Shown: piece by piece, positions 1 through 64,000 of the stretch
Numbering within the stretch: position 1 is the first letter of the stretch
How the letters are laid out: each line of letters opens with the position of its first letter
IMG/VR virus record: IMGVR_UViG_2574179724_000002
Direction: 5' to 3' (one strand)
Source: a virus
Length of the DNA stretch: 64,000 bases
Position numbers and translations under genes: made by a program
The notes under the pieces: model-generated
Seen by the model: only the letters and a program-made list of their open reading frames with translations
What the model was told of the DNA's origin: nothing
Database searches by the model: none

Positions 1-19
1 GGTTAAAATAGCTGATTTT

Positions 20-271
20 ATGAAAGAGATTCAACCGGCGTTGGCTCGACAAGTCGAATTAAAAGACATCATTAAAAAGCATTTGAGAGAACAATTTAAA
101 GAAGATACTAAATATGCTGAAGTTTCAAGCAAGCATTTTACTTTGAAAATGACCAAATCTGAAAGACATTCAGTTGATTCTAAAAAGCTCAAAGCTGATG
201 GTTTGTTTGATAAATATTCGAAGACTAGTCAATCGTTCACATTACGGGAAATGGAGAAAGAAAGTGATTAA
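20..271 (+). CDS. Phage protein, probably the 3' end of a gene starting before the window
   Basis: Frame is open from the window start; abuts the next ATG. Confidence 0.5.
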   Translation: MKEIQPALARQVELKDIIKKHLREQFKEDTKYAEVSSKHFTLKMTKSERHSVDSKKLKADGLFDKYSKTSQSFTLREMEKESD

Positions 272-658
272 ATGCGAGAAATTGAGTTTAGAGTATGGGA
301 TGAAGAACTTAAGCATTATCTAGCCGGTGGAATTTTTCCATATATGGTTAGTGGCTTTATGAGAATTGACAAGAACGTTGTATTTTTGAAATCACAAAAT
401 AACACGGTTATTGAACAATATACTGGTTTGAAAGACAAGAGCGGCAAGAAGAAAATCTTTGAAGGGGATATTTTAGAAAATAAAAAATATAGAAGTATTG
501 TTGAATTTCGAGGTTGTGCATTTTCAGCTAAAGTAATTTTCGACGGCAAGCAAACTAGTCAGTATTTCGATTTAAGAGGAGAGGCTAGCGTATCAAAAAA
601 AGTTGGCAATATTCATGAAAATCAAGAACTTTTAGACACAAGAAAGGAAGTTAAATAA
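272..658 (+). CDS. YopX family protein
   Basis: MREIEFRVWD, IEQYTGLKDK..KIFEGDIL, VGNIHEN.ELL motifs. Confidence 0.9.
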   Translation: MREIEFRVWDEELKHYLAGGIFPYMVSGFMRIDKNVVFLKSQNNTVIEQYTGLKDKSGKKKIFEGDILENKKYRSIVEFRGCAFSAKVIFDGKQTSQYFDLRGEASVSKKVGNIHENQELLDTRKEVK

Positions 659-660
659 TT

Positions 661-1131
661 ATGAAAATTGGAACAGTAGAAGTAAACAGTGGGTTATTAC
701 CAGAGGGCCATGTTGTTTTGAAAGTTGAATCAATCGATACCAGCAAGTATGAGGACTTTGGAAAGTTAAGCATTAACTTAGTTACTAAATCAGGTCAAAA
801 GCATGTTGAGAGATTCCAATTTCAAAAAGCTGATGGTTCTTTAAATGAGGGCGCTCAAAAAGCTTGGAGCTATTGGGTAGGTGTGATTTTAGACCAATGG
901 GGCGCTGGCGAAGCTGATACAGATGAACTAGTAGGTAAATATATTCAAGCTGATGTTGAACATGTTGAATCTGACACTGTTAGCGATAAAACTGGTAAAC
1001 CATTTGTTAATGTTCGCCTGAATAATATGAAGTCAGCAGATGGTTTTGATAGTACTGATGATGAAGAAAATGCAGCACCAAGCCAAAATGATGATGTGGA
1101 AGATGATTTGGACGCCTTGGATGATCTTTAA
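661..1131 (+). CDS. Putative single-stranded DNA-binding protein (DUF669-like)
   Basis: LLPEG.H.LKV start, very acidic C-terminal tail, position before VRR-NUC and primase. Confidence 0.6.
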   Translation: MKIGTVEVNSGLLPEGHVVLKVESIDTSKYEDFGKLSINLVTKSGQKHVERFQFQKADGSLNEGAQKAWSYWVGVILDQWGAGEADTDELVGKYIQADVEHVESDTVSDKTGKPFVNVRLNNMKSADGFDSTDDEENAAPSQNDDVEDDLDALDDL

Positions 1132-1415
1132 TGGGAAAAGAAGCAGTTTTACAGACAAAATGCATGAAGTATCTGAAACAACATCAGATATATGCTGTTA
1201 ATGTTTATGGTTCAGGACGTGCCGCAAAAGGCACTCCTGATATTCTTATATGTTTGAATGGTCAGTTTGTAGCTTTTGAATTAAAAGTTGGCAATAATCA
1301 AATGCAACCTGATCAAGTGATTCATAAAAAGCGAATTGAACGCAGCGGTGGTAAGCAATTTACACCTAGGAGTTTTTCAGAGTTTACAGAAATAATACGT
1401 AAGTTAGGGGGTTAG
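1131..1415 (+). CDS. VRR-NUC domain nuclease
   Basis: GTPDILICLNGQFVAFELK and Q.IH..RI..SGG. Confidence 0.85.
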   Translation: MGKEAVLQTKCMKYLKQHQIYAVNVYGSGRAAKGTPDILICLNGQFVAFELKVGNNQMQPDQVIHKKRIERSGGKQFTPRSFSEFTEIIRKLGG

Positions 1416-1419
1416 AATT

Positions 1420-3367
1420 TTGGAATTTATTATTTTAAATGATAATAAGCAACCAATTCATAAATTCAAAGACCCTAGTCAAACTAAGACAGTCCAAGAA
1501 GTTAAAGACTTTGATAATTATGCAGTAGTCGTACCTAAAGGTTATATTGTGCTTGACTTTGACACGACTGACGATGCTGAAATTATGTTTAACATTGTTA
1601 AAGAACTAAAGTTGAAAAGCAGGGTCTATAAAACTAAACGAGGTTATCATTTCTGGTTTAAATCCAGTATTCAGTTCAAGAACTTCGTTAAAGCTAGGCT
1701 TGCTTGTGGTTTATATTCTGACTGCCGTTCAGGTGTTAATGGCGATAAGCGATCATATGTTGTTTTAAAGAAAAATGGAACCAAACGTCCAGTTGTTAAT
1801 AAAGTCAGCCTAAAAGACTTAGACGAAGTACCGGTTTTTCTAAGACCAGTTTCAACACCTGCTGACAAATTTAATTTTAAAGAAATGTCAAATGGTGATG
1901 GTCGGAATCAACAACTATTTAGTTACATTGTCTATCTACAGGGGCAAGGATTTAAAAAAGATGAAATCAAAGATACTATTCAAGTAATTAATGATTTTGT
2001 TTTTGATGATCCACTTGGTGAGCATGAGTTAAGTCAGATTTTGCGTGATGAATCATTTAAACCTGAAAAGGAAGTCAAAAAAATGACTTCTAAGAAAATT
2101 AGTGGGTTTAAGCATAACGTTTTTGGCAATGAATTAATCAAACAATATCATATTTTAACAGTCAATAATCAACTTTATGTTTATGATGATGGTTTTTATC
2201 AGCAAGATGACCGAATCATTGAACGTAAGATGATTGAAATGTTTCCTGGTATCAAACAGACCCAAAGAAATGAAGTTCTAGCCTACATCAGAATTGAAAC
2301 CCATAAGAATCCAGCAGATATTAAGTTGAATCCGTATATCATAAATTTAAAAAATACACGATTAGATGTTAGGACTGGTGAAAAGCTTGATTTTGATTAC
2401 AAACAAACTGAATTTGACCGAATCCCAGTGGTTTATGATCCTGAAGCTTATAATTCTGATGTTGATCATATGCTTGATAAGGTTTTTGCATATGCTTGAT
2501 AAGGTTTTTGTAAATGATCAAGAGATTCGAGAATTATTCGAGGAAATGCTTGGATATTGTTTCATTAAAAACACCAGGTATCGGAAAGGTTTTATGTTTG
2601 TAGGTGGTGGCCACAATGGAAAATCAACTATCTTAGATATGATTAAGAACTTCTTAGGTAAGAGAAACTACTCAAGTATTGGATTAGACGAATTAGCTGA
2701 TAGATTCAAGATTGCTGAATTAGAACATAAATTAGCCAATATCGGTGATGATATCAACAATGTATCTCTCAAGAAAACTGGAACAATCAAAAAGTTGTTT
2801 ACTGGTAATTCAATCACGGTTGAACGAAAAGGCGAGCGACCATTTGAACTAGAACCATATGCAAAAATGATTTTCTCAGCTAATGAGATTCCGCGTTCTT
2901 ATGATAAAACAGAGGGTTTTTACAGCCGCTTAATGTTTATTCCATTCGATGCTGAATTTAGTGCTGATGATGAAGATTATGATCCAAATATTGAAGATAA
3001 GATTACTACCGACAATGCTATGAGTTATCTGTTAAATATCGCTTTAAAAGGTATTCAGCGATTAATGACCAAAGGTGAGTTTACTCAACCGCAACGAGTT
3101 TTAGAAGTCATGAATCAGTATAGGACAGATAACTCAACAACTTTAAGCTGGGTAGCGGACCAAGAAATAACTTTGGAACAAGTTTTAGAAACACCAAGTT
3201 CAGATTTATATTCAGATTTTGCAGATTGGTGTAAACAATCAGGAATCAAAGCTAATAACGTAACTGGTAAAAAGATATTTAACCGAGAATTGATTGATAA
3301 ATTTGATTTAGAAAGACGTCAGAAACAGCATGGTGATGGTAAGCGATACTTTGTTGTTGCTCTTTAA
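1420..3367 (+). pseudogene. Primase-polymerase / P4-D5-family SF3 helicase, split by frameshift
   Basis: N-part (1420-2499) prim-pol with TKRGYHFWF and PriCT-like GDGRNQQLF; C-part with Walker A GGGHNGKST; 22-bp tandem duplication at the break. Confidence 0.8.
2467..2510 (+). repeat. Perfect 22-bp tandem duplication CATATGCTTGATAAGGTTTTTG
   Basis: Copies at 2467-2488 and 2489-2510. Confidence 0.97.
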
Positions 3368-3406
3368 CTGTGTCTGCTGTCTATCCAAAACGGAAGGAAT
3401 ATAAAA

Positions 3407-3694
3407 ATGAAACTAAAATTAGGAAAAATTTATAAACAGGTGGATGAAGAAGGATATTGTTACTTTACAAAATATACAGGTGAAGGCGCAATGAGCATGG
3501 TTAAGGGGGGATTTTTACTCATTGGAAACAATCAAATTGTTCAAGTAGTGTGTGAAAAAAATTCAAATCCAGTATCAGTTATAGATGATAAAGATTTCTC
3601 AGAAGGCAATTTTGATGGTGACACCGCGGGTGCTGGATCTTTAGAAGATATTGAACAACTTTTTAAACACAATTATTTGGAGGAAATGAAATGA
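3407..3694 (+). CDS. Hypothetical phage protein
   Basis: RBS GGAAGGA; ATGA overlap with next gene. Confidence 0.7.
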   Translation: MKLKLGKIYKQVDEEGYCYFTKYTGEGAMSMVKGGFLLIGNNQIVQVVCEKNSNPVSVIDDKDFSEGNFDGDTAGAGSLEDIEQLFKHNYLEEMK

Positions 3695-4143
3695 AAATTC
3701 TAGATGCTTGTTGTGGTTCAAGAATGTTTTGGTATTACAAGCAAGAGCCACACACAACCTACATGGATATGCGAAAAAGTTATGAGCAATTAGCTGACGG
3801 ACACATTATCGACGTTAATCCAGATGTCCAAGGAGATTTTAGAGATATGGACTTTGAGGACAATACTTTTGATTTAGTCGTTTTTGATCCACCGCACCTA
3901 ATTTATGCGGGTAAAACATCATGGTTGGCCAAAAAATACGGAGTGTTGCCTAATACGTGGCAAACAACATTGCTAAGAGGTTTTGATGAGTGTCGAAGGG
4001 TTTTAAAGCAAAATGGTGTGTTAATCATGAAATGGAACGAAGACCAGATTAAGACCACTGAAATGCTAAAAGCTATTGCGGCCAGACCTATTTTTGGGGA
4101 TAGGCGTAGCAAAACAAGATGGTTAGTGTTTTTGAAGGAGTGA
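3691..4143 (+). CDS. Small class I SAM-dependent (probably DNA) methyltransferase
   Basis: ILDACCGSRMFW motif I and DLVVFDPPH motif IV. Confidence 0.85.
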   Translation: MKILDACCGSRMFWYYKQEPHTTYMDMRKSYEQLADGHIIDVNPDVQGDFRDMDFEDNTFDLVVFDPPHLIYAGKTSWLAKKYGVLPNTWQTTLLRGFDECRRVLKQNGVLIMKWNEDQIKTTEMLKAIAARPIFGDRRSKTRWLVFLKE

Positions 4144-4147
4144 TTCA

Positions 4148-4420
4148 ATGCGTATCGAAAAAGGCAGTATTTTAACCAATGTCATGGACATACACGGCAA
4201 AACTCATAAGAAAAGCAAAGTGATTAATGTTTACGATAATACGTTGTGTATAGAAGATTTAGCTGATTTCAGTCATTGCATAGTTCATAAAATAAGTGTT
4301 GGGATGAAACCAATTAAGTACAATCCGAAATATCACCATAATCATTTTAATTTACAAGAAAGTCAACATCAGAAAGTAGCTAAACGATCACCAGTTAGAG
4401 TTAAGAGGTGGGCGTTTTGA
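4148..4420 (+). CDS. Hypothetical phage protein
   Basis: ORF in operon with RBS GAAGGAG. Confidence 0.6.
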   Translation: MRIEKGSILTNVMDIHGKTHKKSKVINVYDNTLCIEDLADFSHCIVHKISVGMKPIKYNPKYHHNHFNLQESQHQKVAKRSPVRVKRWAF

Positions 4421-4905
4421 ATAAATATTATCTTTGCCGAACCTATGATAGCTATCGTTGGTTACTTGAAAGATTAAAAAGAAAATACTACACATGGCCT
4501 TTCCAAAATATTTGGAGTGACTGTGGTAGTAACACAATGATTAGAGTAGATGATGAAACTCGTAGGGCGAGCTACGGAAATTATTTACTGTATTTAACAT
4601 CAGGACTAATCAACGAAAATCCAAAAACTTACATCGAGGTGACTGATTTAATGAATGATGAAAGTATTACGAAACCAACATATTACGCTGGTGACGATGG
4701 AAAGGATTTATTTGATCGTTTTGAAAGTGGATTAATGACACGTCAAGAAACCATTGGTTTTTATAAAGGCAACATTACTAAATACGTAACGAGATATGCT
4801 GAAAAGAATGGTATTGAAGATTTGAAAAAAGCACAGGTTTATCTTGGCAGATTAATTGAATTCGAGAAACTAGCCGAAAACGACGATCGTATTGGAGCTT
4901 TTTAA
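4408..4905 (+). CDS. DUF3310 (SaV-like) domain protein
   Basis: C-terminal GFYKGNITKYVTRYAEKNGIEDLKKAQVYL. Confidence 0.75.
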   Translation: MGVLNKYYLCRTYDSYRWLLERLKRKYYTWPFQNIWSDCGSNTMIRVDDETRRASYGNYLLYLTSGLINENPKTYIEVTDLMNDESITKPTYYAGDDGKDLFDRFESGLMTRQETIGFYKGNITKYVTRYAEKNGIEDLKKAQVYLGRLIEFEKLAENDDRIGAF

Positions 4906-4998
4906 AATAAATATAGTTAATTTATTCTTCGAGGTATTAGAAGCGATGTTTTATGGAATTGTGATTTGGTTAATAGCTGAAAATTGGAGGAATCGTAA

Positions 4999-5541
4999 AT
5001 GACACTGAAAGCTGGCGACAAATTAGTTTTGAAAATTGATGATGAACAGGCAGCTGAATTAAATGCTAGCTCAAACACTATCATCATTAGCAGGCAGATT
5101 TTAGGCAAGCTGTCTAAATTTACTAAGCCGGAGAAAATTAGGTTCAGTGAAGCAGAGAAAAAGGAATTTGATGAGCTATATAAAAAACTATTTTTAAGCT
5201 ATTCAAGTAGTGCCTACCAAGCTATACGTTTCTTAGTTGAGTCTAACAACTATCCAGAATTAAACGCACGTGTCGCTGGTTCTTTTGACAAGCAGATGGA
5301 CTTATTAAATAGTCTTCGCAACCCATCGCTTATTGAGGTTGTGAAAGAGAAAAAATACTACATCAAAATTTTAGGTGAGTATTATTTAGAGCAAGATGAA
5401 TATGATAATTTCCGCATCGTATATAAGCCTAATGCCAGTCAGTTCACTCAATCAGAAATAGACAAATTACAGAAATTGCCGAAATTTAAAGCAATCGACT
5501 TAGAAAAATGCAAGGAGGAAATTGCACATGATATTCACTGA
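4999..5541 (+). CDS. Phage protein, DUF1642-like
   Basis: EVVKEKKYYIKI and FTQSEIDKL motifs; RBS GGAGG. Confidence 0.55.
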   Translation: MTLKAGDKLVLKIDDEQAAELNASSNTIIISRQILGKLSKFTKPEKIRFSEAEKKEFDELYKKLFLSYSSSAYQAIRFLVESNNYPELNARVAGSFDKQMDLLNSLRNPSLIEVVKEKKYYIKILGEYYLEQDEYDNFRIVYKPNASQFTQSEIDKLQKLPKFKAIDLEKCKEEIAHDIH

Positions 5542-5923
5542 TAAATATGGGAAACAAATAACTGTATCAATAAATAGGACAAACATTGAGCTTTTAAATT
5601 CTGGAAGTGAGGAAAGGTTAGATTTCGATTTAGAAAATATAGACATCTTGAAGTTCCTTTACATGGCAGCAAAAAAAATTTGGAAGGACTTCACTCCCAA
5701 ACCAGCTTGGTCAGATTCATCAGATTACTATGCTTATTATGACAAAAGGTTTGATAGCGAAGGTGGCTTAGCTATAATGAGGGGACTGAGGAGTACCCAG
5801 CTAGTTATTGATAAGCCTTGTGGGTCAGAAAAAGTATGCTACAGGTTTAACAAGACACGTTGTGAAACATTTATTTACGATGTTATTAAATTGGTTCCAA
5901 AGTGGGAGTTGGAAAATGAATAA
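5522..5923 (+). CDS. Hypothetical phage protein
   Basis: ORF overlapping neighbours, RBS AGGAGG. Confidence 0.6.
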   Translation: MHMIFTDKYGKQITVSINRTNIELLNSGSEERLDFDLENIDILKFLYMAAKKIWKDFTPKPAWSDSSDYYAYYDKRFDSEGGLAIMRGLRSTQLVIDKPCGSEKVCYRFNKTRCETFIYDVIKLVPKWELENE

Positions 5924-6152
5924 TGCAAAAATAATTATAAAAACGGTTAGAGAAACGTTTGAATCCCCCTGGTTTCAAAAGGACGATGATTTTTTAAGAG
6001 GCATTGATGCGATAAAGGCTTATATAAAAGGAAATATTTTTTCTCGTAGAAATAAAATACTTTATATCACAATAAACGACCAAACAATTTCTTTTCTTAG
6101 GAAAGATTTTGTTGAGCTAAAGATTATTGACGAGGTGGGGGTTGAAAAATGA
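5916..6152 (+). CDS. Hypothetical phage protein
   Basis: ATG at 5916 after GGGAG; overlaps previous stop. Confidence 0.55.
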   Translation: MNNAKIIIKTVRETFESPWFQKDDDFLRGIDAIKAYIKGNIFSRRNKILYITINDQTISFLRKDFVELKIIDEVGVEK

Positions 6153-6445
6153 AAACTAGATCAGACCTGCTGGCTAATCTCGGAGAGCTTAACGGATATT
6201 ACGACCAGTTACAGATTTTTCAAGCAACAGACGTAACGTATACACAACAGGAAGTTCGACAAATTTTAGCTGCACCAACCGAGGAACAGATGAAATGTGG
6301 GTTCTGTCATGCGCCTTTAAGCGGAAGAGAGTGGTCAAAACTAGAATACTGCAATGAATTGCGCAAACACAGCAACTTGTGTGGAGACGTTTTAATTTAT
6401 GTAAACTTTTGCCAATTCTGTGGCAGAAAGCTAGGGGATGAGTAG
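6149..6445 (+). CDS. Hypothetical protein with CxxC pairs
   Basis: CGFC and FCQFCGRKL. Confidence 0.6.
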   Translation: MKTRSDLLANLGELNGYYDQLQIFQATDVTYTQQEVRQILAAPTEEQMKCGFCHAPLSGREWSKLEYCNELRKHSNLCGDVLIYVNFCQFCGRKLGDE

Positions 6446-6446
6446 T

Positions 6447-6518
6447 ATGTGGGTATCAATATGTTTAATTGCTTTTATGATCTTATGCGGTTGGATTGTT
6501 TATCTGGACAAGAGGTGA
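6447..6518 (+). CDS. 23-aa hydrophobic peptide MWVSICLIAFMILCGWIVYLDKR
   Basis: Read by eye; RBS GGGGA; fills the gap between genes. Confidence 0.45.
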   Translation: MWVSICLIAFMILCGWIVYLDKR

Positions 6519-6525
6519 AGCAACG

Positions 6526-6960
6526 ATGAGTAAGCGAAATAAGAAACGTTCAGTAATTAAAAAGAAACACCGTCGCATGAAACAACACGAGTTGAATCAT
6601 CAGCAAGCAGCTATCCAAGCCAAAAAGGATCGTCACAAGAAATTAGTAAATTATGTCCGTTACCATTTACGAGTAGGTAATTTTAGTGTAACTACTGCTT
6701 CTGAAAAATTAGGTGTTGACAAGCACACTATCTACGATGTTTTACGTCAGCCACAGTTCGCTAAACTTTATCAACGATTAATGATCGACAGAAAGAAATT
6801 GATATTTGAAAACGGTGTAGACGGTCGTACTATCGAATATGTAAACATTGATGAAGCTGTTGAAAAAACTGGATATGCTGCTAGTACAATTCGAGAAGCT
6901 TTGTATATGAAAAAAACTTTAGGTCAGTTTAAAGTTTATCGTAAAATGAATAGTAATTAA
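6526..6960 (+). CDS. Basic HTH-like DNA-binding protein
   Basis: ASEKLGVDKHTIYDVL and EAVEKTGYAASTIREAL helix-turn-helix-like segments; RBS GAGGTG. Confidence 0.55.
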   Translation: MSKRNKKRSVIKKKHRRMKQHELNHQQAAIQAKKDRHKKLVNYVRYHLRVGNFSVTTASEKLGVDKHTIYDVLRQPQFAKLYQRLMIDRKKLIFENGVDGRTIEYVNIDEAVEKTGYAASTIREALYMKKTLGQFKVYRKMNSN

Positions 6961-7008
6961 TAAAAATTCATTTTATCAATAGTATTAAATAGTTTATTTA
7001 AAAATGTT

Positions 7009-7326
7009 CATAACAAAAAGTATAACAGAATCTATAACATAATCTCGTTTTTGTTATTTAGATTTTGTTATTTTAGAAAATCAGCAATATTGGTCTAGAC
7101 AACTTTTTGTTATAAAAAAGACGATTTTGTTATTCTGTTATGATTTTGTTATAGATTTTGTTATAGAAAAACGTTGATTTACCGGTTATAACAGAACTTC
7201 ATAACACAATCTCTATATATTTTCTTTATTTATAAGTAATATATAGTAGGTGAGTATAAAGTAGTTATGTTAGAGGGTAAATTAAATATATATGGGAGTT
7301 AGAAAAGTTTTTGTTATTTTGTTATA
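7009..7326. repeat. AT-rich array of TGTTAT/ATAACA repeats, putative replication origin of prophage 1
   Basis: More than ten copies in both orientations within a non-coding gap downstream of the replication module. Confidence 0.65.
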
Positions 7327-7345
7327 TTTCGAGTGAGGTGAGATT

Positions 7346-7774
7346 TTGACAAGCAATGATGATGTATTTCGAATGAATAAAGGATATTTAATAAAATACA
7401 GAATAATCATGAATAAGGTTGATCGCTGGGAAGAAAAATTATATCGACTTGATTCAAGGATTAATTCAATTCAAAGTCCGGCATTAAAAGCTGAACCAGG
7501 TAGTTCGATTAAAATTACTCTTGATGATTTATTAATTCAGAAAAAAGAAATTGAAGAACGGATTAATAACTTTTTAAAAGATGCTAGAAAGCTAAGAACT
7601 GAAATTGAAAATGCTTTGGACAAACTAGAAAACAATAATGAAGCTAGAGTTTTGGATTTGTACTTTCTTGAAGGAATTACATTGCATGATATTTCTAAAC
7701 TGATGACGTTTTCTGAACGGCATATCATTAGACTTTACGTCAGTGGTGTTAGAAAAACAAAACTTTCATTATGA
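7346..7774 (+). CDS. ArpU/RinA-like late transcriptional activator (DUF1492-like)
   Basis: EARVLDLYFLEG.TL.DI..LMTFSERHI.RL, directly before terminase. Confidence 0.75.
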   Translation: MTSNDDVFRMNKGYLIKYRIIMNKVDRWEEKLYRLDSRINSIQSPALKAEPGSSIKITLDDLLIQKKEIEERINNFLKDARKLRTEIENALDKLENNNEARVLDLYFLEGITLHDISKLMTFSERHIIRLYVSGVRKTKLSL

Positions 7775-7888
7775 CATTACAAGGTCATTTAATTGACTTA
7801 TTTTTTAGTGAGATAGTTATACTTGGATAATCGATTAGGGAATGTATATAATTTATATATTCCTTTTTAATTTGGGGAAGGTGGTGCT

Positions 7889-8308
7889 ATGAATAAAAGA
7901 TTAACAGTTAAACAAAAGAAATTTGCTGATGAATATATTATTTCTGGTAATGCCACCAGTGCAGCAGTAAAAGCTGGTTACAGCAAAAACTATGCACATA
8001 CGAATGATAATAAGCTACTACAAAATACTACCGTTAAAAGTTATCTAACTAATAAGCTAAAAGAACTCGATAGCGCAAAAGTTGCTGACATGAAAGAAGT
8101 CATGGAGTATTTAACATCTGTATTACGTGGAGAACAGACTGAAACAGTAGCAACTGCTAAAGGGCTTTATGATGATGTGGAAGTATCAGCTAAAGATAGA
8201 ATTAAAGCTGCTGAATTAATTGGTAAACGCTATGGCGCTTGGACTGATAAGAAAGAAATAAATGGTGATTTAACAATTGATATCGGGGTTGGTGATTACG
8301 ATGACTAA
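7889..8308 (+). CDS. terS: Terminase small subunit
   Basis: LTVKQKKFADEYIISGNATSAAVKAGYS; KDRIKAAELIGKRYG. Confidence 0.92.
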   Translation: MNKRLTVKQKKFADEYIISGNATSAAVKAGYSKNYAHTNDNKLLQNTTVKSYLTNKLKELDSAKVADMKEVMEYLTSVLRGEQTETVATAKGLYDDVEVSAKDRIKAAELIGKRYGAWTDKKEINGDLTIDIGVGDYDD

Positions 8309-9563
8309 GATTAATTTGAGTTTTCCTAAGCCTGGCCGAGTGTTTAATCGTCAAATTTATGACAATCTATTTGATTATAGTCGATTCATTGAAGTTTGGT
8401 ACGGAGGAGCATCAAGTGGTAAATCTCATGGTGTTGTTCAAAAAGTAGTTTTAAAATCATTGCAGCCTTGGAAACATCCTAGAAAAGTACTTTGGTTGCG
8501 AAAGGTTGATCGAACAATTAAGGAATCAATCTTTGCTGATGTTCTTGATTGTTTAGGTACTTGGAAAATATTGGCATTTTGTAAAGTGAATAAGTCAGAC
8601 CGAACCATTGAATTACCGAATGGCTCGGTTTTTTTGTTCAAAGGAATGGATGATCCTGAAAAAATTAAGTCTATTAAAGGCTTATCTGATGTGGTGATGG
8701 AAGAAGCATCTGAATTTACGATTGATGATTATACTCAACTTACTTTGCGACTTCGTGAACCGAAACATAAACAACGTCAATTATTTGCAATGTTTAATCC
8801 AGTGTCTAAATTGAATTGGACTTACAAGCAATGGTTCAGCGAAGATGCTCAAATAGATACGAAACGAGTTGTAATTCATCATTCAACCTATAAAGATAAT
8901 AGATTCTTAGATAAAGATAATATTGCAACTATTGAACGCTTGAAAGTTACTAATCCAGCTTATTACAAGATTTATACGCTTGGTAAGTTTGCAACATTGG
9001 ATAAGTTAGTATTTCCAGTTTATAAAACTCAACGATTACACGTGGATCAGCTGCAAGATATACGAAGTTTATTCGGTCTTGATTTTGGTTTCGTTAACGA
9101 CCCATCAGTATTCATTCACGTTAAAGCCGATATGAGAAATCTAAAGCTTTATATCCTTGAAGAATATGTAAAAAAAGGGATGCTCAATAATGAGATTGCA
9201 AATGTAATTAAAGACCTAGGATATTCCAAAGAAGTGATTACAGCTGATGCAGCAGAAAAGAAATCAATTGAAGAAATTAAGCGTAATGGAGTTAGTCGAA
9301 TTAGACCAGCTACAAAAGGTCCAGATTCAGTTATTCAAGGAATTTCATTTTTACAACAATTTGAAATTATTATTGATGATCGTTGTGTTAAAACGATTGA
9401 AGAAATTGAAAACTACACTTATCAGAAAGATAAAAAGACAGGTGAGTATATTAATAAACCAGTCGATTCATATAATCACTGTTGGGATGCAATTAGGTAT
9501 GCCGTTGAAGAAGTAAACGGTCAAGCAAGACCGAAGTTCAAGACGATTAATATAACAATTTAA
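8301..9563 (+). CDS. terL: Terminase large subunit, PBSX family
   Basis: YGGASSGKS Walker A, MEEASE Walker B, GLDFGFVND, NHCWDAIRYA. Confidence 0.95.
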   Translation: MTKINLSFPKPGRVFNRQIYDNLFDYSRFIEVWYGGASSGKSHGVVQKVVLKSLQPWKHPRKVLWLRKVDRTIKESIFADVLDCLGTWKILAFCKVNKSDRTIELPNGSVFLFKGMDDPEKIKSIKGLSDVVMEEASEFTIDDYTQLTLRLREPKHKQRQLFAMFNPVSKLNWTYKQWFSEDAQIDTKRVVIHHSTYKDNRFLDKDNIATIERLKVTNPAYYKIYTLGKFATLDKLVFPVYKTQRLHVDQLQDIRSLFGLDFGFVNDPSVFIHVKADMRNLKLYILEEYVKKGMLNNEIANVIKDLGYSKEVITADAAEKKSIEEIKRNGVSRIRPATKGPDSVIQGISFLQQFEIIIDDRCVKTIEEIENYTYQKDKKTGEYINKPVDSYNHCWDAIRYAVEEVNGQARPKFKTINITI

Positions 9564-9576
9564 AGGTGGTGAAATA

Positions 9577-11016
9577 ATGGCAAAAGTAAATGGTAAAGGT
9601 TCAATCAGTGAGAACGATATGTTTTTGTTTCCAGTTGGCGAAGAATTAACAAGTGACGATATTGAAGGATTTGTTAAATATAATCAGCAAACACTAGCAA
9701 CTAATTATCAAGAAAATATCAATATGTACAAAGGTCATTATCCGATTCTAGATCAAGAAGCTAAACCGCTAAATAAACCAGATAATCGAATCTTAGTAAA
9801 CTTTGCAAAATACATTACAGATATTTCCAATGGATTCTTTATTGGTGTTCCACCAAAGATTAGCTTGCCTGATGATTCAAGTAATGATGATTTGCAGACA
9901 TTCAATAATCGGACATCAATGTTTGATAAATTAAGTGAAGTTGCTAAACAAAGCAGTATTTACGGCCGTTCTTTTTTAATGCTCTATCAGGATGAGAATG
10001 CTAATACTAATTGTGCTGTTTCATCACCGCTAAAATCATTAATGGTTTATGACGATACCGTTGCTCATAATCCTGTTTGTTTTATTCGATACAGTGTTGA
10101 TGAGGATAATAATTTAACTGGTACAGCATACACTGATAGTGAGATATTGAATTTTGATAGCGACTTTAAAATTATTGATCGTAAGCCGCATTTGTTTAAA
10201 TCAGTTCCAGCTGTCGAATTTATTGAAAACGAAGAACATCAAGGAGTGTTTGAATCTGTTAAACCGATTATGAATGCAATCAATAGTGCACTATCTCAAA
10301 AAGCCAATGACGTTGAAGCTATTGCTGATGCGTATCTAATGTTTAAAGGCGGCGAGTTTGATGCAGATATGATTAAAAACATGTCTGATAATCGAGTGAT
10401 TGCGAATGAATCTCCTGATTCAGATGCTAAGTTTCTTGAACGACCAAATGGAGATGGAACCCAAGAAAATCTGTTAGATCGTTTAGCTGAATATTTATTT
10501 CAAACAGCAATGGTTACTAATTTAAATGATGTCAATACTACCGGTTCAGCTGATACTGCCAGTGGTTATTCGATTGAACTTAAAATGCAAGCTATGCGTT
10601 CGTTAGCGTCAAATAAAGAGCGCAAGTTTACTAATGCTTTGCGCGAGTTTTATCGAATATTATTCAATATTAGCAATGTGGCCAAAACTTCATTTGTCAA
10701 AAAAGTAGTTAATACTTTGACTGGTAATACGCAAAGTAATCCAGCTGATGAATTGAGTTTTCAGTTTACCAGGAACTTACCACGGAACATTGCAAATGAA
10801 GCCACTACTGCTCAAACGCTTGAAGGTATTGTGTCTAAAGAAACTCAACTTAAAGTTTTGTCAATTGTTGATGATCCTAAAGCAGAGATTCAAAAGATTC
10901 AAGATGAAGAAAAAGAAGGAATCACGTCAGCAGTTAATAGCAATCCAGCGAATTACAATTTTGATAATCAGCAGAAATCTGGTGTAGAAGATGACGAAAC
11001 CGACGACGAACAGTAG
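9577..11016 (+). CDS. Portal protein, SPP1 family
   Basis: NRILVNFAKYITD, IYGRSF, FTRNLPRN, VSKETQL. Confidence 0.92.
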   Translation: MAKVNGKGSISENDMFLFPVGEELTSDDIEGFVKYNQQTLATNYQENINMYKGHYPILDQEAKPLNKPDNRILVNFAKYITDISNGFFIGVPPKISLPDDSSNDDLQTFNNRTSMFDKLSEVAKQSSIYGRSFLMLYQDENANTNCAVSSPLKSLMVYDDTVAHNPVCFIRYSVDEDNNLTGTAYTDSEILNFDSDFKIIDRKPHLFKSVPAVEFIENEEHQGVFESVKPIMNAINSALSQKANDVEAIADAYLMFKGGEFDADMIKNMSDNRVIANESPDSDAKFLERPNGDGTQENLLDRLAEYLFQTAMVTNLNDVNTTGSADTASGYSIELKMQAMRSLASNKERKFTNALREFYRILFNISNVAKTSFVKKVVNTLTGNTQSNPADELSFQFTRNLPRNIANEATTAQTLEGIVSKETQLKVLSIVDDPKAEIQKIQDEEKEGITSAVNSNPANYNFDNQQKSGVEDDETDDEQ

Positions 11017-12836
11017 TTACTGGAAAAAGCGTGAAACGATTGAAAGCAAATGGATTGATGCTAATATCAAAAACGATGCTGATTATGCTAAATTAATTCA
11101 GAAACACTATGAGCAATTGACCGATACAATCAATAAACAAATTTCAGATTTTTACATGCGATACGCTAGTAAAGAAAATCTTGGAATGGACGATGCAGTT
11201 AAAGCTATTAGTAAGTTTGATGTGCGAGCTTTTGAAAAGATTGCTGCTAAAATGGTTAAAGAAAAGGACTTTAGTTCTTATGCTAATGATCGTTTGAAAA
11301 TTTATAATGCAACAATGCGAATAAATCGCTTGGAGTATTTAAAATCTCAAATTGGATTGGCAATGACTGAAGTTACTAATCAAGAAGAACAACGATTAAA
11401 TCAAAATTTGAATCAAAGCTATATTGACGAGGTAAAACGTCAAGCCGGTATTTTAAGCAAACACAAAATTGATGATGTCTTAGCTAAGGTTTCAGCAGTA
11501 GTTAATGCTAGTTTCCATGGGGCTACCTGGTCACAAAGAATATGGGTCAATCAAGATACTCTGAAAGCTGAATTAGATAAGCTTTTAACTCAATCAATGG
11601 TTCAAGGTATTAACCCTAATGTTTTAGCTAGTCAATTGCGAAAACAAGTATCAACTAAAGTTAAAAACGCTAGTTATATGACTGAACGCTTAATGAGAAC
11701 TGAAACAGCTAGAGTTCAAGACGAAGCTCAGATAGCAAGTTTTAAAAAGTTTGGTATTGAATATGTTAAGTGGGTAGCTGAACCAACAGCGTGTGAGCAG
11801 TGTCAAGATATTGCTGCTGCTAATGATGGCTTTTATCCATTGACTAAAGCTCCAGGCATTCCAGTTCATGCTAATTGTCGTTGTAGTAAAGCCGCTGCTG
11901 ATAAACCAAAATGGCTAGCGGATGAAACAGCTGATACAGTAAAAGGCATTCAAGATTTTGAAAACAAAGATTTGAAAGCACAAATTGGTGAAAATAACTA
12001 CGAAGTATTAAAAAACAAAATTAATTCACCAGATTTTGACCCGCGTCTCAAATCAGTATTAACTAGGTATCAAGACAAATTTAAGTTTGATTACAAAAAC
12101 TATGACCGGATTGGAGACAGTTCAGAGTCTGAAAACTACAATGCTCTCACGAAAAAAATACTTGCTTATAAAAATAGCTTTACTGGTAACAGCTACAATA
12201 AGCCGCTTCAAGCTGTATTTCACGAGATGGGACACGCTGTTGATAATTTCGCCACAAAAGACTTACTTGGAAAAGAATTTTTGCCTACTGGTAAAATGAC
12301 GAAAGTAAGAATTGCAGGTAAAATGAAAAAAGTTGAAGGCTCAACAGTTCATATTTCGAGTTCTAAAGAATATGACTTAGCAGGCTTGATAAAGGATGAT
12401 TTAAACAATACGATTTATAGTGGGATACCAAGCATTGAAAGCTTAGGCCCAAAGCCACGTAGGAGAGGCCAAAGCTAAAACTGATTGGTATAATAATGCT
12501 TACGATATACTAGCAAAACAGGAAAACGCTCGAACTAAGTTTATTGATGATTTTAAGCAGAAAATCAAAAACAAAAAACTTACTGAAAGTGAGTATGGTC
12601 CGCTTTCTGATATACTTGAATCAACTAAAGATTTTGGAGAATATCCATTTAAAATTGGGCATGGGAAGCGTTATTGGAATAATGATACTAATCAGCAAAC
12701 TGAATTTGTTGCTCACATAACAGAGTCGCTTGCTGCTAATCCTAAATCGCTTGAAATCATACAGAAGTATTTTCCAAGCACTTCAAAAGCCTATTTCGAT
12801 TTATTAGAGGATATTGCCAAGAAAGGGGCTGAATAA
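10991..12836 (+). pseudogene. Minor head protein (SPP1 gp7/MuF) with C-terminal zinc metallopeptidase-like domain, +1 frameshift near 12470
   Basis: ERLMRTETAR, PGIPVHANCRC, then FHEMGH; frame resumes at 12471 (KAKTDW...GHGKRYW...EFVAH) to TAA 12836. Confidence 0.75.
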
Positions 12837-13045
12837 TGTTTTCTGTTGAAGAAGAAGCTAGACCTATCCTACAAAAAGCTAATGATGAGTATTCAGCTAA
12901 GTTCAACGATGATTTACCAATTATAAAGCTTCTTAGCACTAATAACGTGGATAAGGCTGAAGCTTTACGGATACTTGATTTAGTTGAAAAAGCAATCGAG
13001 GATAACAAGTCATTTGGCGATTACGATCCAAATATATTTTACTAG
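12836..13045 (+). CDS. Small acidic protein, candidate immunity to the MuF toxin domain
   Basis: TAATG coupling to the restored MuF frame. Confidence 0.6.
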   Translation: MFSVEEEARPILQKANDEYSAKFNDDLPIIKLLSTNNVDKAEALRILDLVEKAIEDNKSFGDYDPNIFY

Positions 13046-13070
13046 CACTGATTAATTTCAGTGCTTTTTT
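13044..13070 (+). terminator. Intrinsic terminator
   Basis: AGCACTGA/TCAGTGCT stem followed by T-run. Confidence 0.75.
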
Positions 13071-13082
13071 AGTGGAGTGAAA

Positions 13083-13298
13083 ATGAAACATTATTTATTG
13101 CAATATTGGGCTTATAACGAAAATGATGAAACAACAACCGTTCTTCGTTCAAAAGAAGTTCTAGCAAGCGATGAAACCGTAAATGCAATGCTTGGGGATA
13201 AGAAACATCAATATTTAAGGTTCATAATAAATGATGGACAAGATTTTATTATTTCAGTGGATTGCGTTCATAGTTTGACAACTAGAATACCAGATTGA
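13083..13298 (+). CDS. Hypothetical protein
   Basis: RBS GGAG; lies between two hairpins. Confidence 0.55.
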   Translation: MKHYLLQYWAYNENDETTTVLRSKEVLASDETVNAMLGDKKHQYLRFIINDGQDFIISVDCVHSLTTRIPD

Positions 13299-13338
13299 AG
13301 CACTCAATTAAGTTTGATTGTTTTTTATTTTGCCTTTT

Positions 13339-13408
13339 TTCCTCGATTATAGGCGTTAAAGAATAATCGTGAGTAGACAGACCACCGGGTCTTAAAAACG
13401 AGGAGGAA
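13339..13408 (+). promoter_or_regulatory. Structured leader able to mask the scaffold RBS
   Basis: TTCCTCG complementary to CGAGGAG (RBS); inner stems CGATTAT/ATAATCG and AGACC/GGTCT. Confidence 0.45.
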
Positions 13409-13415
13409 TTGTTTT

Positions 13416-14042
13416 ATGAATGACAAAATGAAGATGAATCTACAGTATTTCGCAGAACAACAAGATGACACCGCGGATAATTCTGAAACTCAAACGAAAA
13501 CTGAAGATAATCAACAAGAACAACAGCAAGAATCAACTAAAAAAACAAAAACGTTCACTCAAGAAGAAGTAAATCAGATGGTTAATGAACGCTTGGAACG
13601 CGAACGTAAAGCTCAAGAAGTGAAGATTCAGGCTGCTAAAGATGAAGCTGCAAAGTTGGCTAAGATGAATGCTGACCAGAAAAAAGAGTATCAGTTGCAG
13701 AAACAGACTGAACGTGCTGAAGCAGCTGAAGCTAAACTTGCTAAGTTTGAAATGACGAAGCAAGCTCGTTCAATGATGAGTGAAGCTGGTTTAAATGTAA
13801 CTGATGATGAACTTGACTTGGTAGTTACCAGTGATGCTGAATCAACTCAGGCTAATGTCAATCAGTTAATTAGTTTTGCTGACCGAGTACGTGAAGCTGT
13901 TAAAACCGAGTTGTTAAAAGGTGATACTCCAACCGAGTCTGGTAAATCTATCAAAACAATGACAAAAGCTGAAATCTTAGCGATTAAGGATTCGTTTAAG
14001 CGCAAGAAAGCCATCGCTGATAATATTCAGCTTTTTAAATAA
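13416..14042 (+). CDS. Capsid scaffold protein (DUF4355)
   Basis: MNLQYFAE start, KTFTQEEVN...ERLERE, LLKGDTP. Confidence 0.9.
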   Translation: MNDKMKMNLQYFAEQQDDTADNSETQTKTEDNQQEQQQESTKKTKTFTQEEVNQMVNERLERERKAQEVKIQAAKDEAAKLAKMNADQKKEYQLQKQTERAEAAEAKLAKFEMTKQARSMMSEAGLNVTDDELDLVVTSDAESTQANVNQLISFADRVREAVKTELLKGDTPTESGKSIKTMTKAEILAIKDSFKRKKAIADNIQLFK

Positions 14043-14060
14043 GAAAGGAAGTTTTTATAA

Positions 14061-14966
14061 ATGGCAGATGCAAATTTAATTGATAAAAATAGTTTAGGTA
14101 CGGTCAATGCAATTGATTTCGTCAATCAGTTTGGCTATTCCGTTAAAAAGTTACAGGAAGCATTAGGGGTTACTCGTTTACAGCCGATGAAACAAGGTAA
14201 TCAGATCCAAACTTACAAATTTGGTATTACTAAACCAAAAGATTCAAATAATGCTGAAGTTGATCCAGCAACAATCGGTGAGGGTGAAACTATTCCGTTA
14301 ACCAAAATCACACGTGAAGTAGCTAACACTTACACCGTTGGATTCAGTAAGTACCGTATGGGAACAACTATTGAAGCTGTTCAAAAATACGGCTATGACT
14401 TAGCTGTCGAAAAAACTCAGCAACAGATGCTTCAGGATATCCAAAAAGATATTCGTGCTAAGTTCTTTAGTTACTTGGGTACCGCTCCCAACGATTTGGG
14501 TACTGTCGGAGATTTACAAGACGCTTACGGCAAAGTCTATGGCAAGTTGTTAAGTGAGTTTGATACTGATACACCACAGATTATTATGTTCATTAACCCT
14601 GTCGATGCCGGTAATTATTTAGGAACAGCAGCTATCCAAAACGGTCAAGGCGTCGCTTTTGGTCTTACCTTATTGAAAGGCTTTTTGGGTGGTAATTTTG
14701 ATGTTATTTTAAACGCTAGTGTTCCAGCTGGAACTTTCTATGCGACAGTTAAAGATAACATTAATCTCCAGTACATTGATGTAAATGGTGAATCAAGCAA
14801 ACTGTTCCAGAACAAAACGGTAACTACTGACGAGACTGGTTTAATCGCGTTAGTCCAAGATGATACGATTGAAAACTTGAGTAACGAATCAGTTATCTAC
14901 CAGGGCATCAATCTGTTTGCTGAAGTTGAAAATGGTGTCTTAAAAGGAACATTGGGGTCAAAATAG
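14061..14966 (+). CDS. Major capsid protein
   Basis: Follows scaffold; AIDFVNQF, IGEGETIPLTK, GINLFAE. Confidence 0.88.
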   Translation: MADANLIDKNSLGTVNAIDFVNQFGYSVKKLQEALGVTRLQPMKQGNQIQTYKFGITKPKDSNNAEVDPATIGEGETIPLTKITREVANTYTVGFSKYRMGTTIEAVQKYGYDLAVEKTQQQMLQDIQKDIRAKFFSYLGTAPNDLGTVGDLQDAYGKVYGKLLSEFDTDTPQIIMFINPVDAGNYLGTAAIQNGQGVAFGLTLLKGFLGGNFDVILNASVPAGTFYATVKDNINLQYIDVNGESSKLFQNKTVTTDETGLIALVQDDTIENLSNESVIYQGINLFAEVENGVLKGTLGSK

Positions 14967-15229
14967 TAGCGCCTGACGGTATCACATTAAGTCAAAAGAC
15001 AATGAGCGGTACCGCTGGCACTACTAAGTCAGTGACTGCAACTTTGACACCTGATGGCGCTTCGGGAGATGTAACAGCAACATCTAGCGATACATCAATC
15101 GCTACTGTTGCTAAAAACAGTGATGGCAGTTTTACAGTTAATTTAGTTACAGCTGGTTCAGCAACGATTACCTTTGCTACTGGCGATGTAACAAGCACAT
15201 TAGCTGTAACTGTTAGTGCTGCTAGTTAG
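14960..15229 (+). CDS. Ig-like (Big_2) domain in the -1 frame, probable frameshift extension of the capsid protein
   Basis: TCA AAA TAG; -1 frame reads KIVAPDGITLSQKTMSG...TSSDTSIATV...AGSATIT; no RBS for ATG 15002. Confidence 0.75.
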   Translation, partial: KIVAPDGITLSQKTMSGTAGTTKSVTATLTPDGASGDVTATSSDTSIATVAKNSDGSFTVNLVTAGSATITFATGDVTSTLAVTVSAAS

Positions 15230-15240
15230 GAGTGATTTAA

Positions 15241-15591
15241 ATGGCTGATTCAAGTCAGGTATTAACTAAGATTAAATCACTTTTGAGCTTGAAAGATAAC
15301 TCGCAAGATGATGTTTTAAACACAATTATTGATTTGATTTCAGCTCGTTTGAAGTCAAAAATTGGTAAAAAAGTTTCGGAAGATGTGCCTGATGAACTTG
15401 GGTATATCGTAGTTGAAGCAAGTGTTTCAAGGTTTAATCGAATTAGCGATGAAGGCAAGAAGTCGGCAAGCGAATCAGAAGTTAGCGCTACGTATGAAAC
15501 TGATGATTTAGCACCATTTGCAAATGATATTGCTGATTGGATTGCTAATCAAAATGATGGCAACGCTACTGGAAAGTTCGTGATGTACTGA
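15241..15591 (+). CDS. Head-tail connector protein
   Basis: VPDELGYIVVEASVSRFNRISDEG. Confidence 0.85.
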   Translation: MADSSQVLTKIKSLLSLKDNSQDDVLNTIIDLISARLKSKIGKKVSEDVPDELGYIVVEASVSRFNRISDEGKKSASESEVSATYETDDLAPFANDIADWIANQNDGNATGKFVMY

Positions 15592-15911
15592 TGAGATATC
15601 TTGATACAATCACATTCGTTAAAAAAACAGCTAGTCATTATGACCCGGATTTAGGTCAAGACGTTGAAGGTGAGAGCAAAGAAACTAGTGTACTTTGTCA
15701 TGTAGTAACTCCATCAATGACTAAGTCTGCATTGGTGATTGGTGACTTAAAAACAACAGATGTCATTGTACACCTCAAACAGCCGTTTTTAGACACTTTT
15801 GACTATGCCTTGATAAATAATACTCGGTACACGTTAGAACTATCCAAAACGGTTAATAGACGGCAAATTTTAACTCTTAAAGGTGGTAATGCAAATGGGA
15901 GTAACACTTAG
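15591..15911 (+). CDS. Head closure / head-tail joining protein
   Basis: MRYLDTITF..K...YDPDLG; synteny. Confidence 0.7.
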   Translation: MRYLDTITFVKKTASHYDPDLGQDVEGESKETSVLCHVVTPSMTKSALVIGDLKTTDVIVHLKQPFLDTFDYALINNTRYTLELSKTVNRRQILTLKGGNANGSNT

Positions 15912-16242
15912 TGGTGGTGAGGGACTAATGAGCTTCTTCAACGCTAAAACCAAAGTTGCTGCTAAAGCCATTGAAGTTACTAAAAGCAATGGCATGCAAA
16001 TGCAGCAAAAAGCCCAGCGTTTAGCCCCAGTTGATACTGGCTTTTTAAAGCGTAATATTCACTTAAATTTCGTAATCAGTGGCCTTGAATTTACTGCTAC
16101 TGTCAGTGGAGATGCTAACTATGATCCATATCAGGAATATGGGACTAGATTTCAACCTGGTAAACCACATATTCGACCGGCTTATTACGCTCAAAGAACT
16201 ATTTTTGAAACTGAAATGGGGAAGTTGGCGAATAGAAAATGA
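15895..16242 (+). CDS. HK97 gp10-like neck/tail component
   Basis: APVDTGFLKRNI, YQEYGTRFQPGKPHIRPA. Confidence 0.88.
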   Translation: MGVTLSGGEGLMSFFNAKTKVAAKAIEVTKSNGMQMQQKAQRLAPVDTGFLKRNIHLNFVISGLEFTATVSGDANYDPYQEYGTRFQPGKPHIRPAYYAQRTIFETEMGKLANRK

Positions 16243-16628
16243 GTAAGGAACCTAATCAAGCTATTTATGACGAGATGTTTAAGCAAAGTCTAGCCTTAGG
16301 TTATTCAACTTATAACTATTTACCGGACGATGCGAGTTATCCGTTCGTTTATTTCGGTGAGCAGTTTGGAGAACCAATTGAAGTTAAATCTTTAGTTCAT
16401 CAAATTGGAACATCTATTTTGACGATTCACTTGTATGGTGCAAAAAACAACCGTAAACAAATAACAGATATGATGGCAGCTTTAACTAACAAGGCCAAAA
16501 GGCTTGATACTGCTGATGTATATCGTGTTGGATTTGCTAGCTCAAAACCGCAAATGATACTTGATAATTCTTCGGCAGATGTACTTTGGCATGGAACTTT
16601 AGAACTTGAATTGCAATATGCAAATTAA
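16239..16628 (+). CDS. Tail terminator / tail completion protein
   Basis: LPDDASYPFVYFGE, LWHGTLEL; synteny. Confidence 0.75.
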   Translation: MSKEPNQAIYDEMFKQSLALGYSTYNYLPDDASYPFVYFGEQFGEPIEVKSLVHQIGTSILTIHLYGAKNNRKQITDMMAALTNKAKRLDTADVYRVGFASSKPQMILDNSSADVLWHGTLELELQYAN

Positions 16629-16647
16629 TAAAAAGGAGAGATGTTTT

Positions 16648-17160
16648 ATGGGAGCAACACCTATTTATGGTAAAGATAAAATTTTAATGTTTCGTTTATA
16701 TGAACAACGAGCAACAGCTGGGGCTACTAAGTTAGCTTTGCAAACACAACATAGTTGGAAATATGATTCTAAGTCTGATTCAACAGAAACCAAGGACGGA
16801 ACTATTAACTCGCCAGCGACAACGTCAGTAACACTGGATATTGAAGCTGTAGCTAGTTTGGATGATGTTAACAAATTTTTAGAAGATGCTGCTAAGAATT
16901 CTAAACTATTAGAAGTTTGGGATATTAATTTAGCTGATAAACAAGCCGATGGAAAATATGGCGCTAAGTATGGACAAGGTTACTTGCAGTCTTGGGAAGT
17001 CCCTGCGGAAGTTGGCAAATTAACAACAATTAAAACAACTATGAATATTGATCAATTACCGGTTGATGGGACAGCAACAGTGACAGCGGATCAACAAAAC
17101 GAAATCCAATATGCTTTCGCTGATACTACTAAGGTTACTGCTGATCAAAGCAATGGCTAA
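16648..17160 (+). CDS. Major tail protein, TP901-1 family
   Basis: GKDKILMFR, KLALQTQHS, TETKDG, YGQGYL. Confidence 0.9.
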   Translation: MGATPIYGKDKILMFRLYEQRATAGATKLALQTQHSWKYDSKSDSTETKDGTINSPATTSVTLDIEAVASLDDVNKFLEDAAKNSKLLEVWDINLADKQADGKYGAKYGQGYLQSWEVPAEVGKLTTIKTTMNIDQLPVDGTATVTADQQNEIQYAFADTTKVTADQSNG

Positions 17161-17167
17161 TCTGGGG

Positions 17168-17198
17168 AAGTGCGGTTCGATTCCGCACTTTTTCTTTT
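17168..17198 (+). terminator. Terminator hairpin with a tRNA T-loop-like loop
   Basis: AAGTGCGG-TTCGATT-CCGCACTT then T-rich run. Confidence 0.7.
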
Positions 17199-17226
17199 AT
17201 AAAAAATTAAAAAGGTGGTCTAAATT

Positions 17227-17634
17227 ATGGATATTAACTTAAAAGGTCAACGTTATAAGCTACATTTTGGAATCGGATTTATCAAAGAATTAGATGAGAT
17301 TTTTAAAAGTGAAGTCATGGATATTGAATTTGGTACGGGGGTAAATACTATTTATGTTAAATTACAAACTCCAAATCCTTATCCGCTATATCAAGCACTC
17401 CATGCGGCATTAAATACACAAATTGATTTGAAAGAAGAAGAGTTTGACGAATGGGTTGATAGTTTACCTACCATGAAGGCATTTACTGATTTTTTCGACA
17501 AATTTGTCAAAGAATTAGAAAATCAACGACAGACGAAACCTTTAATTTCGAACTACAAAAAGACATTGGCAGAAATGGCGAAGAAAGTCCAGGAAGAAGC
17601 AAAAGGACATCTATCGAAACCTACAGAGAAATAG
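17227..17634 (+). CDS. Tail assembly chaperone
   Basis: LHFGIGFIKELD; between major tail and tape measure genes. Confidence 0.85.
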   Translation: MDINLKGQRYKLHFGIGFIKELDEIFKSEVMDIEFGTGVNTIYVKLQTPNPYPLYQALHAALNTQIDLKEEEFDEWVDSLPTMKAFTDFFDKFVKELENQRQTKPLISNYKKTLAEMAKKVQEEAKGHLSKPTEK

Positions 17635-17687
17635 TTCTAAATTGCTTTAGATATTTAAAAATAGGGTCGTTAAAAGAAATCAATGAA

Positions 17688-17963
17688 ATGACAATTGGCG
17701 AGTATTCAACTAGAATGCTTGCTTTTAATTTGTCTCAAATTGATGACGTAGCTGCTAGACGTGATTTAGCGTGGTCAATTATGATTGCGCAAAGCGTTGA
17801 TAAAGATGGAAAATCACCATTCAAGGACTTTAAAGACTTTTTTGACTATCAAAAAGAACTCGATGATGTTTATATGCCAACTCAGCGAGAAGAAGATATG
17901 AATCCGACTTTAGTTCGTATTGCTAAACGAGTTCAGGAATATCACAAATTGAAAGGAGGATAA
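17688..17963 (+). CDS. Second tail chaperone segment (lambda gpT-like), frame open upstream into the chaperone's -1 frame
   Basis: Upstream in-frame TYREIVLNCFRYL; FKDFKDFFDY. Confidence 0.7.
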   Translation: MTIGEYSTRMLAFNLSQIDDVAARRDLAWSIMIAQSVDKDGKSPFKDFKDFFDYQKELDDVYMPTQREEDMNPTLVRIAKRVQEYHKLKGG

Positions 17964-17965
17964 AA

Positions 17966-20900
17966 ATGGACGAATATACAACTAAGGCGGTCCTGACGGC
18001 TAGCGTTGGCCAATTTGTTGCGGCCTTTAAAGAAGCTGAAGCACAATATAAGCAATTTAATACTTCGATGAAAAATAGTTCAATGAGTTCAACTGATGCA
18101 GTTAATAAATCCTCTAAACTGGTATCTACTGGACTTAAAGTTGGCACAGTTGCTTTAGCGGCAATGGCTGCAGCTAGTTTGAAAACTGGTGCTACGTTTG
18201 AACATCAAATGAGCCGAGTTGGTGCTATTTCTGGAGCATCTAAAACACAATTGAAAGGCTTAAACGATGAAGCAATAACCTTGGGTGCTAAGACTGCGTT
18301 TAGTGCTAAACAAGCTGCTGAAGGTATGGAAAGCTTAGCATCAGCTGGGTTTGATAGTAAACAAATCATGTCGGCTATCCCAGGTGTTATGAACCTAGCT
18401 GCTGTATCAGGTGGGAATGTTGGAGAAGCCGCTGAAGATGCAGCTACTGCTTTACGTGGGTTCGGGTTATCTGCTAAAGATTCTGGTCATGTGGCTGATG
18501 TCTTTGCCGAAGCAGCTGCTAAGACTAATGCTGAAGCTTCAGATATGGGTGAAGCGTTAAAAATGGTTGCTCCACAAGCACATGCCGCCGGTTTAAGTCT
18601 AGAAGAAACATCAGCTGCTATTGGTATTTTGAGTAACGCCGGAATTAAGGGTACGCAAGCAGGTTCAAACTTATCTATGGCTTTAACTAAATTGCAGAAT
18701 CCAAGTGATGAAGCTAAAGAAGCAATGTCTAAAATTGGCTTTAGTGCTTATGATTCAGCTGGTAAGATGAAGCCTTTAGCTACCCAAGTAGATGAACTAA
18801 AATCTAAACTTTCGGGTATGACTGATAAACAGAAGCAGTATTATTTATCTGAAATTTATGGGGTCCAGGGTGGCCGAGCGATGAATGTTTTGTTAAGCGC
18901 TCAAAGTGGTGAATTACAAAAGCTTACCGGTCAGCTAAAAAATTCAGATGGTGCTGCTGCTAAAATGGCTAAAACCATGCAAAATGACTTAGCTAGTTCA
19001 GTAGAACAGTTCTTTGGTGCTTTAGAATCTTTATCAATTGTTATCGAAGAAACATTTAGCGGAACGTTAAAATCTGGTGTTGATGCAGCTTCAAAGAAAG
19101 TGGCTGAATTTACTGATTATCTGAAAAAGAACAGAACTGAAATTCAACAAAATACTCAAAAAGCAATTGAATTAGCAAGCAGTTTCCTAAAACTAGCGCC
19201 ATCACTAACAACGGTTGGTAGTGCGTTAAAAGTTGTTTTACCAAGTCTAGTAGCTTTAGAAGCTTTTAAAGGTATTGGAGCAGGTGGAGCAAGTACAGTT
19301 AAAATGCTTGAAACCATGCAAGCTGATTTAAGTTTAGTTCAACGTGGATTAATCATGACTGGTTCAGCTGGTAAAACGGCATTTAGTTTTACTAATGGAA
19401 CATTCAAAACATTTGGGTCCGCACTTAAATCTGGAGTTGTTAATTTAAATTCATTTAACAATGCTTTGATGAGTGAACAAGGTGGAACTATTTTTATCAG
19501 CAAATTAAAGGGTATTGGGACAGCTTTAACTGGATTGCCAGGAAAAGCCAAATCGACTGGTTCTGCTTTAGCTTCAGCATTTACTAATCCACAAGTAGCG
19601 ATCAATGGTTTTAAAAATAGTGCTAGTTCTGTCAATCAAGTTTTTTATAAATTACTTAGCACTGCTGGAGCTAGTGATGAAACAATCGCAGCTTTAACCA
19701 ATACTGTCATGAAAGACGGTACAGCACTTGGTACTGTTGGTCGAGGTGCTGAAGGATTAAGTTCGGGTATGATGTCGGGAGCTACTGCAGCAGCAGGATT
19801 AGGTGCTTCATTAGGTGCTTTAGTAATAGTTGCTGCTGCTGTTGCAGTTGTGGCCACTGCTATTTACGTGGCTTGGTCAAGCAACTTTTTGAATATTCGC
19901 GGTGTGGTAACTACAGCTATTAGCGGTATTAAGTCAATGTTTAGTTCAATGAGTCCGTCGATTAGCGCAATCGGTAATGCTTTAAGACCAATCGGCAAAT
20001 TGCTTGAAGGAATCTTAGCGATTGTTGGTGCGTCAGCTATCAGTGCGATTGTAATTGCAACCATTGCTTTAGCAACAGCTTTAAGATTAGTTGTTGATGC
20101 ATTGGGTGCTATCGCGAATACAGCAATGGCCGCAGGATATGCGATGGAAGGTTTCATTGAAAAAATGATACCTGGTGGGAAAGATGGTAGTGCGGCTTTT
20201 GACAAAGCTAAAAAATCAATTGATGGTGCTAAAGATTCAGTTGTCGATATGGGGGATGCTTTTGTTGATGCCGGTAAAACTGGTTATGATGCATTTAGTC
20301 AACTCGGAAAATCATCAGAGACATCTAGCAAGCAAGTTAAAGTAGCTGCTACTTCAGTTAAAGAAGTTGGTAATGCTGCTAAACAGATGAAATCAGATTT
20401 TGAGAGTTCTAAAACTAAGTTATCTGATTTAATCAATACTGATGGTGTTTCCACCAAAACTAAGACGTTTTTAACTGATGTTAATAAAACGTTAGATGAT
20501 TATCAAAAGAATGCTCAAACGGCTTCTAACAATTATAAAACAGCGATGGTTAATGCTGAAAAAGAAACAGGTTCAGCACGTGTGCAAGCCGTTAACGAAG
20601 CTAATCAAAAATTGGCTAATGCAACAAGTAAAAATAGTCAAAATCTAGTTAATATTACACAAGATTTAGATCGGCAATTAAAAGCGAAACGTTTTAGTGA
20701 TGGGACTGCAATGACTCAAGACCAAGTTAATATTTTGACTCAACAAAATAACTTGATCAAACAAAAATTGATTGAACAAAATCAAATCTTTACTCAAGCT
20801 GAATTATCACGGATTCAAAACGGTCAGAAACTTAGTCAGACTGAACAGCAAGCGACAATTACTACCTTACAATCTAATTATCAGTTAAGAGCACAACAAG

Positions 20901-22363
20901 TTCAAACTGGCGAAGACAAAATTAAACAGCTTAAAACACAGATTGCTCAAACTCAAGACCAAACTGTTAAAGCTCAATTACAGCAAGAGTTAGTTCAACA
21001 GCAAACTCAAAATCAACAACTGCTAGCTCAACAGCAACAGTTCGGAACACAAATGAATTTAGCAATTGCTAATGGGTCTAAGTTAACTTTTACTACTTGG
21101 TCCAATGGCTTAAAGAGTATGGGGAATGTAACAACACAGCAATTACAAGCTATGTTCTTATCATTCATGCAAATGAACAATAACACTGGTCAGCAAATGC
21201 AAGCCTTTGCGTTAATGCTTCAACAATCAGGAACTAAAGGTGTTACTAATTTAGTTCAAGCTTTATCAAGTGGTAAAGCAACAACTGCACAAATAGCAGC
21301 AGCAATTGCAAAAGATGGAACGAATGGACTAAATACTTTGCCACCTGGGATGTTTAAACAAGGTGATAAAGGAAAAACAAGCTTCATCAATGCTTTAAAA
21401 TCAGGAAACTTTAAAGGTGCTGGTAAATATTTAGCTGATCAATCATCATCAGGAGCCAAAGACACTTCGAAACACAAAAAAGCTGGTAAATCCAATGGGG
21501 ATGCTTATGCGAGTGGAACTAAAAGCTCAAAAGGAAAAGCTAAGACAGCTGGTAAAGCAGTGGCTAAAGCTGGAGCAGATGGTGCTAAAAGTTCAAAAAG
21601 TTCATATTCAAGTGCTGGCAAATCCAACAGTAGCTCATATTCAAGTGGCGTTAAATCTAATTCCGGTAAAGCTAAATCGGCTGGTAAATCGTTAGCTAGT
21701 GCCGGTAAATCAGGGGCTAGTTCGAAAAAAAGTTCCTATCATTCAGCTGGTAGTTCAGCTGGAAGCTCGTATGCTTCGGGTGTTAGGTCTAAAACTGGTT
21801 CGGCTAGGTCTGCTGGAAAAGCTTTAGCTAGTGCAGCTAAAAGTGGTGCCAGTGGTGTTTCATTTCATTCGGTTGGTGCTCAAATGGCAGCAGGTGTTGC
21901 TTCTGGAATTAGGTCAAACACTGGTTCGGCAGTAGCGGCTATGGCCAGCTTAGTAGCTCAAGTTAATGCTGAAGCTAAAAAGAAAGCTAAAATTCATTCA
22001 CCGTCAAGACTTTTACGTGATGAAGTTGGTAAATATTTAAGTTTAGGTGTTGCAACCGGTATTACTGATTACCAAGGTACTGCTGTTAATGCCATGGGGT
22101 CAATGATTCAAAATATTAGAGATTCAGTTTCTAACAATCCGTTGGATTTCAAGTTTAATGGGAGTTCAGTTTTAAGCCAAAGTGTTGTTGGTCAACAAGC
22201 TGAGAATAAGTTGGCACTAGAAAATACTAACCAATTATTAAAAGCTTTAGTTAATAAAAGTCAATTCATCGTTCTTGATGATGGAACGTTAGTTGGTAAG
22301 ATTTCAGATAAAATGAATGATGCACTTGGACAAAAAGTGCAAAACAGTGAGAGGTGGGGTTAA
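17966..22363 (+). CDS. Tape measure protein (TP901 core)
   Basis: 1465 aa; FEHQMSRVGAISGA, GIKGTQAG, IHSPSRL; Ala/Gly/Ser-rich. Confidence 0.95.
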   Translation: MDEYTTKAVLTASVGQFVAAFKEAEAQYKQFNTSMKNSSMSSTDAVNKSSKLVSTGLKVGTVALAAMAAASLKTGATFEHQMSRVGAISGASKTQLKGLNDEAITLGAKTAFSAKQAAEGMESLASAGFDSKQIMSAIPGVMNLAAVSGGNVGEAAEDAATALRGFGLSAKDSGHVADVFAEAAAKTNAEASDMGEALKMVAPQAHAAGLSLEETSAAIGILSNAGIKGTQAGSNLSMALTKLQNPSDEAKEAMSKIGFSAYDSAGKMKPLATQVDELKSKLSGMTDKQKQYYLSEIYGVQGGRAMNVLLSAQSGELQKLTGQLKNSDGAAAKMAKTMQNDLASSVEQFFGALESLSIVIEETFSGTLKSGVDAASKKVAEFTDYLKKNRTEIQQNTQKAIELASSFLKLAPSLTTVGSALKVVLPSLVALEAFKGIGAGGASTVKMLETMQADLSLVQRGLIMTGSAGKTAFSFTNGTFKTFGSALKSGVVNLNSFNNALMSEQGGTIFISKLKGIGTALTGLPGKAKSTGSALASAFTNPQVAINGFKNSASSVNQVFYKLLSTAGASDETIAALTNTVMKDGTALGTVGRGAEGLSSGMMSGATAAAGLGASLGALVIVAAAVAVVATAIYVAWSSNFLNIRGVVTTAISGIKSMFSSMSPSISAIGNALRPIGKLLEGILAIVGASAISAIVIATIALATALRLVVDALGAIANTAMAAGYAMEGFIEKMIPGGKDGSAAFDKAKKSIDGAKDSVVDMGDAFVDAGKTGYDAFSQLGKSSETSSKQVKVAATSVKEVGNAAKQMKSDFESSKTKLSDLINTDGVSTKTKTFLTDVNKTLDDYQKNAQTASNNYKTAMVNAEKETGSARVQAVNEANQKLANATSKNSQNLVNITQDLDRQLKAKRFSDGTAMTQDQVNILTQQNNLIKQKLIEQNQIFTQAELSRIQNGQKLSQTEQQATITTLQSNYQLRAQQVQTGEDKIKQLKTQIAQTQDQTVKAQLQQELVQQQTQNQQLLAQQQQFGTQMNLAIANGSKLTFTTWSNGLKSMGNVTTQQLQAMFLSFMQMNNNTGQQMQAFALMLQQSGTKGVTNLVQALSSGKATTAQIAAAIAKDGTNGLNTLPPGMFKQGDKGKTSFINALKSGNFKGAGKYLADQSSSGAKDTSKHKKAGKSNGDAYASGTKSSKGKAKTAGKAVAKAGADGAKSSKSSYSSAGKSNSSSYSSGVKSNSGKAKSAGKSLASAGKSGASSKKSSYHSAGSSAGSSYASGVRSKTGSARSAGKALASAAKSGASGVSFHSVGAQMAAGVASGIRSNTGSAVAAMASLVAQVNAEAKKKAKIHSPSRLLRDEVGKYLSLGVATGITDYQGTAVNAMGSMIQNIRDSVSNNPLDFKFNGSSVLSQSVVGQQAENKLALENTNQLLKALVNKSQFIVLDDGTLVGKISDKMNDALGQKVQNSERWG

Positions 22364-23124
22364 TGAGTCAATATAGCTTTGCAGATACTTTAGTTAATTC
22401 AAAAGACAACCAAGCTCAACCAATAGAGCGAATTACTTTTGGCTCATTTGATTCTGCTGAAAAAGGTTGGTGGTTAATGGATAGATCAGCACCAACTCCA
22501 AGTGAAAAAGAGATCACGGAAACTATTCCGTACAGTCAAGGTATTTTAGACTTTTCAACGCTTGGAATTGATAGATTTTTTGATAATCGTGATATTACTT
22601 ATCAATTTAAAAATATTGGGAATAGGTATGATGAGCGTAAAGTTATTGAAAATGAAATTAAACGAATGTTAATGCCACTTGGCACGCAAGCTTTATTTGA
22701 TAGTCATGAACCTGGACTTCATTGGCTTGGTAAATGTAAATCAGTAACAGTTACTGACGATGCTAATTACCAATCTTTAACAGCAACTGTTATCTTTAGT
22801 TGCTATCCATTTGCAATTGGGAATAGTGCCGAGGGTAGTGACATCTGGGATGATGTATTCTTTCCAAATTGGGTGTTTCAAGATACTAGTTTCACGGTTA
22901 ATGGTACTCAAAGTATTAATTTGATTAATATTGGAAGTCATACGGCAGAGGTCAAGATAGTAGTAACTGGTACTGTTTCAATAACCGGTGATTTTGGCTC
23001 GATGACATTAACTACTGGAACATATACTGATACTCAATTAACACTTGCCGTTGGAGAAAATAAATTGACTTTGAATGGGTCAGGAACGATTAATTTTGAA
23101 TTCTACAAAGAGGTGATGATTTGA
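22363..23124 (+). CDS. Distal tail protein (Dit)
   Basis: KEITETIPYSQG, FSCYPFAI; follows TMP. Confidence 0.8.
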   Translation: MSQYSFADTLVNSKDNQAQPIERITFGSFDSAEKGWWLMDRSAPTPSEKEITETIPYSQGILDFSTLGIDRFFDNRDITYQFKNIGNRYDERKVIENEIKRMLMPLGTQALFDSHEPGLHWLGKCKSVTVTDDANYQSLTATVIFSCYPFAIGNSAEGSDIWDDVFFPNWVFQDTSFTVNGTQSINLINIGSHTAEVKIVVTGTVSITGDFGSMTLTTGTYTDTQLTLAVGENKLTLNGSGTINFEFYKEVMI

Positions 23125-24827
23125 TGTATCGAATTGTTGCATTTAATAGCCCTACCGATTCAGTCGGTAAGGTTATTTTTGACTTAAGCATGAACAAGTT
23201 GTTGTCAGCTGGAAAGCTGACTTTGGTTGAATCTGGAATTGATAATGCTGAATTAACAGTGAATATCAAAAACCCGTTGTTCGGTAAAGTTGAGCCGTTT
23301 CAGACGCACATTAATATTTTACAAGACAGCAAGTTAATTTTTCGCGGTCGAGCGTTGAAACCAACGAGAGCGATGACAAGTGCAGGTCTTTTTCAACAGA
23401 CATTTACTTTTGAATCAATTTTAAGCTATCTATATGATTCTGTTCAGCGTTTTAAAGAGGTTCACAATACCACACCAGCACAGTTTTTTAGTGATTTAAT
23501 TGATGTTCATAATTCGCAAGTACCAAGTTATAAACAATTCAAAGTTGGAAAAGTTGATGTTACTAACTCAACTGATAATGTTTATCGCTATGTCGAGTAT
23601 GAAACGACCTATGACACGATCAAAGATAAATTGCTGGATCGCTTAGGTGGCTATTTGGTGTTAAGAATTGAATCAGACGGCAATTATTTAGATTATTTGC
23701 AAAATCCTGGGAGTAATCATCAAAATGATACTCCTATTTTGTTAGGCAAAAATCTTAAATCATCCAGTGTTGGTATTGACTCAACGTCAATCATTACCAG
23801 ACTAGTTCCATTGGGTGCAACTATTGAATCAACTGATGAGAATAACACTTCGGCAGCATATCCAAGAGTAACTATTTCAAGTGTCAATAATGGAAAAGAC
23901 TATCTAGATATTCCTGATTTACAAAGTGAATTTGGCATCATTAATGGAACTCAAACTTGGGAAGATGTTAACGATGCGAGTATTTTGCTAACTAAAGCAA
24001 AAGCTTGGATAGCTAGCCAAAAGGCAGCTACTGAAACATGGAGTATTGAAGCGGTTGAATTACTGAATAGTCGATTTGAAAGCTTTAAGGTGTCTGATAG
24101 ATATCGTTTTGCAAATGATTTGGTGGCTAAACAGCAGTATTTAAGAGTGATTCAAAAAGATATTGATTTTACTAAACCACAGACTAGTAGTTTAACTATT
24201 GGAGATTCAACGGTTAGTCTAAGTCAATATCAGTTAGAAAATCAAAAAGCTGCTAAAGAAGTTAGTCAGTTAAACAGTAAGCTGAATGCTCAGCAAAATA
24301 AGATTGTAACTTTGAGCGACACGATTAAAAAAGCTCAAGAAACAATTGATAAACAACAAGATGCTATCAAGACTTTGTCAGACGACAATACTAAGATTTC
24401 TGAAACACTGGATGAACTTGCCAAGAAAGTTAATTCCAATACGGCACCAGGTGTGGCTACTGAACCAGTCAACGGCGATTGGACACCGGTCATTAAATAC
24501 GCGGCTTACTTGATGGAAGTCACTTTGACAGAGAATTCACTAGCTACCATCAAAGCTCGTATTCAGCAAGAGTCGGGTGGCAGTGAAACGATAGTTAATA
24601 CAACTGATTCAAATGCGCAAGCAGGACACCCGTCAATCGGGCTATTGCAGTACATTCAATCGACGTTCGATGCTTGGTGTTTAGAGGGTTACGACAATAT
24701 TGAAAAAGGATTTCATCAACTGTTAGCCATGTTTAATGATTCAAATTGGTTGGCAGATATTAGCGTATCCGGCGGCTGGGGACCAACTGGGACGAAGAGA
24801 TTCACTAAATTGCCGGTAGCGGCATAG
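23121..24827 (+). CDS. Tail-associated lysin/hub (Tal) with coiled coil and C-terminal lytic transglycosylase-like domain
   Basis: IITRLVPLG; IQQESGG...SIGLLQYIQSTF...GGWGPTG. Confidence 0.8.
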   Translation: MMYRIVAFNSPTDSVGKVIFDLSMNKLLSAGKLTLVESGIDNAELTVNIKNPLFGKVEPFQTHINILQDSKLIFRGRALKPTRAMTSAGLFQQTFTFESILSYLYDSVQRFKEVHNTTPAQFFSDLIDVHNSQVPSYKQFKVGKVDVTNSTDNVYRYVEYETTYDTIKDKLLDRLGGYLVLRIESDGNYLDYLQNPGSNHQNDTPILLGKNLKSSSVGIDSTSIITRLVPLGATIESTDENNTSAAYPRVTISSVNNGKDYLDIPDLQSEFGIINGTQTWEDVNDASILLTKAKAWIASQKAATETWSIEAVELLNSRFESFKVSDRYRFANDLVAKQQYLRVIQKDIDFTKPQTSSLTIGDSTVSLSQYQLENQKAAKEVSQLNSKLNAQQNKIVTLSDTIKKAQETIDKQQDAIKTLSDDNTKISETLDELAKKVNSNTAPGVATEPVNGDWTPVIKYAAYLMEVTLTENSLATIKARIQQESGGSETIVNTTDSNAQAGHPSIGLLQYIQSTFDAWCLEGYDNIEKGFHQLLAMFNDSNWLADISVSGGWGPTGTKRFTKLPVAA

Positions 24828-24833
24828 AAAGGA

Positions 24834-26357
24834 ATGATTATTTTGACTGAATACAGTGATTCAACACCTGTACCATTTAATGATCCGGTTGATGCGGCTC
24901 AAGTTGATGGTCTTCACAGACTACTAGCAAGATATATTCGTCAAAAAAAGTATGGAATTGATGTTAGGGAAACGATTGCTAGAATTGTCGAATTGTCAGG
25001 GGCGGATAAAGCAGATATTTTAGCAGTAGCTGATAAGTTAACTGTTAGGCAAGACAGTTCAGATGATGCTATTTCTTCTGCGGTAAGTAGAATTGATACA
25101 GCTATTGCTTCAGCTGCTGATAAAGATGAAGATTTAAGTGAAGTTAAAGATGCTAGAACTGACAAAAATGATACTACTTTTTCAACATTAAAAGAAAGAT
25201 TAGATGCACTACCCATCAAGTCAGATATTGCGTATACACCATTAAAATATGGGATGCTTCAAGATTACAATGTGCCAGGGTCAGTTCAAGCTCTTAAAAG
25301 TTTTGCGGCACAAATAAATCAGGGAAATAGCTTTAAGTTACTCTTTTTAACTGATATTCACTACGGCAAGGGGACGAATGATGAAGGAACTTTTAAAACT
25401 TACCCTGAACGTGATTATGTTGATGCACCTCCACTATCAATTTTTGATTTAAGTAATATGAGTGTGTTTAATGGCATTGTTAATGCTGCAGTATTGAATG
25501 GAGATAACGTCCATGGTCATGAGGGACATGATATTAACTTGCGTCGCAATAATCAACTGGTTTCAACTGCAAGAGCGGCGTTACTAGATACAGATTTATT
25601 TATAACTATCGGCAACCATGACAGTGGACAAGTCTGGGATAAAACCAAGGGGGCCGCAATAACAAGAAGCGAACTTTTGCAAATATATGATTATGGCAAC
25701 AATTCTTTTGGTGAAAATCGTAAAGATTTTGCAGCTTATAAAGATTATGCTGATCAGAAAATAAGACTTATATCTCTTGCGGGGTTTGATAATCCAGAAA
25801 TATATACTGACGATGGTATTACTTTAAAATATCCAACTGGGCAATGGTCAGTTTTTCAGCAGAGTCAATTAGATTTTTTAATTAATTCACTTTCAACTGT
25901 CCCCAATGGATATACTGTTTTAATCACCAATCATGCACCGCTTCAAGGCTTTTTTGGAAATACAGTTGAAAATGCATCTATCAATCACGAATTGCTCGAA
26001 GGAATATTGGCAGCATATGTTGCCAAGTCAACTTATTCTGGAACAGGGACAGTAGCGGATGTTCCAGCGACGGTTTCAGTTGATTTCACAGATGCAAAAG
26101 GAATTTTAGCTGGTGTCGTTACAGGTCACCAACATCGAGATAAAGAAGTGCAGACAATAGAGGGCGTTAATATGGTTACTCGTACATGCTTTTTAGCGGC
26201 AGACCGAGGAGACTCAAGCCAAAACACCTACACAACAGCTGACACACTTGGAACCATTGACCAATACGCCTTTGATGTAATTGAAATTGATACAACTAAT
26301 CGAAAAGTTAATTTTAATCGTTTCGGGATAGGAAGTGATTATCAATATGAGTACTGA
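24834..26357 (+). CDS. Baseplate/tail protein with calcineurin-like metallophosphoesterase domain
   Basis: TDIHYG, NGDNVHG, IGNHD, NHAP, GHQH; N-terminal GIDVRETIAR. Confidence 0.8.
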   Translation: MIILTEYSDSTPVPFNDPVDAAQVDGLHRLLARYIRQKKYGIDVRETIARIVELSGADKADILAVADKLTVRQDSSDDAISSAVSRIDTAIASAADKDEDLSEVKDARTDKNDTTFSTLKERLDALPIKSDIAYTPLKYGMLQDYNVPGSVQALKSFAAQINQGNSFKLLFLTDIHYGKGTNDEGTFKTYPERDYVDAPPLSIFDLSNMSVFNGIVNAAVLNGDNVHGHEGHDINLRRNNQLVSTARAALLDTDLFITIGNHDSGQVWDKTKGAAITRSELLQIYDYGNNSFGENRKDFAAYKDYADQKIRLISLAGFDNPEIYTDDGITLKYPTGQWSVFQQSQLDFLINSLSTVPNGYTVLITNHAPLQGFFGNTVENASINHELLEGILAAYVAKSTYSGTGTVADVPATVSVDFTDAKGILAGVVTGHQHRDKEVQTIEGVNMVTRTCFLAADRGDSSQNTYTTADTLGTIDQYAFDVIEIDTTNRKVNFNRFGIGSDYQYEY

Positions 26358-27105
26358 TATTGATAGAGACATAAAATATTTAAAAAATGCAATATCGCTT
26401 CATCAAGGTGATACAGGTGAAGATGTCCACGGCTTGCCTAATAATGGCGAAGCTGGCTTTATGCCATGGGATCTATACGTTAATAATCTTAACCTTTTTC
26501 AAACTAGAAAGTCGCTTGACGCAAATACAGATGTTTTTTCTCTTTCACCGGGATTTTATTGCGGTTCAGGCCTTACTAATGTTCCACCAGAGGCTAACGC
26601 AGCCTCTGAAGCTACTATCGATGTAACGGTATATGGCTCAGTTCGAAAAAAAATTGTGTATACAGAATGCGCAATTAATCGGACATGGATAAAACTGATA
26701 CATGTGCCATCGGCTCCTGCTGATTTAACTAAAAATGTGGACTGGGTTGAGAGTAGCACGGTTGTCACACTTTTTGACGGTTCGTTATCGGATGTTTCGA
26801 CTACTCAAACTGTCAAGGAGTCATTCGGGCATTTTCAGCAACTAAAAATTGATTATGCTACATCCATTGGGCAGAGATATTCTTGCTTTATTCCAGCAGC
26901 AACAGGAAAATATACACTTTCTGGTTTTAATGTGGCAGACGGGCTTGACTACATGACTTTTGTAAATTGTGACCTCACGATTTTAAGCAGTACAAGTTTT
27001 AATCTAACGGATCAATTTGCTTTTAATATAAAAAATAGTGATAGTAGTATTTCAGCAAGTTCAACATTCAAAATCGTCTTAAAAAAAATATACGGTACCC
27101 GTTAG
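26347..27105 (+). CDS. Putative receptor-binding / tail fibre protein
   Basis: SPGFYCGSGLTNVPP knob-like segment; position after baseplate genes. Confidence 0.5.
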   Translation: MSTDIDRDIKYLKNAISLHQGDTGEDVHGLPNNGEAGFMPWDLYVNNLNLFQTRKSLDANTDVFSLSPGFYCGSGLTNVPPEANAASEATIDVTVYGSVRKKIVYTECAINRTWIKLIHVPSAPADLTKNVDWVESSTVVTLFDGSLSDVSTTQTVKESFGHFQQLKIDYATSIGQRYSCFIPAATGKYTLSGFNVADGLDYMTFVNCDLTILSSTSFNLTDQFAFNIKNSDSSISASSTFKIVLKKIYGTR

Positions 27106-27115
27106 GAGCATAAAA

Positions 27116-27409
27116 ATGAATATTTTAGTAAACGAAAATTATGAGATAACCGGATACGCTTTAGTTGGTGACATATCTGATTCAACCAGAATAGATAAAA
27201 GTATTTTGCCGGACGGATTTGTGCAAAGCTTTAGATCAAGATACTATCTGTATGAAAATGGCGCAATCAGTGTCAATCCTAATTATACTGAACCTACTAT
27301 AAGCCCATCGACAAAACCAACGTCACAGCAGACAATCAATGCCAATCTTTTGCTTCAAATTGCGACCCTGACTGAAAAAGTAACTAAAATGGAAGGGAGT
27401 GCATCTTAA
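27116..27409 (+). CDS. Tail fibre assembly-type protein (DUF2977-like)
   Basis: MNILVNENYEITGYALVG. Confidence 0.55.
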   Translation: MNILVNENYEITGYALVGDISDSTRIDKSILPDGFVQSFRSRYYLYENGAISVNPNYTEPTISPSTKPTSQQTINANLLLQIATLTEKVTKMEGSAS

Positions 27410-27552
27410 TGGCTGATTACATTAAACAATATTATTTGCTTGGACTATATACTGATGCTGACTTAGATATTTTTGTTTCAGCTGGAATGCTAACTGGTGA
27501 TGAAGAAACAGCTATCAAAGCGGCTAAGACAGCCACGCCCGCGACTGTATAA
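27409..27552 (+). CDS. XkdX-like small protein (47 aa)
   Basis: IKQYYLLGLYTDADLDIFVSAGMLT; TAATG coupling. Confidence 0.75.
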   Translation: MADYIKQYYLLGLYTDADLDIFVSAGMLTGDEETAIKAAKTATPATV

Positions 27553-27636
27553 TTTTACTGAACCTTTACAAGAACAACATAATTACTTAACTTATGTGGA
27601 CTATGCTTAAAGTGTATCAAATGAGGAGGAAGCAAA

Positions 27637-27735
27637 ATGGAACTTTTCAGAGGGTTAAAATATTCGTTGCTCCCGAGCTTACTTTTATGGGTAATTTTGT
27701 TTTTCTTGATTAGATTGACATGGGTAATTTTGTAG
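27637..27735 (+). CDS. 32-aa single-TM peptide MELFRGLKYSLLPSLLLWVILFFLIRLTWVIL
   Basis: Strong RBS GAGGAGG at 27623-27629; below ORF-track cutoff. Confidence 0.6.
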   Translation: MELFRGLKYSLLPSLLLWVILFFLIRLTWVIL

Positions 27736-27757
27736 AAACTTAAAATTTAAAATAGGC

Positions 27758-27789
27758 AAGCACTTAGCAAAAAACGCTAGGTGCTTTTT
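27758..27789 (+). terminator. Intrinsic terminator
   Basis: AAGCACTTAGC/GCTAGGTGCTT stem plus T-run. Confidence 0.7.
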
Positions 27790-27812
27790 GTTTGGGAAAA
27801 AGGTGATTAGAT

Positions 27813-28103
27813 GTGCATGGAATTTTAGGGCTTGGTTGGGATGAATGGGCTTCAATCACAGTTATAATTGGAGCAGTGTTTGGTTCATTTGGGTTTATAG
27901 GGAGAAATCTTTTAAAAAGGTATGTAAAAGAACCAATGGATGGCATTCGTGATGACTTAAAAACAGTGAATGACACACAACAAAAGAATATTAACGCTCT
28001 TGAAAAACGTGAAGCTCAACAAGATAAATTGCTTGATCAGCATGAGAAAATGTTGTTGGAACACAATTTGAAAATTACGGATTTGGAGGAAAAAGTAAAA
28101 TGA
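27813..28103 (+). CDS. Lysis-cassette membrane protein (holin/XhlA-like)
   Basis: N-terminal TM helix then coiled coil. Confidence 0.6.
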   Translation: MHGILGLGWDEWASITVIIGAVFGSFGFIGRNLLKRYVKEPMDGIRDDLKTVNDTQQKNINALEKREAQQDKLLDQHEKMLLEHNLKITDLEEKVK

Positions 28104-28483
28104 AGAAATTTAAGAAAATGTTGGTAGCAAATATAAACAAGCCATCGTTTTGGGTCCAGTTAGCTACTTTTATGATTGTACTGTTTGTGCTAACAGCTAA
28201 ATATGTCTTTCATGTGATTTTTAGTCAATCGGACGTGATTATTATCGGTTTACTACTAAGTTCAGCTTTGGGATTTGCTGGAAGTTTTACTGGTAATAAA
28301 GCTTTAACTGAAGCTTCAAAGTCAGTTGATACATCTGGAATTGAAAAGAAGATTGATGAGATTAGCTTGGTGGTCGACAAGTTGACAGAAGCGAAGACTA
28401 ATTCTAAGGCTAATTCACTTGGAATTATTTTGGATGCTGATGCAAATATCGTTGGAACTGATACACCAAACAAGGAGGCTTAA
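28100..28483 (+). CDS. Holin
   Basis: Two TM helices, directly before lysin. Confidence 0.7.
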   Translation: MKKFKKMLVANINKPSFWVQLATFMIVLFVLTAKYVFHVIFSQSDVIIIGLLLSSALGFAGSFTGNKALTEASKSVDTSGIEKKIDEISLVVDKLTEAKTNSKANSLGIILDADANIVGTDTPNKEA

Positions 28484-28487
28484 TTAA

Positions 28488-29741
28488 ATGAAGAAACTAA
28501 TCGGAGTAGGAGTGGCAGCAGCTACTCTTTTTTTATGCACTCAATTAGCTTCAGCAGACACCTTACCAGTTTATGATATGTCAGAATGGCAAGGTCAGAA
28601 AACGGAGCAGCAGTTCAAAAATGTTAAGTCAGAAGTCAGCGGGTTGATTATCCGCCAGCAGTACGGATCCAACTATATTGATAAGTATGCTTCATACAAT
28701 ACGAATATGGCTGACAAAGTTGGTATTCCATACGGACAATACGCTTATGCGCGATTTATTTCAGCAGATGATGCACGTCAGGAAGCTAAGGACTTCTACA
28801 ATCGGTCTGACAAGAATACAAAGTTCTATGTATTAGACTTTGAAGAAAATACTGTAAAATATGGGACTACCCAAGCAGCAGTACAAGCATGGTTAGATGA
28901 GATGAAGTCATTGACTAATAAACATGTAGTCTTTTATTCGTATAGAAACTTTGCTGATTCTTACGTTGGTCAAACACTGATTGATAAATTTGACGGCTAC
29001 TGGTTAGCGGCTTACCAAGGTTCTTGGCCAAATCCGAGAAATTATGATCTATGGCAAAATAAAGATAATCAATCTTCGGTAGCTTTTGCAACCTCACTAG
29101 ATAGTTCGTTAGTTGATACTAATCGGAAATCAGTATCCTGGTGGTTTGGGTCCGAAGCTAAAACGCAAAACAATAAACTTAATAATGATACACGTAAGCA
29201 AGGTTTTAATGTTGGTCAAACGGTTGTTTTAAAGCAGTCAGCAACAAAGTGGTATCAACCTAGAGTAAATATTGCCAGTTACGCAAAGGGTCAGACTTAT
29301 ACGATTAAAGACACGCAAGATTTAGTTTTAAGTAAGTCTAACCAAGCGGTTTTACTTTACAAAGGAAGCACACCGATGGGCTGGGCCTTAGCGCAAGATG
29401 TACAGCTGACTAGTTCGAATGTATTTAGCCAGACAACTGGAACATACACTGTGAAGTCTGGTGATTCCTGGTGGGCAATTGCAAATCGCTATGGTATTTC
29501 GATGTACACATTAGCTAGTTTGAATGGTAAGAGTATTTATAATACGATTTATCCTGGTCAAGTCTTAAAGGTCAACGGATCCGCGGCAACGAGTTCGAAA
29601 GTCTACTACATGGTTAAAAAGGGCGATACTGTTTCAGGTATTGCTAGCCAGTATGGTGTTTCTGTTAGTCAGATTAAAAGTTTATCTGGGTTGAAAAATG
29701 CTAATTTGATTTACGTTGGTCAATATTTAAGAGTTAAATAG
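28488..29741 (+). CDS. Endolysin: signal peptide, GH25 muramidase, two LysM domains
   Basis: [15 protein letters not shown]; [13 protein letters not shown] and [13 protein letters not shown]. Confidence 0.93.
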
Positions 29742-29748
29742 CAAAAAC

Positions 29749-29785
29749 AAGCCTGCTCGATTAATTTCGGGTAGGCTTATTTTTT
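29749..29785 (+). terminator. Intrinsic terminator after lysin
   Basis: AAGCCTGCTCGA/TCGGGTAGGCTT plus T-run. Confidence 0.8.
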
Positions 29786-29863
29786 GTGTTATAAACTTTT
29801 TGAAGTTAAAGGTGTTATAATGTAATCGTTTTAAATAATAAATTAAAAGGGAAGTAATCATAT

Positions 29864-30427
29864 ATGAAATTAACAGCCTATCAACGTTTAAATTTAATCA
29901 ATCAATTTATAATTTTGAAAAGATTAGACAAAGTTTCTCCAAGTAGAGGCGTTACGTATTACGATGAAACTCAATTCGATAATTATATTGAAATTTTACA
30001 AATGGGATACGAAGGACTATATGATGAAATTTTCAACTATTTAGATAAGTCAGTAGTGGATGAAAAGGTTTCAGAGTTTGTAAATCAAGTTTTATATATG
30101 TATGATAGAGGATATTTAAGTTATCAGAAATTGCCTAAGGAAGATAAAGAATTATTTGATAGCAGCAATTTAAAGTTTCCAGGGTTTGATGGGAATGATG
30201 AAATAAATTATTATGGTTACTGTAATTTCTTTATTAATGAGATGGGTAGATACCAATATGTTTTATATAAAAACTCTGGTAAAACGAAAGACGTTAACTC
30301 TCATTCTAATACTTTAAGTAGATATTCTAAAATGACTTTAAAATTCAAACAATATGAAGATGAAAATAAAAATGGTGGAATTTTGAATTTAAACCAATTG
30401 AAAGATGTTTTTGAATTAAGCTATTAA
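29864..30427 (+). CDS. YfbU family protein (moron)
   Basis: QRLNLINQF.IL, ILQMGYEGLY, FPGFDGNDE, NSHS. Confidence 0.85.
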   Translation: MKLTAYQRLNLINQFIILKRLDKVSPSRGVTYYDETQFDNYIEILQMGYEGLYDEIFNYLDKSVVDEKVSEFVNQVLYMYDRGYLSYQKLPKEDKELFDSSNLKFPGFDGNDEINYYGYCNFFINEMGRYQYVLYKNSGKTKDVNSHSNTLSRYSKMTLKFKQYEDENKNGGILNLNQLKDVFELSY

Positions 30428-30503
30428 TAATATTGCTAATGCTGTCTAGACATGCTTATTTTTGTACTAAAATTAATTGAAAATATTAAGGAAAGTGATA
30501 TAG

Positions 30504-30809
30504 ATGTCCTTATCTTTAAAGCAACAGAAGAAATTACGATATATAATTTTGAAAAAAATGTCAAATGGTGAAAATAGTTTTTATGCTAAAGATTTTGATG
30601 TAGAAAGAGACGATTTCAGTAACGTCACAAATTCATTAAAAACACTAGATTATGTACAAAACAGTAATTTTTATTACGACGGTCAATTTGAAACAACCGA
30701 TGCGGTTATTACTGAAAAAGGTGAGAAGTTTTTAAAAGATAATTCAGCATGGGGTAAGGTAGCGAAGGGGTTTAAAACAATTAATGGAATAAAAAAATTC
30801 TTAGAATAG
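30504..30809 (+). CDS. YjcQ-like winged-helix protein (moron)
   Basis: ITEKGEKFLKDNSAWGKVAK. Confidence 0.7.
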   Translation: MSLSLKQQKKLRYIILKKMSNGENSFYAKDFDVERDDFSNVTNSLKTLDYVQNSNFYYDGQFETTDAVITEKGEKFLKDNSAWGKVAKGFKTINGIKKFLE

Positions 30810-30845
30810 AATTATGTGCTATATGTAATAAACTTTTCTAGATAA

Positions 30846-30867
30846 AGATAGTCAAAGAGATAGTCAA
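30846..30867 (+). repeat. Direct repeat AGATAGTCAA x2, candidate integrase arm sites of prophage 1
   Basis: Copies at 30846-30855 and 30858-30867, about 50 bp left of the core. Confidence 0.5.
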
Positions 30868-30907
30868 TAAATTAAAATACTCTTATTGCAGTACTTATAA
30901 AGATAAT

Positions 30908-30928
30908 AAGGAGACCTGTACTCTCCTT
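30908..30928 (+). other. att junction core (attR of prophage 1 / attL of prophage 2)
   Basis: AAGGAGA-CCTGTAC-TCTCCTT: 7-bp inverted repeats around a 7-bp spacer; CCTGTACTCTCCTT recalled as the mv4 core at the tRNA-Ser 3' end. Confidence 0.75.
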
Positions 30929-30996
30929 TTTTTGCTGTTTTCAGATAATTGAAGGGTGTTTAAAACGTTGATTTAACGGCATTCTTACAATTTGTT

Positions 30997-32139
30997 TTAC
31001 GTTATCTTACGTCTACTTTTAAAAGTTTGGTGCACTTTTGGTGCACTTGGTGCACCGATTGTTGATAGAACACTTTCAATTTTGTTGTCAGATTTCATCT
31101 TATATTCGTCTATCAAATAAGAGTACACACGACTTGTTGTAGAAATATCTGAATGACCTAAGCGTTTAGAGATGATATATAAATCTATCCCTTTTGATAA
31201 CAAGAAAGCTACATGAGTGTGTCTGAGTGAATGGAAATGCAGACTAGGCTTGTCTATCTCACAAGCTGTTAAACACTCTCTAAGTGTCTTGTTAACACCC
31301 GAAGATGTGGGGATAGTGTTATATTGATTTTTAAAAATCATGTCATTGTTTTTCACTTTTAAATCTTTTAGGACGGTTAGGGCTGATTCATTAACACGGA
31401 CCACTCTTTTAGAAGATTCATTTTTAGTATCTTTGAATTCTTGCAGTCCCTCATGCCAGGACTTAGTGATGCTAATCGTTCTAAAGTTGAAGTTAACATC
31501 TTTCCATGTGAGTGCTTGCAGTTCTCCTAAACGAGCACCGGTATAAATTGCTAGTAGAATCATGTATTTTGATGTGAAATTGGAGTTCCTTGTTTTTAAA
31601 ATATGATTTACTAGGCGGTCCATTTCGTCGATGTTTAAATAGTCGATGACACGGGTCTTTTTTTTATTAAAGACAATATTGGTGTTTTGTACGAAATCTT
31701 TCGATATGACACCATCATAGATTGCATCTTTAACACAAGCGTGAATTAAGGAATTATATTTAGATACAGTCGATTTAGCATGGTGTTTGCCATAAGTGGT
31801 GATAAACATCTGGTACTTTCTGCGATCAATATTTTCAATCGCTATTTTGCCTAAACGACTATTTAAAGCGTTGTAAGCTTGTTTGTAGGTTAACTTTGTT
31901 CGTTCAGATACACTTGGCTCTTTATATGTTTCGAACCAATTCCAAAAATATTCAGCGAAGGGTGTACTAGAATCAACGGATATGAAGTCTTTACTTTTAA
32001 GAACTTCTAGTTCACTAGCATATGAAGTAGCGTCACTTTTTTTTATGAAAGCTTTCGTTTTAAAGTGTCGCTTGTTCTGATCATCGTACCAGCTAACTCG
32101 AACTTGATATTTGCCATTTTTCTTACGAATACTGGCCAT
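30997..32139 (-). CDS. int: Tyrosine integrase
   Basis: TGARLGEL, HSLRHTH, RLGHSDISTT..VY; N-terminal arm-binding domain. Confidence 0.96.
   Translation of the reverse strand: MASIRKKNGKYQVRVSWYDDQNKRHFKTKAFIKKSDATSYASELEVLKSKDFISVDSSTPFAEYFWNWFETYKEPSVSERTKLTYKQAYNALNSRLGKIAIENIDRRKYQMFITTYGKHHAKSTVSKYNSLIHACVKDAIYDGVISKDFVQNTNIVFNKKKTRVIDYLNIDEMDRLVNHILKTRNSNFTSKYMILLAIYTGARLGELQALTWKDVNFNFRTISITKSWHEGLQEFKDTKNESSKRVVRVNESALTVLKDLKVKNNDMIFKNQYNTIPTSSGVNKTLRECLTACEIDKPSLHFHSLRHTHVAFLLSKGIDLYIISKRLGHSDISTTSRVYSYLIDEYKMKSDNKIESVLSTIGAPSAPKVHQTFKSRRKIT
31028..31055 (+). repeat. TGGTGCAC x3, candidate arm sites of the prophage 2 integrase
   Basis: 31028-35, 31039-46, 31048-55, inside the 3' end of int. 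Confidence 0.65.
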
Positions 32140-32242
32140 TGCAATTGCTCCTTTCTTAATTTAAAATATAAAAAGGGTGTATTTCACCTTAGTTAATATT
32201 TGACAGGCACATCTCAAACTTTGGTCGGGGCGGGATGTGTTT

Positions 32243-33130
32243 TTATATTTGTTTTAATTCAATTTTGCCAAAAGATTCAAGTTTAGTAACAGGACTTGCA
32301 AATAAATATTCTTTAGCAACTCTTTTTTTATTTGCTGAATAATTTAAAGAATATTCAAATGATTGAGAGTTATCTTTGTATAGATTGAGGATTTCGGGTG
32401 CTTGATCATATGTTGTTATCCATCTATATCCTTCAAGTTTTAAAATGGCTTTTGCCAAAGACGCATGTTCTTTGTTGGAACAAAATGACAAATACAAATT
32501 CTTCCCTTGTTTGAAGTAGGGTGGATCAAAAAATATAAAGGTATTTGTTGGATTATAGTGACCTAATTCATTAGAAATGAATTTTTTTGCATCCAATCGT
32601 GATAAACGAATTCGATTGTTTAGTTTTGTAATAGTTTCTATTTTTTGAATTAGCTTATCTTTAAGGAATCTACAATTTATTTTATATTTTCCAGTTTGAT
32701 TTTTCCCACCCATAGGTCCACCATTTATAACACCACTAACATTCGTTCTGTTTAGAAAGAGAGTTGAAAAAGCATTATTAATTGAAAAAGGATCGTCCTT
32801 AAATAATTCATGTATTTCTTTTTGGTGGTGCCATTCTTCTATAGAAATATTAGTATTGGTTATCCTATTAATAAGTTCAGAAGGGTAATTAAGAATAAAA
32901 AACCAAACGGAGAAAATCGACTTATCATAATCATTAATAACAGCTTGTTTAACAAGGTTATTCTCAAGAAGATATAAAGTTACACCTGAACCGCCTGCAA
33001 AGGTTTCAATATAAGTTTCCGAACAATTATTTAATTCAATTAAATGTTGAACATAGGAAGCTAACTGTGTTTTTCCTCCTGGATAACGAAGGGGAGATTT
33101 TGTTGTAGGCATATTTGCTTCTCCTTTCAA
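32243..33130 (-). CDS. Dam/D12-class N6-adenine DNA methyltransferase
   Basis: SPLRYPGGK, ETFAGGSG, INDYD, FDPPY. Confidence 0.93.
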   Translation of the reverse strand: MKGEANMPTTKSPLRYPGGKTQLASYVQHLIELNNCSETYIETFAGGSGVTLYLLENNLVKQAVINDYDKSIFSVWFFILNYPSELINRITNTNISIEEWHHQKEIHELFKDDPFSINNAFSTLFLNRTNVSGVINGGPMGGKNQTGKYKINCRFLKDKLIQKIETITKLNNRIRLSRLDAKKFISNELGHYNPTNTFIFFDPPYFKQGKNLYLSFCSNKEHASLAKAILKLEGYRWITTYDQAPEILNLYKDNSQSFEYSLNYSANKKRVAKEYLFASPVTKLESFGKIELKQI

Positions 33131-33132
33131 AA

Positions 33133-34806
33133 TTATTTATCAATTATGATTCCATTTTTCTTCATTAACTCTGAAATATCTTTGTAGATAGTCTTGATAA
33201 AATTTTCAAAAATATTTTTATTTTTGCGTATGTATCTTGTTCTTATTTTATTACTTTCTTGTAAATTATTTTCATACCATGCTTTGTATTTTCCAATTCC
33301 ACTTGTATCATTATTAACTCCTTTTATATCAATTGGTAGATTAAAACTATTGAAATCATTTTTGAATACGTTTTTACTTTTTCTAATATCCTTGAAAAAA
33401 GTGTCATCTCCGCTTAACGAAAGGATCCAGTATACTAATTCTTTTTCTAAAGGATAACCTTTAATACTTGGAATCGTATAGTGGCGAATAAAGCTCGATT
33501 TTATTTTCTTATCAGCATCTGCCGCATCAGCATCTGCTATTACTATACCATTAACTTTTTCAAGAATAGAGGGATAATTGATACATAACTTGTGTAGTAA
33601 TACATACGATGTTCCTGTTCTTTCTTCAGGATTAACATCAAATTGCCATTTAACATGTCTCATTATTTTTCTATTATGTAATAAGGCTGATAAAAATTTC
33701 TTTGCTACCTTATCTTCACAAAAAATATTAACATTTGTTTGTGTGGATATATCATCTTTTGTATGTGGAGATAATGTCAGTTCGGAGTAGGCTTCAGAGT
33801 AATTTGGATTTTCAATAACTCCAAGTTCATCATCTTTCATATACTCAGAAGTTATTTCATTAATTTTCAGATATCCTTTTTCTATGAACTTTTTCTGAGA
33901 AATAGCATGTTGAATTAAATAAAGAGAATGTGTATTAAAAACTATTTGAACATTATATTTATTTGACCAATTAATAAGATAATCAAATAGATTAACTTGT
34001 GCAACAGGATGTAAACTGGATTCAATTTCATCAATTGACCATATTCCAGTTAATTGATCTTTTCTTGCAATGCGTTGAAACGATATCATAGTATTCACAA
34101 AAGAGCTCATGTTATCTTCACCACTGGAAATAGTATTAATATCGTAATAAGAATTTGACGGGCCGAGAGTGTGTTTTATAAAAGATTTAGATGTAGCGTC
34201 AAAAGAATCAATACTTGAAAAATCAGGGCGTAGTAAAACGCTTTTATAGAAGTCACCTATAAATTTAATTTCTTGTTTGGTATAAATATCTTCTTGGGTT
34301 GTATTTGCTAGCATGGTATTGACTAAAGGATACAGTCTGTCAAGTTTTGTAAAGACAGAAGGCAAATTAAAATAACCGTCTCCCTGTGCTCGACCACTTG
34401 GAACTAATCGAAATCGAGATATTTCATCAGTACCTGGCTTTTTTTCGGGATAAAGAGGTATAGGTTCTTTTAAATGTAAATTATTGTTAATAGTCATTCT
34501 AATATCATAGGAATAGGTGTTTTTATCAGTTTTAGTGGAAAGCTTAAACACATCTGAAAATTTTGTTTGCATTTTCTTTTTAAATATATCTTCTTTTTTC
34601 GTTCTGAAGGGTTGTGCTATTAATCCCATGACAGTTGATTTTAAAGTTCCATTTCTTCCGAATATAACAGTTACGTTTTTTCCAAGATTTATTCTCTGGT
34701 TTTTAAATTTTCTAAAGTATTGTATATCTATGCCATATATACGTTTAATAATCATTTTCTTATTGTCAGATAAACCTAACTTGTTTTTTGGCTTGAATTC
34801 ATTCAT
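33133..34806 (-). CDS. ABC-type ATPase fused to TOPRIM-like nuclease (OLD/GajA-like architecture)
   Basis: Walker A GRNGTLKS, signature SSGE, Walker B IDEIESSLHP, H-loop NTHS; FCED and DAD TOPRIM-like motifs. Confidence 0.8.
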   Translation of the reverse strand: MNEFKPKNKLGLSDNKKMIIKRIYGIDIQYFRKFKNQRINLGKNVTVIFGRNGTLKSTVMGLIAQPFRTKKEDIFKKKMQTKFSDVFKLSTKTDKNTYSYDIRMTINNNLHLKEPIPLYPEKKPGTDEISRFRLVPSGRAQGDGYFNLPSVFTKLDRLYPLVNTMLANTTQEDIYTKQEIKFIGDFYKSVLLRPDFSSIDSFDATSKSFIKHTLGPSNSYYDINTISSGEDNMSSFVNTMISFQRIARKDQLTGIWSIDEIESSLHPVAQVNLFDYLINWSNKYNVQIVFNTHSLYLIQHAISQKKFIEKGYLKINEITSEYMKDDELGVIENPNYSEAYSELTLSPHTKDDISTQTNVNIFCEDKVAKKFLSALLHNRKIMRHVKWQFDVNPEERTGTSYVLLHKLCINYPSILEKVNGIVIADADAADADKKIKSSFIRHYTIPSIKGYPLEKELVYWILSLSGDDTFFKDIRKSKNVFKNDFNSFNLPIDIKGVNNDTSGIGKYKAWYENNLQESNKIRTRYIRKNKNIFENFIKTIYKDISELMKKNGIIIDK

Positions 34807-34955
34807 GTAAAAATGCCCCCAAAAATTTTAATATCAATTTAAATATATCATAAAAATTACTTTTATATGTATAAAAAATATCCGAATCATGCTAGAATGA
34901 AAACGGATAATTTATAAGCTCTAATCTGTTCCCCCCCAAGGTGATAGGTTAGGGC

Positions 34956-35657
34956 TTATTTCTTTTGTGTAATAACTTTACCAATTACACGTACGTCCTG
35001 TGCCGGATAGATCATGTCTGAATACTTCTCGTTAATTGATTTTAATCTAATCTTTCCATCTTCACGATAAATTTTTTTGCATGTAACGCCAATGTCCTTA
35101 ATTGAAACAATCACAATTTGACCGTCATAATCAGGAACTGGTTGATAGTGGACAAAGGCTTGAGAGCCTCGCATGAGAAGAGGTTGCATTGAATCGCCGG
35201 CAATTGTTACCACTTCATCGGCACCCCGTGGAACTTCATTTCTGACGACTATTTCTTGCTGAGCATCTTCATAATCACCGTCGATTGGAGTGCCTGCAGC
35301 AGTACATCTATTATTAACAATATATTTCTTAGACATTTCAGAAATGCCATTTTGTTTATTAAGTTGATCGATTGCAAACTTATAAACATTACTTTTTCTG
35401 TTGGATTCAAGTTGTTCATATATTGAAACGATGTTTTTATTTTTATTATTTATCGGAGGAAAAAAGTTATTTATACTAACCCCGAACAAGTTAGCTAGTG
35501 AAAATAATATATCTTGTTTGGGTGCTCTTGTCCCTGCTTCATAATTGGCAATAGCACTTTTGCCAATACCAACTTTTTCAGCTAAATCAGTTTGTGTCCA
35601 TTTTCTGTCTTCACGTAATTTTCTAATTACATTTCCAGCATATTTTGCTAAATCCAT
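34956..35657 (-). CDS. cI: CI-like repressor (XRE HTH + S24 peptidase)
   Basis: TQTDLAEKVGIGKSAIANYE; IAGDSMQP; VTCKK. Confidence 0.93.
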   Translation of the reverse strand: MDLAKYAGNVIRKLREDRKWTQTDLAEKVGIGKSAIANYEAGTRAPKQDILFSLANLFGVSINNFFPPINNKNKNIVSIYEQLESNRKSNVYKFAIDQLNKQNGISEMSKKYIVNNRCTAAGTPIDGDYEDAQQEIVVRNEVPRGADEVVTIAGDSMQPLLMRGSQAFVHYQPVPDYDGQIVIVSIKDIGVTCKKIYREDGKIRLKSINEKYSDMIYPAQDVRVIGKVITQKK

Positions 35658-35719
35658 ATTTTATGCACCTCTTTTCATATCTTTATGATAAAAGTACTCT
35701 TGTTAATAGTCAATAAAAA

Positions 35720-36015
35720 AATCACGAAAAGTGAACTTTTTTACATTTTACTATTGATTTGTGTTCACAAAATGTGTACTATATAGATGTAGGAAGGAGG
35801 AATATGGATGCAATATAAGCTAGTTGCTTTAAGAAAAGAGAAAAATGAAACACAGGAACAGATTGCAAAATTAATTGGGATAAGCGAAGCAGCTTATCGA
35901 AATAAAGAGAACGGTAAAACGCAATTTAAAATTTATGAGATGTTTGATATTGCTAAGCATTTTGGATTAGGCATAGAAGAAATTTTTTTGCCTAGAAAGT
36001 ACACGCTTTGTGAAC
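35720..36015. promoter_or_regulatory. Three 17-bp operators, consensus GTTCAC-N5-GTGAAC
   Basis: AATCACGAAAAGTGAAC 35720-36, GTTCACAAAATGTGTAC 35763-79, GTACACGCTTTGTGAAC 35999-36015. Confidence 0.7.
35754..35782 (+). promoter_or_regulatory. Lytic (cro) promoter
   Basis: TTGATT-17 bp-TACTAT, spacer occupied by an operator. Confidence 0.65.
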
Positions 36016-36041
36016 AAAGCAAAAAGATAAAAGAGGGATAA
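35808..36041 (+). CDS. cro: Cro-like XRE regulator
   Basis: TQEQIAKLIGISEAAYRNKENG; divergent from cI. Confidence 0.88.
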   Translation: MQYKLVALRKEKNETQEQIAKLIGISEAAYRNKENGKTQFKIYEMFDIAKHFGLGIEEIFLPRKYTLCEQSKKIKEG

Positions 36042-36117
36042 ATGAAATGGATGATTTTATTTCGATAAAGGTGTCGAAATGATTGAACAAGAAATAAAAG
36101 TTGCAGAATAGAAGGAA

Positions 36118-36384
36118 GTGATTCAAATGGATAAATTTAGTGTTGGTTTTGCAAAAAAAAGGAAAACAGCCGCCACCAATTTAACGAAACAAATCGATTT
36201 AGCAGCTAATAATCTTTTAACAGAAATTTATGGCAAAAAAGATCACTACTCAGAAGTTTTACAGGAACTTCATAGCAGTGATCCTAGATATACGACTACT
36301 GATCAAGTAGAACGCTATCTCAATGAACGGATGATTGAGATAGTTAAGCAAGCAGCAATGGCTCAGAAAATCAATAAACACTAA
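36118..36384 (+). CDS. Hypothetical phage protein
   Basis: RBS GGAAG; early operon. Confidence 0.5.
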   Translation: MIQMDKFSVGFAKKRKTAATNLTKQIDLAANNLLTEIYGKKDHYSEVLQELHSSDPRYTTTDQVERYLNERMIEIVKQAAMAQKINKH

Positions 36385-36390
36385 GAAAAT

Positions 36391-36660
36391 CTAGCTGATA
36401 CTCAATATCGCAGATGTTCTATATAAAGGTCCTGCAGGATCTAGTGAAAACCAGTCGGCTATTCCAAGCAAGCCTTGTAGACCAACTCGTCCGTCTGAAG
36501 TACTGAGCAAGTCTCCATCAAATCTAGATTCAGCGCAGATACTAGTAGCATAGAAGCCAGCTTCTTTAGTAGCATTGTCTGATTTCCATGCATAAACTTT
36601 TGTTTTGAAGCCAACTGATAAATGATCACCATTTATTAAAGTGATAATTACAGAATCCAT
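36391..36660 (-). CDS. Counter-oriented hypothetical protein
   Basis: RBS GGGAGGG on minus strand; no overlapping plus ORF. Confidence 0.65.
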   Translation of the reverse strand: MDSVIITLINGDHLSVGFKTKVYAWKSDNATKEAGFYATSICAESRFDGDLLSTSDGRVGLQGLLGIADWFSLDPAGPLYRTSAILSIS

Positions 36661-36732
36661 AACGTACCCTCCCTTCGTTAAGAATAACTAAATTATATTA
36701 TTAAAATTTTAACAATGAAAGGTAAGTTTAGT

Positions 36733-37452
36733 ATGAATGAAATAAAAAAAGTTGAATTCAAAGATGAATTAATTTTAACTACTGGACAATTAGCGGTCTT
36801 TTATGGCGTAAGCCCTCAGCGGATTAAACAAAATTTTGCAAACAATAAAAACAAATTTGTTGAAGGTACACACTATTTTGAACTATCAGGAGAAGAATTA
36901 AAACAATTTAAGAGCCAGGTCGAAAATATCGACTTGCCTATTAATAAGTTTGCAAGTCATTTAATCCTTTGGACAAAACGCGGAGCAAGTCGTCATTCGA
37001 AAATGCTGGGAACAGATCAAGCTTGGGATATGTATGACGAGCTAGAGGAAAACTACTTTAGCGTCACGAATCAGAGACCGTTATCTTTGCCTGAGCAGAT
37101 CAGTCTTGTTGCGAAAGGGTACTCAACTTTGGAGAAAGACGTCAAAGAAATAAAACAGCTAATGGGTTTACCAGGTAACCTTGCTTATAAATTTACTCAA
37201 GAGCGAAATAAAAAGATTGTCACGATTTTAGGTGGAAAAGATACAAATGCTTACGGTGATAAGAATTTGCGCCAAAGAACGTATAGCAGCCTTTTTAAAT
37301 CATTCAAGGAAGTGTTTATGCAGGATAGGTATAACGATACGTCAATAGAGAAGTTTAAAGATGCGATTGAGTTTACAAAGAACTGGTATCCACCGTTTGA
37401 ACTACAGCAAGAGATTATAAAAGCAAATTCACAGATTTCTATGAATGTTTGA
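36733..37452 (+). CDS. Antirepressor (ORF6N + ORF6C domains)
   Basis: ILTTGQLAVFYG, LILWTKRGASRHSKMLGTDQAW. Confidence 0.88.
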   Translation: MNEIKKVEFKDELILTTGQLAVFYGVSPQRIKQNFANNKNKFVEGTHYFELSGEELKQFKSQVENIDLPINKFASHLILWTKRGASRHSKMLGTDQAWDMYDELEENYFSVTNQRPLSLPEQISLVAKGYSTLEKDVKEIKQLMGLPGNLAYKFTQERNKKIVTILGGKDTNAYGDKNLRQRTYSSLFKSFKEVFMQDRYNDTSIEKFKDAIEFTKNWYPPFELQQEIIKANSQISMNV

Positions 37453-37465
37453 AGGGGAAAATTAC

Positions 37466-37678
37466 ATGAAATTAACTATTGAAGGGAACACAGAAGAAAT
37501 TAAAAATGTGTTCCAAGCTATTGGGAGTAGCAAGGAACACAGCTCTTCAAAAATGATTGATGAAAAAGATATTTTAGAACGAACAACTATTTCTCATCTT
37601 AAAAAAATGGGGATAACAGACAGAAAAATTATTGATGCTATTAAAACTGATGTTGAAGATTTACTTAATTTAAAGTAG
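37466..37678 (+). CDS. Hypothetical phage protein
   Basis: MKLTIEGNTEEIKNV. Confidence 0.55.
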   Translation: MKLTIEGNTEEIKNVFQAIGSSKEHSSSKMIDEKDILERTTISHLKKMGITDRKIIDAIKTDVEDLLNLK

Positions 37679-38066
37679 CAATTTCTTCATCGGTTAAGGC
37701 ATCGGTATTTAAAAGTTGTTGAACAGGGTAAACAGTTTGTACAAGTCGCTTGTATTCAATGTCAGACCATTGCTGAGAGTGATTAGTTGCTAAATTTTCT
37801 AGTATTTCATCGCAAAAAGTTGTTACTTGGGGCATTAAGTCATCAAATTCATATCTATCCAAAGTTTCGTGTGTTTTTGATATTAGCCAAAATGATTGGA
37901 AGTCTGAATAAGCAAGAGTTGCATAAGAAGATGCTGCTTCATATTTATAAGTTTCATTTCCGGTTAAAAAAAGAGTTCTCTTAGCATTTCGAGCATGACC
38001 CATAGCTTTTTGTAATAAGTGGGATAGCATCGGTACAAATTGATCTATTTCGTCCATATTAATCAC
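37665..38066 (-). CDS. Counter-oriented hypothetical protein
   Basis: RBS AGGAGGTG on minus strand. Confidence 0.7.
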   Translation of the reverse strand: MINMDEIDQFVPMLSHLLQKAMGHARNAKRTLFLTGNETYKYEAASSYATLAYSDFQSFWLISKTHETLDRYEFDDLMPQVTTFCDEILENLATNHSQQWSDIEYKRLVQTVYPVQQLLNTDALTDEEIATLN

Positions 38067-38139
38067 CTCCTTTCGAGATGATTATATCAAATATTTGTAG
38101 TGGAGGAATGGGAAATCTAATCGAAGAATAGAAAGGAGA

Positions 38140-38475
38140 GTGTTTATGCCTACATTAATTAATGAAAGGGAAATAAATAAACTTTTAGAAGAACAATTGC
38201 AAGACACAATCTCAAATTTCATCAAAAGTAATGTTGAAGGTAGAACCTGGTCAATTATGGAATTTAAAAAAGCTTGCTGCTTTAATCGTGATCGGCGGTG
38301 GGTCGTGTATTTCATACTAAAGCCCTTTAGGAATGAAATTGAATATGGGAAGAATAATCTAAATGGTTGGTGTATCTATGGAAAAAGTTATCAAATCAGA
38401 GCGAGATTAGCAGCTAGATGGATTGAAAAAAATTTTACTCGGATAGATTGGGATGCCGAGTTACCAACTAAGTGA
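38140..38475 (+). CDS. DUF771-like protein (possible excisionase/regulator)
   Basis: GRTWSIMEFKK, WIEKNFTRIDW. Confidence 0.6.
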   Translation: MFMPTLINEREINKLLEEQLQDTISNFIKSNVEGRTWSIMEFKKACCFNRDRRWVVYFILKPFRNEIEYGKNNLNGWCIYGKSYQIRARLAARWIEKNFTRIDWDAELPTK

Positions 38476-38489
38476 AATGAGGTGAGCGA

Positions 38490-38723
38490 ATGAAACAAAA
38501 GGAATTTGAATTAATCAAAACATTAAATGATCAACTAAATTTTTATAAAAACCAGCTAAATGTTGCTGAAAATCTACAAAAAACATTGATCGATAATTTG
38601 TCAATTGAAAAAGTAATATGTACTACACATCGTGTTGGATTTGGGACAAAAAAAAGTCCGGTAAAGTTAGTAAAAACTTACTGGGACTTAGATGGAAATT
38701 TACTATTCAGATACGAACTATAA
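38490..38723 (+). CDS. Hypothetical phage protein
   Basis: RBS GAGGTG; YWDLDGNLL. Confidence 0.6.
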   Translation: MKQKEFELIKTLNDQLNFYKNQLNVAENLQKTLIDNLSIEKVICTTHRVGFGTKKSPVKLVKTYWDLDGNLLFRYEL

Positions 38724-39407
38724 TTATTTTTTGTTTCTGGAGACGGGAGGATTAAGAAGCATAAGCTTGACTAAAATTATCTGGATAAATATCTCAAGGT
38801 AGTTTTTTAATTCAACAAGCTTAAGCTCAGCATCAAAGTTTTCAGGTTTATCCCAATGAGCATAATCATTACCATTGATTCGTACAACATCTGTGGCAAC
38901 TTGAGCCGCATTATCATCTTTAAAGTACTTGGATATTGAATTGTTAAGATTCATTTTGGAAATTTCCTCTTTTGGCTGGTTTAGTATCTTTAATGCATAG
39001 TCCTTTATCAAAATTTCTTCGGCAGCACGATAGCCTATACCAGCAATTTCGAAATCATTATGTAATTCAGCTGCTTCGGCTTGATGATACATGGAGATGA
39101 AAGTAGGTGAGAATTCAACCAGTAACTTATTAAATTGTCTAGAAGAAGCTTGTGGCCAAAAAGTGAGCAGTTTAGTTTGTTCTGTGTTATCAGGGAAAAT
39201 TCTTTGAATACTGAAATGTTTTTTTTGACAACTAGTACATTCGTGAGAAAAAAATGTGACTAAGGTTTGATTGATAGTTATGCTACCCCAATTTTTATTA
39301 ATTGGGTTGTTACTAACACCACAATTAGGACATATATCAAGTATTTTGAGTTTGGAGTTTCTGTAGTTATTAAGGTTAAGATTAAATGTTTGTTCTCTTG
39401 TTTTCAA
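38724..39407 (-). CDS. Zn-ribbon + DUF4145 (HEPN-like) protein, counter-oriented
   Basis: CPNC, CTSC; AGIGYRAAEEILIKDY; RINGNDYAHW. Confidence 0.7.
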   Translation of the reverse strand: MKTREQTFNLNLNNYRNSKLKILDICPNCGVSNNPINKNWGSITINQTLVTFFSHECTSCQKKHFSIQRIFPDNTEQTKLLTFWPQASSRQFNKLLVEFSPTFISMYHQAEAAELHNDFEIAGIGYRAAEEILIKDYALKILNQPKEEISKMNLNNSISKYFKDDNAAQVATDVVRINGNDYAHWDKPENFDAELKLVELKNYLEIFIQIILVKLMLLNPPVSRNKK

Positions 39408-39533
39408 TATAAAAGCATCCTTTCATTTTTATGCATTAATTACATGACAAAATATACTCTATATTAACTAAGCTAGCAATGTAAAAATGTTTAGACTATG
39501 TTCTATTATTTCGTATGGTTTGGAGGAGTAATC

Positions 39534-39656
39534 GTGATAAGAAAATTTCATGAGTACTTTGGTGTCGATGGTTGGCAAGCAGTAGGGTTCTACTCAATCT
39601 TTATCATCCCTACAGTTTGGATGATTATCTTGGAGGTGGTCTTACGCAATATTTAA
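39534..39656 (+). CDS. 40-aa membrane peptide
   Basis: RBS GGAGG, GTG start, one hydrophobic helix. Confidence 0.5.
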   Translation: MIRKFHEYFGVDGWQAVGFYSIFIIPTVWMIILEVVLRNI

Positions 39657-39812
39657 CGAGTACGTTACAGGCTGTTACCCTTTTTCTTTTACTCAGTCTG
39701 TTGGCAATTCAAATTAAAGATAATCTCAAAAAATAAAAAACGAGCCTACAGGAATAGGCCCGATAAAAAATAAATTTACGTGTTTAGTATAGCACACCAG
39801 GAGGTTAAGTGA

Positions 39813-39980
39813 ATGTTTCTAGCAGCATATCGAGGAGACACTTTTATTTGCCTAGCTGACAATTACGAGGAAATGGCTAAAAAGCTTGGTGTTAGCGTTA
39901 GGACGGCTAAATGGTTGGGATATAAATCGGTTCACAGCAGAGGAAATCGAAGAAAACTTGTTTACGAATATGAGGATTAA
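39813..39980 (+). CDS. 55-aa HTH-like phage protein
   Basis: YRGDTFI, EEMAKKLGVSVRTA; RBS GGAGG. Confidence 0.6.
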   Translation: MFLAAYRGDTFICLADNYEEMAKKLGVSVRTAKWLGYKSVHSRGNRRKLVYEYED

Positions 39981-39984
39981 TTAA

Positions 39985-40737
39985 ATGAACGACGAACGGT
40001 TTGCAGGCCACTTGCTAAACGTAAAAAATGATGAAATCACTTTGCGAGTTGATGACATTGAAGGTTTAAAAACTCTTTTTCGTCGCGGAAAGATTGATTT
40101 TGACCTTAAACCGCATTCCATTGAATTAGTTTCTCCACTACAGCAGCGCAAAGCTTATGCAATGATTCGTGATATTGGGGAATACCAGGGCTTTGAACAA
40201 CGTTATGAGTTTGAAAATTTAAAACAGCATTTAAAATCACAATTTTGTCATGAGAGCAGTTATCGAAAGTTTAGTTTAAGTAATTGTCATAAAGACATAG
40301 CAACTGAATTCATCTCCTGGCTAGTTGAATACTGCTTTTACTTTGGCATCCCATTTGAATTTAAAGACTTGGCCAACACGTTTGATACTGGCCGACAAGT
40401 TTACTTATGTTTGGTCCATAAACGTTGTACCTGTTGTGGATCAACCAGAAACATCCAAATCAATCATGAGGATACGGTCGGAATTGGCAATAACCGAACT
40501 CATCTTGATCACAGAGGACACAGATTAGAAGCTCTGTGCAATCTCCATCATCACGAGTTCCATCAGCTAGGACCAACGAGTTTTGCCGCTAAGTGGCATT
40601 TTCACGGCGTTAAATTGAATGATGATCAACTCGTTAGTTTGAAATTAATGTCTCGAAAACAAATGCAAGAGTTTGACCTGCAGTACGAGCAAGAAAGACT
40701 CGCAGAAAAGTTGAGGTATGACCATGAAAAAAGGTAA
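39985..40737 (+). CDS. Putative HNHc nuclease (DUF968-like)
   Basis: CTCCG, HEDTVGIG, ALCNLHHHEFH. Confidence 0.8.
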   Translation: MNDERFAGHLLNVKNDEITLRVDDIEGLKTLFRRGKIDFDLKPHSIELVSPLQQRKAYAMIRDIGEYQGFEQRYEFENLKQHLKSQFCHESSYRKFSLSNCHKDIATEFISWLVEYCFYFGIPFEFKDLANTFDTGRQVYLCLVHKRCTCCGSTRNIQINHEDTVGIGNNRTHLDHRGHRLEALCNLHHHEFHQLGPTSFAAKWHFHGVKLNDDQLVSLKLMSRKQMQEFDLQYEQERLAEKLRYDHEKR

Positions 40738-40930
40738 AAACAAACAGAAAAAGAAACGACCAATTAGGCTGGTTAGTACTGGTGGCAGATTTGCCAAAGA
40801 TTTTACAAGCTTTAAAGCTGCTAGTTGGTGGTTAAAGGAAAGCCCTGAATTTGTTTCAGAATTAATTAGTCGGGGCATTGTTCACGCAGGAGAGTTTGAA
40901 TTATTGATTGGAGGGATGTTAGATGACTGA
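40718..40930 (+). CDS. Hypothetical basic phage protein
   Basis: Overlaps both neighbours. Confidence 0.5.
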   Translation: MTMKKGKNKQKKKRPIRLVSTGGRFAKDFTSFKAASWWLKESPEFVSELISRGIVHAGEFELLIGGMLDD

Positions 40931-41804
40931 ACAACCAGCATATTATTCGATTTTAACAGCAAGTGTTAGATATGACCCACGACTTAAAAATCACGCTGAT
41001 GAGAAAATTTTGTTCAGCGAAATCACAGCACTAACTAATAAGCTGGGCTATTGTACAGCAAGCAATAGATATTTTGCCGAACTTTACGATCGTCCAGTTC
41101 AAACCATTTCAAAATGGATAAATCATTTAAAGTCAATTGGATATTTGAAAATTGAAATGGTTCGTGAGGGAAAAGAAATAAAACAACGAAAAATTTATAC
41201 AAATACTAACCCACCTATTAACGCTGACGTTAATACCCCATCACGTTCGCATGAAGGGGGTATTCATGTGAACGTTAAGGACCCTATTCACGTAGACGTG
41301 AAGGAGAATATTACAAGTATTAATAATACAAGTATTAATAATAACAATAACAAAGGAGTCGAAAAACAAACGACTGTCAATGCATTTGAAACACTTCAAA
41401 AAGCAAACATATCTCTGAATGGAATTACTACTCCAATTTTCTTGGACTATGTCGAATCACTTGGAAATGAGGTCGTTGATTATGCAATTAACAAAATGTG
41501 CAGTTCAGCTACTCGAGCATCATGGGGCTATCTGAAAGTGATGCTGAATGATTATGAAGAACACAATGTCAAAACGCTTGAGCAGATTAAAAAGCTAGAA
41601 GCTGATTTTGAAGCAAAGAAAGAGAAACGAGGCTTCCGTAAGAAAAAGGTTGTTCAGAAAGAAGCACTTCCTGATTGGGCTGCTAATCCACCTGAACAAT
41701 CTGTTCAAGCAAATGAATATACAGACGAACAAAGAGCGGAACTAACAGCTAAGCTGGCCAGACTGAGTGAAAAAGGTAAGTCGGATGGTACGAACGAATG
41801 TTAA
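40923..41804 (+). CDS. Replication initiator (HTH + DnaD-like domain)
   Basis: YYSILTASVRYD, GYCTASNRYFAELY, SWGYLKVMLNDY. Confidence 0.9.
   Translation: MTEQPAYYSILTASVRYDPRLKNHADEKILFSEITALTNKLGYCTASNRYFAELYDRPVQTISKWINHLKSIGYLKIEMVREGKEIKQRKIYTNTNPPINADVNTPSRSHEGGIHVNVKDPIHVDVKENITSINNTSINNNNNKGVEKQTTVNAFETLQKANISLNGITTPIFLDYVESLGNEVVDYAINKMCSSATRASWGYLKVMLNDYEEHNVKTLEQIKKLEADFEAKKEKRGFRKKKVVQKEALPDWAANPPEQSVQANEYTDEQRAELTAKLARLSEKGKSDGTNEC
41216..41350. repeat. Iterons plus AT-rich tract inside the initiator gene (putative ori of prophage 2)
   Basis: TATTAACGCTGACGTTAA 41216, TATTCATGTGAACGTTAA 41261, TATTCACGTAGACGTGAA 41285, an inverted copy near 41240, then ATACAAGTATTAATA-like repeats. 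Confidence 0.7.
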
Positions 41805-41985
41805 GCAGCTGAGAAATAGGCATCGAATCAGCCAAGCAGACTTAGGGAAGTTTATCGGTGTTACAGATGGAACTATCAGCAAGTTAGAAAATGGTCGGAA
41901 CTATCCAAGCATGGAATTAGCAATCAAACTGGCAGACTTTTTCGATGTTAGCTTGGATGAATTAATCGGGAGGAGAAAATTATGA
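41785..41985 (+). CDS. XRE-family HTH regulator
   Basis: SQADLGKFIGVTDGTISKLENG. Confidence 0.85.
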   Translation: MVRTNVKQLRNRHRISQADLGKFIGVTDGTISKLENGRNYPSMELAIKLADFFDVSLDELIGRRKL

Positions 41986-42227
41986 CCAAGAATAAACTGA
42001 GTGATCTTAATAATCACTTATTTGCAGAGTTAGAACGTTTAGGGGATGAAGATTTAAAGGGCGATTCGTTGAAAGAAGAAATCAATCGAGCAAAAGCTAT
42101 TTCAGGTGTAGCAACGAATGTCGTTGAGAATGCTAACTTGGCGTTAAAAGCGGCGATTGCTTACGATGATCGTCAAGGCGGGATGAAGTTACCAAAGATG
42201 ATTAGTGTTGATGAGCATGGGGGCTAA
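41982..42227 (+). CDS. Conserved phage protein
   Basis: KNKLSDLNNHLFAELERL; typical partner of the following HNH gene. Confidence 0.8.
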   Translation: MTKNKLSDLNNHLFAELERLGDEDLKGDSLKEEINRAKAISGVATNVVENANLALKAAIAYDDRQGGMKLPKMISVDEHGG

Positions 42228-42828
42228 CCTTTTTTCGAAAACACAGGAGATTGCCATTAGAGAATTGTCAAAGGGAAGAAGTGCCAGAGAACTTACAAAA
42301 ATCGTAAATGCAAAATTCAATAGAAATCTTAAAGTTTCCCAAATGAAAAGCTGGAAAGTTAATCATCAGGCTAACAGCGGACGAAATGGTCAATTTAAAA
42401 AAGGCATGACTCCCTGGAATAAGGGAAAGAAGACTGGCAACCACGGTCGAATGACTGAGACTCAGTTCAAATCAGAGCCTCACTTAGAAGATAGAAAGCC
42501 ACTAGGAACTAAAGTAATGAGGGCTGATGGCTATATCTGGATTAAGATCAACAACGATTTGCCATTCAAAAACCGCTGGAAACAGTTGCATCGATTAATT
42601 TGGGAAGAACACAACGGGCCGATTCCTAAAGAAAAAAAGCTTATGTTTCTCGATGGTGATCCCACACATGTGGTAATTGATAATTTAGCACTGGTTTCTT
42701 CAAGAGAAAATCTCGAGATGAACAGGTATGGATTAAACTCCAAGGATCCAGAATTAACCAAAACAGGAATTAATATTGCAAAAGTAAATATCAAGCTCAG
42801 AGAAAGGAGCAAAGGAAAAAATGATTAG
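42205..42828 (+). CDS. HNH endonuclease (HNH_3-type)
   Basis: QFKKGMTPWNKG, HRLIWEEHNGPIP, FLDGD...DNL. Confidence 0.88.
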   Translation: MLMSMGANLFSKTQEIAIRELSKGRSARELTKIVNAKFNRNLKVSQMKSWKVNHQANSGRNGQFKKGMTPWNKGKKTGNHGRMTETQFKSEPHLEDRKPLGTKVMRADGYIWIKINNDLPFKNRWKQLHRLIWEEHNGPIPKEKKLMFLDGDPTHVVIDNLALVSSRENLEMNRYGLNSKDPELTKTGINIAKVNIKLRERSKGKND

Positions 42829-42973
42829 ACCTGGAATGACAGTTATTTATCAAGAAAATTGTTACAGAGTTAGAACAATTGTCGATTATCAGCCATACCA
42901 ACTAGCTCAGTTGCCAGTTAGAAATGGCGATATCTGGGTGCCAGTTGAGCAGCTAACAAAATTGGAGGGATGA
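42821..42973 (+). CDS. 50-aa hypothetical protein
   Basis: Overlapping start/stop with both neighbours. Confidence 0.5.
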   Translation: MIRPGMTVIYQENCYRVRTIVDYQPYQLAQLPVRNGDIWVPVEQLTKLEG

Positions 42974-43389
42974 ACATGGAAAAACAAATTAACTTTGACT
43001 TATCAAACGTGGCCAATGGTGGTTTACAGGAAAAATTGGATAGGGCATTAAATCAGGTAACAGAAAACATCATGGATCCAAATACGGACCAAACGAAGAA
43101 AAGAAAAATTACAATCAATTTGGTATTTGAACCATCAAAATCAGGGGATGCAGTTGATGTTGATATTCAGACAAAAGTAAGCCTTGTCCCAGAACAAGGT
43201 GTTGGCACAACAATGTTGATTGGTCGCGATGGGAAAGGAAAGACGGTGGTTAATGAGCTTAAATCAGGAACACCAGGACAAACATTTATTGATCCTGATG
43301 ATGGTGAAGTAAAGACAGATACAGGAGTACCAGTTGCGGACATTGAGAAAGAGCAAAAAGTCATTGATCTACAAGCCAAGAAAGGATAG
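42970..43389 (+). CDS. Conserved Firmicutes phage protein
   Basis: NIMDPNTDQTKKRKITINL. Confidence 0.75.
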   Translation: MNMEKQINFDLSNVANGGLQEKLDRALNQVTENIMDPNTDQTKKRKITINLVFEPSKSGDAVDVDIQTKVSLVPEQGVGTTMLIGRDGKGKTVVNELKSGTPGQTFIDPDDGEVKTDTGVPVADIEKEQKVIDLQAKKG

Positions 43390-43398
43390 TGAACAGAG

Positions 43399-44130
43399 AT
43401 GGAAATGAAAGAATTAAATGATTTAGTTGAATTAGCACGCGAGGCAGAGGGAAAGAAAACATTTGTTGTGGGTGAGCAGACCTGGTTCGTTGACGGAGAT
43501 GGAGCAGCACATCGAATAAAAGAGACATGTGTTCCTGAACGGAAAGTTGAACTGCACACACTAACTGGTTTGCTTGATTATATTCAAAGTGAACAAAGCA
43601 AATTGGATAAGCCGAGATTACGAATTGATAGCCCAACAAGAGTTTATTTTGAGGGAGCTTTAGATAAATATGGTCGACGTGCTATTGAAGCAGTAGCGGA
43701 ATTTCAAACACCAGGTTTTACGTTTGAAAATTTCTATGAGCAAGAAACGATGAACATTGCACTTCAATCACGCTTTGTTTCAACACCTGATAGAGAAATC
43801 CTATTAAAAGTAATTGGCAACTTACAGGAAAGTGAAGTTAAGCAAGCTAGTGATGATGGTGTATCGCAACAAGTTCAAATCAAATCAGGTGTTGCAAGTG
43901 TAGCCGATGTAAAAGTTCCTAATCCTGTTTCACTTGCTCCATACCGAACATTTTTAGAAGTTGAACAGCCCATTAGCAAATTTATCTTCAGGATGCGTTC
44001 AGGAATGCAATCGGCAATTTTTGAAGCTGACGGCGGTATGTGGAAGATTGAAGCTACTCAAAAAGTTAAAAAGTACCTGGAAGATGAATTAAAAAATCGT
44101 GATTTGAATGCTATTAAAGTGATTGCGTAA
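43399..44130 (+). CDS. Conserved Firmicutes phage protein
   Basis: VPNPVSLAPYRTFLEVEQP, FEADGGMWK. Confidence 0.8.
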   Translation: MEMKELNDLVELAREAEGKKTFVVGEQTWFVDGDGAAHRIKETCVPERKVELHTLTGLLDYIQSEQSKLDKPRLRIDSPTRVYFEGALDKYGRRAIEAVAEFQTPGFTFENFYEQETMNIALQSRFVSTPDREILLKVIGNLQESEVKQASDDGVSQQVQIKSGVASVADVKVPNPVSLAPYRTFLEVEQPISKFIFRMRSGMQSAIFEADGGMWKIEATQKVKKYLEDELKNRDLNAIKVIA

Positions 44131-44218
44131 TAATCACAAGCCCACGTCAGAGGATGCTTTGTCCGTTCGCTACGGAACGTGGGCCTAACCGGTTAAATAT
44201 TTTTGAAAGGAGAAAGTA

Positions 44219-44428
44219 ATGAGAAAGGAAAAAATCAAATTCACTGATTGTAACGGAGAAGTTTTAAATGAGATGGACTCGGTAGAATATGAGGGCGAAA
44301 CGTATGTAATTGAGAGGTTTTATAAGAATACGGCGGTCCTAGTTAATTTAAGTGGTAAATCAAGTTGGACTCGTCGAGCATTTGACTTTGTATCCATGCA
44401 AATGATGAAGAAGGTACAGCCTGGTTAA
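44219..44428 (+). CDS. Hypothetical phage protein
   Basis: RBS AAGGAG. Confidence 0.6.
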   Translation: MRKEKIKFTDCNGEVLNEMDSVEYEGETYVIERFYKNTAVLVNLSGKSSWTRRAFDFVSMQMMKKVQPG

Positions 44429-44449
44429 ATTTGAAAGGAGAATTTTAAA

Positions 44450-44635
44450 TTGAAATTTACACCGAAAGAGCTATTAAAAACGAAAGATGAAAGAGGAGCT
44501 GACTTTGTCAAATTGGTTGAAATTGGCGGAGAGGATGTTGCAATGATTTTAAGTGGCTACATAGTGTCATTGGACATCCCTGATGAGTTGATCAAGGAGA
44601 AGCTAGATGAAAAAGCCCAGACGAAAAATGATTAA
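44450..44635 (+). CDS. Hypothetical phage protein
   Basis: RBS AAGGAG, TTG start. Confidence 0.55.
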   Translation: MKFTPKELLKTKDERGADFVKLVEIGGEDVAMILSGYIVSLDIPDELIKEKLDEKAQTKND

Positions 44636-44916
44636 GCTACTGCAAGAGGAAATAATTCATTATAGCAGCAAAGCAGGAGCAATTGATTTTAGGGATGCAA
44701 CAACAGATAAAATTGTTATTTAAGCTTAATCAGTGAGAATTATTAAGCAATTAATCGTATTGATCAGCTAAGAGCAGAAATTAAATGATGGTGTTAATAA
44801 ATATGCTTTTATTGATGTTAAGAACCGTATTCTATATGCAAGTGTGATAAGGGAGGGGAGACATTAGAGCAAATAAAAATTAGCACAATTATTAATCATG
44901 CTAATTAAAATTGAAA

Positions 44917-45408
44917 TTAATTTAGTATTGCTACGCTTAAAGTGAGATAAGATGCAAAAATAATCCATATTAAGTAAGGAACCATAAGGATAGATGCTAA
45001 ACGACTATTTTTGTAAAAATGAATTATACAGCTTAATACAACGAGGTCTAATACGATAATTATTAAAAAGCCTAACCAATAGGCACTAACTTTAAAGAAA
45101 ATAATACTCCAAACAAAGTTTAAAATTAACTGGGTAAGAAAAAGTGAATAGTCAATTAATTTAATATGTTTAGGGTAAACCTGTTGGTATATTAAATAGC
45201 CAGAGATGCCAATTAGTGCGTAAAGTATAGGCCATACAATTCCAAATAGATAGGTTGGTGGAGATAAGGCGGGAAGACTAAGATGATTGTAGATGGCTTT
45301 AATGTCACCCGCAAAAAATGCTGATAGACTTCCAATAAACTCTATAACCAATATAAAAACAATCAAACGGATCCAACTTAATTTTTCTTTTTTCGTGTAT
45401 TCGTACAT
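44917..45408 (-). CDS. tspO: TspO/MBR tryptophan-rich sensory protein
   Basis: PALSPPTYLFGIVWPILY, LNFVWSIIFF, LMVPYLIW..FASYL. Confidence 0.92.
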   Translation of the reverse strand: MYEYTKKEKLSWIRLIVFILVIEFIGSLSAFFAGDIKAIYNHLSLPALSPPTYLFGIVWPILYALIGISGYLIYQQVYPKHIKLIDYSLFLTQLILNFVWSIIFFKVSAYWLGFLIIIVLDLVVLSCIIHFYKNSRLASILMVPYLIWIIFASYLTLSVAILN

Positions 45409-45594
45409 TAAATTGCCCCCTTTGATACAATTTTACCATTAAATTCAATTTTTAGGTTGGTGATAGATAGCAATTAGGATCATATGAAAAAATGTTAGGG
45501 ATCTTAAGGCGAAGAAAGCAAAAATGGTTCTAGATAAAAATTAAAACAATTTGAATTAATTTTATCGTTTCAATAATTATGAGGGGATGAATAA

Positions 45595-46101
45595 ATGGGT
45601 GTACCTAATTATATGAGATATAAGATATCTGAACATGCATTTGATAGAATGCAAAAAAGGTTTGGAATACCACGTGATGAAGCACAAAGATGGATTGAAC
45701 GCTTTTTACAGAATGCTACTTTTTATGCAAGTCAAGAAGCCGGAAAACAAAAATTTAAGTGGAATGAAATTACAGCAATCTTAAATGTAAATGATTATGT
45801 CGTGATTACAATCTATCCAAAATCAATTGAAGCTGATAAAACAGTAACTAGACAAATTAACCCAGAAATCAAAACAGTTATTAACCGTTCCCTTGGAGAA
45901 TTTGTTAAGGCAAAGCGTAACCAGCTTTTAGTCAAAATAAACGGGCCAATGATTGAACTATATGACAGCTGGAGATTGTTGGAAAAAGATAGCAGTCAAG
46001 TGGATTTTAGGCAAAAATTGAATATCGTCAATGAGTTAATCAATAGGAATGATCTAGTGGTTGAGGAAGCAGAGCAAATTATTGGCAAGGAGGTGAATTG
46101 A
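45595..46101 (+). CDS. Hypothetical phage protein
   Basis: ISEHAFDRMQKRFG; RBS GAGGGG. Confidence 0.65.
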   Translation: MGVPNYMRYKISEHAFDRMQKRFGIPRDEAQRWIERFLQNATFYASQEAGKQKFKWNEITAILNVNDYVVITIYPKSIEADKTVTRQINPEIKTVINRSLGEFVKAKRNQLLVKINGPMIELYDSWRLLEKDSSQVDFRQKLNIVNELINRNDLVVEEAEQIIGKEVN

Positions 46102-46104
46102 TTA

Positions 46105-46518
46105 GTGAAAAGATCAACATTTAATTACATTGCAGACATAATACGTGAATATCCAACATCTGAAATGTACATCAAGAAGCGTGAAGATGAGCTGATAAAC
46201 AGGTTTCAGGAGTTTAAAGATGAAAATGTTGGCGGTGGTCGAGCACAGAATAAAAAAGATGAGGGTGTTGAGTGCATGGCGATTACGCTAGCTGAGGACA
46301 GACGATTAAATAATCTCAAAAGAAATGAAGAAGCTGTTCGGAAAATTTTAGAGTCGTCTGACCCAGTAACGCGAGATATTATCTATGAACTTTACTTAAG
46401 AGAAAACTGCATTTTAACGCTTGAGGGGATTGCGCAAGAAGCTCACCTGTCAGGTACAGCTGTGAAGAAAAGAAGACTAAAATTTTTTGAAAAAGTGGCA
46501 GCAGAGTTGGGTTTATAG
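46105..46518 (+). CDS. ArpU/RinA-family late transcriptional activator
   Basis: ITLAEDRRLNNL, IIYELYL, KKRRLKFFEKVAAELG. Confidence 0.85.
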   Translation: MKRSTFNYIADIIREYPTSEMYIKKREDELINRFQEFKDENVGGGRAQNKKDEGVECMAITLAEDRRLNNLKRNEEAVRKILESSDPVTRDIIYELYLRENCILTLEGIAQEAHLSGTAVKKRRLKFFEKVAAELGL

Positions 46519-46541
46519 TTTCTAGATTAATAGAGTTGATG

Positions 46542-46564
46542 AAAAGTGTCCAAAAAGTGTCCAA
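46542..46564 (+). promoter_or_regulatory. Tandem AAAAGTGTCCAA repeats, probable late-activator site
   Basis: Two overlapping copies just after the activator gene. Confidence 0.55.
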
Positions 46565-46615
46565 TTAGCATTAAATTAAGTGTCAAAATGATAGCATAAG
46601 AAACTTAGGGATGAG

Positions 46616-46985
46616 TTTCCGGGTTATCTCCGATATCAGATCAGCGGTCGATCGAGCCGCTATTTATGTAGTAAATGAGGGACATCCCTCATGAGCTGCT
46701 AACAATCATTTAACGGATACTTGCTATCTGTTAGATACTAACTGACAACCGGGAAAGACCGATAAACACTCGTGTTAGTGTTTATCACTTCTGCAGCTGG
46801 AAGATAAAAACACTCGATTGTAGCGGAAAATACAGTCACTTGCTAGCGTAAACCGCAAAAAATATTTCTTTCTATCGCTAGCAAAAAAGAGAATGACATT
46901 TGATTTCGTCCATCGAAAGAAAATGGTGTTTGGATTGCGAAGTCGGTGAAATTCCGACATACATACTAGTCCGGAATGACATTAA
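46616..46985 (+). ncRNA. Candidate large structured non-coding RNA
   Basis: No plausible ORF; at least ten stems including a long-range one and a possible kissing loop (see findings). Confidence 0.6.
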
Positions 46986-47078
46986 ACTATTATTTTCTCC
47001 CAAAAAATATTTTATCGGTAGCAATCAGTGATGGTTGCTATTTTTGTTGTATAATTTATGAGATAAAATAATAAATTT

Positions 47079-56122: not shown

Positions 56123-56441
56123 TATGACTGAAAGAATTACTTTTTTCAGTCTAAAGCCAGGTGTAATAAACGGAGTCCCGACTAATAATGTTAAAACAGA
56201 TGAATTTACCTGTTGGGCGGAGGTTGCTAAGCTACCATACCGTGAATTTGTCAATAGCTCAACAGAGGTTGGTTATCGGAAAGAAACGCCTGTTTTTATC
56301 ATAGCTTTTAAGCAAAAAAAAGAGATTCAAACAAATTGGCGAATACGTTGGAGAAATAAGGAATACGAAATCATTTCGATGGATCCAGACTATAAGACAA
56401 AAGATACGAATCAGATTGCGGGGAGAGTGATTAAATCATGA
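56109..56441 (+). CDS. Head closure protein
   Basis: MTERITF, FTCWAEV, YEIISMDPD. Confidence 0.85.
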   Translation: MKLTNMTERITFFSLKPGVINGVPTNNVKTDEFTCWAEVAKLPYREFVNSSTEVGYRKETPVFIIAFKQKKEIQTNWRIRWRNKEYEIISMDPDYKTKDTNQIAGRVIKS

Positions 56442-56812
56442 GCATTACTGGTGAAGCTGAAATGCTTCTTGCTGTTACTCAATTAACCGAGGGATATGAT
56501 AGACGGGCCCGCAAAGCAGTTCGAAGTGGTGCCCAAATGTTTGCAGAAAAACTAAAAGCAGATACTCCAGTTTCTGAGGAAGATCATAGTGGACTAGGTC
56601 CATTAGCTGATCATATCAAAACCGGAAGTGTTTCAATTAAAACAGGTGATTATTCTGTGGACATTGGGTATGACACTGCTAAAGGTCGGATTGCTCACTT
56701 TCCTAACAGCGGAACGTCTAAACAGTCGCCACAGCATTTTATTGAAAAAACACAAAGCGAGATGCGAGAACCTGTTCTTGCTGAATTCATTAAAGATTTG
56801 AAGGTGAATTAA
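56438..56812 (+). CDS. HK97 gp10-like protein
   Basis: LKADTPV, AHFPNSGTSKQSPQHFIEKT. Confidence 0.88.
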   Translation: MSITGEAEMLLAVTQLTEGYDRRARKAVRSGAQMFAEKLKADTPVSEEDHSGLGPLADHIKTGSVSIKTGDYSVDIGYDTAKGRIAHFPNSGTSKQSPQHFIEKTQSEMREPVLAEFIKDLKVN

Positions 56813-57216
56813 TGTCTTTGCCGGAAAGTATTATTTACAATTTATTGGCTAACAACCAACAAATTGTAAATTTATTAAATGATATCAGAGGTGAACCAAC
56901 GGATTTTCCTTATATTTTTATAGGGCAACCCAACGATACATTTACAATCTCAGATAATGCACCTTGGATAAGGATCACTCTAATACCCGATGATACAGCG
57001 TTGTATGCTGACGATGAACGGGTTATGCAGAAATATCGTGTCCAAGTAGACTTTTGGATTAATAAAACGGATTTGACTAACTTAGAAAAATTAGAGAGCT
57101 TAATTTATGAAATCCTTCATATTAATGGGATTGAGAGATATTATCGTAACCATGAACCAGACGCAGATATCGAAACATTAGAAATGGTTCAAGGAAATTT
57201 TGAAGGCTTTGCTTAA
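56812..57216 (+). CDS. Tail terminator (DUF806-like)
   Basis: APWIRIT, YADD...RVQVDFW. Confidence 0.8.
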   Translation: MSLPESIIYNLLANNQQIVNLLNDIRGEPTDFPYIFIGQPNDTFTISDNAPWIRITLIPDDTALYADDERVMQKYRVQVDFWINKTDLTNLEKLESLIYEILHINGIERYYRNHEPDADIETLEMVQGNFEGFA

Positions 57217-57254
57217 AGCCTATTTTTTATGCACAAAATCAAGGAGGAAACACA

Positions 57255-57851
57255 ATGGGATTAGTAAAATTTGGTGCTAGCAATTTTGAGTATGGTGTCG
57301 TTGATGACACTACCAGTTTAGTTGCTACACCACGAAAAGTTCCAGGACTTTCAAGCGTGAAAGTCGATTTAACTAATGATTTAAAAAAGATTGCTGCTGA
57401 TGATGGTCCTTATGCAGTTTTATCAGGTGGAATCACTGAAGCAAAAGAAACGATTGAGTTATATGACGTTGATTCTCAGATGAAGCAAGATTTATTCGGG
57501 ATCAAGGTGGTGAAAGGCGTTGAAGTTTATCCTAAGGATATGATAGCAGCTAATGTTGCTACTTTATTTAAGACAAAATTGTCAAACGGTAAAAACTGCT
57601 GGGTAGCCTTACTTAAAGGAATGTTTTCTTTACCAAGCGTAGATACTAAGACTGTCGATGGAACTCCAGATCCAAATGCCGATTCAATTGAAGGAGAATT
57701 CATGCCTCGAGGTGATCAAGAAAATGTTGTTTTGATTGGTCGAGAAGATAATTCTGATTTTGATTTGACACAATTTAGAAAATGGGTATTCCCATCTGAA
57801 GCTGGTGATTTATTGATTAGTGCTACAAATGGTGGAAATACTGGCTCGTAA
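57255..57851 (+). CDS. Major tail protein (phi13 family)
   Basis: VKFGASNFEYG, ADDGPY, WVALLKGMF. Confidence 0.9.
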   Translation: MGLVKFGASNFEYGVVDDTTSLVATPRKVPGLSSVKVDLTNDLKKIAADDGPYAVLSGGITEAKETIELYDVDSQMKQDLFGIKVVKGVEVYPKDMIAANVATLFKTKLSNGKNCWVALLKGMFSLPSVDTKTVDGTPDPNADSIEGEFMPRGDQENVVLIGREDNSDFDLTQFRKWVFPSEAGDLLISATNGGNTGS

Positions 57852-57950
57852 GGCGAATTCTAGAGTCTAGTTCGCTTTAAATTAATAGAGTCGCCTATGA
57901 AATACACAATAAACACGCAATGTGTTGGCGGCTAATATCAGGAGGAAATT

Positions 57951-58298
57951 ATGGCTTACGAAATAGAATTAGATGTTGGTGGAGAAAAGAAGAAATTTGT
58001 TCGAAATGAACCACCGATGTTACGAGAAATGACAAAAGCTCTGATAGTTCAGCAACAACAATTAAAAATGTATTCAAAAAACGACGGGCCAAATGAAGAT
58101 GATTTTAATAAAAACGAAAAAAACTTAGCAAATTTTGCGGTTTCTTTTTGGAAAAATCAATTTAAGGCCGATCAGTTTATTACAGGGTGTGACAAAAACA
58201 ACATGGACATTTTGAATTCAGCCATTGCTGATTCTTTGGGCGGAGGAAATGAAGACAGCCCAAAAAAATCACAGCCCAAGACATCGACAAAGCAATAG
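57951..58298 (+). CDS. Tail assembly chaperone (gpG-like)
   Basis: Between major tail and TMP; ends after A AAA AAA. Confidence 0.85.
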   Translation: MAYEIELDVGGEKKKFVRNEPPMLREMTKALIVQQQQLKMYSKNDGPNEDDFNKNEKNLANFAVSFWKNQFKADQFITGCDKNNMDILNSAIADSLGGGNEDSPKKSQPKTSTKQ

Positions 58299-58450
58299 AT
58301 GCGATTAATGAATTTTATAAAGCTCGGATGCAAGAGGGCTACAAATTGCAAGAAATTGATGTACTTACCAGTGATGATTTAGATCACTTAATTAGCATTT
58401 ATAAGGAGAAAGAAAAAACAATTGATCAAGCATTTCCTTGGCTATTTTAA
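58262..58450 (+). CDS. -1 frameshift extension of the chaperone (gpGT-like)
   Basis: Slippery A AAA AAA 58262-68; -1 frame KKITAQDIDKAIDAINEFYK...AFPWLF to TAA 58450. Confidence 0.8.
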   Translation, partial: KKITAQDIDKAIDAINEFYKARMQEGYKLQEIDVLTSDDLDHLISIYKEKEKTIDQAFPWLF

Positions 58451-58468
58451 TTATAAAGGGGGATTCAA

Positions 58469-61400
58469 ATGGCAAGTAGTTTAGGACATTTAGCCGCGAC
58501 AGTTAGTCTTAATATTGACCCTTTTAAGTCGTCTGCAACAGCTTTAAAAGCACAAATCAAATCGACGACATCTGCTTTAAAAGCTCAAGAGCAAGCTATT
58601 AAAGGATCAGGAAGCAGCTTGAATAGTATGAAGGCTGCATATTCTACAATGGGTTCACAGATGAAGAACTATGAGGCTCAATTAGAACGGCAAAAGTCGG
58701 CTTACGAGGGATTACGCAATCAAACTGCATCAACCGCTGCTGAACAAGAAAAATTAACGGCTCGTCAAGCGAATGCTGCTAATCAAGTAAACAAAACATC
58801 TGCCAACATGGAAACTTTGCGTAATCGAATGGGGACTTTGAATAAATCAATAACTTTACAAAGTTCGGGATGGTATTCAGCTCAGCAAAAAGTTGGCGCT
58901 TTCAGAGATGCCGCGGGTAGAGTAAGCAGTACGTTAACACCAATTGGCGATACTATGACTACACATGTTACAGCGCCGATTATAGCTGGATTCGGGTATG
59001 CAATTAAATCTGCTTCCGATTATGAATATCAATTGGCTGATGTGAAGAAAGAAGTGCAAGCGCAAGGATATTCAGCAAGCCAAGTTAATTCGATAATGAA
59101 ATCTCTGTCAAATGATACATTAGAATGGGCTCAAAAATATGGTGTTTCTACAAAAGAAATTAATGAAGGAATGTTTGAATTAGTTTCGAATGGCTATAAT
59201 GTTAAGCAGGCCATGGGGATGATGCCGGAACTTTTGAAGACAATGACGGCTAATAGTGATAAATCAGGGACTTCAATTAAACTAACATCTTCTTTACTTG
59301 AGCAATTTGGATTGAATCTAGGATCAAATAACAGGGTCATAAAAAATGGTAATTCAATTATGAATCAAATGACTGAAGCTACACATAAATCTGCAATGTC
59401 ATTGGAGGATCTTCAAACTATTTCTAGTAATGCAGGTGCTGCAATGCACGGGATGCATGTCAGCACAGCTGACTTTCTTGCTATATCAGGGAGGTTAGTG
59501 TCTGCTGGAATAGATGCTAGTTCAGTTGGTACGGGATTATCTAGTATGATGACTAGAATAGCAACTGGTACAGGTCAAGCGGCTGGAGATCTAAAAAAAT
59601 ACAATATAGCAATTTATGATTCACACCATAAAATGAGGAACATTTTAGATATTATGGGCAGCATGCAGAAAGCCTATAGAAAAATGAATGATGCTGAAAA
59701 ACAAAAATTCTTATATGATGTTATGGGTCAGCAAAACATGAAGGTTGGAGCTACTCTCATGGATGCTAATCTTGGAAGGTATCGCAACTTATCAAAAGAA
59801 ATTTCAAACTCTAATGGTACAGTTGATAAATATAATAAAACAATGCAACATACTTCAGAATTTACAATGCAGCAATTTAAAAGTAGCATTAATGCTCTTA
59901 GCATAGAAGTTGGTCAGAAATTATTGCCTACGTTTACACCGCTGATAAAACAAACTACAGGAGTTATTAAAGCATTCACTAAAATGGATAGTTCTACGCA
60001 GCAATCAATTATTAAATGGGGATTGCTTGCTGCAGCAGCCGGTCCTGTGATTGGAATATTGGGTAGATTTGCGGGTGCAGCGAGAGGCGTAGGAAGTGTT
60101 CTTTTCGGAACAATTGGTGCAATTAATAGAATGAGGTCAGCTGCAACGTTAGGCGGCAATGCAATGCAAATATTTAAGTCTGGTCTTTCTAAATCTGCGT
60201 TCGAAGCTGCAAGTTTTACTGGCGCTGCTGGAACTGCTGGTGGGGCAGCAACAGAGCTTGGTGCCGCTGGAGGAGAAGCTGCAGCTGGAATTAGTCTGTT
60301 AAATCCTGTTGTTTTAGGTGTCACAGCAACAGTTGTGGCCGGAGCAGCAGTATGGGAGATTTGGGGTAAAAAAGCTTATGAATCACAACAGAGAACTAAC
60401 AAGTGGGGTTCAGATGTTGGACAACAGGCTGACTCTGCACTAACTAAATTTCAAGGATTTAGCAGCAAAGCTGGAAGTTCACTAACTGATTTTGAAAAGG
60501 CTAGCCAAACTAGTACCAAGAGTGTTTCTAAAGATTTTAGCGATATGTATTCAGATATGCAAAAGGATTCTCAGAACACTATCTCTCAAATGAAAAAAGA
60601 TATGCAAGGGTTGCCAAGCTCAGTCCAAACAGATTTAAAGAAAGACGTTAAGCAGCGACAAAAATATAATGCAAAGGTTTTGTCGGATGCAAAAGAAAAT
60701 TATACCAATGCTGAAACAATTTTAAAGGCTCATAATGGCAAAATGTCCGATTTATCGGATACAGAAAGAGCTGCGCTACTAAACTATCAGCAGCAGATGA
60801 ATGAAGACGAAATTAAATTATTAAAACTTAGTGGAAGTAAAAAGAAGAACATTTTAGCTGCCTTGAATGGCGATATCAGTAATATGACACACAATCAGCG
60901 AAATACTACTATTAATGAACTAACTTCTTCAATGCAGAAAGAAAACAAACTATACAATGATCAGAAAGCTAAAATTGATTCAATGTATAGCAAAGGAGAA
61001 ATTTCTTCTAAGCAATATGCTCAAGCTTTAAAAGACTTGCAAACGGTTCATAAGTCTACAACTGATGGTATGGCAGCGGCAATCTTAAAACTTGATAAAG
61101 CAAACGGTGCTTCAAAATCACAGATTGAACAAGATTTGTTGAATGTGGGGTACACATATAAACAAGCTGCCGCTATTATTAAACAGCAAAATACCAATAT
61201 GGCTAATAGTACCTCACTAGTTGTAGCTGGTGTTTCAAACATGAGTGGCAAAGTAAAAACTGCTGCACAGACATGGAATAGCTTAGTCTTTGATCCTAAA
61301 ACAGGTAAAGTTAAAATTAATGCTCAGGATGAAGTTAATAAAGCTGTTCAAAGCAAAAATCAATGGAATCAGATTCAACTGCTTGAAAGAAAAGGCAAAA

Positions 61401-62581
61401 TGAGCAGTAATGCGAAAACTATGGTTGCGGACGCCTTAATCCAAACTGGCAAGTGGAATTCGCTCAGCTTTAAACAACAAAAAGCTTGGATTCAGTCAAA
61501 TGCCGGAACAGAAATTTATAAAGCATTATCTGCTAATGGAAAGTGGAATACTATGAGCTTCGCAGCAAAAGAAGCCGTGATTAATGCTAAAGGTTTACCA
61601 CAATTGGCAAATGCGATTGTGAAATACAATCTTTGGAATGACTTGCCAACTAAAGTCAAAGAACTTTTAGCTACTGATAAGACAGCTTCAGCTACATTGA
61701 AAAATGCTGGGATTAATGTTGACTCATATAATAGTAAGAACCCAAAGCATAAAGTACTAACCGGCGATTCGTCCAGCGTTGACAGTGCATCAAGCAAAGG
61801 TAAAAACTCGATTAATACTTTTAATAGCACTGCTCCGTTAGGCAAAAGATTTCAAGGTAATTCTTCAAGCGTGGATAGTGCATCATCAAGTGGCCGTAAC
61901 TCGGTCACAAGGTTTAGAGACACTTCACCTGGAGGGTCAAAAAGCTTACGAGCTAGAGATAATGCTTCAGGTCCTGCTTCGTCTGCTAGGAGTGCTGTTT
62001 TGCAATTCAGCTGGCTAGGGGATCATACAGTTACTCTGACGACAGTTAAAAGAACGGTACATGAGGTTGTTAATAAAGTTAGCTCATTTTTTGGAAACTT
62101 ATTCGCGACTGGTACTGAAGATGCTCCTGAAGGAATGGCTGTTTTGGGCGATGGCGGCAGAAATGAGCCATATTTAACTCCAAGCGGAAGCCTTGGAATT
62201 TCTCCAAATGTGCCTACTCCATATTATTTGGAAAGAGGTACGAGAGTATGGCCATCAATTCAAGCTTTCAAACAAGACATTCCACATTATGCTAATGGAA
62301 CATTGGGACATAACGGAGCTGTTAACACTTTGCTTGAAGCACGGCCGACTATTAGCAAAATGGCTGACACAAATGTTACTTTTAATAGTAATAATGCTGA
62401 TGTAGTTGCAGTTCTCCAACAACAAATGACATTGCAAAAATCGCAAATAGCTTTGCTTAGTCGTTTACTGAATGCAGCTACTAGTCCTAGTTCAACTCAA
62501 AATAATCGGAGTTTGATACGATCAATATCTCAGCAAATAAATTCGCTCAATGTTGATCAGAAAAGAGGTAGTTTAGCGTGA
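58469..62581 (+). CDS. Tape measure protein
   Basis: 1370 aa; LGHLAATVSLNIDPF, FATGT, VLGDGGRNE. Confidence 0.95.
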   Translation: MASSLGHLAATVSLNIDPFKSSATALKAQIKSTTSALKAQEQAIKGSGSSLNSMKAAYSTMGSQMKNYEAQLERQKSAYEGLRNQTASTAAEQEKLTARQANAANQVNKTSANMETLRNRMGTLNKSITLQSSGWYSAQQKVGAFRDAAGRVSSTLTPIGDTMTTHVTAPIIAGFGYAIKSASDYEYQLADVKKEVQAQGYSASQVNSIMKSLSNDTLEWAQKYGVSTKEINEGMFELVSNGYNVKQAMGMMPELLKTMTANSDKSGTSIKLTSSLLEQFGLNLGSNNRVIKNGNSIMNQMTEATHKSAMSLEDLQTISSNAGAAMHGMHVSTADFLAISGRLVSAGIDASSVGTGLSSMMTRIATGTGQAAGDLKKYNIAIYDSHHKMRNILDIMGSMQKAYRKMNDAEKQKFLYDVMGQQNMKVGATLMDANLGRYRNLSKEISNSNGTVDKYNKTMQHTSEFTMQQFKSSINALSIEVGQKLLPTFTPLIKQTTGVIKAFTKMDSSTQQSIIKWGLLAAAAGPVIGILGRFAGAARGVGSVLFGTIGAINRMRSAATLGGNAMQIFKSGLSKSAFEAASFTGAAGTAGGAATELGAAGGEAAAGISLLNPVVLGVTATVVAGAAVWEIWGKKAYESQQRTNKWGSDVGQQADSALTKFQGFSSKAGSSLTDFEKASQTSTKSVSKDFSDMYSDMQKDSQNTISQMKKDMQGLPSSVQTDLKKDVKQRQKYNAKVLSDAKENYTNAETILKAHNGKMSDLSDTERAALLNYQQQMNEDEIKLLKLSGSKKKNILAALNGDISNMTHNQRNTTINELTSSMQKENKLYNDQKAKIDSMYSKGEISSKQYAQALKDLQTVHKSTTDGMAAAILKLDKANGASKSQIEQDLLNVGYTYKQAAAIIKQQNTNMANSTSLVVAGVSNMSGKVKTAAQTWNSLVFDPKTGKVKINAQDEVNKAVQSKNQWNQIQLLERKGKMSSNAKTMVADALIQTGKWNSLSFKQQKAWIQSNAGTEIYKALSANGKWNTMSFAAKEAVINAKGLPQLANAIVKYNLWNDLPTKVKELLATDKTASATLKNAGINVDSYNSKNPKHKVLTGDSSSVDSASSKGKNSINTFNSTAPLGKRFQGNSSSVDSASSSGRNSVTRFRDTSPGGSKSLRARDNASGPASSARSAVLQFSWLGDHTVTLTTVKRTVHEVVNKVSSFFGNLFATGTEDAPEGMAVLGDGGRNEPYLTPSGSLGISPNVPTPYYLERGTRVWPSIQAFKQDIPHYANGTLGHNGAVNTLLEARPTISKMADTNVTFNSNNADVVAVLQQQMTLQKSQIALLSRLLNAATSPSSTQNNRSLIRSISQQINSLNVDQKRGSLA

Positions 62582-63294
62582 TAAGCACATTCGATTTTAA
62601 CGGTCATAACTCAAAAGAATTTAATATGTATATCAATGCTGAAATAAACATCTCAAGTTCACAGCCTGATTATTCAACAATCGAAGTTCCAGGACGCGAT
62701 GGTGATCTAATTTTGCCTAACAACAGATATAAGTCTTTTAGCCAGACTGTACCTGTTATTTTTTTAGGCAAATATAATGATACGATGTCAAAAATAGAAC
62801 AAGCTCGTAGATGGCTACTAAGTGATACTGGATTTCATGATTTTAAGTTATCGAGCGATTCTGGATATACGTATCGAGTGGCATATCTTGGGAATTTTGA
62901 AGTTAAAAAAGCGACTGACGAATTAAGTGCTGATTTAAGTTTTGAAATGATGCCTTACAAGTATCTTAACGGTGGCCTGAACAGTCAAACTATTTCGAGC
63001 GGGACTACCTTGACTAACTCAGGTAGTATTCCTGCTTTACCACTGTTAAAAATAACCGGCAGTGGTGATATAACGGTAACTCTAGGCAGCCAGATGGTTT
63101 CTTTAAAAGGCGTTGATACAGGTATTATTTTGGATTGCGATTCGCAATTGTGTACTAGCTTAGATGGAACAAGAACTCAATTTGATAAGTTATATAGCAA
63201 TTTCCCTAACTTACCGGTTGGAAATACAAAAATTAGCTGGTCGGGGACAGTTAGTGATTTTGAAATAACTCCGAGATGGAAGGTGAGAACGTGA
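62578..63294 (+). CDS. Distal tail protein (Dit)
   Basis: FDFNGHNS, EVPGRDGDL, ITPRWK. Confidence 0.88.
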   Translation: MISTFDFNGHNSKEFNMYINAEINISSSQPDYSTIEVPGRDGDLILPNNRYKSFSQTVPVIFLGKYNDTMSKIEQARRWLLSDTGFHDFKLSSDSGYTYRVAYLGNFEVKKATDELSADLSFEMMPYKYLNGGLNSQTISSGTTLTNSGSIPALPLLKITGSGDITVTLGSQMVSLKGVDTGIILDCDSQLCTSLDGTRTQFDKLYSNFPNLPVGNTKISWSGTVSDFEITPRWKVRT

Positions 63295-64000
63295 GCGTAC
63301 CGGTTTTATATGAAGCCAATACTACCAATTTCTTTAATAAGGGCTTGGGAACATTGCCAGATGCACTAACAGCTGTGGTGACGGAGGAGCGAAATGGAGA
63401 ATTTATTTTCGAGATGACCTATCCTGCTGACGGGGCTAGAGCAGATTTACTTGAAAATAATCGAATAATTAAAGTAGACGCTGGTCATGTTTTAATAGAT
63501 CAGCGTTTTGTTATCAAAAAAACTACTCCGCAAATGAGTGAAGATGGCAAAATTTACATTGATGTATATGCGGAACATATCTCCTATATCACTAATGATT
63601 TAGCATTAAAACCAAGCGTGACTGTTAGCGGATCAGCTAATGATGCAATGCAGCAATGGCAAAAAGCTATTATCGATAGCAATGAAATAACTGCTGATTC
63701 TGATATCACAACTAGCAATTCGACAGCTTGGACAATTGATAAGGTTCAGACTGCTCGCCAGGCTCTAGGTGGTGTTGATGGTTCGATTCTAGATGTGTGG
63801 GGCGGTGAATATCTTTTTGACAATCTCCATATTAGTTTAAAAAAGCAACGAGGAAGCTCGGCCAACGCTTTGCTAGCGTATGGTCGCAATATCACAAGTT
63901 TTCAACAAGAAGAAAATATTGAGAATACTTACACATCAATTTATCCTTATGCAACTTTAAATTCGTCAAGTGGAGATACTTCATCTCTCTATACAATTGA
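63291..64000 (+). CDS. Tail spike/endopeptidase (Tal), truncated by window end
   Basis: GTG start; VPVLYEAN, GLGTLPDA, VTEERNGEF, YGRNITSF. Confidence 0.85.
   Translation, partial: MSVPVLYEANTTNFFNKGLGTLPDALTAVVTEERNGEFIFEMTYPADGARADLLENNRIIKVDAGHVLIDQRFVIKKTTPQMSEDGKIYIDVYAEHISYITNDLALKPSVTVSGSANDAMQQWQKAIIDSNEITADSDITTSNSTAWTIDKVQTARQALGGVDGSILDVWGGEYLFDNLHISLKKQRGSSANALLAYGRNITSFQQEENIENTYTSIYPYATLNSSSGDTSSLYTI

Follow-up and report, generated by a model that had tools for sequence, protein, structure and literature searches.

We find that the 560-nt intergenic gap at positions 46520-47078 of the window (the whole 64,000-nucleotide stretch of viral DNA that was analysed, IMG/VR record IMGVR_UViG_2574179724_000002) harbours a structured + strand RNA of about 450 nt that is new to Rfam. 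The RNA unit spans approximately 46600-47048 and is flanked by three repeat boxes and a late promoter at its 5' end and by an intrinsic terminator (t1) at its 3' end. A sequence-only reading had already placed a structured + strand RNA directly behind late-activator repeats, and this is borne out by the repeats at 46544-46585, the fold and the covariation described here. The extent proposed at the time, 46600-46985 (about 370 nt), marked a real feature; the unit is larger and reaches the terminator at 47017-47048, which had been overlooked. On balance, we consider it probable that the element is a new, narrowly distributed and late-expressed phage ncRNA of temperate Liquorilactobacillus-type phages, carried as an optional cargo that acts in trans. 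The coordinates of all features are collected in Table 1.

Table 1. Features of the RNA locus, in window coordinates unless a contig is named
Feature	Position	Strand	Basis
Late transcriptional activator gene, RinA/ArpU/Ltr superfamily, 137 aa	46105..46518	+	PHROG matches; homologs with PF05263/DUF722
Direct repeats AAGTGTCC, AAGTGTCC, AAGTGTCA (AAGTGTCM), presumed activator binding sites	46544..46585	+	repeat search
Extended -10-like TGaTAGCAT and putative transcription start	46589..46606	+	read from sequence
5'-terminal hairpin H0, 8 pairs, loop GGGA	46600..46619	+	RNAfold and RNAalifold
Closing helix, 5' strand (UCCG..UCAG), within invariant CUCCGAUAUCAG	46629..46639	+	RNAalifold
Hairpin HA, 6 pairs, self-complementary loop CGAUCGA (UGAUCGA in L086)	46643..46661	+	pair counts
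Part absent from natural short forms (L058-L062, L075-L077)	46647..46940	+	contig comparison
Helix PG (GUAGU/GCUGC), 2x2 internal loop AA/RA and hairpin HB (AUGAGGG/CCCUCAU)	46668..46699	+	pair counts
Hairpin HC, up to 12 pairs	46708..46736	+	84-90% cells paired
Closing helix, 3' strand (CUGA..CGGG), overlaps the earlier AACCGGGAAA	46742..46756	+	RNAalifold
Perfect 10-pair hairpin, window only, non-conserved	46761..46786	+	changes in relatives
Hairpin H-F, stem GAUUGUA/UACAGUC, conserved loop GCGGAAAA	46816..46837	+	L086 comparison
Hairpin H-G, 9 pairs, 27-nt A/U-rich loop containing CCGC	46840..46884	+	fold
Hairpin GUCGG-N7-CCGAC, in long and short forms	46942..46958	+	100% cells paired, 8 sequences, one G-C to G-U
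Intrinsic terminator t1, 11-pair hairpin, GUGA loop, U run	47017..47048	+	terminator scan
tRNA genes behind RinA-type gene	L014 2056-2126; L021 2033-2110; L024 2002-2143; L038 3862-3932 (-)		

The gap lies between the activator gene and a 306-aa ORF (47079-47999). The activator protein matches phrog_36 (9.5e-19) and the Alt-like phrog_2198, and among its database homologs bearing PF05263/DUF722 one is named 'RinA family phage transcriptional activator'; its named relatives come from Liquorilactobacillus and Lentilactobacillus. The 306-aa ORF is followed by a 71-aa ORF, an HNH-AAA protein and a Terminase_4 small subunit. With the activator gene upstream and the terminase and HNH genes downstream, the gap is therefore situated at the early/late border of a temperate phage. 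The G+C content rises to 0.435 at 46600-46799, compared with 0.36-0.39 upstream and 0.26-0.27 downstream, in agreement with the G+C enrichment over the flanks reported in the sequence-only reading. The cargo protein encoded by the 306-aa ORF is a membrane protein of low G+C (25%) for which no Pfam, PHROG or PADLOC match was obtained. Behind it lie a second terminator-like hairpin (48001-48018) and a sigma-70-like, near-consensus promoter (48024-48052), both of which are common to L047, L048 and L050. The 71-aa ORF (48070-48285) aligns to phrog_10715 ('hydrolase') over the final third of the profile alone (positions 110-178 of 194) and looks like a remnant.

In HNH-dependent cos phages the cos site is expected in the gap between HNH and terS. 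A cos site inside the 46520-47078 gap was considered and rejected, the likelier location being the G+C-rich gap between HNH-AAA and terS (49067-49227), which contains G+C-rich blocks such as CCCCCACC and GGGGCGG. The same genome carries a second RinA-type gene in another prophage (G000:C1:250423-250833, locus L037; 72% identical). The 1.7-kb gap behind this gene was discarded as the site of a further RNA, as three reverse-strand ORFs (69, 293 and 137 aa) are found there, and the locus has in common with the window only about 80 nt resembling 46996-47072.

The three AAGTGTCM repeats are found together at no other place in the window, and in L048 a fourth copy of the box is present. Proteins of the Ltr type bind three direct repeats just behind the ltr gene via their C-terminal part (PMC3753634). 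We compared boxes and activators in seven phages (the window, L049, L058, L063, L075, L078 and L086) and found that the box sequence varies together with two residues in the C-terminal helix of the activator: GTGTCC boxes accompany activators with ..HLSGTAVKKRRL.. (GT at residues 117-118 and L at 125), and GTAGCC boxes accompany those with ..HLSVAAVKKRRI.. (VA and I), in 7/7 phages. This covariation is a candidate DNA-recognition code for the RinA-type family at these loci. An ltr-family gene directly upstream and three repeats matched to the C-terminal specificity region are thus both present, as in Ltr-type late promoters. The locus also resembles described RinA/ArpU/Ltr late promoter regions (PMC3152322, PMC3753634) in having three direct repeats behind the activator gene and HNH, terS and terL downstream. 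In the described Ltr/RinA phages, however, the promoter lies just upstream of terS, whereas here an RNA of about 450 nt, a terminator and a cargo gene intervene. Relatives with unrelated leaders (L084 and L040) share sequence with the window only up to 46595-46607, and for this reason the start of transcription was placed near 46600, most plausibly at about 46598-46606.

In the 5' domain (46600-46753), a 5' hairpin is followed by a closing helix that encloses three arms, and the AA/RA internal loop of the domain is conserved. A covariation check on homologs had been suggested earlier, and in this check the domain does covary: 94-95% of 243-261 pair cells are standard pairs, compared with 35-46% in slid controls (3' partners moved by 1-3 columns), and 14-16 pairs change on both sides, compared with 1-6 in the controls, with 0/500 shuffles attaining the observed values, although these statistics overstate independence, since the signal comes from about four lineages only and the sequences were aligned by fitting them to the model. 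RNAalifold, run without the model structure on the alignment underlying our covariance model R1 (built on 46596-46762), yielded H0, the closing helix, HA, PG with HB, and HC. Together with the pair counts, this supports one multistem junction, with the support coming from four lineages only. The alignment contains 40 G-U cells, and 95% of cells pair when read as the + strand, compared with 80% when read as the - strand; because of the forty G-U cells, the structure is specific to the + strand.

The individual helices of this domain behave consistently. In H0, which is present in the short forms as well, 97.9% of cells are paired, and L086 retains the hairpin via C-G to U-G and U-G to C-G changes. 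HA is paired in 100% of cells, with two both-side changes (A-U to G-C and G-C to A-U), and the PG-HB arm in 98.6%, with 3 pairs altered on both sides. HC shows compatible changes in L049/L078 (A-U to G-U) and in L063 (two), and at its position L086 has a different A/U hairpin instead. RNAalifold forms the closing helix by pairing 46629-32 and 46636-39 with 46742-45 and 46750-53, and every change in L063 and L086a is compatible with it. The alternative, 46616-22 with 46749-56, corresponds to the long-range stem TTTCCGGGTT/AACCGGGAAA of the sequence-only reading. This stem has a central G-G clash, can form only if one G is bulged out, which gives 7 pairs, and competes with H0 (46600-46619) as well as with the closing helix preferred by RNAalifold (46629-39 with 46742-53).

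With this long-range stem left ambiguous, the stems listed in the sequence-only reading divide into six that hold and five that are either broken in relatives or incompatible with covarying alternatives. AGCGG/CCGCT and ATGAGGG/CCCTCAT hold with compensatory changes, and TAACGGATA/TATCTGTTA holds too, whereas ATTTA/TAAAT is excluded by the covarying GUAGU/GCUGC helix. Further downstream, the hairpin stem GATTGTA/TACAGTC with its GCGGAAAA loop is confirmed by a compensatory version in L086, GAUUGG-UGCGGAAAA-CCGGUC, in which a U-A pair becomes G-C and another becomes U-G while the loop is unchanged. The stem TTGCTAGCG/CGCTAGCAA of H-G is present, with one compatible change (46843 C>T) and one that breaks a pair (46841 T>C). 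At this place L086, the one diverged homolog, forms a large-loop hairpin of 8 pairs that is unrelated to H-G, and the CCGC loop segment, the putative kissing partner of GCGG in the sequence-only reading, is not at the same place there. The GTCGG/CCGAC stem is conserved, with a single G-C to G-U change. Its loop varies (UGAAAUU, UCAAAUU, GAACAGA) and lacks the T-loop consensus, and no tRNA call was obtained; TGAAATT, described earlier as T-loop-like, is not a tRNA T-loop. The perfect hairpin GATAAACACT/AGTGTTTATC at 46761-46786 suffers an A-C mismatch through 46783 T>C in most relatives and in the sequencing runs, and half of it (8 bases) is deleted in L063. Likewise, CTTCTG/TGGAAG is broken in L063, GGATTG/TAGTCC in most relatives and TTTCG/CGAAA in L048. 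That several hairpins which are perfect in the window are broken in relatives counts against our preferred reading. The stretch 46800-46940 is nearly invariant even in the 85%-identical L063, and the structure given for it is a prediction for which L086 provides the only outside comparison.

The terminator t1 is supported by the comparison, with three compensating stem versions, 98.9% of cells paired and 3 pairs changing on both sides; pairing falls to 80% when it is read as the - strand. At t1 the RNA unit ends on its 3' side and a cargo hotspot has its left border.

The fold energy is in line with a structured RNA. Relative to dinucleotide shuffles, 46600-46985 (-115.1 kcal/mol) gave a z score of -4.7 on the + strand and -2.8 on the - strand, so that the RNA folds better than shuffled controls, a check also proposed at the outset. 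The approximately 70%-identical homolog L086, folded as a whole, gave z = -8.6. No credible ORF was found in the gap 46520-47078, and coding by its 43-, 48- and 61-aa ORFs was rejected because 7-nt and 1-nt indels occur within every small ORF in relatives. A search of the window's own genome for antisense targets or repeats returned nothing beyond chance, the best hit being a 17-mer in an A/T-rich part that is absent from relatives, and neither a target nor a partner protein emerged.

We then turn to known RNA families, of which GOLLD and ROOL had been named as possible relatives. Rfam 15 (4227 families) gave no match at gathering scores over the whole window, and at E <= 10 over 46300-47300 only noise was returned, which scored 16-21 bits and came largely from miRNA and snoRNA models of eukaryotes. 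Neither ROOL (RF03087; gathering score 99.1 bits) nor GOLLD matched at E <= 10 in 46300-47300, and the homologs L063 and L086 had no Rfam match at E <= 1. The ROOL model itself performs well, scoring 110-220 bits on true ROOLs in 3/150 genomes of the bacterial family. Hence, between the two options offered earlier, a GOLLD/ROOL variant or a new class, the latter is the better one for an RNA that is absent from Rfam. ROOL and GOLLD are often found near tRNAs in prophages (PMC5737381), and the setting of the present RNA, in a Lactobacillales prophage and in a slot where relatives carry tRNAs, would suit a very divergent or truncated member of either family. We nevertheless regard such membership as highly improbable, given the silent models, the shorter length of the RNA and a junction and pseudoknot set that is not evidently comparable.

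Similarities of a more general kind are nonetheless apparent. Like ROOL and GOLLD (PMC5737381; bioRxiv 10.1101/2024.12.08.627333), the element is a large multi-branched ncRNA of a Lactobacillales prophage with no neighbouring partner gene, occupies a slot used by tRNA genes in related phages and is optional within its phage lineage. It also has a self-complementary hairpin loop (GAUC core) that could, in principle, mediate RNA-RNA contacts. Unlike them, it matches no Rfam model, measures about 450 nt rather than about 580 and more than 800, has a far narrower distribution, is fixed directly behind a late promoter and is closed by its own terminator; the three ROOL genes found in 150 genomes of the family do not adjoin a RinA-type gene and are all located outside phage contexts.

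The narrow distribution emerged from every search. Among INPHARED phages no copy of the RNA was detected with blastn (word size 11). A BLAST search of 401 genomes from the family and 15 from the genus likewise yielded no copy of 46600-46985, and matches elsewhere were limited to the promoter and terminator ends. A pattern scan of JGI metagenomes gave 7 matches, all of them chance 19-mers, and five pattern scans of IMG/VR recovered only five contigs (L046-L050), which are 97-100% identical over the gap. Further homologs were reached through exact look-ups of activator homologs, leading to contigs in Logan, JGI and ENA. Of these, L063-L068 are 85% identical to the window RNA, L078 is 97% identical, with two cargo genes placing the element 1.5 kb downstream of the activator gene, and L086 is approximately 70% identical over 46519-46768 and strongly diverged in the rest. 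Five further candidates from the IMG/VR scans (L087, L088 and L093-L095) were rejected as chance matches on the basis of BLAST and model R1. Four public sequencing runs, from sludge and food-fermentation metagenomes, contained mostly near-identical copies, and one diverged contig, in run X7, has a compensated version of hairpin HB. Wastewater 'RNA-Seq' runs containing parts of the RNA only are probably DNA and have no bearing on expression.

Model R1 scored window-type copies at about 204-208 bits, L063 at 178 bits and L086 (610-778) at 137 bits. In L086 it also detected a second module at 1018-1190 (26 bits, E ~1e-4), part of a diverged HA-PG-HB copy at 1018-1242 that lies downstream of the first and within which the contig ends. 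Over the 48 collected loci no copies beyond the window-type, L063 and L086 ones were found, and over 150 genomes of the family R1 returned the window's own genome only. The RNA thus appears to be confined to a narrow group of related phages of one genus.

Such a distribution raises the question of whether the element functions as an RNA at all. It might instead be a mosaic spacer that borders a hotspot of recombination and cargo, in which case the hairpins would be leftovers or DNA-level signals spread by recent exchange among close phage relatives. Absence from the 401 genomes searched by BLAST, the 150 searched with the covariance model, INPHARED and the JGI metagenomes fits this idea, as does a sharp identity step relative to the neighbouring gene: in L049 the gap/RNA block is 88-100% identical, compared with 56-84% for the adjoining activator gene. 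We count this contrast in favour of a conserved RNA, yet conservation beside a diverged activator gene could reflect recent recombination instead of selection. Cargo is moreover swapped exactly at 47048, the core is deleted in some phages and several stems are broken in relatives. Against this stand the compensatory and G-U-preserving changes in four helices, which are specific to the + strand, the conserved internal loop and hairpin loops beside changing stems, the duplication of the module in L086, and the strong fold of this homolog. Furthermore, 40 G-T cells would not be tolerated by DNA cruciforms. We therefore judge a spacer devoid of RNA function to be quite improbable.

The natural variants of the locus are informative about what the RNA is not needed for. 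The short forms run straight from 46523-46646 into 46941-47058, the two parts meeting at GCAGU|CGG. They retain the boxes, H0, ~45 nt at the start, ~100 nt at the end and the terminator, and the entire covarying core is missing. They fall into two diverged lines with differing cargo behind, and the junction suggests that a long form similar to L086 underwent a deletion between short AGU repeats. Since these phages are found without the covarying core, the core is accessory and dispensable for the basic phage cycle; judging from the contigs compared, it is an optional extra and not an essential control element.

What follows t1 differs in nearly every relative. In L047, L048 and L050 another 1.5-kb cassette sits exactly between 47048 and 48001 (L047 6933-8456), with homology ending at 47048, and behind t1 L049 has an unrelated protein of ~300 aa, L084 an N6_N4 methyltransferase (2003-2974) and L075 KwaB/KwaA of the Kiwa system (2695-4130). 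L078 has its cargo (1633-3145) before the boxes rather than behind t1. These replacements indicate that the site just behind t1 is a hotspot for cargo and defence genes. DUF5677 also occurs among the relatives' cargo at the hotspot.

The principal alternative to a trans-acting RNA is that of a cis-acting leader, in which the folded RNA would stay on the polymerase or remodel the nascent transcript and so provide processive antitermination past t1, the hairpin at 48001-48018 and later terminators. The prophage's only activator boxes lie upstream of the RNA, and the order of activator gene, late promoter, leader, terminator, cargo and late genes parallels the Q-PR'-tR' regions of lambdoid phages. 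Because two terminator-like hairpins stand between the boxes and HNH, terS and terL, some form of read-through is needed. In Firmicutes, RNAs of the conAn2 type are long structured leaders capable of antitermination, and the conAn2 regions of Gram-positive conjugative plasmids measure 260-600 nt and are poorly conserved in sequence (PMC8191782). Like conAn2 (PMC8191782), put of HK022 and EAR, the present RNA forms an extended, structured leader at the 5' end of a long operon with internal terminators, and the ~45 nt at its 5' end and ~100 nt at its 3' end are kept in all forms, the short ones included. In contrast to these systems, its covarying core is naturally deletable and it has its own terminator at the end. 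The short forms without the core still have t1, cargo (Kiwa in L075) and late genes downstream, and the core is therefore not needed for read-through. In addition, the sigma-70-like promoter at 48024-48052, behind the second terminator, could alone drive the late genes, the upstream gene is a RinA-family activator, and a ConAn1-like partner is not evident. Proteins of the RinA family are described as activators, not antiterminators (PMC3152322, PMC3753634). We also considered an antiterminator formed from the UAGCAA/UUGCUA core common to H-G and t1 and rejected it, as no co-variation is seen when t1 changes (L048 and L050). Taken together, a cis-acting leader is a possibility that we take seriously but hold to be rather unlikely as the main function. 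By position the RNA is also a late-operon leader, since no further activator boxes are recognisable for the late genes, and the conserved 5' and 3' ends could have a role in cis.

Support for the preferred reading of a stable, trans-acting RNA comes from the core being deletable with the promoter, the ends and t1 kept, and from sister prophages having tRNA genes in this slot. Such genes lie 90-340 nt behind the activator gene, and in its orientation, in prophages from four other species of the family (L014, L021, L024 and L038). The RNA shares with these phage tRNA genes the slot and the orientation behind the activator gene, and presumably also the mode of expression as a stable RNA from the late transcript. 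It is itself no tRNA: ARAGORN predicted 0 tRNA genes in the window, RF00005 gave none at E <= 10, and the UGAAAUU loop is without the T-loop consensus. A further leader was noted in a prophage of another genus (L018 1189-1500, - strand), whose activator is 44% identical and whose repeat boxes read GTGAGCC. This G+C-rich leader of ~220 nt has a fold z score of -6.9 and a strong terminator at its end, gave no Rfam match and contains a hairpin, GUCAGG-UGCAAAU-CCUGAC, that resembles GUCGG-UGAAAUU-CCGAC of the window; it may be an analogous late-leader RNA.

We propose the following course of events. The RinA/Ltr-type activator would switch on the late promoter via the boxes at 46544-46585, and rightward transcription would produce the RNA. 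The transcript would fold into the 5' hairpin, followed by the multi-branched 5' domain (46629-46753) with its three arms and purine internal loop, and in its second half into the invariant GCGGAAAA-loop hairpin, the large-loop hairpin and the GUCGG hairpin, before ending at t1. Once the prophage is induced, the activity of the strong late promoter, combined either with termination at t1 or with processing of transcripts that have run past it, would generate many copies of a stable RNA. The tRNA, ROOL and GOLLD cargo of other prophages follows this logic as well (PMC5737381; bioRxiv 10.1101/2024.12.08.627333). We infer that it accumulates as a discrete species and that the stable folded RNA acts in trans during lytic growth, while polymerases passing t1 would continue to the cargo gene and the packaging genes.

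It is tempting to speculate further, by analogy, that the element is the first representative of a new class of phage RNAs, expressed late and acting as RNA-only assemblies like ROOL and GOLLD. In such assemblies the CGAUCG/GAUC loop of HA and the GCGGAAAA loop would make intermolecular contacts, and the RNA would confer an advantage in lytic growth, e.g., as a decoy against host defence. We deem this extended proposal unlikely. If it were true, structured leaders that occupy this slot in other prophages of the Lactobacillaceae, such as L018, would be functional analogues.

ROOL and GOLLD are abundant and structurally spectacular RNAs without known function, and the RNA described here would be a smaller, independent example. 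For study it offers an activator-dependent promoter, a defined 3' end and natural deletion variants in similar phages, and its expression and effect on phage growth are therefore directly testable in an inducible lysogen of a food bacterium that is harmless. The locus also points to a common plan among the RinA-type phages of lactic acid bacteria: the late promoter is directly followed by stable-RNA cargo, either tRNAs or this RNA, and the RNA's terminator by exchangeable cargo, some of it consisting of defence genes (Kiwa and a methyltransferase), a plan that raises the question of how late transcription crosses these terminators.
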